From assembly GCA_017466495.1 (NCBI GenBank), contig JAFTUB010000122.1, forward strand, positions 1 through 39,345: a stretch of DNA of 39,345 nucleotides. Direction: 5' to 3'. Below, piece after piece: positions 1 to 39,345 of the stretch. The DNA is from Clostridia bacterium (lineage in GTDB: Bacteria; Bacillota; Clostridia; Oscillospirales; CAG-272). The position numbers and the translations under genes were made by a program. Within the stretch, counting starts at the first letter, position 1; the number at the start of each line of letters is the position of its first letter. The notes below the pieces were generated by a model, which worked only from the letters and a program-made list of their open reading frames with translations, made no database searches and was not told the origin of the DNA.

Positions 1-446
1 AGCTGTTGAACATGATCGCCGTGGCTGAGTCCACCCCCGGTCCCATTGCGGTGAATATGGCCACTTTTGTGGGGGCCAAGCAGGGAGGGGTTTTCGGCTC
101 GCTGTTGGCTACGCTGGGGGTGGTTTTGCCTTCCTTTGTGATCATTCTGCTGATCACGGCGGCGGTTCGGGGACTTCTCCGTTATCGGGGAGTGCAGGCC
201 TTTTTGGGGGGCGTCCGTCCCTGTGCCGTTGGCTTGATTTTTACCGCCGCGGTGACGCTGGCCTTGAGTGTTCTGCTTGGCTGGCAGGGTGTGGGGACAA
301 TTCCTGCCCCCGATTTGCGGGGATTGGTGATCCTCGCTGTTCTGGTGCTGGCGGGGGCTGTGGGCAAGAAGCTTCTGCGCAAAAAAATATCGCCTATATT
401 GATGATCCTCCTGTCCGCGGGGCTGGGGATAATTCTTTACGGATAA
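1..446 (+). CDS. Chromate transporter (CHR/ChrA family) protein, 5' end cut by window edge
   Basis: The frame is open from the window edge. The motif ESTPGPIAVNMATFVG and the hydrophobic multi-TM remainder are typical of CHR-family half-size transporters. TAA stop at 444-446. Confidence 0.8.
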   Translation, partial: LLNMIAVAESTPGPIAVNMATFVGAKQGGVFGSLLATLGVVLPSFVIILLITAAVRGLLRYRGVQAFLGGVRPCAVGLIFTAAVTLALSVLLGWQGVGTIPAPDLRGLVILAVLVLAGAVGKKLLRKKISPILMILLSAGLGIILYG

Positions 447-448
447 CC

Positions 449-498
449 AAAAGCCGGGAGGGCAGTCATGATGATGCATGACTGCCCTCCCGGCTTTT
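449..498. terminator. Bidirectional intrinsic terminator hairpin between convergent genes
   Basis: About 22-bp perfect inverted repeat aaaagccgggagggcagtcatg / catgactgccctcccggctttt around a 6-nt loop, with an A-run before and a T-run after. Confidence 0.75.
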
Positions 499-1942
499 AT
501 TCGGGGGAGATGCGGTAATCTTCCCCCATGCGGTATACCGTGGCTTCCTTTGGGGAGAGCATGGGGGGCAGATCCTTGAGGTGAGACACCAGGATCCAGC
601 GAATGCCGCAGGCACTGAAGTGCCGCAGAATGGGACAGAGCCCTTCGGCTCCCTCGGCATAGGCGGTGCTTTGGAAAGTTTCGTTGAGAAAGACCATGGC
701 CCCCGTGTCCAGTCCCTCCACCATACCGGCAAGCTCCCGCACCGCCGGCTCGAAACGGCCTGCGGCGTTATCCCCCGGTGCTTCGCTGTGGGAAAATTGC
801 AGAGCCGGGACGGTGCAGGGGTTGAGGTTGGCGCGGGTGCAGGGAACGGGAAGTCCCGCCTGTCCCAGGAGCTGCAGCGTGGCAAGCGAGCGCAGAAAAA
901 CGGTCTTCCCGCTGCCGTTCTCGCCCAACACCAGCAGACCTCCTTCGGCGGGAAGGCTGACGGTGTGGGGAACTACCCGGCGGCCGGTGGGGAATTCGGT
1001 CAGGAGCAGAAGGTCATACAGCCCCTCGGCGGCGGTGGGGGTTTGGGGCGTGATTTCGGGAAAGCAGAGGGGGACGTCCTTCTCCCGGAGTGCCGCGGCG
1101 TAGGTGAGGGCGGCGATGTAAAAGCGCAGTTCCCGGGCGAGGGGAACGAGGGCTTGCAGAAGCTCCCGGGCGACGGAGGAAAAGTGTGCTGCAAGGGTGG
1201 TGAAGGCCGAGGCGGTGAAGCTGTCATAGCCCTCTCGATCCTGCGGTGACACGGGGATGCCGGGACGGGATTGGGATTTTGTGCGAAGGGGGAAGCCCCT
1301 CTTTTTTTGTGTTTCTTCGGGGAGATGGCGGCGGTCGGTGAGGCAATATTCGACCATACGGCCGTCGGGGTTCAGGGTGAAGCGGTAGGCCAGCAGCTCC
1401 CTTTCGCTGATTTCGGAGTATTTGCGACAGAGCTGCAGGAGACGGGCATGGGCGGGGTTTTCGGCTATGGCGCGGCAGATGTCCCGCAGACTGATCAAGC
1501 CCTCAGCGGTCAGGGAATATTGATCCAGCAGATGGGCAAGATCGGCCACCGAGAGCAGGGTGCGCTGACAGCAGATTGCCTGGGTTTGGAGGAGATTTTT
1601 GGCGCTGGTGACGGTGGTGGTGCGGGATGCGCCGACGCCCCGCGCCTCCCGCTCGGCATCTTTTTGCGCGGTCTGCAGAGCGGGAAAGCGGGAAAAGCAG
1701 GTACTTAGCGCTTCTGCCAGCGCGGGGGCGCGGAGGAGCTCGGCCATGATCTGCTGGCGGTAGGTGATCTCAGCCGGGGCGGCGGTGATGTGGGTGATCA
1801 CCGCAAAAAGTGTCTCGCGGCTCGCCCTATCGGGGCAGAGGCAAGCAAGACTGCGGTCAAGGGAGAGGTGATAGAGCAGGTCGGGCTTGACCGGGATGGC
1901 GGGAGAGGGCTTCTCCCCGGGGTGGAGCAGACTAATATGCAT
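497..1942 (-). CDS. MutS domain V-only ATPase (MutS-related protein, paralog B)
   Basis: Walker A GENGSGKT, Walker-B-like FLNETF, and SHL near the C-terminus. No mismatch-binding FYE motif. Start moved to the ATG at 1942 (MHISLL), which follows AAAGGAGGGG. It overlaps the upstream TAG stop by 11 nt. Confidence 0.8.
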   Translation of the reverse strand: MHISLLHPGEKPSPAIPVKPDLLYHLSLDRSLACLCPDRASRETLFAVITHITAAPAEITYRQQIMAELLRAPALAEALSTCFSRFPALQTAQKDAEREARGVGASRTTTVTSAKNLLQTQAICCQRTLLSVADLAHLLDQYSLTAEGLISLRDICRAIAENPAHARLLQLCRKYSEISERELLAYRFTLNPDGRMVEYCLTDRRHLPEETQKKRGFPLRTKSQSRPGIPVSPQDREGYDSFTASAFTTLAAHFSSVARELLQALVPLARELRFYIAALTYAAALREKDVPLCFPEITPQTPTAAEGLYDLLLLTEFPTGRRVVPHTVSLPAEGGLLVLGENGSGKTVFLRSLATLQLLGQAGLPVPCTRANLNPCTVPALQFSHSEAPGDNAAGRFEPAVRELAGMVEGLDTGAMVFLNETFQSTAYAEGAEGLCPILRHFSACGIRWILVSHLKDLPPMLSPKEATVYRMGEDYRISPE

Positions 1943-3374
1943 GGGTTCCCCTCCTTTTCTCCAGGGAATCGGCATCCAGCCCGTGGCGGCGGAGAATGTC
2001 GGCTGCGTGGGAGGCGGCTGCCCCGCGGAATCTTTCGATGCGGAAGGTGCGGCAGTTGCCCTCGGTGATCCGGGCGGTGAGGATGGGATAAGATGTGTCG
2101 GTGACGTGGTGAAAGTGGGTGACGAAAAGGCCGAAATGTCCCGCCGCAGTCAGATCGGCGGCAAGGCGCTTAAGGTGGGCAAAGCCGATTTCTCCGTCGG
2201 CACCGCTGAAGGTTTCATTGAAGAGCAGGAAGGCGGTCATCCCGCCGCATTCCGCCAGCATGGTGTCGGTTCGGCGGGCCTCGTCCTCCAGCCGTCCGGT
2301 GCCGGTGAAGCGTTCATCAGCGGGAAAGTGGGCATCCATGCGGGGGAAGGGATAGATGCGTGCGGAGCGGGCGAAGATGGGGCACCCCGCACCGAAGAGG
2401 AGAAGGTTGATGCCCATGGCTCGGAGATAGGTGGTCTTTCCCCCGCCGTTGGCACCGATGAGGAAGAAAAATGGCTCTTTTTCGGTGAAACGGGCATCAT
2501 TGGGGACGATGGGGTGGTCATCGGCGAGAAGGGAGATGTCAAAGAGAGCATCGGCGCGGTATTCGGGCTTGGGGGCGATGGCGGGGAGAGTATGGGGAAT
2601 GCCCTTCGCTTCTGCCCGCGCCGTAAGGGCGTGAATCTCAAGGAAGAATTTCAGCGCGGGGATGCAGCCGGCGGGGGCGAGAAAATCGGTGCTTGCCTGC
2701 CGTGCGAGGATTTCCTCAATTTCGGCAGTCGCTTCGGGGCAAAGGGCGAGGATGGCCTCCGAGAGGGAAGGGGGCAGGGGGACTGCGGCGGGATGGAGGT
2801 TTGGGGGTGTCAGGCCCAAGACGGTGATGCAGGCGGTGAGCTCCTCTTCTTCGCTGATTGCACCGTCATCGGGGAAAAGGCGGTACCCACCTCCCGCCGC
2901 CAACAGGCCCCGGCGCAGGGGGAGAAGGAGCTCTTCAAGGCGGCGCAGGTCTTCGCGGAGGGTATTGAGGGCTTGCTCGGTTTCGGGATGGACAAAATAG
3001 GTCGATGTTTCGGCAAACAATTCGCCCCACGTCCCGGTGCGGGCGAGAAGCTCGCAGGCGTTCAGGTAAGCAGACAGCCGCCGGGCGTGAAGGCAATACA
3101 GGGTGAGGGTCGGAGCGGAGGCGTTGAGCCGCAGGCAGGCGGATTCCAGCGCTTCCAGGGCGGAGAGACATTCGGTCATCGCCCGACAGACGGTTTGCAC
3201 TTCCATACAGGCAAAGACCTGCTGGCGGCGGCGGATTTCGTCCTCGCCGCAGGGACGGCAGAGCAGGGAGAGGGCGTTTTCGCTCAGAAGGCCATCCAGG
3301 CGAAGGTCGGAGAGCAGGCGGCGGGGAAGCGGGGGAGAAGGCGTGGGGGTAAACAGCTGCGGAAACGTCATCAT
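1932..3374 (-). CDS. MutS domain V-only ATPase (MutS-related protein, paralog A)
   Basis: Walker A GANGGGKT, LLFNETFSG, and VTHFHHV. Start chosen at ATGATG 3374 (MMTFPQLF), which forms an ATGA overlap with the stop of the upstream gene. The longer ORF-track N-terminus is Pro/Gly-rich junk. Confidence 0.8.
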   Translation of the reverse strand: MMTFPQLFTPTPSPPLPRRLLSDLRLDGLLSENALSLLCRPCGEDEIRRRQQVFACMEVQTVCRAMTECLSALEALESACLRLNASAPTLTLYCLHARRLSAYLNACELLARTGTWGELFAETSTYFVHPETEQALNTLREDLRRLEELLLPLRRGLLAAGGGYRLFPDDGAISEEEELTACITVLGLTPPNLHPAAVPLPPSLSEAILALCPEATAEIEEILARQASTDFLAPAGCIPALKFFLEIHALTARAEAKGIPHTLPAIAPKPEYRADALFDISLLADDHPIVPNDARFTEKEPFFFLIGANGGGKTTYLRAMGINLLLFGAGCPIFARSARIYPFPRMDAHFPADERFTGTGRLEDEARRTDTMLAECGGMTAFLLFNETFSGADGEIGFAHLKRLAADLTAAGHFGLFVTHFHHVTDTSYPILTARITEGNCRTFRIERFRGAAASHAADILRRHGLDADSLEKRRGTHAY

Positions 3375-3928
3375 ATGGCGGCCTCCAGTCTTCCCAACAG
3401 TCGGGACAGGGACTGGATTTCCATGCCGCACACCACATCCCCCGCCCCCAGGATTTCTTCGGCTCCGTTGGATGCACGGCGGCGGATATCCACGGGGATG
3501 GGGTGGATGAGCAGGATGTGATGGGGCGTTTTGGACGCCCATTCGTCCCGGTCGTGCAGGCGGAAGCGGTAGGCGGGGAGGGGATGCGGTTTGCCGTCAA
3601 AATGGAAGCTGACCAGGCCCATGAGGGTGAGGAAACTGCGGAAACTGTAGGTGTCCCGGTGGGTGAAAATCAGGGTGCGGCGGCGGTGGGGGACACCGAA
3701 AAATTTGATGGCAAAGATCTCCCCCGGGGTTTCGATATAGCAGTCACAGTACTTTCCCCGACGGTGGCCGAAAAACCAGAGCCGGTGGGTGGGGTGAAGA
3801 AGAAAGCCCTTCTCCCGGCAAAAACGGGTGAGCCTGCGGGCACAGAGCAGCCGTTTAATCAAACAGCGAAGTGTGGGAAAGAGGAGGATGGCAAGAAGGA
3901 TGAGCAGCAGAAACAGACCGAAGGTCAT
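3371..3928 (-). CDS. Small membrane-anchored protein of unknown function (one N-terminal TM helix, basic cytoplasmic domain)
   Basis: ATG at 3928 (MTFGLFLLLILLAILLF) is preceded by GAAAGGAG. It is the first gene of a three-gene overlapping operon. I recognise no family with confidence. Confidence 0.6.
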   Translation of the reverse strand: MTFGLFLLLILLAILLFPTLRCLIKRLLCARRLTRFCREKGFLLHPTHRLWFFGHRRGKYCDCYIETPGEIFAIKFFGVPHRRRTLIFTHRDTYSFRSFLTLMGLVSFHFDGKPHPLPAYRFRLHDRDEWASKTPHHILLIHPIPVDIRRRASNGAEEILGAGDVVCGMEIQSLSRLLGRLEAAI

Positions 3929-4086
3929 GGCAGGCTCCTTTCGTGGGGATGTTGAGGCCATTATAGCATTCGCAAAAAACGCTGTCAAGGTGAGGAAACT
4001 GCGGGGATAGCCATTCTCCGAATTTGCGAAAATTGGGGTAGGCGAAATACCCAAAGAAGGAGGGACATTTTTGTGAAAAATGTGAA

Positions 4087-4115
4087 TTGCGAAATTTTGC
4101 CGCCTGCGGTATAAT
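4087..4115 (+). promoter_or_regulatory. Sigma-70-type promoter for the oxidoreductase/GAF operon
   Basis: TTGCGA (4087-4092), 17-nt spacer, TATAAT (4110-4115), about 38 nt upstream of the ATG at 4153. Confidence 0.6.
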
Positions 4116-4152
4116 GGAATTAACCATAATCCCACAGGAGGACGACAGCATA

Positions 4153-5469
4153 ATGGAAAAGAAATTGAAGATCGGTGTATTCGGCGGCGGACGGGGCAGA
4201 AGCCTGGTGCGTACCCTTTGGAATCACCCCCGGGCTGAACTGGTTGCGGTTTGCGAGGCATCCCCTGCTATGACCGAAAAGGTGAAGGCTGCGGCAGAAG
4301 AATACAATGGCAATATGCCCGCCTTCTATACGGATTTTGAAGAGTTTTTGAAGCATGACATGGATGCGGTTATCCTGGCGAACTACGCCCATGAGCACGC
4401 AACCTATGCCATTCGCTGCATGGAGGCGGGGCTCCATGTGCTGTCCGAGGTGCTGCCCATGGCCACCATCGGCCAGGGGGTTGCGCTGATCGAGGCGGTG
4501 GAACGGACGGGAATGGTTTACGCCTACGCCGAAAACTACTGCTACATGGCTAACTCCTTTGAGATGTGGCGGCGCATCCGTGCGGGTGAGCTGGGCAAGA
4601 TCACCTATGCCGAGGGCGAGTATGTGCATGACTGCACCAAGAATCTGCCCTCCATTTCCCGCGGCCGCCGTGATCACTGGCGTCTGCAGTCCCCCAGCGC
4701 ATTCTACTGCACCCACAGCGTAGGGCCCATGCTGGCCGCCATCGGCGAGCGCCCCGTGCGGGTTGTGGGTTTTGAGCTGCCCAACGACGGCCGCGGCGGT
4801 GAGCTGCCCTGTTTCCGCGGCAACGGTGCCATTGAGATGATCACTCTGGAGAGCGGCGCAGTCTGCCGCAGTCTCCACGGCTGGCTCCGTCGTCAGGGCG
4901 CGAACAACTACAACTATATGTTCTACGGCGAGAAGGGCATGATCGAGAACTCCCGCTTTGAGGACCGCTCCAACATCAGCTTCTACCGCGAGGGTGATGC
5001 TTATTGCAGCGGTGAGTGGGAAAAGTATGTATCCGAGCCCTTCATCGAGACCGATCTCTCCAGCGACACGGTACAGGGTACTGCCCACGGCGGCAGTGAC
5101 TACTATGCGCTGTATTTCTTCTTTGAGCGGATTCTCGGCAACAAGGAAGCCGAGGCCTGGAGCATTGATGTGTACCAGGCGGTGGAGATGGGTATGTGCG
5201 GTCTGCTGGCACACCGCTCCATCCTCAATGGCAATGCACCCCAGGAGATTCCCAATCTGCGGGATCCCGCCCAGCGTGATGCATGGCGCAACGACCACGA
5301 GACCACCTTCCCCGATGTGGAGGGGGGCCAGCTGGTGCCCATCACTTCCTTTGATTTCCCGAAGAAGCCCGATGAGGAGTTCTACGATCATCTGAAACGC
5401 CTCAACGCGGCCGGATTGCCCCTGACCTGCTATCCGCCCAGCTACGAGAAGCCCGAGCCGAAAGAATGA
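4153..5469 (+). CDS. Gfo/Idh/MocA family oxidoreductase
   Basis: N-terminal Rossmann motif KIGVFGGGRGRS. Start at 4153 (MEKKLKIG) follows AGGAGG. The length and C-terminal alpha/beta domain are typical of the family. Confidence 0.85.
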   Translation: MEKKLKIGVFGGGRGRSLVRTLWNHPRAELVAVCEASPAMTEKVKAAAEEYNGNMPAFYTDFEEFLKHDMDAVILANYAHEHATYAIRCMEAGLHVLSEVLPMATIGQGVALIEAVERTGMVYAYAENYCYMANSFEMWRRIRAGELGKITYAEGEYVHDCTKNLPSISRGRRDHWRLQSPSAFYCTHSVGPMLAAIGERPVRVVGFELPNDGRGGELPCFRGNGAIEMITLESGAVCRSLHGWLRRQGANNYNYMFYGEKGMIENSRFEDRSNISFYREGDAYCSGEWEKYVSEPFIETDLSSDTVQGTAHGGSDYYALYFFFERILGNKEAEAWSIDVYQAVEMGMCGLLAHRSILNGNAPQEIPNLRDPAQRDAWRNDHETTFPDVEGGQLVPITSFDFPKKPDEEFYDHLKRLNAAGLPLTCYPPSYEKPEPKE

Positions 5470-5915
5470 TTGACTACGGTGCGCTGATCGAACAGCTTTC
5501 GGCTCTGACCGAAGGCGTTCCCCATCCTGTGGCCAATCTGGCCAACGCCGCGGCCCTGCTGTGGCAGTCGCTTAAGAACATCAACTGGGCAGGATTCTAT
5601 CTGCTGGAGGGGGAGGTGCTGGTACTGGGCCCCTTCCAGGGCAAGCCGGCCTGCATCGAGATTCCCATGGGGCGCGGGGTGTGCGGCACCGCCGCGGCCC
5701 GGGACTGCACCCTGGTGGTGCCGGATGTACACGCCTTCCCGGGGCACATTGCCTGTGACGATGCCTCGGCCGCCGAGATCGTGATCCCCCTGCGGCGGGA
5801 CGGGCGCGTGGTGGGGGTGCTGGACATTGACAGCCCTCTGCGCGGCCGCTTCACCGAGGAGGATCGGGTAGGGCTGGAGGCCTTCGCCGCCTGTCTTGAG
5901 CGGGCGATGAAATGA
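5466..5915 (+). CDS. GAF domain protein (free methionine-R-sulfoxide reductase / YebR-like)
   Basis: NWAGFYLL...LVLGPFQGKPACIEIPMGRGVCGTAA...VVPDVHAFPGHIACD...SEIVIPL pattern. ATGA overlap with the upstream gene. Confidence 0.85.
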   Translation: MIDYGALIEQLSALTEGVPHPVANLANAAALLWQSLKNINWAGFYLLEGEVLVLGPFQGKPACIEIPMGRGVCGTAAARDCTLVVPDVHAFPGHIACDDASAAEIVIPLRRDGRVVGVLDIDSPLRGRFTEEDRVGLEAFAACLERAMK

Positions 5916-5942
5916 AAAATGGTATATATGGAGAGATAGAGC

Positions 5943-6422
5943 ATGATTCGTTTGGAAAAAATTGACGCGGAAAACGTATGGGACATCCTGGAGCTCAATG
6001 TGGCGGAGTCGCAGAAGAAGTATGTTGCGCCTAACAGCGATAGCATCATTGAGGCGTACACCACCCTCGGAACCGAATGCGCCGCATTCCCCTTCGGCGT
6101 GTTCGATGACGATAAGCCGGTTGGCTTTGTGATGGTGGGGTACAATCTTGCCGCGCTGTATGAAGCGCTTGATGTCACCGAAAACAACTATCTCATCTGG
6201 CGTCTGATGATCGATCAGAAGTATCAGAAGCACGGGTACGGCAGAGAGGCCGCCCGACTCGCCCTGGATTTCATCAAGACCTGGCCCTGCGGGAAAGCTG
6301 AATACTGCATTACCTCCTACCATGAGGAGAACGAGGCAGGCAAAAAGATGTACCGCTCTCTCGGCTTTGCGGAGACCGGCGAGATCCTGGAAGGCGAGTA
6401 TGTGATGACCTTGAAGCTGTAA
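5943..6422 (+). CDS. GNAT family N-acetyltransferase (diamine/spermidine acetyltransferase-like)
   Basis: GNAT core LMIDQKYQKHGYGREAARLALDFI. GGAGAG ribosome-binding site upstream of the ATG. Confidence 0.8.
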   Translation: MIRLEKIDAENVWDILELNVAESQKKYVAPNSDSIIEAYTTLGTECAAFPFGVFDDDKPVGFVMVGYNLAALYEALDVTENNYLIWRLMIDQKYQKHGYGREAARLALDFIKTWPCGKAEYCITSYHEENEAGKKMYRSLGFAETGEILEGEYVMTLKL

Positions 6423-6538
6423 GCGGGACCTGAATGCTCTATGGATCAAACCAACATGCTCCGGCAGATGACAGCATTTGCCGGAGCGTGTTTTTGCTTG
6501 GTAAATGACCAAAAATTTGACCGGGGAAATTAAACGGA

Positions 6539-6874
6539 ATGAAAAAACGATTCGTTATCAACATGATTATTGTCGCTGCGTTTTTCCTCTTGGAGCCGTT
6601 ATTGGAATTTTGTGGGGATTGGGCGAATACATACAATCTTGGTGCGGAGCTGGTTTTAGGTATGTTTGTGCCGTTTCTTTTTGCTTCGCTTGTCATTGCG
6701 GCGTTGGGATCTGCCTTATGTTCCATTGCAGGAAGTTGTCGAAGTAAGGACATAAAACAAATTCTTCCGATTCTTGTTTTGGTGATTGGCGTGATTGTTT
6801 ATATTTGGACTTCGGATTCCGACAGCTTTTGGATCAGAATTGTCGATTTTTACACCGATGTTGAAAACTGGTGA
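6539..6874 (+). CDS. Small hypothetical membrane protein (about 3 TM segments) in an AT-rich patch
   Basis: Hydrophobic segments in MKKRFVINMIIVAAFFLL..., weak ribosome-binding site, and local GC clearly lower than the flanks. An alternative overlapping ORF at 6505..6747 is less protein-like. Confidence 0.45.
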   Translation: MKKRFVINMIIVAAFFLLEPLLEFCGDWANTYNLGAELVLGMFVPFLFASLVIAALGSALCSIAGSCRSKDIKQILPILVLVIGVIVYIWTSDSDSFWIRIVDFYTDVENW

Positions 6875-6926
6875 GAGGAAAAAGTGAACAGGAATTAACA
6901 GTTTGGTTCCTATTTACCAAACAAAA

Positions 6927-6962
6927 GAAGCCCCGGCAGATGGTATCATCTGTCGGGGCTTC
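6927..6962. terminator. Bidirectional terminator hairpin
   Basis: gaagccccggcagat / atctgtcggggcttc stem (one G-T pair) with a 5-6 nt loop and T-rich runs on both strands, between convergent genes. Confidence 0.7.
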
Positions 6963-6965
6963 TGT

Positions 6966-8270
6966 TTATGTGGTGGGCGCGGGTTCTTCCGCGGGAGTCT
7001 TCTTTCTGCGGTGCTTTGCCCGGTGATAGGCGTAGATCTCCTCGGCGGCGATGCGGGTGCGGGCCACCACGTCCTTCTGCTTGGGGAAGCAGTAGTAGAG
7101 GCAGTCTTTGTTGCCGATGCAGATCACGTCCCCAAGCTCATACCAGAAGTAGTCGGAGTAGACGCTGTGGGCGGCGAGAGGGCCGTGATGGTATTCCAGC
7201 TGGCCGTCGCAGCCCGTGAGGGTGAAGCCCTCCCGGTTGTGGATCAGTCTGCCTTCCCCCACCATATAGATGGCGCGGTAATTCACCATCATGCCGATCT
7301 CCACCTCGGTGTCAAGGATGTAGCGGTCCTCGGCCACGGCGGCGGCAATCTGCTCCCGCTGCCAGGCGTACCAGTCGGGGATGTGGGTAAAGGTTTCCTC
7401 CCCATCCTCGGCCTTGAGCCGGCCCAGGGGAGTGAGCTCATGGACCTTACCGCAATGCCGGCAGGTGAGGTGGATGCCGCTGCCCTCCATCTCTCCCTCG
7501 GTGCCGCAGGAGGCACATTGGTAGAGGATGCGGTTGAGGCCGTCGGCACGGAATTTTTCGTTGATCTCGATGCCCTTCTCCCGCTGCCAGGCGAAATGGT
7601 CAAAGGTGAAGACCTCCTTCAGCATTGCATCCAGCTCGTCCACCGATCGCTCTGCGATTTCCTCGGGGGTGAGCAGGCACTGTACATGGGCGCTCACCGG
7701 AACCTTGCGCTTCTGCAGGTTGTTGTAGAGGGGATCATGGGAGAAGGCACCCTCGGTGCGGATGGTGACCACCGGCACCTTCAGCTGTTTGAGCAGGAGG
7801 CCGAACTTCTGGGGCAGGGGGGTGGCACAGCCGTTGAAGCTGTAGCTGGCCTCGGGGAAGAGCAGGATGTTGGATTTCCGGCAGAAGAGGGCATGGCGCA
7901 TATCCTTCAGCAGAGAAATATCGGTGACGAATTTCTGGGTGGGGATGCAGCCGAGAAAATGCATGAGGTTAGGCTTGCCCACAAAGCCGTCTGAGGTGCA
8001 GACAATGCTCAGGGGACGGGGATAGAAAATGCGGAAGGCGATTTTCAGGTCAATGAAGCTGGAGTGGTTCATCAGGATGAGGCAGGGGGATTTCCCTACG
8101 GCATCCATCCGTTCTTCGGTATAACGGAATTTCGTCTGCATCAGCTCCGGGATGGAGAGAAGACGGATCAGGGAGGCCAGGAGCAGGCTGGGATGTATGG
8201 GCTTGCGGTGGGCAGGTCGGGGCAGAGCCATGACCTCTGCATAGGAGAGCCGCTTGGTTTTGATCTTCAT
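6966..8270 (-). CDS. PlsC-type (lysophospholipid/glycerol-phosphate) acyltransferase with internal Cys4 zinc-ribbon
   Basis: HX4D acyltransferase motif NHSSFID near the N-terminus. CASCG...CRHCG zinc ribbon mid-protein. 434 aa. Confidence 0.8.
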   Translation of the reverse strand: MKIKTKRLSYAEVMALPRPAHRKPIHPSLLLASLIRLLSIPELMQTKFRYTEERMDAVGKSPCLILMNHSSFIDLKIAFRIFYPRPLSIVCTSDGFVGKPNLMHFLGCIPTQKFVTDISLLKDMRHALFCRKSNILLFPEASYSFNGCATPLPQKFGLLLKQLKVPVVTIRTEGAFSHDPLYNNLQKRKVPVSAHVQCLLTPEEIAERSVDELDAMLKEVFTFDHFAWQREKGIEINEKFRADGLNRILYQCASCGTEGEMEGSGIHLTCRHCGKVHELTPLGRLKAEDGEETFTHIPDWYAWQREQIAAAVAEDRYILDTEVEIGMMVNYRAIYMVGEGRLIHNREGFTLTGCDGQLEYHHGPLAAHSVYSDYFWYELGDVICIGNKDCLYYCFPKQKDVVARTRIAAEEIYAYHRAKHRRKKTPAEEPAPTT

Positions 8271-8378
8271 GTGAAGCCGCCTTTCTGCCCGAACTGCGGT
8301 TCGGACGGGTATATTGTACTATAATTCTGTCGAAAAAGCAAGAGTGGGAGGAAATATCCGTATTTTTACGGGAAATGC

Positions 8379-8407
8379 TTGATTTTTGCGGCAGAGTGGA
8401 GTATAAT
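8379..8407 (+). promoter_or_regulatory. Promoter of the LysR-family gene
   Basis: TTGATT (8379-8384), 17 nt, TATAAT (8402-8407). Confidence 0.6.
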
Positions 8408-8412
8408 GATGT

Positions 8413-8427
8413 ATGAATATTTTTCAT
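8413..8427. promoter_or_regulatory. Candidate LysR-type T-N11-A operator
   Basis: The palindrome ATGAATATTTTTCAT contains T-N11-A. It lies just downstream of the -10 in the divergent intergenic region. Confidence 0.4.
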
Positions 8428-8443
8428 CCTTTGAGGTGTATCT

Positions 8444-9337
8444 ATGGAATTACGCAATATTATGACCTTTCTCAAAATTGCCGAGACGGGCAGCTTTACC
8501 CGCGCTGCCGCTCAGCTGGGATATAATCAGTCCACCGTGACGGTGCAGATCCAGCAACTGGAGCAGGAGCTGGGCGTTAAGCTGTTTGACCGTGTGGGAC
8601 GCCACATCAACCTGACCGAAAAGGGATATGAGTTTTTGGGCTGTGCCAACGAGATCGCTCGGGCAACCCAGAAGGCCAAGGCCATTGCGCAGAAGGACAG
8701 AGAGGCCAGCGGTCTGCTCCGGGTGGGCACGGTGGAGGAGTTTTTGACCCCCACCTTTAATCAGATGCTCAAGCTCTACTACACCCGTTTTCCCGGGGTG
8801 GAGATCGAGATGCATATCCGCCGTCCCGAGGCACAGCTTGCCGCACTGAAGGCGGGAGAGCTGGACATGGCACTGATCCTGGACCGTCGGATCGAAGGGG
8901 ATGATTTCATTCACGCCTGGGAGCGGCGGGACAAGGCGATCTTTGTTACCGGCCCGGCTGAGTCTGCCGCGTCGGGGACACCCCTGTCCCTGGAGGCCCT
9001 TTGCGCTCTTCCCCTGGTTCTGCCCTGCCGGGGCAGCGGCTTCCGCGATCTGTTTGAACGGGTGGCGGAGGAAGCGGGGTGCCGGGTCAATGTAACGGTG
9101 AGCAGCAATCACTTGCCTACGGTGAAGTACCTCTTGGAGGAGGGAGATGTGATTGCGCTGATGCCCGAATATGCGGTACGGGAAGAGCTGCGGGCGGGGA
9201 CGCTGAGAGAGATTGCGGTAAACTGCCCCGAGATGACCCTGCGGGCGCAGATGCTCTACCACCGCAGCAAGTGGGTCACGCCCCCCATGCAGGAGCTGAT
9301 CGATCTCATGGCCTGCTACCGCGGGTTGAATCTGTAA
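8444..9337 (+). CDS. LysR family transcriptional regulator
   Basis: N-terminal wHTH MELRNIMTFLKIAETGSFTRAAAQLGYNQSTVTVQIQQLEQELGVKLFDR, about 300 aa, with a GAGGTG ribosome-binding site. Confidence 0.9.
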   Translation: MELRNIMTFLKIAETGSFTRAAAQLGYNQSTVTVQIQQLEQELGVKLFDRVGRHINLTEKGYEFLGCANEIARATQKAKAIAQKDREASGLLRVGTVEEFLTPTFNQMLKLYYTRFPGVEIEMHIRRPEAQLAALKAGELDMALILDRRIEGDDFIHAWERRDKAIFVTGPAESAASGTPLSLEALCALPLVLPCRGSGFRDLFERVAEEAGCRVNVTVSSNHLPTVKYLLEEGDVIALMPEYAVREELRAGTLREIAVNCPEMTLRAQMLYHRSKWVTPPMQELIDLMACYRGLNL

Positions 9338-9524
9338 GGGTATAGACTCCCCTCGGGCAGGGAAATCTACGGATATCTCTGTGAAATTGTAAACAAACTG
9401 TAAAGTGCAAAAAAGCGCGGAACTTTTTCGTGACACCTGCGTCTATTTATCTCGTGCTTAACCGCGGGCCGCGTGTCCGACGGTTGACAAATAAAAAAAC
9501 AAACAAAAAACGGAGGATTTTCCC

Positions 9525-10094
9525 ATGAAGAAATTTACTGCTTTGCTTGCTGCCCTGATGGCACTTCTGATGCTGTTCACCGCTTGTGCAAAGACCCCTG
9601 CTGAGCCTGTCAACACCATTGAAGGTGCTCCCATGGATCTGCTGGGCGGTCTCGTGACCGATGCCAAGATCGAGATCATGTGCGAGAATGCCGAGCTGTC
9701 TGCTGACAACGTGGAGTGGCTGCTTGGTCTGTCCGCTGACGACTACACCGCAAATGTTGCCAACGGTGCCATCTCCATGGCGATGATGAGCGCTCAGGCA
9801 CACATGGTTGCTCTGCTGGAGTGCAAGGACTTCGAGACCGCTAAGGCTGTGAAGGAAAAACTGCACACCCAGTTTGACATCCGTCGTTGGGTTTGCGTCA
9901 TTCCCGAGATGTGCTACGTCATCGATTCCGGCAAATATGTCTTCTTTGTCGCTTCCGGCGTGGAGTACGGCGAGGCCCTGCTGAACGGCTTCAAGGCTCT
10001 GGCACAGGACAACGTTGGCGAGCGCCTGGATGTTGAGGGTGCTACCGGCGGTATGGACGATGGCATCATGGACGACATGCCCACGGCCGAGTAA
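9525..10094 (+). CDS. Lipoprotein, DUF4358-like
   Basis: Signal peptide with lipobox LFTAC. The C-terminal pattern GKYVFFVASG resembles the DUF4358 proteins that accompany MBOAT/DHHW genes in Clostridia. GGAGG ribosome-binding site. Confidence 0.7.
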   Translation: MKKFTALLAALMALLMLFTACAKTPAEPVNTIEGAPMDLLGGLVTDAKIEIMCENAELSADNVEWLLGLSADDYTANVANGAISMAMMSAQAHMVALLECKDFETAKAVKEKLHTQFDIRRWVCVIPEMCYVIDSGKYVFFVASGVEYGEALLNGFKALAQDNVGERLDVEGATGGMDDGIMDDMPTAE

Positions 10095-10112
10095 TTATCG
10101 CCGACTGCCGAT

Positions 10113-11516
10113 ATGCTGTTTTCCAGTATCACATTTCTGTACGCCTTTCTGCCCATCCTGCTGGCACTTTATTTCATCGTGCCCAAGGGATGGCGGAACG
10201 GCGTTCTGCTTGCCGCGAGCCTTCTGTTCTACGCTTGGGGCGAGCCGGTGTATCTTATTCTGATGATCGCATCCATCGCGGTGGGCTATGTGTTCGGTCT
10301 TTTGATCGACCGCTACCGTGAGCGGCCCCGTTTGGCCAATCTGCTGACGGCGGCTTCGGTTTGCGTTTGCCTTTCTTCCCTGATCCTGTTCAAATACAGC
10401 GACTTTTTCCTCTCCACTGTCAATGCCCTGGCGGGGACCAAGTTTGCGCTGTTGAGACTGGCTCTTCCGGTGGGGATCAGCTTCTACACCTTCCAGATCC
10501 TTTCCTACACGGTTGACGTGCGGCGTGGGGATGCACCGGTGCAGAAAAATCCCTTTACCTTTGCCACCTATGTGGCGCTTTTCCCCCAGCTGATCGCCGG
10601 TCCCATCGTCCGTTATGTGACGGTGGCCGAGGAGCTGAATCATCGCAACATTACCCGCGAGGATGTGGCCTACGGGATGGCGCGCTTTGTGGTGGGCCTG
10701 GGCAAGAAGGTGATGCTGGCCAATGTGCTGGGTGAGGTGTGCAAGATCTACCGCGAGACCGATGAGTCCAGCGTGCTCTTTACCTGGCTCTATCTGATCT
10801 CCTATGCGCTGCACATTTACTTCGACTTCTCGGGCTATTCGGATATGGCCATCGGTCTGGGACGCATTTTCGGCTTCCATTTCCTGGAGAACTTCAACTA
10901 TCCCTACATTTCCCGCTCCATCACCGAATTCTGGCGGCGCTGGCATATGTCCCTGGGCACCTGGTTCCGCGACTATGTCTATATTCCGTTGGGCGGAAAC
11001 CGGGTTTCTCCCCTGCGCTGGGTATTCAACCTCAGCGTGGTTTGGATGCTCACCGGCTTCTGGCACGGTGCAGGCTGGACCTTCATTCTGTGGGGTGTTT
11101 GGTTCGGCATTTGGCTGATCCTGGAGAAGCTTCTGCTGGGCAAGTGGCTGGCGAAGATTCCCGCGCCTCTGTCCTGGCTTTGGTCCACCGTGCTGGTGCT
11201 GCTGGGCTTTGTGCTCTTCGATGCGGAGAGCCTGACGGTGGCCGTTTCCCGCATGGGCAATCTCTTCGGTGTGGGGCTTCCTCTGGTCACCGACACCGCA
11301 CTCTATTACCTGCGCAGTTACAGCGTGGTTTTGGTGGTGGCTATCATCGGTGCTACGCCGTTGCCCAAGCTGGTATGGACCCGCCTGCGGGAACAGAAGT
11401 GGGGACTGAACGTCACTGCTTTCCTTGAGCCGGCGGCCCTGGCTGTCCTGCTGGTCCTCATCAGCGCATATCTGATCGACGGATCCTACAACCCCTTTAT
11501 TTATTTCCGTTTCTGA
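10113..11516 (+). CDS. MBOAT family O-acyltransferase (AlgI/DltB-like)
   Basis: Multi-TM protein with an MLFSSITFLYAFLP N-terminus, FWRRWHMSLGTWFRDYVYIPLGGNR and the conserved His in TGFWHGAGW. Confidence 0.9.
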   Translation: MLFSSITFLYAFLPILLALYFIVPKGWRNGVLLAASLLFYAWGEPVYLILMIASIAVGYVFGLLIDRYRERPRLANLLTAASVCVCLSSLILFKYSDFFLSTVNALAGTKFALLRLALPVGISFYTFQILSYTVDVRRGDAPVQKNPFTFATYVALFPQLIAGPIVRYVTVAEELNHRNITREDVAYGMARFVVGLGKKVMLANVLGEVCKIYRETDESSVLFTWLYLISYALHIYFDFSGYSDMAIGLGRIFGFHFLENFNYPYISRSITEFWRRWHMSLGTWFRDYVYIPLGGNRVSPLRWVFNLSVVWMLTGFWHGAGWTFILWGVWFGIWLILEKLLLGKWLAKIPAPLSWLWSTVLVLLGFVLFDAESLTVAVSRMGNLFGVGLPLVTDTALYYLRSYSVVLVVAIIGATPLPKLVWTRLREQKWGLNVTAFLEPAALAVLLVLISAYLIDGSYNPFIYFRF

Positions 11517-11529
11517 GGAGGTGCGGCTG

Positions 11530-12654
11530 ATGATGAAAAAACTTCGCGACTGGCTGACGGTTGGCATTTTTGTTCTGCTGATCGGCGGCTTTGCTGTGGC
11601 TAACCTCTTCTACGATGCCGGCACCGTTTCCACCAGTGAACGGCGCAAGCTGGCGGAATTTCCCCAGTTTACCTGGCAGACCGTGAAAACGGCCAAGTTC
11701 ATGAACGGACTTGAGGACTATCTCTCGGATCACTTTATCGGCCGTGACGATTTCCGCCGGCTGAAGGCTAACTTCCTGTTCAATGTTCTGCAGCAGAAGG
11801 ACAACCACGAGATCTATGTGGTGGACGGCAGTGCGTCGGAATACAGCGCATCCCTGCCCGAGAAGTCCCTGCAGCAGGCGGGGGAGAAGTTCGGCATTCT
11901 GCGGGACAAGTACCTGACCGGCTGCAATCTCTATTACAGCGTGATCCCCGACAAGAACTATTTCCTGGCGGAGGCAAACGGCTATCCCGCCTACGACTAT
12001 GACAAGTTCATGCAGCTTCTGCGGGAGCACATGGACGGCTATACCGAGATCGACCTGTTTTCGGCCCTTACGGTAGAGGACTATTACCGCACTGACCTGC
12101 ACTGGGATCAGTCCCGTCTGCGGGCTGCGGTGAATGCCCTGTGCGGCGGGCTGGGGGCTGCGGCGCCCGATCTGTCGGCCATGACGGCCACCGCGCTTGA
12201 TCCCTTCTGGGGGGTATATTACGGGCAGTCGGCCCTTTCCCTGGCGCCTGATACCCTGACCTATCTCACCTCCCCTGTGCTGGAGGGATGCACCTACGAG
12301 GTGCTCAATGACAAGACCATGGTCTTTGAGGAAAAGCCCATCTACAACGAAGCGCATTTCACAGGGATTGACCCCTACAGCGTTTTCCTTGAGGGGCCTG
12401 TGTCCTTGGGGAAGATTACCAACCCCAATGCCTCCTCCGACCGTCGGCTGATCATCTTCCGCGACTCCTTCGGCAGCGCCATTGCACCGCTGATGGCCGC
12501 TGCGGGAGAATACGCCGAGATCGTGCTGGTTGACCTGCGCTATATCTATGCCGAGCTGGTCCCGCAGTTTGTGGAGATCGGCGAGGGCGATGATGTGCTT
12601 TTGCTGTACAATACCCAGATTCTGGGGAACAGCACCTTGTTCAACGTCAAATAA
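11530..12654 (+). CDS. DHHW family protein (AlgX/AlgJ-like SGNH-fold O-acyl transfer partner)
   Basis: N-terminal TM anchor, YRTDLHWDQ motif, and FRDSFGS. ATG at 11530 follows GAGGAGG. It lies immediately downstream of the MBOAT gene. Confidence 0.75.
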   Translation: MMKKLRDWLTVGIFVLLIGGFAVANLFYDAGTVSTSERRKLAEFPQFTWQTVKTAKFMNGLEDYLSDHFIGRDDFRRLKANFLFNVLQQKDNHEIYVVDGSASEYSASLPEKSLQQAGEKFGILRDKYLTGCNLYYSVIPDKNYFLAEANGYPAYDYDKFMQLLREHMDGYTEIDLFSALTVEDYYRTDLHWDQSRLRAAVNALCGGLGAAAPDLSAMTATALDPFWGVYYGQSALSLAPDTLTYLTSPVLEGCTYEVLNDKTMVFEEKPIYNEAHFTGIDPYSVFLEGPVSLGKITNPNASSDRRLIIFRDSFGSAIAPLMAAAGEYAEIVLVDLRYIYAELVPQFVEIGEGDDVLLLYNTQILGNSTLFNVK

Positions 12655-12675
12655 TATGATTTCTCCGTGTGAGGC

Positions 12676-12714
12676 AGAGGGGCAATGCTGAGGCATTGCC
12701 CCCTCTTTTGTTTG
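12676..12714 (+). terminator. Intrinsic terminator after the DHHW gene
   Basis: agaggggcaatgc / gcattgccccctct stem followed by TTTTGTTT. Confidence 0.7.
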
Positions 12715-12795
12715 GATTTCTCACTTACAGGGTGCGGGGGCATATGCTGATGGTAGCCGCCAAAATGTAACATTTTTGCGACGGGGCGAAAGCCC

Positions 12796-12824
12796 TTGCC
12801 TTTTTCCCAAAAATATGATATACT
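12796..12824 (+). promoter_or_regulatory. Promoter of the hexapeptide-glmM-glmS block
   Basis: TTGCCT (12796-12801), 17 nt, TATACT (12819-12824). Confidence 0.5.
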
Positions 12825-12861
12825 ATACGATAGATTTTTGTTGAAAGGAGGTGAAAAATCC

Positions 12862-13536
12862 ATGCGAAATGTGACGGTATCTGATCTGCTTGACCTGACC
12901 CGAACCTGTGCCGGTGAACTGTTTACGGGGAAGACCTATCCCTGGGAGGTGCTGGATGAGCTGAAGGCGTTTATTCTGACGCTGGGCGCGAAGCTGCCCG
13001 AGGATCGGTTCGCTCAGGTGTCCGAAGGCGTTTGGATCGCCCGCTCGGCCAAGGTGGCACCTACGGCTTACATCGGCGCGCCCTGCATCATTGATGAGGA
13101 CGCAGAGGTGCGGCACTGTGCCTACATTCGCGGCTCGGCCATTGTGGGACGGGGCGCTGTGGTGGGCAATTCTTCGGAGCTGAAGAACTGTATTCTGTTC
13201 GATGGCGTGCAGGTGCCCCACTTCAACTATGTGGGCGACTCTGTTCTTGGCTACCGTGCCCATCTCGGGGCGGGAGCGGTGACATCCAATGTCAAGGGGG
13301 ACCGCACAAACGTGACGGTGAAGGGAGAAGAACCCATTGCCACGGGCCGGCGCAAGCTGGGTGCCATGGTGGGTGATCTCGCTGAAATCGGCTGCGGTGC
13401 GGTACTGAATCCGGGCAGTGTCATCGGACGGCGTGCACAGGTCTATCCGCTGGTGAGTGTGCGCGGCGTGATCCCGGCTGACAGCATTGTCAAAACCGCA
13501 GACTGTGTGGTTCAGCGGAAACAGCAAGAAAACTGA
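12862..13536 (+). CDS. Left-handed beta-helix (hexapeptide repeat) acyltransferase, GlmU C-terminal-domain-like, no nucleotidyltransferase domain
   Basis: Repeated [LIV]-G-x4 hexapeptides (IGAPCIID, IRGSAIVGRGAVVGNS, VGDSVLG, LGAGAV). Start at 12862 (MRNV) follows AAAGGAGGTG. Only 224 aa. Confidence 0.75.
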   Translation: MRNVTVSDLLDLTRTCAGELFTGKTYPWEVLDELKAFILTLGAKLPEDRFAQVSEGVWIARSAKVAPTAYIGAPCIIDEDAEVRHCAYIRGSAIVGRGAVVGNSSELKNCILFDGVQVPHFNYVGDSVLGYRAHLGAGAVTSNVKGDRTNVTVKGEEPIATGRRKLGAMVGDLAEIGCGAVLNPGSVIGRRAQVYPLVSVRGVIPADSIVKTADCVVQRKQQEN

Positions 13537-13559
13537 TCAAAACAAAAGGAGTGAACAGA

Positions 13560-14912
13560 TTGGGAAGATTATTCGGAACAGACGGTGTGCGCGGCATTGC
13601 CAACACTGAGCTGACCTGCGAGCGCGCCATGGCCATCGGCCGTGCGGCAGCAATGGTCTTCGCAGACGGATGCAGACGGCGTCCGATTGTGGCAGTGGGC
13701 AGTGATACCCGTATCTCCTCCGATATGCTGGGCTGTGCCGTGATGGCGGGCCTCTGCTCGGTGGGCGCGGATGTCATTGACCTGGGCGTGATCCCCACCC
13801 CTGCTGTGGCTTATCTGGTTGGTAAGTACAAGGCAGATGCGGGAATCATGATCTCGGCATCTCACAACCCTGCGGCGTACAACGGAATCAAGATCTTCAG
13901 CGGCGACGGCTACAAGCTGCCCGATGCCCTGGAGGAGCAGATCGAGACGCTGGTACTGGAGCGTGATGCGGAGTGGCCGACCCCTGTGGACAGCGGCGTG
14001 GGTAAGATCACCCGTGCGGCAAATGCGGCAAGCGATTACGCGGTGCACGTGCGCAGCTCGGTGCTGTATTCGCTGGACGGTTTGCACGTGGCCATTGACT
14101 GTGCCAACGGCGCATCCAGTGTGACGGCAAAGCAGATTTTTGAGGGCTTGGGTGCGGAGGTGGACATCCTCTTCGACAGCCCCAACGGCACCAACATCAA
14201 CGACGGCTGCGGCTCCACCCACATGGATAAGCTGGCAGACTACGTCAGAGAACACGGCCTGGATGCGGGAATTGCCTTTGACGGCGATGCTGACCGCTGC
14301 CTGGCAGTGGACGAGAAGGGCAACTTCATCGACGGTGACCAGATCATGGCCATCTGTGCGGCCGACCTCAACGAGCGCGGACGACTCTCCCGCAGGACGG
14401 TGGTGGGCACGGTGATGACCAACCTCGGCTTCCAGCGTTTCTGCGCGGACAACGGGATGCGCTTCTTAGCGACCCGTGTAGGTGACCGCTTCGTGCTGGA
14501 GGAAATGATTCTGGAGGATGCAACCTTCGGCGGCGAGCAGTCGGGACACATTATTTTCCGCGACTTTGCTACCACCGGTGACGGCCAGCTGACGGCTGCA
14601 CAGCTGCTTTCTCTCATGCGCCGCTGCGGCAAGCCTCTCTCTGAACTGGCATCTATCATGACCAAATACCCGCAGGTGATGCTCAACCTCACCGTGACTC
14701 CCGAAGGCAAGCTGCACTTCCATACCGACGCCCAGGTACGCGAAGCCATTGAGCGAGCCAAGTCTGCTCTGGGTGAGCGGGGACGCGTTGTGGTTCGTCC
14801 TTCCGGCACTGAGCCCTATCTCCGTGTTATGGTGGAAGGTGAGGACGAGGAAGAGATCGGCCGCATTGCAAACGAAGTCGCAGAGGTTATTCTTGCGCGG
14901 CTCGGAAGTTAA
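13560..14912 (+). CDS. glmM: Phosphoglucosamine mutase
   Basis: GRLFGTDGVRG N-terminus, active-site SASHNP, metal site FDGDADR, and GEQSGH. TTG start at 13560 is 8 nt after AAAGGAG and gives the canonical N-terminus. The ORF-track GTG at 13551 is less likely. Confidence 0.92.
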   Translation: MGRLFGTDGVRGIANTELTCERAMAIGRAAAMVFADGCRRRPIVAVGSDTRISSDMLGCAVMAGLCSVGADVIDLGVIPTPAVAYLVGKYKADAGIMISASHNPAAYNGIKIFSGDGYKLPDALEEQIETLVLERDAEWPTPVDSGVGKITRAANAASDYAVHVRSSVLYSLDGLHVAIDCANGASSVTAKQIFEGLGAEVDILFDSPNGTNINDGCGSTHMDKLADYVREHGLDAGIAFDGDADRCLAVDEKGNFIDGDQIMAICAADLNERGRLSRRTVVGTVMTNLGFQRFCADNGMRFLATRVGDRFVLEEMILEDATFGGEQSGHIIFRDFATTGDGQLTAAQLLSLMRRCGKPLSELASIMTKYPQVMLNLTVTPEGKLHFHTDAQVREAIERAKSALGERGRVVVRPSGTEPYLRVMVEGEDEEEIGRIANEVAEVILARLGS

Positions 14913-14913
14913 T

Positions 14914-15082
14914 TAAGCGCCAGAACTGCATCGCAGGGTGCAGTTGACGAGGTGGGAGATGAATCGAATTTTCGGCGGATATCTCCCCGGCAGAACCACC
15001 TGCCGAAGGCTGTCACAAATATACGGGTGACCGTAAAACAAAGGACAGTGCAAAGGGGACCTTCCCGCATGACGGGAAGCAA
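14914..15082 (+). ncRNA. glmS ribozyme: glmS ribozyme (GlcN6P-activated self-cleaving riboswitch)
   Basis: The canonical core A|GCGCCAGAACUG...CAGUUGACGAGG...AUCGAAUUUUCGGCGGAU...CCCGGC matches the Bacillus/Thermoanaerobacter ribozyme almost base for base. The predicted cleavage site is between A14916 and G14917. P4-like hairpin cttcccg/cgggaag at 15061-15079. Directly upstream of glmS. Confidence 0.9.
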
Positions 15083-15092
15083 ATTATACAGG

Positions 15093-15118
15093 CAGATACT
15101 GCCTGTAGGCAGTATCTG
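15093..15118 (+). promoter_or_regulatory. Perfect 12-bp inverted repeat between the ribozyme and the glmS ribosome-binding site
   Basis: cagatactgcct GT aggcagtatctg. It overlaps a mutually exclusive shorter hairpin caggcag/ctgcctg at 15089-15105. Confidence 0.4.
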
Positions 15119-15146
15119 TACTCTTGGCAAAAGGATACTGATTACT

Positions 15147-16988
15147 ATGTGTGGAATTATTGGATATACCGGGACAAAGCCTGTTTGTCCCATTCTGATC
15201 GACGGCCTGCGGGCATTGGAGTACCGCGGCTATGACTCGGCCGGTGTTGCACTTTCCGGCAAGACCCTGACCACGGTGAAGCGTGCAGGACGCATTTCGG
15301 TGCTGGAAGAGGCACTGGCAGCAGGTGAGGCTGGTGCAGATCTGCAGGCGCCCTGCGGCATTGCCCACACCCGCTGGGCTACCCACGGCGCTCCCACCGA
15401 TGCCAACGCCCATCCCCATGCCACCGAGCGCCTGGCGCTGGTACACAATGGCATCATCGAGAATGACCGTGCCCTGCGCCGTGAGCTGGAGGAGAAGGGG
15501 TATGTGTTCAACTCCGAGACCGATACCGAGGCGGCTGCCAAGCTCATTGACAGCATTTACGCCGAGACTCCTGATCCCATTGCGGCAATTCGTGCCGCAG
15601 TCAAGCGCCTGGAGGGCGCTTATGCCCTGGCGGTGGTCTTCGCTGACCGCCCCAAGCAGATCTACGCCATTCGCCGCGACAATCCCCTGATCGTTGCGGC
15701 AACGGCTGAGGGGGCATTCCTTGCCTCCGACATTCCCGCGCTTCTGCCCCACACCAAGGATTACTACCGTCCCGACGAGAACGAGATCGTGGTGCTGGAT
15801 GCAGAGGGCGAGGCTCCCTCGGTGCGCTTCTTCGGCGAGGCGGGCGAGCTGACCCATCCCGTCTGCACCGTTAACTGGAACGTGGAGCAGGCAGAGAAGG
15901 GCGGTTACGATCACTTCATGCGCAAGGAGCTGGGCGAGGGCCCCGAGGGTGTTCGCCGCACCCTGACTCCCCTGATCCGTGACGGCCTGCCTTCCTTCGG
16001 CCTTCCTCTGATGGACGGCCTGGGCAAAATGCGCAGTATGCGTATTGTTGCCTGCGGCACGGCCATGCACGCAGGTTTGATGGGCCGCGCATTTATCGAG
16101 CGGCTGGCACGGATGCCGGTGACGGTGGAGATTGCCTCCGAGTTCCGTTACCGCAACCCCATCCTCTCCCCCGATGAGCCCATTCTCCTGCTCTCCCAGT
16201 CGGGCGAGACGGCCGATACCCTGGCTGCCCTCCGCCTGGCGCGGGCCAACGGCATTCCTACCGCTGCCATTGTCAATGTCATTGGTTCCTCGGTGGCTCG
16301 GGAAGCGGATGCGGTGCTTGCCACCCATGCCGGCCCCGAGATCGCGGTGGCCAGCACCAAGGCTTATGCAACCCAGGCTTCCATGATGGCGCTGATCGCT
16401 GTGGCCATTGCCCACCAGCGTGGTCTGATCACCGACGAGAAGGCAAAAGAGATGACGGCGGCGCTTGCCGACCGTCTGCCTGCCGCTCTGGAGGAGACCA
16501 TTGCCCTTGAGGAGCAGATGATCGAGCAGGCCAAGCGCCTGTCCTCGGCAGAGCACGTCTTCTACATCGGCCGCGGTGCCGACTACGACGGCAGCGTTGA
16601 GGGCGCGCTGAAGCTGAAGGAGATCAGCTACATCCACAGCGAGGCCTATGCTGCCGGTGAGTTGAAGCACGGCACCATCTCGCTGATTACCGACGGCGTT
16701 CCGGTGGTTGCCCTGTCCACCGATGTGAACACGGCCTCCAAGATGGCCTCCAATATGCGCGAGGTTCGGGCAAGAGGCGGCTATGTGCTGCTGATCTGCA
16801 CCGAGGCTACCCGTGCGGAGGTTGAGCCTTGCTCCGATGCCTGCATCGTTCTCCCTGAGTCCGATCCCATGCTTGCCCCCATTTGCGGCGTGCTGACCGA
16901 GCATATGATTGCTTACCACACGGCGCGGGTGATGGGCTGCGACGTCGACAAGCCCAGAAATCTGGCGAAGTCGGTGACCGTAGAATAA
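15147..16988 (+). CDS. glmS: Glutamine--fructose-6-phosphate aminotransferase (isomerizing)
   Basis: MCGIIGYTG N-terminal nucleophile Cys2, two SIS domains, and the C-terminal KPRNLAKSVTVE. The ORF-track start at 14952 reads through the ribozyme and is rejected. Confidence 0.95.
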   Translation: MCGIIGYTGTKPVCPILIDGLRALEYRGYDSAGVALSGKTLTTVKRAGRISVLEEALAAGEAGADLQAPCGIAHTRWATHGAPTDANAHPHATERLALVHNGIIENDRALRRELEEKGYVFNSETDTEAAAKLIDSIYAETPDPIAAIRAAVKRLEGAYALAVVFADRPKQIYAIRRDNPLIVAATAEGAFLASDIPALLPHTKDYYRPDENEIVVLDAEGEAPSVRFFGEAGELTHPVCTVNWNVEQAEKGGYDHFMRKELGEGPEGVRRTLTPLIRDGLPSFGLPLMDGLGKMRSMRIVACGTAMHAGLMGRAFIERLARMPVTVEIASEFRYRNPILSPDEPILLLSQSGETADTLAALRLARANGIPTAAIVNVIGSSVAREADAVLATHAGPEIAVASTKAYATQASMMALIAVAIAHQRGLITDEKAKEMTAALADRLPAALEETIALEEQMIEQAKRLSSAEHVFYIGRGADYDGSVEGALKLKEISYIHSEAYAAGELKHGTISLITDGVPVVALSTDVNTASKMASNMREVRARGGYVLLICTEATRAEVEPCSDACIVLPESDPMLAPICGVLTEHMIAYHTARVMGCDVDKPRNLAKSVTVE

Positions 16989-16994
16989 GCACCT

Positions 16995-17032
16995 GCCCCC
17001 ACAGTCCATATGGGCTGTGGGGGCATTTTTTT
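16995..17032 (+). terminator. Intrinsic terminator after glmS
   Basis: gcccccacag...ctgtgggggc 10-bp stem (extendable through CCATATGG) followed by TTTTTTTG. Confidence 0.8.
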
Positions 17033-17080
17033 GTTCTGCGGCGCATATATTGCCATACCAAATGGGAAGGCGGTGCAAAA

Positions 17081-19695
17081 ATGCAGGGACTGACAAGGGA
17101 GCAGGTCGAGGCGGCCCGGGCGGCGCATGGGGAGAACAGGCTGACACAGAAAAAACGCCGGGGCTTTTGGCGGCAGTTCGTGGGTAATCTGGGGGACCCC
17201 GTGATCCGTATTCTGCTCTGTGCCCTGGGGGTAAATCTGCTTTTTTTGTTGCTCGGGGGGGATTGGGTGGAAACAGTGGGGGTGGCGATATCGGTCTTCC
17301 TCGCGACGTTGATCTCCACCCTGTCGGAATACAGCAGCGAGGCGGCCTTTGCCCGGCTCAACGCTGAGGAGGCAAACCGTCGGTGCCGCGTCCTGCGGGC
17401 CGAGGGGCTGGTGGAGCTTCCCGCCGCTGAGCTGGTGGTGGGGGATACGGTGTGCATCGGTGCGGGGGAGGGCGTCCCTGCCGACGGACGGATCCTGCGG
17501 GGGAGACTTGGCGTGGATCAGTCGGCCATGACGGGGGAGAGCAGGGAAGTGGAGAAGCGGCCGGGACGCGCCGGGGACGGCTCCCCTGCGGATGGGACCA
17601 TGCTGTTCTCGGGGACGGTGGTGCTGACGGGAGAGGCCGAATTTGCCGTGACAGCGGTGGGGGACTCCACCGTGCTGGGTGGCATCTCCCGGGAGGTACA
17701 GGGGGACACCCGCACCTCGCCCCTTAAGCTGAGGCTGACCCGCCTGGCCGCCACCATCAGCCGAATCGGGTATGCTGCTGCGGCCCTGGTGGCGTTGGCC
17801 TATCTCTGCAACACCTTTCTCATGGACAGCGGGTTCCAATGGACGGTGATCCGTATGAAGCTGGCCGATCTGCCCTATCTTGGCTATCACCTGCTCCATG
17901 CCCTTACCCTGGCGCTGACGGTGATTGTCATGGCGGTGCCCGAGGGACTGCCCATGATGATCGCAGTGGTTCTGTCCGCCAACATCCGGCGGATGCTTCG
18001 GGGGCAGGTGCTGGTGCGCAAACCCATGGGCATTGAGGCGGCGGGGAGCATGAACCTGCTCTTTACCGACAAAACAGGTACCCTGACCGAGGGCAAGATG
18101 CGGGTGACTGCGCTGCTGACAGCGGAGGGGGAGAGCCGAAGTCTGCCCCGCGGGGCGGTGGGGGAGGCGGTTTCCCTCCATGCGGCCTGCAACTGTGATG
18201 CGGCCTGGGGGGCGCGGGAGCTGCTTGGGGGCAACGCCACCGACCGCACCCTGGGGCTGTTTGTGGGACGGCGCAGGCAGGCGCTTCTCCCCATCGGGGA
18301 GAAACTGCCCTTTGACAGTCGCCGCAAGTTCTCCGCCGCTACGGTGCGCCGGGGAGGGGAGCTTTGCACCTTGATCAAAGGTGCGCCCGATCTGCTTTTG
18401 CCCTATGTGCAGAGGGCGCTGAATCGGGATGGGCAAGCGGTGCCTTTTTTGGTCTCCGGTTTCGGTGCGGCACTTCGCGAGGCCGCTGCCGGGGGCGGGC
18501 GCCTTCTTCTTTTGGGTGAAGCGAAGGGGGACTGCATCGCTGCTCTGCGCAGGGGTGAGATCCCGCCCTTGACTCTCCACGGCGTACTGGTGCTTCGCGA
18601 TCGCCTTCGTCCCGAGGCACGGCGGGCGGTACAGGATCTGCAGGGTGCGGGAATCGGTGTGGTGATGATCACCGGGGACAGCCCCGAAACGGGGGAGGCC
18701 ATTGCCCGGGCCTGTGGGATCATCACGGGCGAGCGGCGTGAGGTGCTCACCGGGGCGGCGCTGGAGAGAATGTCCGATGAAGCGGTGGCGGCGATTCTGC
18801 CGCGGCTGGCGGTGGTGGCCCGCGCCATGCCGGGCCACAAGAGCCGCCTGGTGCGGGTGGCTCAGGAGCAGGATCTGGTGGTGGGCATGACGGGGGACGG
18901 CATCAACGATGCTCCCGCCCTTCGGCTGGCGGATGTGGGCTTTGCCCAGGGAAGCGGCACGCAGGTGGCCCGTGAGGCGGGGGACATCATCATTTTGGAT
19001 GACAATCTTGCCTCGGTGGCCCGGGCGGTGCTTTACGGTCGAAACATATTCAAGAGCATCCGTAAGTTCATTGTGCTCCAGCTGACCATGAATTTCAGCG
19101 CGGTGGGGGTGTCCATGATCTGTCCCTTCCTCGGCATTGATGCCCCGGTGACGGTGGTGCAGATGCTGTGGATCAATCTGATCATGGATACCCGGGAGGG
19201 CTTGCTTTTGCGGGGGAGGCCGCCGATCCGCGGCAGATGCGGGAGCCACCCAAGCGGCGGGATGAGCCCATCCTGTGTGGGTATATGGTCAATCAGATTG
19301 CCCTGCTGGGGGCCTTCACGGTGGGGATGTGCCTTGCCTTTCTGAAGCTGCCGGGGGTGGTGACACGTTTTCGGGAGGCGGAGGATGACATTTACCTGCT
19401 GACGGCCTTTTTTGCCCTGTTTATTTTTGCGGGGGTGTTCAACTGCTTCAATGCCCGCACCGATCGGCTGAATCTCTTTGCGGGGCTTGGAAAGAATCCT
19501 GCATTTATGGGCATTATGCTGGCGGTGGCGGTGATGCAGATTCTCTTCGTCTATCTCGGCGGAAGCGTACTGCGCACCGCCCCGTTGACAATAGAGGAAC
19601 TGACAGTTCCGCTGGTGGCGGCGGCAACGGTGATCCCTGCCGAGTTTCTGCGCAAGCTGCTCTGGCGCGCGTGGAAGGGGAAGCAGGGGTATTGA
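17081..19695 (+). pseudogene. P-type cation (Ca2+/PMCA-SERCA-like, P2) ATPase interrupted by a frame change near 19190-19196
   Basis: TGES (MTGESREV), phosphorylation site DKTGTLT, MITGD and GDGINDAP are all in frame 2. After VVQMLWINLIMDT the homology (GGLAFAGEAADP...TM9-10...) continues in the ORF 19168..19695, which lies in another frame. The junction lies in ACCCGGGAGGG. Confidence 0.85.
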
Positions 19696-19725
19696 GTGGG
19701 GGAAGACAGTCAAAAAGGGGCAAAT

Positions 19726-19750
19726 ATCCGCTTGGCTGTGCCAAGCGGAT
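19726..19750. terminator. Bidirectional terminator between the ATPase and the XRE/TPR gene
   Basis: atccgcttgg CTGTG ccaagcggat, with T-rich runs after the stem on both strands. Confidence 0.7.
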
Positions 19751-19756
19751 GTTTGC

Positions 19757-20902
19757 TTAAAGCAAGTTCGCTTTTGCGAGGATGACCTGGAAACGCTTGC
19801 TTCCCCGCAGAGGATCGAAAACGCTCCATTGGAGAGAGTTGGTGATCTGTTTTGCCGGGGGAACCGATGTGAGGTGGGCTGAGAAATCGATGCCATAAAA
19901 ATACGGCAGCTGACTGGTTTTGTGATGATGTTTCTCGGCGGAACGCTGTCCAAAGCAGACTAGTTTTTCCAGCCAATCCATGGCCTCTTCGGTGCGGCCC
20001 AGCTTTATGCAGATCGAGGCGCACCGATCATAGGACAGATTGAGGGATAGGTTGGGGTGATATGGTTCATCGGCGTTTTTGCTCTGGAGGATCCTTTCGA
20101 ACAGATCAATGCGGAGACGGTAACAGGTATAGGCTTCTTCCCACTTGCCTTGCTTCTCATATAAATATCCCAGCGCGGGTAAAATGGGCTCAATCTGGAT
20201 CAGTTTGGTGTACAGAGCGTTGATGTACTGCACTTTTGCATCCTCGGTGCGGCCCATGGCCTCATAGACTACGGCAAGCTGAAATCCGCTTTGATCAACC
20301 ACCTGTTTGGCATGTTCTTCAGCTTTGGCCAGGTCTCCTGCCATCCGATAAATGCTGACCAATCTGCGATGTGCCAGGTCGAGATATTCCATATCGCTGC
20401 AATGGTGCAAAATTACATTGGCTTGACGGATGCCCTCCTGCATCATGGCGTGCATTTCATCGCCTCTGCCCGTTTCTTCTCCTTGTATTGTTTCCCGGTG
20501 ATTTGCCCAAAGCAGACTCACGATGCTCCCCAGTGAGCAAGCGAGCAGCTTGTAGTTGTTGGGATATACAGCCAGTATTTTTTGCACATCTGCACAGCAT
20601 GCCCGGCAATGGGCGAGGTCGCTTATTCCTTCGGGCTTGCTGCACCGTTTTTGATGGTATTCCCGAAGGAAGGCCTCTGTTTGTTCGTCGTCTGCATCCC
20701 CTGCAATGCCAAACAGAACGTCGGTGGATATGCCGAACACATGGGCCAGGGGGACGATCTGTGCGATATCCGGAAGGCTGGCTTCGGTTTCCCAGCGGCT
20801 GACGGCCTGGCAGGTGACATTTAGCTGTTCCGCCAGCTCTTCCTGGGTGAGGTTTCGCTCTTTGCGCAGCCCGCGAATGATTTTTCCCATAGTTTCGTGC
20901 AT
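19757..20902 (-). CDS. XRE-family HTH transcriptional regulator with C-terminal TPR-like repeats (RRNPP-like architecture)
   Basis: N-terminal HTH_3 IRGLRKERNLTQEELAEQLNVTCQAVSRWE. About 300 aa helical repeat region with TPR-like A/Y/L spacing. AAAGGAGAA ribosome-binding site. GC visibly lower than neighbours. Confidence 0.8.
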   Translation of the reverse strand: MHETMGKIIRGLRKERNLTQEELAEQLNVTCQAVSRWETEASLPDIAQIVPLAHVFGISTDVLFGIAGDADDEQTEAFLREYHQKRCSKPEGISDLAHCRACCADVQKILAVYPNNYKLLACSLGSIVSLLWANHRETIQGEETGRGDEMHAMMQEGIRQANVILHHCSDMEYLDLAHRRLVSIYRMAGDLAKAEEHAKQVVDQSGFQLAVVYEAMGRTEDAKVQYINALYTKLIQIEPILPALGYLYEKQGKWEEAYTCYRLRIDLFERILQSKNADEPYHPNLSLNLSYDRCASICIKLGRTEEAMDWLEKLVCFGQRSAEKHHHKTSQLPYFYGIDFSAHLTSVPPAKQITNSLQWSVFDPLRGSKRFQVILAKANLL

Positions 20903-21023
20903 GATATTTCTCCTTTGGACAATTTGTTGATTTGCTTCCGCCGAATACAGTATAACAGAGAATTTCCCTTATGTACAGCGACGCGAACAGGAATCGGACT
21001 CAACGGAGACTTGAATTTTGGCC

Positions 21024-21060
21024 AAAAAAGAGGAAGAGACGGGAACCGTCTCTTCCTCTT
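21024..21060 (-). terminator. Intrinsic terminator after rplA
   Basis: Perfect 15-bp stem aagaggaagagacgg/ccgtctcttcctctt followed on the minus strand by TTTTTT. Confidence 0.85.
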
Positions 21061-21075
21061 TTATACCGGTCAAAA

Positions 21076-21771
21076 TTAGCCAAGCTTAGCCTGGTTGATC
21101 TTGATGCCGGGGCCCATGGTAGATGCAAGGACGCAGGACTTAATGTACTGACCCTTTGCAGCTGCGGGACGAGCCTTGATGATTGCGCCCATCAGAGTCT
21201 CAAAGTTCTCCTGGAGCTTCTCAGCGCCGAAGGAAGCCTTGCCGATGGGGCAGTGGATGATGTTGGTCTTGTCCAGACGGTACTCGATCTTACCGGCCTT
21301 AGCCTCGGTAACAGCGCGAGCAACATCGGGGGTAACGGTGCCTGCCTTGGGGTTAGGCATCAGGCCCTTAGGACCGAGAACCTTACCCAGACGGCCGATC
21401 ACGCCCATCATATCGGGGCTTGCGATAACCACGTCAAACTCGAACCAGTTCTCCTGCTGAATCTTGGCAACCATGTCCTCAGCACCAACGTAGTCGGCAC
21501 CTGCAGCCTTGGCAGCGTCAGCCTTGTCGCCCTTCGCGAAAACGAGGGTGCGGACGGTCTTACCGGTACCGTTCGGCAGAACGACGGCACCGCGGACCTG
21601 CTGGTCAGCGTGGCGGGAGTCAACGCCCAGACGGACGTGCAGCTCGATGGTCTCATCGAACTTTGCCTTAGAGGTCTGGCAAACCAGAGCCAGTGCCTCT
21701 GCGGGATCATACATCTTGTTCTTTTCAAGCAGCTTTACGCTGTCGGAATACTTCTTGCCCATTTTAGCCAT
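21076..21771 (-). CDS. rplA: 50S ribosomal protein L1
   Basis: MAKMGKKY...[24 protein letters not shown]...[13 protein letters not shown], canonical L1. AAGGAGGT ribosome-binding site. Confidence 0.97.
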
Positions 21772-21785
21772 TGTTCTTTACCTCC

Positions 21786-22211
21786 TTAGTCCTCGACCAC
21801 AACACCCATGGAACGGGCGGTGCCGGCGATCATGCTCATAGCGGTCTCGACAGAGGCAGCATTGAGGTCGGGCATCTTGGTCTCAGCGATCTTCTTAACC
21901 TGCTCACGGGTGATGGTTGCAACCTTGGTCTTGTTCGGGGTAGCCGAACCGGACTCGATGCCTGCAGCCTTCTTGATCAGCACGGGAGCGGGAGGAGTCT
22001 TGGTGATAAAGGTGAAGGAACGGTCTGCGTAAACGGTGATGACAACGGGGATGATCAGACCGATGTCATTCTTGGTGCGCTCGTTGAATTCCTTGGTGAA
22101 GTTGGGGATTGCAACGCCGTACTGACCGAGTGCGGGACCAACGGGGGGCTGGGGAGTAGCCTTGCCTGCAGGAAGCTGCAGCTTGATATAACCAATAATC
22201 TTCTTTGCCAT
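21786..22211 (-). CDS. rplK: 50S ribosomal protein L11
   Basis: [33 protein letters not shown]...FITKTPPA, canonical L11. GGAGGTG ribosome-binding site. Confidence 0.97.
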
Positions 22212-22247
22212 AATGAAATATTACACCTCCAAATGTGGTACCATATA

Positions 22248-22272
22248 CGGGAGAAATGAAGAATTTTTCTCC
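22248..22272 (-). promoter_or_regulatory. Hairpin in the nusG-rplK spacer (possible L11-operon leader structure)
   Basis: Minus strand GGGAGAAA-aattcttca-TTTCTCCC, an 8-bp perfect stem with no U-run, 36 nt upstream of the rplK ATG. The L1-autoregulation role is only inferred from position. Confidence 0.3.
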
Positions 22273-22290
22273 CTCCCACGAATGCGGACA

Positions 22291-22836
22291 TCAGAGCTCG
22301 TTGTCGGCCTGAATGTCCTTGGTTTCCAGACGGATGGGCATATCGCGGCGCTCGGTTTTGACCAGCACCGTGACTTCCTTTCTGTCGTCCGAGAATTCCT
22401 GAACGGTTCCGCGGTAACCCTCGAAGAGGCCCGCGCAGATTTTGACTTTGCTTCCAACGTCGAAGCTGACGTTGACGGTGCGCGTCTCCACAGCCAGTGC
22501 CTCAACCTCTTCTTCGGTGAGGGGGGTGGGACGTGAACCGGGTCCGACGAAGCCTGTGACGCCGCGGATGTTGCGGACGACGTGCCAGCTTTCATCGGTC
22601 ATGGTCATTTTGATGAGCACGTAAGAGGGGAAGATCTTCTCCTCGGTCTCACGCTCAACATCGCCGTCGCTTTCCACAACCAGCTCGGTGGGAATGCGGA
22701 CGTCGTAGATCAGATGGGAGAGGTTACGGTTCTCCACGATCTTCTCCAGGTTTGCCTTGACCTTATTCTCGTATCCCGAATAGGTGTGCGCCACATACCA
22801 ACGCGGGCCGAGGTTCATTTCATTGATATCACTCAT
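22291..22836 (-). CDS. nusG: Transcription termination/antitermination factor NusG
   Basis: RWYVAHTYSGYENKVKANLE N-terminal NGN domain, C-terminal KOW (GSKVKICAGLFEGYRGTVQEF), in the conserved secE-nusG-rplK context. Confidence 0.95.
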   Translation of the reverse strand: MSDINEMNLGPRWYVAHTYSGYENKVKANLEKIVENRNLSHLIYDVRIPTELVVESDGDVERETEEKIFPSYVLIKMTMTDESWHVVRNIRGVTGFVGPGSRPTPLTEEEVEALAVETRTVNVSFDVGSKVKICAGLFEGYRGTVQEFSDDRKEVTVLVKTERRDMPIRLETKDIQADNEL

Positions 22837-22855
22837 GATCTAACCGTAATTCCGA

Positions 22856-23137
22856 TCAGAACAAGCCGCCCAACAGGGAGATGGCCTGAGAGAAACCAAA
22901 GTCAAGCAGACCGATCAGTGCGCTGGTGAGCACAACGATAATCACAACCACGATGGTGTTGTTCTTAACCTGCTTCCAGGGGCACCAAACGATTTTCTTC
23001 AGCTCGCTCTTATAGTCGCGCCAAAACTTGACCAGGCGCTCAGAGAGCTTCACCTTATCCTTCTTTTTCTTCTCGGGCTTCTTTGCTGCGTCGTTCTTTT
23101 CGGGGGTAACTTCGGTGTTCTTTTCGATGTCTGCCAT
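22856..23137 (-). CDS. secE: Preprotein translocase subunit SecE
   Basis: Lys-rich N-terminus, then FWRDYKSELKKIVWCPWKQ and a single TM helix. Conserved position between rpmG and nusG. Confidence 0.9.
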   Translation of the reverse strand: MADIEKNTEVTPEKNDAAKKPEKKKKDKVKLSERLVKFWRDYKSELKKIVWCPWKQVKNNTIVVVIIVVLTSALIGLLDFGFSQAISLLGGLF

Positions 23138-23153
23138 GATTACCCTCCTGCCC

Positions 23154-23318
23154 TTACTTCGACTCTTTGTGAAGAGTGTGCTTGCGGCAGAACTTGCAGT
23201 ACTTGTTCATCTCAAGTCTGTCCGGATCGTTCTTCTTGTTCTTTTTGGTGTCATAGTTGCGCTGCTTGCACTCTGTGCAGACGAGCGTAATCTTGACGCG
23301 CTGTTCATTCTTCGCCAT
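23154..23318 (-). CDS. rpmG: 50S ribosomal protein L33 (not in the ORF track, under 60 aa)
   Basis: Hand translation of the minus strand gives [54 protein letters not shown], with the CxxC...CxxC L33 zinc knuckle and a GGAGGTG ribosome-binding site. Confidence 0.9.
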
Positions 23319-23443
23319 GGATGTCGGCACCTCCGATTCATTGAATTTACCGCGTGTGCGGCGATTTAGTGTACCTCCCTCAGAAAAGGGACGTGCGGGC
23401 GCAAAATACGCACGAAAAAAAGCCCTCTTGCAGAGGTAGTACT

Positions 23444-23472
23444 ATTATAGCAGATACCCCTTGCTTTGTCAA
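23444..23472 (-). promoter_or_regulatory. Consensus sigma-70 promoter for rpmG-secE-nusG
   Basis: Minus strand TTGACA (23472-23467), 17 nt, TATAAT (23449-23444). Confidence 0.7.
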
Positions 23473-23505
23473 GGCTTTTTTTCTTTATTTTTCGGGATTT
23501 TGGGA

Positions 23506-24306
23506 TTATTTTTTTGCAGTTTGGCCGGCATTGGCACAGGGAAGACTGATCCGATCCACAGCGGTGACGCGGAAGCTGCTGTCCAGGGTGAAGAGTGCGC
23601 CGTGCAGAGCAAGGGGGCCGTCTGCAGGAAGAAAGCGCTGGGGCATATGGGTGCGGAATTTTCGGATGACGGCGGCCGCGTCGGTGCCGAGAATGCCGTC
23701 GGCGGGACCGCACATACCCAGGTCGGTGATGTAGCCGCTGCCCCGGGGCAGAATTCCCTCATCGGCGGTCTGTACATGGGTGTGGGTGCCGAAGATCACG
23801 GCAATCCGGCCGTCGAAGACACGGGCAAGGGCAAGCTTTTCGGCGGTAGCTTCGGCGTGGATATCCAGCATGGCAAAATCATAGCTGCCCGCATTGCGGT
23901 CGAGAATCTTCTCTACCGTGTCAAATGGGTCGGCCAGACTGTCCATGAAGACATTGCCCATGACGTTGATGGCCAGCATTCGCCAGCTTCCGGCGGGGAC
24001 GATGGCCCAGCCGCTGCCGGGTGCTGTGGGGGGATAATTGGCAGGGCGCAGAACACGGGATTCCTCCTCCAGCAGAGGAATGAGGTCGCGTTTACCCCAA
24101 ACGTGGTTGCCGGTGGTGAGCAGATCCACCCCCGCATCCAGCAGGCGGTTGGCCTGCGCGGAGGAAAGACCGTGAATGTCATCGGCGTTTTCGCCGTTGG
24201 CCACCACGCAGTCGGCACCGAGGCGGCTGCGGAGGGCCCACAGCTCCCGCTCCAGGTAGTCCACGGTGCGGGTGCCGACGATATCGCCCAGGGCAAGCAG
24301 TTTCAT
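23506..24306 (-). CDS. YmdB-like metallophosphoesterase (TIGR00282 family, 2',3'-cyclic-nucleotide phosphodiesterase-like)
   Basis: MKLLALGDIVG...VVANGENA...TTGNHVWGK...DIHAEATAEK...GTHTHVQTADE motifs. Start at 24306 follows AAGGAG. Confidence 0.85.
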   Translation of the reverse strand: MKLLALGDIVGTRTVDYLERELWALRSRLGADCVVANGENADDIHGLSSAQANRLLDAGVDLLTTGNHVWGKRDLIPLLEEESRVLRPANYPPTAPGSGWAIVPAGSWRMLAINVMGNVFMDSLADPFDTVEKILDRNAGSYDFAMLDIHAEATAEKLALARVFDGRIAVIFGTHTHVQTADEGILPRGSGYITDLGMCGPADGILGTDAAAVIRKFRTHMPQRFLPADGPLALHGALFTLDSSFRVTAVDRISLPCANAGQTAKK

Positions 24307-24468
24307 GAGGGAGATCTCCTTACGTTTGTTTTTTGCGCAGGTTGTTTGGGGCATAGGTGCGATAGGGGTTTTCCACCATTATAATCTATTGTACGGCCCT
24401 TGTCAATCGGCAGAAGGGAGAAGTTTTGGGGGATTGAAAATATTTTTTTGTTTTTTTGAAAAATCCTC

Positions 24469-24497
24469 TTGCTTTTTCCTGCAGGATATGGTATAAT
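24469..24497 (+). promoter_or_regulatory. Promoter of tRNA-Trp
   Basis: TTGCTT (24469-24474), 17 nt, TGgTATAAT (extended -10, TATAAT at 24492-24497), 15 nt upstream of the tRNA 5' end. Confidence 0.65.
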
Positions 24498-24512
24498 GCC
24501 TGTGTTGTAGAT

Positions 24513-24588
24513 AGGGGTATAGTTCAGTCGGTAGAACACCAGTCTCCAAAACTGGGTGTCGTGGGTTCAAATCCTCCTGCCCCTGCCA
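24513..24588 (+). tRNA. trnW: tRNA-Trp (anticodon CCA), CCA-encoded
   Basis: Cloverleaf by hand: acceptor AGGGGTA/TGCCCCT, D arm GTTC/GAAC, anticodon stem CCAGT/ACTGG with loop CTCCAAA, T loop TTCAAAT. The T stem GTGGG/CCTCC has one T-C mismatch. Close to Bacillus tRNA-Trp. Confidence 0.9.
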
Positions 24589-24590
24589 AG

Positions 24591-24624
24591 AAAAAAGCAG
24601 ATTGCGAAAGCAATCTGCTTTTTT
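24591..24624 (+). terminator. Intrinsic terminator after tRNA-Trp
   Basis: aaaaaagcagattgc GAAA gcaatctgctttttt, a GNRA-looped stem followed by T6. Confidence 0.85.
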
Positions 24625-24629
24625 CAACT

Positions 24630-24792
24630 AAATCCGCCGTTGGCGGAAGAAATCCACCTGCGGTGGATGAAATCGCTTCGCGATGAAATCCCGCTTCGCG
24701 GGGAGAGAGGACGGATTTAATTTCATCTGAAGCCGTAGGCTGAAGATTTCATCCGAGCTTGCTCGGATTTCATCGTGCGAAGCACGATTTCA
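24630..24792. repeat. Array of seven ATC...GAT-closed hairpins with GAA then TTC linkers (unclassified structured element)
   Basis: See the first finding. Stems: TCCGCC/GGCGGA, ATCCACC/GGTGGAT, ATCGC/GCGAT, CCCGC/GCGGG, ATCT-GA-AGCC/GGCT-GA-AGAT, ATCCGAGC/GCTCGGAT, ATCGTGC/GCACGAT. No credible ORF. Confidence 0.7.
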
Positions 24793-24821
24793 TTGAGTAT
24801 TTTGAGAATTTATGGTATAAT
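24793..24821 (+). promoter_or_regulatory. Promoter of the four-helix-bundle gene operon
   Basis: TTGAGT (24793-24798), 17 nt, TGgTATAAT (TATAAT at 24816-24821). Confidence 0.65.
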
Positions 24822-24841
24822 GAACGAAAGAGGTGATAACA

Positions 24842-25186
24842 ATGGCAGAAAACAAGCTTGCAGATTTGTCAACCGAATTTGCGGTGAAGATTTTGAATTT
24901 GACCGACGGTATCAAAGGACATTATTCTTTAGCCAATCAACTTGAACGCAGCGGCACAAGTATAGGTGCAAACATCAGAGAGGCAAAGTATGCTCACAGC
25001 AAAGCAGATTTCATTGCCAAACTGCAAATATCTCTCAAAGAGTGTTATGAAACAGAGTACTGGATCGAGATTGCGCAAAGGGCAAATATCATTTCGGAAG
25101 AAAACGAAAAAAGCGTTTTGCACGATTGCGGATCTATCCGCAGAATGTTGATTGCTTCGATCAACACGGCGAAGGAGAATTTGTAA
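24842..25186 (+). CDS. Four-helix-bundle protein (TIGR02436 / 23S rRNA intervening-sequence protein / Avd-like family)
   Basis: The pattern LANQLERSGTSIGANIREAKYAHSKADFIAKLQISLKECYETEYWIEI is the hallmark of this family. ATG at 24842 follows AAAGAGGTG. Confidence 0.8.
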   Translation: MAENKLADLSTEFAVKILNLTDGIKGHYSLANQLERSGTSIGANIREAKYAHSKADFIAKLQISLKECYETEYWIEIAQRANIISEENEKSVLHDCGSIRRMLIASINTAKENL

Positions 25187-25187
25187 T

Positions 25188-25652
25188 ATGCCAAAACCGC
25201 AATATGTTTATCACGGCAGCCAGTACCTATTTGATGTAGTTCGCCCACAGCAAGCACGCGGTGCGAATGCACAAGAATCGCAGAAGGCTATATACGCCGC
25301 AGAGGCAATAGAGAAAGTAATACCGTTTGCCTTACCAATACGCTGGTATCCAGACGACCCGACGGGTAAAAGGGCTTTCTCCTGTGAAAATGGTAAAACG
25401 TTTATTGAATACGGCAGTCTTGATCCCAACGGCGTGGGATATGTTTATAAGCTAAAAGCAGACACCTTTGAAAAGTTAGACGAGTGGCAATGGATTTCAA
25501 GACTTGATGTTGTTCCGGAAGAGGTGATATGTATTCGAGTCAAGGATTACATTGATACCGTGTCATTCTCGGAAAAAGCAATGGAGATTCAAAACAAATT
25601 ATTCAAAAGTCCGGAGATTGCAGGGGCGCCTGAAACGGATCGTTGCGTTTGA
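25188..25652 (+). CDS. Hypothetical protein (154 aa), start 1 nt after the upstream stop
   Basis: AAGGAGAA ribosome-binding site inside the upstream gene end, TAAT-ATG junction, protein-like composition, N-terminus MPKPQYVYHGSQYLFD. No family recognised. Confidence 0.55.
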   Translation: MPKPQYVYHGSQYLFDVVRPQQARGANAQESQKAIYAAEAIEKVIPFALPIRWYPDDPTGKRAFSCENGKTFIEYGSLDPNGVGYVYKLKADTFEKLDEWQWISRLDVVPEEVICIRVKDYIDTVSFSEKAMEIQNKLFKSPEIAGAPETDRCV

Positions 25653-25703
25653 GGAAGACTGATGTTTGATCGTTGCGCAGCCTTTGCGGAAGGAGATTGC
25701 AGC

Positions 25704-26120
25704 ATGAAGACAGAAAAATTCTCCATGAGGAACAAGAACGAATTCTTTGATCGGGCAGATGCTATGCATGACTGCTTCTTTACCGTCGCTTTGGAGGATC
25801 GCACGCTTGTGTTAGTGTATGACCGGCTGGAGCAATATTGCGGTCCCGCCCCCGATTCACCTTGGTTCGCGGGATTTCATCAACTGACGGTGCGGTATCA
25901 CGGCATTGATTATCTGGATCTGCGTTTGAAGTGCAAAAGAAAAGAGATGGATTTTGACAATACCGTGGCGCCTTTGGAGAACAGGGAATTGATCATGAAC
26001 AAGTATTCCGTCGATTCGTTCGGTGCGCTGACGCTGTATTTTGGGGATACGGTTGGCAAAAAGCTATGGGGCGGTACGATTGAGATTATGCCCGATGAGA
26101 TTGAATACATCTGGACGTGA
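25704..26120 (+). CDS. Hypothetical protein (138 aa)
   Basis: ATG at 25704 follows GAAGGAGA. AT-rich codon usage like its neighbours. No family recognised. Confidence 0.55.
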   Translation: MKTEKFSMRNKNEFFDRADAMHDCFFTVALEDRTLVLVYDRLEQYCGPAPDSPWFAGFHQLTVRYHGIDYLDLRLKCKRKEMDFDNTVAPLENRELIMNKYSVDSFGALTLYFGDTVGKKLWGGTIEIMPDEIEYIWT

Positions 26121-26142
26121 CGCGTTTATCCCGCCCATGGAA

Positions 26143-26174
26143 AAAAGCTTTTCGTTTCGGCGAAAAGCTTTTTT
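26143..26174 (+). terminator. Intrinsic terminator inside the islet
   Basis: aaaagcttttcg TTTCGG cgaaaagctttt followed by a T-run. Confidence 0.75.
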
Positions 26175-26175
26175 A

Positions 26176-26204
26176 TTGAAAAATTCATATTTGTATGTTA
26201 CAAT
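26176..26204 (+). promoter_or_regulatory. Promoter of the beta-propeller-like gene
   Basis: TTGAAA (26176-26181), 17 nt, TACAAT (26199-26204). Confidence 0.55.
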
Positions 26205-26231
26205 TAACCGCAGAGGGGAGGCGGTGGCATC

Positions 26232-26987
26232 ATGCGAGAAAATCTGATATTCTATCAACATCATAAAAATTATTCTATCTGCTGTTCCGAACAGGAATGG
26301 CTGAACGGCTATTCCAATGGTGCGATTGAATCTCTCCAAATGCTTCCCGGTACTTATGATCCTTATACGGATGAATGCATCAATGACATTGTTGTTCAAT
26401 ACAGAACCGGAGAAACATATCGGTGGAAAACAAAATATATCAACGGTTACAATATGGGGCAATTTGGAATTGCGGTTTCAACCGATGGGACAATGGTTTT
26501 TGCGCAGACTTGGGATAACGGGCTCTTTTGCTTTGATGCCCGAACAGGTGAACGCATTTGGCGAACCAAGAGCAGGCGCGGCATCACAGATATATTTGTA
26601 GGTGATCATACCATCACAGCGCAATTGCACGGTTACGCAATGCAGCTGATTGACATGAAAACGGGTGAGGTTATCCAAGAAAAACGTCCTTGTACTGCGT
26701 GGGGATTTACGAATCTTGATCATCGTCATATTGTTTGTCAGGTCACGGGCCGTAAATGGGAGATCATTGAAGCGGAAACGCTTGAAGTGAAAGAAACGTT
26801 TACGCATAAGGTTTTTACAGGCAACCATACTGATTTTTGTATTCATCATATCAGTTTATGTGAAAACGGAAATATTCGTGTGGCAGGGTTTAAGAATGAA
26901 CGGAATGGTTCGGAAATGCCGAATAAAATGTTGCCAAATATCGAATTTGCGTATTTTCTTCATTCCGAGTATTTCAAAAAATCTTAA
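26232..26987 (+). CDS. Hypothetical protein with PQQ-like beta-propeller repeat signatures
   Basis: Repeats of the type DGTMVFAQTWDNGLFCFDARTGERIWR and MQLIDMKTGEVIQ resemble PQQ/BamB-type blades. GC about 35-40% by eye. Confidence 0.55.
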   Translation: MRENLIFYQHHKNYSICCSEQEWLNGYSNGAIESLQMLPGTYDPYTDECINDIVVQYRTGETYRWKTKYINGYNMGQFGIAVSTDGTMVFAQTWDNGLFCFDARTGERIWRTKSRRGITDIFVGDHTITAQLHGYAMQLIDMKTGEVIQEKRPCTAWGFTNLDHRHIVCQVTGRKWEIIEAETLEVKETFTHKVFTGNHTDFCIHHISLCENGNIRVAGFKNERNGSEMPNKMLPNIEFAYFLHSEYFKKS

Positions 26988-27199
26988 ATAAAGCCGTACT
27001 GTTTGTGTTGTCTCACTTATAAGTATAACACGAGTCCCAATTGCTTTTTGTGCTCCCGCTGTGATTTTCGTTTCACCAAAGCCTCCCTCCCGGAGGGAGC
27101 CGGGTGAATACAGCGTTCATCCGGGAACACATTGTCGAATTGGGACAAAATATCAATCGATCTGCCCGGTGGATGAGCCCCGGGCGGGAAGGAGAAAAT

Positions 27200-29008
27200 A
27201 TGAAGCGATATATGGCCGGGGGGCTTGCGGTTCTGCTGTTGACGGGACTTTTGACGGGATGCGGTCCGGTGTCGGATGGTGGGCCGGGGACTGATCCGGT
27301 GACGCCGGTTATTTCTGCCGAGAGTGAGCAGCTACCCTTTGTCTTCACCGAGGCTGACGGGGAGATGTTTACTGACCGGGATATGCGCAGTCAGTACGGC
27401 AGCGGTACTCGGGTGACCCTGTCGGGAAAGACCGCCAAGGCAGATGGGGACGGTGTCCGCATCAGCGGCTCAACGGTGGTTGTGACGGAGGAGGGAACGT
27501 ATATTTTTTCCGGCACGCTGGATGACGGCATGATTGCGGTGGAGGCCGGCAGCTCGGACAAGGTGCAGATTGTGCTGGATGGTGTGTCGGTGACCAGCTC
27601 GACTTCGGCGGCGCTGTATATCCGCGAGGCGGACAAGGTGTTTGTGACCCTGGCCGAGGGGAGCGACAATCTGCTGGCCAATGGGGGGAAATTTGCCTCG
27701 GCGGAGGACAGCAAGATCGACGGCGCGGTTTTCTCCCGCCAGGATCTGACCTTCAACGGCACGGGACGGCTCACCGTCACCTCTCCCGCCGGGCACGGCA
27801 TTGTTTGCAAGGATGATCTGGTGCTCACCGGTGGGCTTTATGCCGTCACCGCCGCTTCCCACGGGCTGGATGCCAACGACAGCATCCGCATCGGCCCGGC
27901 GGACATGGTGATCACCTCGGGCAAGGACGGCATTCATGCCGAGAATTCCGATGATGCCGAGCTGGGCTTTGTGTATCTTTCGGGGGCAAGGCTGAACATT
28001 ACGGCGGAGGGGGACGGCATCAGCGCCGGCTCCACCCTGCAGGTGATGCAGGGGAATATCACGGTGCTGGCGGGGGGCGGTTACGGAAACGGAACCAAGG
28101 CTACCTCCTCCGGCTGGGGAAGCTTCCCCGGCGGCCGTCAGCCCGGTGGAGTTTCTTCCCCCTCTTCCTCCTCGGACAGTACCAGCATGAAGGGGCTGAA
28201 ATCCGGGGGCAATATGGGGATCTTCGGCGGGATGGTTTCGGTGGATTCGGCTGACGATGCCCTCCATGCCAAGGCTTCTCTTGTCGTTGCCGACGGCACG
28301 CTTACCCTGGCCACGGGGGATGACGGGCTTCATGCCGACGAAAATCTCGACGTGACGGGAGGACAGATCTCCATTTCCCAAAGCTATGAGGGAATGGAGG
28401 CCACCCACGTTCATGTGTCGGGGGGCGAGATCGTTCTGTCCGCCGACGAGGATGGTGTGAATGCGGCCGGCGGGACCGATTCCAGCGGTGTCTCCGGCGG
28501 GCGCGATGGGATGTTCGGTGCGCCTGCGGGCTTCGGGAAACCCGGTGGAAAGCCGGGGGGCTCCGGAGGAATGTCTGCTTCCACGGGAAGCGTGACCATC
28601 TCCGGCGACAAGCTGTATATCAAATCCATGGGGGACGGGATCGATGCCAACGGTACTCTGACCATCTCCGGCGGGCACACCACGGTGGTGGGGCCCGTGG
28701 TGGGGGATACGGCCACATTGGACTATGATGTGAGCGGTACGATCACCGGCGGAACCTTCATCGGCACCGGCGGGCAGGGCATGGCGCAGTCCTTCAGCGC
28801 TGCCGAGCAGGGCGTCATTGCCCTGCGGGTGGGCAACCGCGAGGCGGGGACACAGATTACCCTGACCGATGGGGAAGGAAATGTGCTGATCTCCCACGCC
28901 CCCGAGCTGCCCTTTGCGGTGGTGATCCTCAGCAGTCCCGGGATCGCTGCGGGAAAGACCTACCGTCTGACGGTTGGGGATACTGCGGCGGAGGTCGCAG
29001 CCGAATAA
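27200..29008 (+). CDS. Lipoprotein with Cthe_2159-like carbohydrate-binding beta-helix repeats
   Basis: Lipobox LLTGC after MKRYMAGGLAVLLL. Repeated ...GKDGIHAE.../...EGDGISAG.../...GDDGLHAD.../...MGDGIDAN... rungs. Gly-rich linker. GGAAGGAG ribosome-binding site. Confidence 0.7.
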   Translation: MKRYMAGGLAVLLLTGLLTGCGPVSDGGPGTDPVTPVISAESEQLPFVFTEADGEMFTDRDMRSQYGSGTRVTLSGKTAKADGDGVRISGSTVVVTEEGTYIFSGTLDDGMIAVEAGSSDKVQIVLDGVSVTSSTSAALYIREADKVFVTLAEGSDNLLANGGKFASAEDSKIDGAVFSRQDLTFNGTGRLTVTSPAGHGIVCKDDLVLTGGLYAVTAASHGLDANDSIRIGPADMVITSGKDGIHAENSDDAELGFVYLSGARLNITAEGDGISAGSTLQVMQGNITVLAGGGYGNGTKATSSGWGSFPGGRQPGGVSSPSSSSDSTSMKGLKSGGNMGIFGGMVSVDSADDALHAKASLVVADGTLTLATGDDGLHADENLDVTGGQISISQSYEGMEATHVHVSGGEIVLSADEDGVNAAGGTDSSGVSGGRDGMFGAPAGFGKPGGKPGGSGGMSASTGSVTISGDKLYIKSMGDGIDANGTLTISGGHTTVVGPVVGDTATLDYDVSGTITGGTFIGTGGQGMAQSFSAAEQGVIALRVGNREAGTQITLTDGEGNVLISHAPELPFAVVILSSPGIAAGKTYRLTVGDTAAEVAAE

Positions 29009-29039
29009 AGGTGCGCCTGGTGCACCGAAGGAGAAGTGT

Positions 29040-29969
29040 ATGAAAAAATACCTCTGGGGCTTGCTTTACAGCCTCGGCTTGGCGGCATTTACCGTTTATC
29101 TGCTGCTGGACACCTTTGTGATTGCCCGGGTTTATGTGCCGGCACTCGAGACGGTGTCTGAAACCAAGGTCACGGGGGAGATGCTGGACATCGGCATCGG
29201 GGATACCCCCGAAACCGAGCCCGAGCCGATTCCGACCATTGTTACCGAAAACCTCTATGTGGACGAACAGATCGCCATTGAGATTACGCAGCACCGCTGG
29301 GACAATTCCGATGTGTACGTGGCCGACATTCTGTTGATGTCGCCGGAATATCTCAAGACTGCCCTGGCCATGGGGGCTTACGGCAGAAACGTGACCCAGA
29401 CCACCTCCGAGATGGCTGAGGCCAACGGCGCAATTCTTGCGGTGAACGGCGACTACTACGGCTCCCGGGATAACGGCTACGTTCTGCGCAACGGTGTGGC
29501 CTATCGCGCCGCCGGCAAACGGGGACGGGATGTACTGGTGATTGGGGAGGACGGTGTATTTTCTATCGGCCAGGAGGGGGCGGTTACGGTCAAAGCCATG
29601 CAGAGCGCAGGGGCGCGGCACGTACTGTCCTTCGGCCCGGTTTTGCTGAAGGACGGAGAGGTAGCTGTGCCTGCGCGGGGACTGAGCGGCCACGCCACCA
29701 AGCGCAATCCCCGCACCGCCATCGGCATGGTGGAGGAGCTGCACTATGTCTTCGTCACGGTGGACGGCAGAACCGCCAAAAGTGCGGGGCTGACGGTGCA
29801 GTCTCTGGCGAAGTTCATGGCTACCCTTGGGGTGCAGACCGCCTATAACCTGGACGGCGGCGGATCGGCGGCCATGGTCTTCAACGGTCAGGTGGTCAAC
29901 CGGCCCACCTATGACGGAAAGGTGATCGAGGAGAGGAAGGTGAGCGACATTGTCTACATCGGATATTAA
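29040..29969 (+). CDS. Phosphodiester glycosidase family protein (DUF2233/NAGPA-like), membrane-anchored
   Basis: N-terminal TM helix, AVNGDYYG, FGPVLLKDGE, RNPRTAIG, and YNLDGGGSAAMVFNG. Confidence 0.75.
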   Translation: MKKYLWGLLYSLGLAAFTVYLLLDTFVIARVYVPALETVSETKVTGEMLDIGIGDTPETEPEPIPTIVTENLYVDEQIAIEITQHRWDNSDVYVADILLMSPEYLKTALAMGAYGRNVTQTTSEMAEANGAILAVNGDYYGSRDNGYVLRNGVAYRAAGKRGRDVLVIGEDGVFSIGQEGAVTVKAMQSAGARHVLSFGPVLLKDGEVAVPARGLSGHATKRNPRTAIGMVEELHYVFVTVDGRTAKSAGLTVQSLAKFMATLGVQTAYNLDGGGSAAMVFNGQVVNRPTYDGKVIEERKVSDIVYIGY

Positions 29970-30360
29970 GGGCGTGCGGCCCCGGGCTGCGGTGATCGCC
30001 CGGCGGTATTTGTATGCCGCGGCCTTTTCTCTGCTTCTTGGTGTAGTTTATACCTGCTTCAGCAATGGCGTTTACTCGGCGCATATGCTCCTTGCCTTTG
30101 TTTTCCCGCTGATGGGAGGCGCGGCGGTGTTCGGCGTGCTGTCCCGGCTAGGCGAGAGGGCATATCCCGCTCAGTGGGCAGAGCGATTCTACCGCTGGGG
30201 GATCGCGGCGCTGACTCTGGGCAGCCATGTGCATGGTGCGCTGGAGATCTACGGCACCGAGAATACCATGACCGCGTGGTACTGGTGGATCGGCGGTCTC
30301 TTGGCGGAGATCGGGGTGGCGATTTATGCTGTGCGGATGCTGACCCGCCGCGGGGACTGA
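29950..30360 (+). CDS. Hypothetical integral membrane protein (about 4 TM segments)
   Basis: TTG start overlapping the previous gene by 20 nt. Hydrophobic segments throughout. The start is uncertain (GTG at 29974 is possible). Confidence 0.5.
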   Translation: MSTSDIKGVRPRAAVIARRYLYAAAFSLLLGVVYTCFSNGVYSAHMLLAFVFPLMGGAAVFGVLSRLGERAYPAQWAERFYRWGIAALTLGSHVHGALEIYGTENTMTAWYWWIGGLLAEIGVAIYAVRMLTRRGD

Positions 30361-30365
30361 CTGAT

Positions 30366-30406
30366 GAAAAAGGGAAGGATGTGCATTTGCACATCCTTCC
30401 TTTTTC
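30366..30406. terminator. Bidirectional terminator
   Basis: aaaaa-gggaaggatgtgca/tgcacatccttcc-ttttt between convergent genes. Confidence 0.8.
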
Positions 30407-30408
30407 GT

Positions 30409-31548
30409 TTACTCCTCCCCGATGCGGATGGGGAAGCCGTTGACCTCCACGCCGGCTTCGGCGCGGATCATGATGTATTTTTCACCGTCGATGATGCGGG
30501 TCTGCACCAGGTCGCTGGCCTCGGGCTTGACCCGAATGACCACGTCGGGTGTGGTGACGTCAAAGCGCTTTTTGTCCACCAGGTTGGCGGGAGGGAGTTC
30601 GGTGCCCACCCCGAAGGCGCGGTCGTAGTTCTCCCCGAAGGCGGTGACGTGGGGCTCGTCCACGCCGCAGTCCTCGAGGAGACCTGTGATCATGCGCTTG
30701 GACACCATGGGACGCTCGTCCTCTTCGTCGCGGGTGGCGGGCTTGAACTCGGCCAGTACGCAGATCTGCTCGTGAACGGTCTGTGCCACCTCGTAGCTGC
30801 AGGCCTCTCCCACGCTCTCGGCCAGCACTGAGGCAAAGGTTTCCTTCTGCACGGCAGCAGGAGGAGGAAGCTCACCGTCAAGGACGGCCGACACGAAATC
30901 GGTGTGATTGTCGGCGGTGTCGCGGGTGTAGTAGAGGGCTTCGTAGATGTTGGCGGCACGGCGGTCAAAGGCGGGGAACATAAAGCCCAGAGCCGGTGCG
31001 CCGATGACCTGATCTCCGGTGAGGCTGCAGAAGCGGTTCTCCTCCGCCAGATAGCCCAGGGCGGGTCGGGTCTGCTTGATGGGGCAGAGGGCGCAGACAA
31101 AATAGTGGAAGGTTTTGGTGGAATCCTCGTCCTTCTCCCCGTCGGCGCGGTAGCCCGAATAGTCATAGCTGTCGGCGGCTAAGAGGATCATATAGCTGCC
31201 CTCGATGGCGGTATTGGCAATCACCGCTTCGTAGAGGGCGGTGACGGCAGCCTCATCCTCCAGGGCCGTGTCCCGCAGGGTGGTGAGGCGGCGGTGATGC
31301 TCACCCTCCAGTACCTGAGCGGTGGAGAAGGCTACGGGGTGGAGGTTTTTGTTTTGGGTGCCTGAGAGGACCTTGCGCAGGATGGAGAGCAGCTCCTAGG
31401 TCTCCTCCTCACGCATCAGCCCAAGGGACTGATTGAAGGTGGCGGAGATCTGGTGGGCTTCGTTGACAAAGCAGCCGCGGATGCGGGAGATGCTGGTTTT
31501 CTCCGGGCGGAAGCGGCGGCGGATTTCGGCAATATCTTTGGTGGTCAT
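30409..31548 (-). pseudogene. DUF4317 family protein with one in-frame TAG (codon 51)
   Basis: MTTKDIAEIRRRFRPEKTSISRIRGCFVNE... (typical DUF4317 N-terminus, AAGGAGAA ribosome-binding site) runs to a TAG at 31398-31396. The same frame stays open and protein-like (ELLSILRKVLSGTQNKNLHPVAFSTAQVLEGEHHRRL...) into the 271-aa ORF 30409..31224. Confidence 0.8.
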
Positions 31549-31642
31549 GAAATTCTCCTTGTGGATTGGTATGGCGGACTCTGTGAAATATGATAGCACA
31601 ATTTTCTGCGGTTTGCAAGGGGGTGCGCGATTTTGCCCCGAC

Positions 31643-31671
31643 TTGACAAATGGGAAAAAATATGATATTCT
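31643..31671 (+). promoter_or_regulatory. Promoter of the ABC exporter operon
   Basis: TTGACA (31643-31648), 17 nt, TATTCT (31666-31671). This leaves a leader of about 180 nt. Confidence 0.55.
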
Positions 31672-31823
31672 AATGTAGCCTTTGTTCCGTCCGTCGGGGA
31701 GCGGTCCTTTCTGTGTCGGGATTGCTTGTCGAAACTGCGGAGCAGGGGCCGTGCCCCCGATTTCGGTGTCCTCCATTCCTGTGTTGGAGGCGGCGGGAGA
31801 GGGGAACGGTACGTTATATCTTC

Positions 31824-31848
31824 ACCTTGTATTACCTTGTATTACTTG
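31824..31848 (+). repeat. Tandem direct repeat ACCTTGTATT x2 (+ partial) just upstream of the ABC start codon
   Basis: accttgtatt accttgtatt acttg at 31824-31848. Confidence 0.6.
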
Positions 31849-31857
31849 AACGGAAAC

Positions 31858-33672
31858 ATGAAAAAACAATCGAAATCACAACTTATTCTCACTTTCCTGC
31901 GGGGATGCCGGCGGTATTTTGCCCTGAGCATCTTCTGCGCGGTGGGGGTGACCCTGACCGACCTGCTCAGCCCGCAGATCGTCCGCTTTGCGGTGGACTC
32001 GGTCTTCGGCCGTGAGCCGGTGGATCTGCCTGCGCCTGCCCTGGCGCTGGTGGAGGCGGTGGGGGGCGTGCCCTACCTGCGGGAGCATCTGTGGCTGATT
32101 GCGGCGGCGGTGGTGACGGTCTCGGTCTTCGCCCTGCTCTTTCAGTACGGCTTCCAGGTTTTCAACGCCATGGGGGCCGAGCATCTGGTGCGCTCCATGC
32201 GGGACACCATTTTTGCCCACATTGAGCGGCTTCCCTTTGCCTGGCACATGAAGCAGCAGACGGGTGACATCATCCAGCGCTGCACCTCTGACGTGGATAT
32301 GCTCAAGCGGTTCATGTCGGATCAGATGACCTCCCTGTTCAAAACCGTGCTTCTGTTGGTGCTGTCCCTGACCTTCATGTGCTCCATGAATCTCAAGCTT
32401 TCCATCATTGCCATGGTTTCCATTCCCCTGATTCTCTGTGCATCGGTCTTCTTCCACCGGCGGATCCGTCGGGGCTTTACCGAGTGCGACGAGAACGAGG
32501 GCAAGCTGTCGGCCATCGCCCAGGAGAATCTCACCGGGGTGCGGGTGGTTCGCGCCTTCGGCCGTGAGGCCTACGAGCGTGAGCGCTTTTCCCAACAAAA
32601 TCAGCATTATACCTCCCTGTGGATGAGGCTGAATTTGGTCTTTTCCGGCTATTGGGGGGCGGCGGATCTGGTTTCGGGTCTGCAGGTGATGCTCATTGTT
32701 ACCCTGGGTGCGGTGTTCTGCATCAAGGGGGAGATGACGGCGGGTAATTACATGGCATTCATCTCCTACAACGCCATGCTGACCTGGCCGGTGCGCCATC
32801 TGGGACGGATGCTGTCCGAGATGAGCAAGGCAGGGGTTTCGCTGGGGCGTATTGCCGAGATCATGTCGGCCGAGCCCGAGCGGGATGTGGAAGGGGCGCA
32901 GGAGCCTCCGCTTGACGGAGACATTGTCTTCGATCACGTCAGCTTCGGTTATGACGGTGCCCCCGAGCTGCTTCACGACATTTCCTTTACCGTGCCTGCA
33001 GGAGGAACCCTGGGTATCCTCGGCGGCACCGGGTCGGGTAAATCCACCCTGGTATATCTCCTCTGCCGCCTCTACGATCTCGCTCCCGACAGCGGGCGGA
33101 TCACCATCGGCGGGGTGGACATTGCCCAGATGTCGGCGGCCCACCTGCGGCGGGGCATCGGCATGGTCATGCAGGAGCCCTTCCTCTTCGCCCGCACCCT
33201 GCGGGAGAATATCGGCATTGCCCTGGAGGAGGGGACGGACAAGGATGCTGTCATCCGTGCCGCCGCCGAGACCGCAAGTCTGCACGATACCATCGAGGGC
33301 TTCACCGACGGCTACGACACCCTGGTGGGTGAGCGGGGCGTGACCCTCTCCGGCGGGCAGAAGCAGCGGGCGGCCATTGCCCGCGCTCTGGTGCGCCCTA
33401 CGCCGATCTTGGTCTTTGACGATGCCCTGTCTGCGGTGGACACCGAAACCGATGCCCGGATCACGGCGGCTCTGGCAGCACGCAAGGATGACTCCACCCG
33501 GATCTACATTTCCCACCGCATCACCACCCTGATGCACTGTGACCGCATCCTGGTGTTGGAGGGCGGGCGGATCGCTCAGTACGGCTCCCATGCCGAGCTG
33601 ATCGCCCGGGAGGGGCTCTATCGCGATATTTATCGCATTCAGACCGATCGCAGCGAGGAGGTGGAGGCATGA
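31858..33672 (+). CDS. ABC transporter permease/ATP-binding protein (type I exporter half-transporter, subunit A)
   Basis: Six-TM domain, then Walker A GGTGSGKST, signature LSGGQKQR, Walker B ILVFDDALSAVD. Start at 31858 (MKKQSK). Confidence 0.9.
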   Translation: MKKQSKSQLILTFLRGCRRYFALSIFCAVGVTLTDLLSPQIVRFAVDSVFGREPVDLPAPALALVEAVGGVPYLREHLWLIAAAVVTVSVFALLFQYGFQVFNAMGAEHLVRSMRDTIFAHIERLPFAWHMKQQTGDIIQRCTSDVDMLKRFMSDQMTSLFKTVLLLVLSLTFMCSMNLKLSIIAMVSIPLILCASVFFHRRIRRGFTECDENEGKLSAIAQENLTGVRVVRAFGREAYERERFSQQNQHYTSLWMRLNLVFSGYWGAADLVSGLQVMLIVTLGAVFCIKGEMTAGNYMAFISYNAMLTWPVRHLGRMLSEMSKAGVSLGRIAEIMSAEPERDVEGAQEPPLDGDIVFDHVSFGYDGAPELLHDISFTVPAGGTLGILGGTGSGKSTLVYLLCRLYDLAPDSGRITIGGVDIAQMSAAHLRRGIGMVMQEPFLFARTLRENIGIALEEGTDKDAVIRAAAETASLHDTIEGFTDGYDTLVGERGVTLSGGQKQRAAIARALVRPTPILVFDDALSAVDTETDARITAALAARKDDSTRIYISHRITTLMHCDRILVLEGGRIAQYGSHAELIAREGLYRDIYRIQTDRSEEVEA

Positions 33673-35492
33673 AAAAACGCAACGAAACCAAGCACGTCTC
33701 CCTGCGCTGGTTCGGCCTGCCGCGGGTATTCCCTTATCTGAGGGCCTACCGCTTCTGCTACCCCATCATGATCATCATGGCCCTGTGCGGCACGGTGGCC
33801 GATATCTGCTTACCCCTGTTCCAGCGGTATGCGCTTGACCATTTCATCGGCCGGGGTGTGCTGGACACCCTCGGGATTTTCATTCTCTGCTATGTGCTGA
33901 CGCTTTTGTTCCAGCTGACGGTGAACTTTATCTCGACCTACATCGGCAGCTGTGTGGAGATGTGGGTGGGCCGCGATCTGCGGCAGTCGGCCTTCAACCA
34001 TCTGCAGACCCTGTCCTTCTCCTTCTTCAATCAGAACAGCGTGGGCTATCTCCACGCCCGGGTCATGAGCGACACCTCCCGCATCGGCGAGACGGTGTCC
34101 TGGATTGTGCTGGACTGCGTGTGGAACATTTCCTATTTGGTGGGCGCCTGTGTGATCATGCTCTGCCTGAACTGGAAGCTGGCGCTCCCCGTGATGGCCA
34201 TTGTGCCGGTGACGGTGCTGCTCATTGCTTTCTTCCAGAAGAAGCTGACCGCCCTCAACCGTCGCATCCGCGAGCTGAACTCTACCATCACCTCCAACTT
34301 CAACGAGGGCATCACCGGGGCAAAGACCATTAAGTCCTTAGTGGTGGAGGACAAGATCGAGGCCGATTTCCGGGTGGATACCGCGCAGATGAAGCGCACC
34401 TCAGTGCACGCTACCCATTACCGCGCCCTGTTCGGATCCACCATTACCTTCGCTTCGGCGCTGGCACTGGCACTTGTTCTGCGTCAGGGCGGTGCTCTGA
34501 CCATGGAAGGGGCCATTGAGCTGGGCACGCTGTCGGTGTTTATGTCCTACGCCCTTGGGATGATGGAGCCCATTCGCTGGATCGTCAACGCCTTCTCCAA
34601 TCTGGTGGCGGTGCAGGTCAACATTGAGCGTCTGGTGGGGCTGCTGGAAACCGAATCGGATGTAGCCGACTCGGCAGAGGTGGTCGCCCGCTATGGGGAT
34701 ACCTTCAATCCCAAGACCGAGAACTGGGAGGAGCTGGAGGGCGAGATCGTCTTCCGGGATGTGACCTTCCGCTATCCCGACGGGGATGTGGATATTCTCG
34801 AGCATTTTGATCTGACCATTCCCCGGGGCAGCAGTGTTGCCATTGTGGGAGAGACCGGGGCGGGTAAGTCTACGCTGGTGAACCTGGTCTGCCGCTTCTT
34901 TGAACCCACCTCGGGGCAGATTCTCATTGACGGGCGGGATGCCAGGGAGCGTTCCCAGCTGTGGCTGCACCGATCCATCGGTTATGTGCTGCAGACACCG
35001 CATCTCTTCTCGGGGACGGTTCGGGAAAACCTTTGCTACGGCAAGCCCGATGCCACCGACGAGGAGATCATGGCGGCCCTCCGAAGCGTTTCCGCCGATG
35101 CTGTGGTGGAGCGCATGGAGAACGGTCTGGACAGCCAGGTGGGCGAGGGGGGAAGTATGCTTTCCACCGGAGAGAAGCAGCTGCTTTCCTTTGCCCGCGC
35201 GCTGTTGGCCGATCCCCGCATCCTGGTGCTGGACGAGGCCACCGCTTCGGTGGACACCATGACCGAGCAGAAGATCCAGCGCGCCATTGAGCAGATCGTG
35301 TCGGGGCGCACGTCTCTGATGATCGCTCACCGCCTTTCCACCATCCGACGCGCCGACATGATCCTGGTGGTGGACGACGGACGCATTGTAGAGCGGGGCA
35401 CCCACGAGGAGCTGCTGGCTCTGCGGGGGGCTTACTACAACCTCTATACCCGGCAGTACGAGGAAGAAGCATCCAGCAAACGGCTGGGCTGA
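33669..35492 (+). CDS. ABC transporter permease/ATP-binding protein (type I exporter half-transporter, subunit B)
   Basis: ATGA overlap with subunit A. Walker A GETGAGKST, signature LSTGEKQL, Walker B ILVLDEATASVD. Confidence 0.9.
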   Translation: MKKRNETKHVSLRWFGLPRVFPYLRAYRFCYPIMIIMALCGTVADICLPLFQRYALDHFIGRGVLDTLGIFILCYVLTLLFQLTVNFISTYIGSCVEMWVGRDLRQSAFNHLQTLSFSFFNQNSVGYLHARVMSDTSRIGETVSWIVLDCVWNISYLVGACVIMLCLNWKLALPVMAIVPVTVLLIAFFQKKLTALNRRIRELNSTITSNFNEGITGAKTIKSLVVEDKIEADFRVDTAQMKRTSVHATHYRALFGSTITFASALALALVLRQGGALTMEGAIELGTLSVFMSYALGMMEPIRWIVNAFSNLVAVQVNIERLVGLLETESDVADSAEVVARYGDTFNPKTENWEELEGEIVFRDVTFRYPDGDVDILEHFDLTIPRGSSVAIVGETGAGKSTLVNLVCRFFEPTSGQILIDGRDARERSQLWLHRSIGYVLQTPHLFSGTVRENLCYGKPDATDEEIMAALRSVSADAVVERMENGLDSQVGEGGSMLSTGEKQLLSFARALLADPRILVLDEATASVDTMTEQKIQRAIEQIVSGRTSLMIAHRLSTIRRADMILVVDDGRIVERGTHEELLALRGAYYNLYTRQYEEEASSKRLG

Positions 35493-35520
35493 GTTCTTCC
35501 GCGAAAAGACAATAAAAGAA

Positions 35521-35548
35521 GGGCTTCCACGGTGTGGAAGCCCTTTTT
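35521..35548. terminator. Bidirectional terminator
   Basis: gggcttccac GGT gtggaagccc followed by TTTTT, and A-rich upstream for the convergent minus-strand gene. Confidence 0.8.
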
Positions 35549-35557
35549 GCGTGGGGG

Positions 35558-36733
35558 TTAGATCTCGGGGATCTCGATGGCGATCTCGCGGCCCAGCGCG
35601 GCGGATTTTGCGATGCCGTCCAGGATTGCCTGGTTGTACAGGATCTGGTCCGAGGGAACGGGAGCCTTGGTGCCGTTCTTGCAGGCGTCAAGGAAGGAGC
35701 GGATCTTGCGGTCGAAGAGGGAGGGACCCTTGGAGGTGATGATCGGGATCTCGGTGCAGACCTGAGAGCCGGCGATCTCGTGATAGACCTTCATGGGGCC
35801 GCCCACGGTGCCGTTCCAGCACTCGGGGGAGGGGATGCGCAGACCGCCCTTGGTGCCGAGGATGAGGGTGTCCCCTGCGGTGTCCATGTTCATGGCCCAG
35901 GAGATGCGGAAGTCCACGACGATGTCGCCCTCAAGGCGGATAAATGCGGCGGCGAAGTCATCCACGCCGAACTTGGCGGCGTACTCGGGATGGCCGGTCT
36001 TGACATAATTGCAGTAGTTGGGATCGGTGCCGAAGAAGGCGGATTTGTAGCCCGATACCGTGAGAGGCTTGGGATAGCCGATGGCATTGAGCACCATATC
36101 CAGGGAGTAGCAGCCGATGTCGGCCAGGGCGCCCAGGCCTGCGGTTTCATCTTCAATGAAGGTGGTACCGAAGGGGGTGGGAATGCCGCGGCGGCGGCCG
36201 CCGCCGGTCTGGATGTAGTATATCTTACCCAGCTCGCCCGACTCCACGATCTCCTTGATCTTCTGCATATTGGCATCCAGGCGGGGCTGGAAGCCGATGG
36301 AAAGGACCTTGCCGCTGGCACGCTCGGCACGCATGACCTCGATGGCCTCCTCGGTGGTGACGGTAAAGGGCTTTTCCAGGAGGACATTGACTCCCTTGTT
36401 CAGGGCGTAGATGGCGGGGGCGGCGTGCTGACGGTTATAGGTGCAGACGCTGACGGCATCCAGCTGCAGGCTTTCGTCGTCCAGCATTTCCTTGTGGGAG
36501 GCGTAATCGGTCTTCACGCCCTCAACGCCGTGTTTTGCGAAGAACGCGGCGGCCTTGCCGGGGATGAGGTCGGCACCTGCCACGATTTCCACGTCGGGCT
36601 GGTTGAGGTAGGACTTGATATGTGCGTCGGCAATCCATCCGGTGCCGATGATACCGATGCGCATCTTGCGGTTGGTATCAATAACGGTTTTGCGCTGATC
36701 TTCCTTGAAAGCGTCCAGAATGTTGTCTGCCAT
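35558..36733 (-). CDS. Gfo/Idh/MocA family oxidoreductase (inositol/sugar dehydrogenase-like)
   Basis: MRIGIIGTGWIADAH Rossmann motif. Start at 36733 (MADNIL) follows AAAGGAGAA. EKPF motif (LLEKPFTV). Confidence 0.85.
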   Translation of the reverse strand: MADNILDAFKEDQRKTVIDTNRKMRIGIIGTGWIADAHIKSYLNQPDVEIVAGADLIPGKAAAFFAKHGVEGVKTDYASHKEMLDDESLQLDAVSVCTYNRQHAAPAIYALNKGVNVLLEKPFTVTTEEAIEVMRAERASGKVLSIGFQPRLDANMQKIKEIVESGELGKIYYIQTGGGRRRGIPTPFGTTFIEDETAGLGALADIGCYSLDMVLNAIGYPKPLTVSGYKSAFFGTDPNYCNYVKTGHPEYAAKFGVDDFAAAFIRLEGDIVVDFRISWAMNMDTAGDTLILGTKGGLRIPSPECWNGTVGGPMKVYHEIAGSQVCTEIPIITSKGPSLFDRKIRSFLDACKNGTKAPVPSDQILYNQAILDGIAKSAALGREIAIEIPEI

Positions 36734-36765
36734 AATTGTTCTCCTTTTGTGTGATAGATTCAAAT

Positions 36766-37545
36766 TTACCAGTCAAAGCTGCGCAGGTAATTGATGCTCA
36801 TTTCAATGGACTCCAGGGCTGTCTTGCCCATGGAGGGGCGATCCTGCTCCACCACGACCCAGGCAGCGCCTGCATCGCGGGATGCGGCGAGGATGGCGGG
36901 GAAGTCCTGCTTGCCGTAGCCTACGGGGCGGAATGCAAAGGCATCCTCGCTGTCCTTGGGGGCACCGCGGCGGCCGACAAAATCCTTGAGGTGGACGATG
37001 GGGGCGCGGCCGGTGTACTTGCGGACGTAGGCGGCGGGGTCTTCCCCTGCGGCCTTGACCCAGCAGGTGTCGATCTGCGTTTCCACGGCGGGGATGAGGC
37101 GATAGAGCTGATCCAGGCCGTACTCGCCCTCCTCCAGGCGGATAAATTCAAAGTCATGGTTATGATAGAGGAGCTGAATGCCCTGTGCGCGGCATTCCTC
37201 GGCGATCATTTTGATGTCCTCCACGGTGTTCGGCCAGCCTGCCGAGCCGGGGCGGAGATCCTCACCCAGATGGGGGATGGCGATGTAGGGACAGCCGATG
37301 GTGGCGTATTGAGCAACAGTACCCCGGGGATCGTCCTTGAGCAGACCGATGCCGACGTGTGCGGAGATGGGGGTGAGGCCAAGCTCACGGCACCAGCTGC
37401 CGATGAGGGCGGGATCGTGGTCATAGAGTCCTGCGAACTCCACGCCGTCGTAGCCCATGGCTTTGATCTTTTCCAGGGTGCCCCGCAGGTCAGCCTTGGC
37501 ATCGTCGCGGACGGAATAAACTTGTACAGCAATCGGGAGTGCCAT
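36766..37545 (-). CDS. Sugar phosphate isomerase/epimerase (xylose-isomerase-like TIM barrel)
   Basis: MALPIAVQVYSVRD...GYDGVEFAG...YHNHDFEF. Start at 37545 follows GGAGG. Co-oriented with the oxidoreductase. Confidence 0.85.
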   Translation of the reverse strand: MALPIAVQVYSVRDDAKADLRGTLEKIKAMGYDGVEFAGLYDHDPALIGSWCRELGLTPISAHVGIGLLKDDPRGTVAQYATIGCPYIAIPHLGEDLRPGSAGWPNTVEDIKMIAEECRAQGIQLLYHNHDFEFIRLEEGEYGLDQLYRLIPAVETQIDTCWVKAAGEDPAAYVRKYTGRAPIVHLKDFVGRRGAPKDSEDAFAFRPVGYGKQDFPAILAASRDAGAAWVVVEQDRPSMGKTALESIEMSINYLRSFDW

Positions 37546-37600
37546 AATCGGATACCTCCGTAAATTGGATTCGACATAATATGGTGATGTCTGTACTGTT

Positions 37601-37629
37601 ATTATAGGACATTTCTTGATGCATTTCAA
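37601..37629 (-). promoter_or_regulatory. Promoter of the isomerase-oxidoreductase operon
   Basis: Minus strand TTGAAA (37629-37624), 17 nt, TATAAT (37606-37601). Confidence 0.55.
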
Positions 37630-37683
37630 GTCAAAACGCCAAAGTTTTCAGACAAATATTGCTCTATTGGAGGGGGTGGTGAC

Positions 37684-37719
37684 AAAAAGGCTGTGGAGCT
37701 GTGCAACGCACAGCTCCAC
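37684..37719 (-). terminator. Intrinsic terminator after the DUF4097 gene
   Basis: gtggagctgtgc AAC gcacagctccac perfect 12-bp stem, followed on the minus strand by CTTTTTG. Confidence 0.8.
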
Positions 37720-37733
37720 CGCACAAGGAGAGG

Positions 37734-38807
37734 TCACTGCTCTCCGGCAAAGGTGATGTTCAGTTTTCCGTTGAAGGTTTTTGCATTGAGGGAGCGCGAG
37801 GCACCGGCTGTCTGCACAGAACGGACAGCGGTGGATGTGACGGTGCTGATGCCGTAGTCGGCGGCGGTGCCGGGCAGGATGGCGTTGATCCCGGCGTTGA
37901 AGGTGGAGAGGGTCACGTGCTGCACATCGGCGTTCTCCAGGGAGATCTTGCCGTTGGAGGTGGTGAGGGTGACGGTGGGGACAGTAAGATGCTCGGCGAT
38001 AATTTTGCCGTTGGCGGTGGAGGCATCCAGAGAATCGGCGGTGATGTGCTCAGCGGCGAGAGAGCCGTTGGTTGTTTTCAGCTGTATTTCCCCGGCGGTG
38101 AGATGCGCAGCCCGCAGAGACGCGTTGGCGGTCTTGACGGTGAGCTTTTTCGCGGTGATATGTTCCGCCTTGGCAGGGGAATTGCAGGTTTTGACGGTGA
38201 GGTCATCCGCCGTAAGGTTGGCCAAAAGGATGGAGGAATTTTGGGTGTGGAAGAGGGCATCGGCACAGGAAATGTCGGCGGCTCGGATGGGGGCGTTGCT
38301 TGTCTGGATTTCCATGGCGGGAAGATAACCATGGGGGAGATAAAGTCGGGTTGGCTTGCGGTTTTGGATGTGTATGCCGAAAAAGCGCGGGATCTCCCGG
38401 GCCGTATAGGTGAAGCAGTTGGCATCGCAGGACACGGTGACTTCGGTGAAGCGGGTGATGCTGTACTCCACCCACAGGCGGCCGTCGGGGGAGGGAAGGA
38501 TCTCCACGCCGCAATTTTTCTCGGTGAGGCGGATGCGGGGCGGGAGGTGCGCGGCGGTGAAGGTGCGGCGCTCGGTGTGGGAAGCGGTTTCGGGCGCTTC
38601 CTCCTGCGGGGCAGCGGTTTCCGCTTGCAGGGAATCAAAGGCTTCTCTGAAATCCCCCAAAGCGGCCACGGCTTCAGCCTCGGTCATGCCTTCCTCGGTG
38701 AGATCCTCGAACTGCTCGGTGAAGTAGCGGAAAATATCCTCCCGGGTATCTTGGGGAAGGTGGGTAATGGCTTGTTCCAGCTGGGTAAAAAATTCAACTT
38801 TGGTCAT
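37734..38807 (-). CDS. DUF1700 (HAAS-type) N-terminal domain fused to DUF4097 beta-strand repeat protein
   Basis: MTKVEFFTQLEQAITHLPQDTREDIFRYFTEQFED... is the typical PadR-partner N-terminus. The C-terminal half has repeats (TxNGxIxxxxIT/LT...) typical of DUF4097. ATGA overlap with the padR stop. Confidence 0.75.
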   Translation of the reverse strand: MTKVEFFTQLEQAITHLPQDTREDIFRYFTEQFEDLTEEGMTEAEAVAALGDFREAFDSLQAETAAPQEEAPETASHTERRTFTAAHLPPRIRLTEKNCGVEILPSPDGRLWVEYSITRFTEVTVSCDANCFTYTAREIPRFFGIHIQNRKPTRLYLPHGYLPAMEIQTSNAPIRAADISCADALFHTQNSSILLANLTADDLTVKTCNSPAKAEHITAKKLTVKTANASLRAAHLTAGEIQLKTTNGSLAAEHITADSLDASTANGKIIAEHLTVPTVTLTTSNGKISLENADVQHVTLSTFNAGINAILPGTAADYGISTVTSTAVRSVQTAGASRSLNAKTFNGKLNITFAGEQ

Positions 38808-39145
38808 AACGGTAAGCTCCCTTCATTGGCGGTGTTGGGGACGGTACTTTTGATGTAGGCACAGACGGCCATGGCCTGCTCCCATTCGGCGAGAAATTCT
38901 CTTACGCGGGCGCGGCCCGAATCGGTGATGGCGTAATAGCGGCGGAGGCGGTGGTTATGCTCCTCGGTATACACCCGCAGACATCCTGCCGTTTCCAGGC
39001 GGCGGAGAATGGGGTAGAGGGTGGACTCGGTGATGGGAATGCGGGGAGAAACGGCACGGACAATACGGTAGCCGTAGGAATCCCCCTCCTGCAGGACGGC
39101 AAGCACACAGCATTCCAGCAATGCGCGGCGCAGTTGGGCATCCAT
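38804..39145 (-). CDS. PadR family transcriptional regulator
   Basis: LLECCVLAVLQEGDSYGYRIV...STLYPILRRLETAGCL...RRYYAITDSGR. Start at 39145 (MDAQL) follows GGAAGGAG. Confidence 0.88.
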   Translation of the reverse strand: MDAQLRRALLECCVLAVLQEGDSYGYRIVRAVSPRIPITESTLYPILRRLETAGCLRVYTEEHNHRLRRYYAITDSGRARVREFLAEWEQAMAVCAYIKSTVPNTANEGSLPL

Positions 39146-39176
39146 AATCTTGACTCCTTCCTGTTGGTGTGACAAT

Positions 39177-39205
39177 ATTATATCACGCATAGTATTATTT
39201 GTCAA
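39177..39205 (-). promoter_or_regulatory. Consensus promoter of the padR operon with an overlapping imperfect palindrome
   Basis: Minus strand TTGACA (39205-39200), 17 nt, TATAAT (39182-39177). GTGATATAATATTGTCAC spans the -10 and is a possible PadR operator. Confidence 0.65.
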
Positions 39206-39230
39206 GGGGTGTTTGGTATATTTTCAAAAT

Positions 39231-39270
39231 CCAAGAGGGGTGCCGCGTTCATGTGCGGCACCCCTCTTGG
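39231..39270 (-). terminator. Intrinsic terminator of the upstream (window-edge) gene
   Basis: Perfect 16-bp stem ccaagaggggtgccgc/gcggcacccctcttgg, with a T-rich tract after it on the minus strand. Confidence 0.8.
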
Positions 39271-39284
39271 ATTGATAGGATGGC

Positions 39285-39345
39285 TTATTTTTTCCTGCGG
39301 CAGAGCAGAAAGATCCCGCCGGCCAGCAGGAGCAGACCCAGCAGA
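39285..39345 (-). CDS. 3' end of a gene cut by the window edge; C-terminal hydrophobic helix plus basic tail (cell-wall-sorting-signal-like)
   Basis: Minus-strand translation ...LLGLLLLAGGIFLLCRRKK* ending at a TAA (39287-39285). Only 19 codons are visible. Confidence 0.4.
   Translation of the reverse strand, partial: LLGLLLLAGGIFLLCRRKK

Follow-up and report, generated by a model that had tools for sequence, protein, structure and literature searches.

What does a ladder of short hairpins do between a tRNA gene and the gene for a four-helix-bundle protein? The locus lies in a 39,345-nucleotide stretch of a Clostridia bacterium genome (contig JAFTUB010000122.1, hereafter the window), where the original prediction described seven stems and offered three roles for them: a recombination or attachment structure for the adjacent AT-rich islet, an iteron or operator array, or a processed RNA like the stems flanking intervening sequences (IVS) in 23S rRNA. 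In gut Clostridia we found a composite element of about 170-175 nt, dispersed and oriented, of which the ladder is one copy. A second hairpin array makes up the distal half of the element, and the junction words there are reverse complements of those used in the first half.

The ladder itself was described correctly. Seven short GC-rich hairpins parse as claimed (Table 1), with imperfect ATC/GAT ends in the first and fourth (hp1 and hp4), stems opening with ATC and closing with GAT elsewhere, and GAA linkers on the left followed by TTC linkers on the right. The left joints are GATGAAATC-type words and the right joints their reverse complement, GATTTCATC. With up to one mismatch allowed, the 9-mer GATGAAATC has 24 matches in the window against 10.4 expected, a count reached by 0 of 100 shuffles, and seven of these matches fall within 24646-24794, three on the plus strand and then four on the minus strand. 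The ends of the element form imperfect terminal inverted repeats (TCAACTAAATCC against reverse complement TCAATGAAATCC). A CRISPR array would have a constant repeat of 23-50 nt and unique, non-palindromic spacers; here the recurring word has just 7-9 nt, hairpins take the place of spacers and the second half of the array is inverted, in agreement with the earlier statement that no CRISPR-like repeat is present.

The neighbours are likewise those first named: tRNA-Trp upstream, a good promoter at the ladder's end and a PF05635 four-helix-bundle gene next. The tRNA-Trp terminator is bidirectional in form because an A run precedes its stem and a T run follows it, and the element begins where this T run ends. 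At the other end, the -35 box at 24793 overlaps the last bases of the element. The cargo beyond the four-helix-bundle gene has a GC content of 0.42-0.45, compared to 0.55-0.63 in the flanks, and the ORFs at this position differ in every other locus compared; all-against-all BLAST of downstream ORFs revealed no recurrent cargo other than the four-helix-bundle gene. A minus-strand promoter driving the right half was also considered and rejected, the sole minus-strand match lying inside a coding region (24986-24959) and none near the array.

Table 1. Features of the hairpin ladder and its neighbours, in window coordinates.
Feature	Position	Strand	Basis or detail
tRNA-Trp (CCA), upstream neighbour	24513-24588	+	ARAGORN; Rfam tRNA 62.4 bits
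Intrinsic terminator of tRNA-Trp	24590-24625	.	Perfect 16-nt inverted repeat I5; 9-bp GC-rich stem
Whole composite element (double hairpin array)	24625-24795	+	From CAACTAAATCC to GATTTCATTG; similarity between copies starts and stops here
Gut-1 motif proper (hp1-hp3, GAA junctions)	24625-24694	+	Rfam RF01706, 50.2 bits, E = 1.7e-8
S, 5' strand of long-range helix	24629-24638	+	Overlaps 5' arm of hp1; RNAalifold and pair counts
hp1, TCCGCC-GTT-GGCGGA	24633-24647	+	Sequence; covariation
hp2, ATCCACC-TGC-GGTGGAT	24652-24668	+	Sequence; helix 2 paired 91%, 5 pairs with two-sided change
hp3, ATCGC-TTC-GCGAT	24672-24684	+	Sequence; helix 3 paired 92%
hp4, TCCCGC-TTC-GCGGGG, closing U.G pair	24689-24703	+	Sequence; 4 pairs with double changes
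S', 3' strand of long-range helix, GACGGATTTA	24710-24719	+	One C.A mismatch with S in the window copy
hp5, ATCTGAAGCC-GTA-GGCTGAAGAT	24725-24747	+	Sequence; tandem sheared-type G.A/A.G mismatch
hp6, ATCCGAGC-TT-GCTCGGAT	24751-24768	+	Sequence; helix 6 paired 86%
hp7, ATCGTGC-GAA-GCACGAT	24772-24788	+	Sequence; helix 8 paired 98%, 4 pairs with two-sided change
Promoter of four-helix-bundle gene, TTGAGT-17-TATAAT, TG before -10	24793-24821	+	-35 overlaps the end of the element
Four-helix-bundle gene, PF05635 (23S_rRNA_IVP; Avd-like)	24842-25186	+	Pfam E = 8e-26; PDB 2RLD E = 1.4e-25
Low-GC variable cargo, three ORFs of 154, 138 and 251 aa	25188-26987	+	Pfam: no confident family

Folding of both strands against shuffled sequence gave z = -5.2 (plus) and -5.4 (minus) with RNA parameters and -4.9 and -4.7 with DNA parameters, and the minimum-energy folds contain the long-range branched pairing that had been suggested as an alternative to separate hairpins. 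Across the family alignment the stems covary, so that structure rather than sequence is kept, as proposed. We found 88% of alignment cells paired, a share that shuffling lowers to 78% and sliding of the partners to about 35%, and 443 cells with double changes where 156 were expected (0 of 500 shuffles reached 443). Compensatory changes support each hairpin and, in addition, a long-range helix of 11 bp, closing off the half next to the tRNA, that is new relative to the original prediction: the 5' flank together with the 5' arm of hp1 (S) is complementary to the centre of the element (S'). The S/S' columns (6-16 with 102-112) are 97% paired and include three strongly covarying pairs (GC42/AU23, CG36/UA27 and CG39/UA15); the hp1 pairing is 95.5% paired. 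Since S overlaps the 5' arm of hp1, the two are alternative pairings. Helix 4 (hp4) scored 65% paired, with one subfamily misaligned there.

The element has a preferred strand. Model R1 scores the window copy at 173 bits on the plus strand versus 57 bits on the minus strand, and copies in general at 120-183 bits on the gene-sense strand versus 20-63 bits on the other. Of the left halves, 60 of 68 fold better on the sense strand, as do 46 of the 67 right halves, and G.U pairs in the left half number 48 on the sense strand versus 20 on the other. The tandem G.A/A.G mismatch that had been noticed in hp5 proved to be conserved in the family, with 130 G.A cells on this strand versus 4 on the opposite one. 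The loops are mirrored between the halves, UNC or UNNC on the left and GNA or GNNA on the right. An array in a related genome (L381), of the ACATCATT junction type, also has the S/hp1/S' design, and the polarity of its two halves is swapped.

An Rfam scan, suggested at the outset, placed the left half in an already described family, Gut-1 (RF01706), just above the gathering score of 50 bits; the left halves of other copies score 50-77 bits. On the minus strand the right half reaches 37.6 bits, below the gathering score and with the first hairpin forced by the alignment, and other right halves reach 33-42 bits. The window's left half shares the hairpin and junction design of Gut-1, and the tandem hairpins covary, with 29 of 53 pairs changed on both sides and a score matched by 0 of 500 shuffles. 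Gut-1 is an orphan motif reported in 2010 from gut metagenomes only, without an assigned function (Weinberg et al. 2010, PMC2864571). It was rated "RNA: Y, cis-regulatory: n" (PMC2864571), and Rfam classes it as Gene; sRNA. As published, it consists of three tandem GC-rich hairpins with stems that start with AU and end with (G/A)U and with GAA inside UGAAAU; some seed loci of the published alignment also show an inverted second array, and one sits after a tRNA 3' end and terminator (PMC2864571). Compared to this description, the motif here is half of a composite of about 170 nt with a closing long-range helix, and variants with unrelated junction words exist (GATGAAATC and ACATCATT). Hosts can now be assigned (Oscillospiraceae, Acutalibacteraceae, Christensenellaceae and related MAGs from ruminants, horse and human), the position behind tRNA or tmRNA terminators is fixed, and a partner gene is identified. 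A family that has stood in Rfam since 2010 without host, context or function thereby gains host lineages and a complete two-array architecture.

Our search of gut Clostridia MAGs yielded more than 120 matches, including 77 full copies. Of these, 39 begin 28-43 nt past a tRNA or tmRNA gene on the same strand, right behind its terminator, and 0 occur in the opposite orientation. The terminators ahead of the element in other loci are equivalent, but their stems differ. Several MAGs carry matches on two contigs, single 8-kb chunks hold 2-3 copies, tandem and flanking copies occur, and subfamilies coexist in one genome (L128 and L220), a dispersed, multi-copy distribution of the REP/BIME or MITE kind. 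The original prediction would have been undone by a generic REP-like repeat unlinked to these genes; the element is indeed a dispersed multi-copy family, but its copies are linked to tRNA and four-helix-bundle genes. Inheritance of the array together with a particular tRNA was ruled out by cross-tabulating subfamily against anticodon, which shows no correlation. Literature searches found no description of hairpin arrays downstream of tRNA genes.

The association with the Avd-like protein is very strong in both directions, as a linkage check proposed with the original prediction revealed. In 57 of 64 loci picked solely by the PF05635 protein the element lies just upstream, and 34 of 53 protein-selected loci also have a tRNA; conversely, all 19 four-helix-bundle genes in array loci abut the array. 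Counting against the partnership, roughly three in four arrays of the genome sample lack an adjoining four-helix-bundle gene. A promoter arrangement like that of the window occurs in about half of the four-helix-bundle loci, and most copies of the element have no such adjacent promoter. Where the gene's promoter lies downstream of the array, the array is therefore outside that mRNA. Protein clades follow the type of junction word, which could reflect simple co-inheritance. We considered HEPN membership for PF05635/Avd and dropped it: the HEPN survey names neither (PMC3710099), and papers citing both draw no link.

The orthologous tRNA-Trp/ymdB site is occupied by the GATGAAATC type in the window, by the GTGAAAT type in one relative (L246) and by the ACATCATT type plus a second copy of the window type in L381; two further relatives (L249 and L379) have no array there. 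Because arrays at the same site differ in junction words or are absent, the element turns over. Cassettes with proteins 80-90% identical to that of the window lie behind at least 8 different tRNA genes, and at two loci (L307 and L315) direct repeats of tRNA, terminator and array flank the four-helix-bundle gene. We found no consistent target-site duplication at the element ends, which are alike solely through the junction word, and no reverse transcriptase (RT), integrase or transposase that recurs in the flanks examined. A classical tRNA-integrated island of the tyrosine integrase type was rejected, the window holding no second copy of the tRNA-Trp 3' end and the flanks no integrase. The proposed attachment role for the AT-rich islet is a possible one: in many loci variable low-GC cargo begins at the element, and one and the same site sees turnover. 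However, no recombinase (in the flanks) and no tRNA-fragment repeats (in the window) were found. Transport by phages or plasmids was also rejected, as BLAST gave no match in phage or plasmid collections and only 2-3 of 47 IMG/VR pattern matches are true copies; a looser scan of the viral collection (TGAAAT...RTGAAAT...RTGAAAT) returned mostly chance matches on AT-rich giant-virus contigs.

The reading we prefer, with somewhat less than even confidence, is that of a mobile, non-coding array which functions in the form of a folded single strand, RNA or DNA, with the Avd-like protein as its partner. The strand would have two domains, the first closed, with the S/S' helix enclosing hp2-hp4 and competing with hp1, and the second an open run of the remaining three, hp5 to hp7. 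Specific recognition would fall to the constant junction words (R-UGA-W-R-U on one strand), the stems needing only to pair, and the reader of these words would most likely be the four-helix-bundle protein itself, whose binding to the array we conjecture. We infer that the folded strand is most likely RNA of tRNA sense, arising either when transcription passes the tRNA terminator or as leader of the four-helix-bundle transcript. Array and gene together would behave as a selfish cassette, passing from one tRNA 3' flank to another; that no mobility enzyme turned up in the flanks examined speaks against such movement.

Two parallels are proposed for this mechanism: Avd acting on structured RNA in diversity-generating retroelements (DGRs), and PF05635 genes inside the stems of 23S rRNA IVS. 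PF05635 is the Avd family (PMC10053308), and its ORFs occur within RNase III-processed stems of 23S rRNA; an IVS with a PF05635 (S23p) ORF, for example in Coxiella, sits in helix 45, where RNase III cuts it out at a single long stem, and is described as selfish (PMC4990558). The shared features are the same protein family tied to a stable-RNA gene and a self-complementary RNA structure (PMC4990558). In contrast to the IVS, where the ORF lies inside the stable-RNA gene and one long stem brackets it, the gene here is outside the tRNA, past the terminator and in many cases under a promoter of its own, and short hairpins form a ladder in place of the single long stem. Of the three roles first suggested, a putatively processed RNA of the IVS kind appears closest to the data; the element's tie to the four-helix-bundle family is very strong whichever of the two is taken as the starting point. 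DGRs likewise combine an Avd-family protein with GC-rich hairpins, 7-10 bp long, whose stems matter by structure and not by sequence and whose GRNA-type loops are strand-specific (PMC3240598, PMC10053308). Here, however, no RT and no pair of template and variable repeats lies within about 6 kb, the neighbours are small ORFs without a family or immunity-type ORFs, and there are seven hairpins rather than one, joined by constant words.

Type III toxin-antitoxin ToxI-like arrays are structured RNA units upstream of a small protein gene with a terminator nearby, an arrangement that the element resembles. We ruled out such an array by the non-identical units and by the promoter that often separates array from gene; the element also differs in inverting half-way and in a protein that is not a ToxN-like RNase.

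Several observations count against the RNA version of the preferred reading: a strong terminator stands between the tRNA and the array, the promoter of the gene lies past the array in about half of the loci, the DNA-parameter folds are as significant as the RNA folds, and the mirrored loops and the swapped polarity of L381 are explained no better by one RNA than by a two-fold symmetry of DNA or by action on the two opposite strands. Structure at the DNA level is an unlikely alternative that keeps a sizeable minority chance. It would make the ladder a set of single-stranded DNA hairpins or cruciforms that serve as a recognition or attachment structure for the insertion or exchange of cassettes downstream of terminator hairpins. 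Such insertion might resemble retrohoming, with an RT acting in trans and the Avd-like protein as accessory, in the manner of DGR targets and group IIC introns. DGR targets are GC-rich hairpins in which, by experiment, stems need structure and not sequence and the loop is sequence- and strand-specific, and group IIC introns target terminator stem-loops in single-stranded DNA (PMC3240598). Consistent with this alternative, copies start exactly at the end of the terminator T run, with stems that differ among loci, and the mirrored loops have a strand-specific bias to GNA/GNRA types, including GCGAAGC. The different variants at one tRNA-Trp site, the direct repeats at L307 and L315 and the DNA folds (z about -4.8) point the same way. 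Against it, no RT, integrase or transposase recurs near the arrays, the window has neither a target-site duplication nor a tRNA-fragment repeat, and the element is nearly absent from mobile-element collections (2-3 copies in IMG/VR, 0 in plasmid and phage records). In addition, the G.U-type pairs and strict sense orientation are explained equally well or better by RNA.

A bolder form of the partnership between array and Avd-like protein, which we regard as rather unlikely, is that the two could constitute an undescribed cassette system: an RNP or protein-ssDNA complex would home behind tRNA and tmRNA terminators, with the junction words as a co-evolving "address" and variable immunity-type genes brought along or captured. 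If this bolder reading is true, Gut-1 would be the non-coding arm of the system, and PF05635 would have a general role in recognising hairpin ladders beside stable-RNA genes, which would explain its presence in 23S IVS.

Decidedly unlikely is a selfish repeat, comparable to MITE, REP/BIME or BOX elements, that builds up passively behind terminators, where intergenic DNA is safe, the gene and cargo merely using it as a landing pad or promoter and the structure being a by-product. REP/BIME, BOX and Correia repeats are multi-copy, modular, hairpin-forming and strain-variable and lie in intergenic regions near terminators, all of which is true of the element. Its dispersal with several copies per MAG, tandem copies, imperfect terminal inverted repeats, subfamilies coexisting in one genome and variable presence at the orthologous site would all fit such an origin. 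Unlike those repeats, however, the element is strictly oriented and positioned relative to tRNA and tmRNA genes (39 to 0), its stems differ within a copy while the junction words stay constant, and its dedicated partner gene is not a transposase. Sequence and structure are strongly conserved across Clostridia families, with compensatory changes in every helix, and the protein clade depends on the array almost completely. No consistent target-site duplication accompanies the terminal repeats, and no transposase, be it of the RAYT or the IS type, recurs in the flanks.

A free-standing trans-acting sRNA, such as a sponge that presents single-stranded GAA/UGAAAU words to an RNA-binding protein, is improbable. 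CsrB-type RNAs sequester proteins by a design of repeated words that the ladder resembles, the Rfam class and the 2010 rating of Gut-1 fit an sRNA, and copies of one subfamily (C), with their own 5' hairpin and 3' terminator, look like sRNA genes. No conserved promoter lies upstream, however, most copies being preceded by only a terminator, and an inverted second half and tight link to tRNA terminators and the four-helix-bundle gene would not be expected of such an RNA.

Very improbable is a bidirectional transcription insulator, in which a run of stable hairpins with a U-containing word (AUUUCAU) each way would shield tRNA and downstream gene from each other's transcription. The mirror symmetry, in which stable GNA/GNRA-loop hairpins lead into AUUUCAUC at the exit whichever way the element is read, and the constant company of a bidirectional terminator suggest it, and hp1 scored terminator-like on the minus strand. 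That is the only one of the seven hairpins to pass a simple terminator scan; the U tract is poor, and an array of intrinsic terminators would place a GC-rich hairpin directly before a U run, which the ladder does not. The L381 variant has AACAUCAUU junctions, no U run and swapped polarity, and invariant junction words, an S/S' helix and tandem G.A pairs are not terminator features. The iteron or operator role first suggested, a duplex-DNA array bound by a regulator of the four-helix-bundle promoter, is hardly credible: right-hand junction words do lie just upstream of the -35 box and the word does repeat in inverted sets, but the linker spacings are irregular (20, 16, 37, 26, 21 and 20 bp), the palindromic spacers show compensatory changes and are under selection for self-complementarity, most copies lack this promoter, and the orientation to the tRNA is fixed even without the gene.

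With a fixed address on the sense strand behind tRNA and tmRNA terminators and a specific Avd/PF05635 protein partner, Gut-1 can be studied together with a family so far understood solely as the DGR accessory Avd, its only understood member, which works with structured nucleic acid. As host, architecture, address and partner are now known, binding of the ladder, the choice between RNA and single-stranded DNA and the specificity of the junction words become testable. PF05635 genes may generally favour stable-RNA genes, as in the rRNA IVS and the tRNA flanks seen here, and tRNA 3' flanks in abundant gut Clostridia appear to be small hot spots for variable conflict-type genes.

The surroundings of individual copies hold some further features. 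An X-box and a ATCATCGCCAAGG box near some copies gave no Rfam match, and tRNA-like remnants lie near some others.

The hairpin ladder put forward in the original prediction is real and lies well above chance. From 24625 to 24795 the window reads CAACTAAATCC, four hairpins (hp1-hp4, the tRNA-proximal or left half) joined by (G)A(T/A)GAAATC junctions, a purine-rich centre, three hairpins (hp5-hp7, the right half) joined by GATTTCATC junctions, and a GATTTCATTG end. With up to one mismatch, the junction 9-mer is found 24 times in the window (10.4 expected), and seven of these matches fall inside the 170 nt, three on the plus strand followed by four on the minus strand. Both strands fold far more stably than shuffled sequence with RNA parameters (z = -5.2 and -5.4) and with DNA parameters (z = -4.9 and -4.7). 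The good promoter predicted at the end of the element is also present, overlapping its final bases.

A search of Rfam identified the left half as Gut-1 (RF01706; 24625-24694, plus strand) at 50.2 bits (gathering score 50), and the same model scored 37.6 bits on the minus strand of the right half. Gut-1 was first described by Weinberg et al. 2010 (PMC2864571). The alignment with flanks from that paper includes some seed loci with a second array carrying reverse-complement junction words and one that sits after a tRNA 3' end and terminator; its text is silent on both features. The window feature belongs to an RNA family that is known but has no assigned function, and represents a larger composite form of it that was previously undescribed. 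We scanned one genome per species for an exact pattern of three GATGAAATC words with hairpin-sized gaps and obtained at least 120 matches. Among the matches listed, nearly all were gut Clostridia MAGs (Oscillospiraceae, Acutalibacteraceae, Faecousia, Christensenellaceae) from ruminants, horse and human, and several MAGs matched on more than one contig; the window itself comes from a MAG labelled Clostridia bacterium. From the loci among these listed matches we extracted 77 full copies of one ~175-nt composite element, similar to one another from the terminator T run (TTTTTCAACTAAATCC) through GATTTCATT, with terminator stems and right flanks that vary from locus to locus. A subfamily starting with GCAGTCAAATCC has its own 5' hairpin and a right-side terminator, single, non-inverted arrays also occur, and near-identical strains carry arrays that are 100% identical.

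It had been proposed that structure rather than stem sequence is conserved, and covariation bears this out. Scoring the hairpins and the long-range helix in an alignment of 67 copies (A2), we found 88.1% of cells paired, compared to 77.6% in shuffles and ~35% with slid partners, and both sides changed in 443 cells against 156 expected, a value reached in none of 500 shuffles. RNAalifold chose a long-range helix, S/S', in which the 5' flank and the hp1 5' arm pair with the centre; it is 97% paired with varied pair types (GC42/AU23, CG36/UA27, CG39/UA15). As its competitor, the local hp1, is 95.5% paired, the tRNA-proximal half can either close, with S/S' forming a multi-branch structure around hp2-hp4, or open out as four hairpins in tandem. 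By several strand statistics the tRNA-sense strand is the preferred one: its fold is the better of the two in 60 of 68 left halves and in 46 of 67 right halves, and it is favoured 48 to 20 by G.U pairs in the left half and 130 to 4 by tandem G.A pairs in the right half. Loop composition is mirrored between the halves (left UNC/UNNC, right GNA/GNNA), for which a single-RNA model gave us no explanation.

The position of the element is also directional. A same-strand tRNA gene ends 28-43 nt before 36 of the 77 copies, with 19 anticodons represented, and tmRNA genes precede 3 more; we sought the converse arrangement among the 77 copies and found none (39 to 0). Many remaining copies follow CCA-ending tRNA-like remnants and a terminator. 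With R1, a covariance model derived from A2, scores were 120-183 bits for the sense orientation but just 20-63 bits for the reverse, indicating that this quasi-palindromic element has a definite polarity. The array start (CTAAATCC or GTCAAATCC) looks like the T-loop and stem of a tRNA (TTCAAATCC). A ~60-nt box (GTGAGAGTTCGAATTCATACGCAAAA...TATCTTTTTTGTAGCCCATAGAC) with a tRNA T-arm-like core and no Rfam match recurs beside subfamily-B arrays at L197, L136, L208, L210, L216, L217 and L232; at L197 it lies between the array and the next terminator, forming tandem units of ~268 nt. Copies lacking a tRNA at L151 (upstream of the second array), L162, L235 and L381 (1400-1500) share a conserved ...AGTAGC.CCCG...ATCATC(G/A)CCAAGG...GTCTACCC... 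segment 5' of the terminator, also without an Rfam match, that may be the 3' part of some structured RNA.

The array is tied to the gene that follows it, as linkage analysis from both directions of selection demonstrates. All 19 PF05635 genes present in array-selected loci lie directly downstream of the array on the same strand. Conversely, among 64 metagenome loci with enough upstream sequence, chosen by protein similarity only (67-95% identity), 57 have an inverted array directly upstream of the gene. In 53 of these loci the upstream sequence extends further, and 34 of the 53 also show a tRNA on the same strand, 197-323 nt upstream. Protein clades follow junction-word type (GATGAAATC, GGTGAAATC or TGTGAAATA). 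The DGR accessory protein Avd belongs to PF05635 (PMC10053308), and members of this family are also encoded in 23S rRNA intervening sequences (PMC4990558). A consensus promoter overlaps the array end in about half of the four-helix-bundle loci; in ~25 loci the start codon is merely 20-29 nt from the array, so that either hp7 contains the -35 or expression of the gene relies on transcription through the array. At L246 (4900-4980) and L381 (1885-1935, minus strand) an intact promoter is followed by no more than the last ~10 codons of the gene (...INTAKE...); internal deletions have repeatedly eliminated the gene and spared the array.

Array subfamily is uncorrelated with tRNA identity, one subfamily being found after at least 18 tRNA types, and cassettes with proteins 80-90% identical to the window's lie behind at least 8 different tRNA genes. 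Phage and plasmid collections were searched for the element, which was essentially absent. Orthologous tRNA-Trp/ymdB sites differ in content (see table): at L249 an IS3-family (rve) remnant (3980-4900) lies beside tRNA-Trp where the window carries array and islet, and the L381 double array (1960-2200, minus strand) uses junction words ACATCATT then AATGATGT, unrelated to the window's. The L381 array keeps the S/hp1/S' design, closing helix included, with GNA/GNRA loops in its first half and UUC loops in its second, reversing the window polarity. Every variant has left and right junction words that are reverse complements of each other and retains the closing helix, and the words on one strand follow the pattern R-UGA-W-R-U. 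Concerted point mutation of every junction word is implausible, and replacement is the simpler account. At L307 and L315 the order is tRNA-Gly, terminator, array, four-helix-bundle gene, tRNA-Gly, terminator, array; the tRNA-Gly(GCC), terminator and array are identical on either side of the gene, and L315 has a third, tandem array.

Coordinates and contents of features in the window and at other loci
Feature	Locus	Position	Description
tRNA-Trp	window	24513-24588	upstream neighbour of array
Terminator after tRNA-Trp	window		perfect, bidirectional-type
Promoter TTGAGT-17-TATAAT	window	starts 24793	shares last bases of element
PF05635 four-helix-bundle protein gene	window	24842-25186 (+)	next gene after array; nearest solved structure 2RLD
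AAATCC(T/A)C(T/C)TGC word	window	24461-24472; 24569-24580; 24650-24661	tRNA promoter region; tRNA-Trp T-arm/acceptor; array hp2
glmS ribozyme/riboswitch	window	14905-15059 (+)	upstream of glmS gene; RF00234, 91.7 bits
Perfect 14-bp inverted repeat	window	26141-26174	AAAAAAGCTTTTCG / CGAAAAGCTTTTTT; A run 5', T run 3'; bidirectional-terminator form, after ORF ending 26120
25-nt imperfect inverted repeat	window	27034-27146	GTCCCAATTGC... / ...GAATTGGGAC; leader of Cthe_2159-domain gene
tRNA-Trp/ymdB site	window		YmdB 100% (reference); GATGAAATC-type array, then intact four-helix-bundle gene
tRNA-Trp/ymdB site	L249		YmdB 88% to window; no array; IS3-like remnant
tRNA-Trp/ymdB site	L246		YmdB 81% to window; GTGAAAT-type array and four-helix-bundle gene remnant
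tRNA-Trp/ymdB site	L379		YmdB 77% to window; no array
tRNA-Trp/ymdB site	L381		YmdB 73% to window; ACATCATT/AATGATGT-type array, then gene remnant, then second, window-type copy
Post-gene ORF with family match	L171	7005-7419	tRNA-sense (reverse complement of stored locus)
Post-gene ORF with family match	L214	1154-1562	tRNA-sense (reverse complement of stored locus)
Post-gene ORF with family match	L167	7741-8002	tRNA-sense (reverse complement of stored locus)
Other hairpin array	L133	~6050-6250	TCGATATG junctions; adjoins single Gut-1 array
Dense repeat run	L129	1100-2500	another kind of hairpin array in an element-bearing MAG; form GTCATTCYGAGCG...GGATC

These data fit a single strand that folds and carries specific junction words, is genetically tied to an Avd-like protein and moves among tRNA 3' flanks. 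We favour a model in which this strand would be RNA, in the tRNA sense, which the four-helix-bundle protein would bind or use. The main observations left unexplained by this model are the mirrored loops and the reversed L381 polarity. The main rival is that the element may be a DNA hairpin or cruciform target, with precedent in DGR target hairpins, whose stems matter for their structure and not their sequence and whose GRNA loops are strand-specific, and in group IIC introns, which insert behind terminator stem-loops (PMC3240598). The composite Gut-1 element now has a precise genomic address and a partner gene. The data argue against an array of terminators, as U tracts are poor and the L381 variant has none. 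An iteron or operator array with ~20-bp phasing, as originally suggested, is excluded by irregular spacing (16-37 bp) and by selection on the spacers as stems.

The islet right of the gene (25188-26987, plus strand) has a GC content of 0.42-0.45, compared to 0.55-0.63 in its flanks. None of its three ORFs (154, 138 and 251 aa) could be assigned confidently to a Pfam family; the last gave a weak PQQ/BamB-like beta-propeller match. Low-GC DNA recurs at this position in most other loci with enough sequence (among them L151, L164, L167, L171, L172 and L198), and the ORF immediately following the four-helix-bundle gene (86-176 aa) is different in every locus. Three of nine such ORFs tested gave family matches, to WapI-like immunity (PF24716), DMP19-like (PF14300) and minimal nucleotidyltransferase (PF01909) proteins, which suggests that the cargo may consist of conflict- or immunity-type passenger genes.
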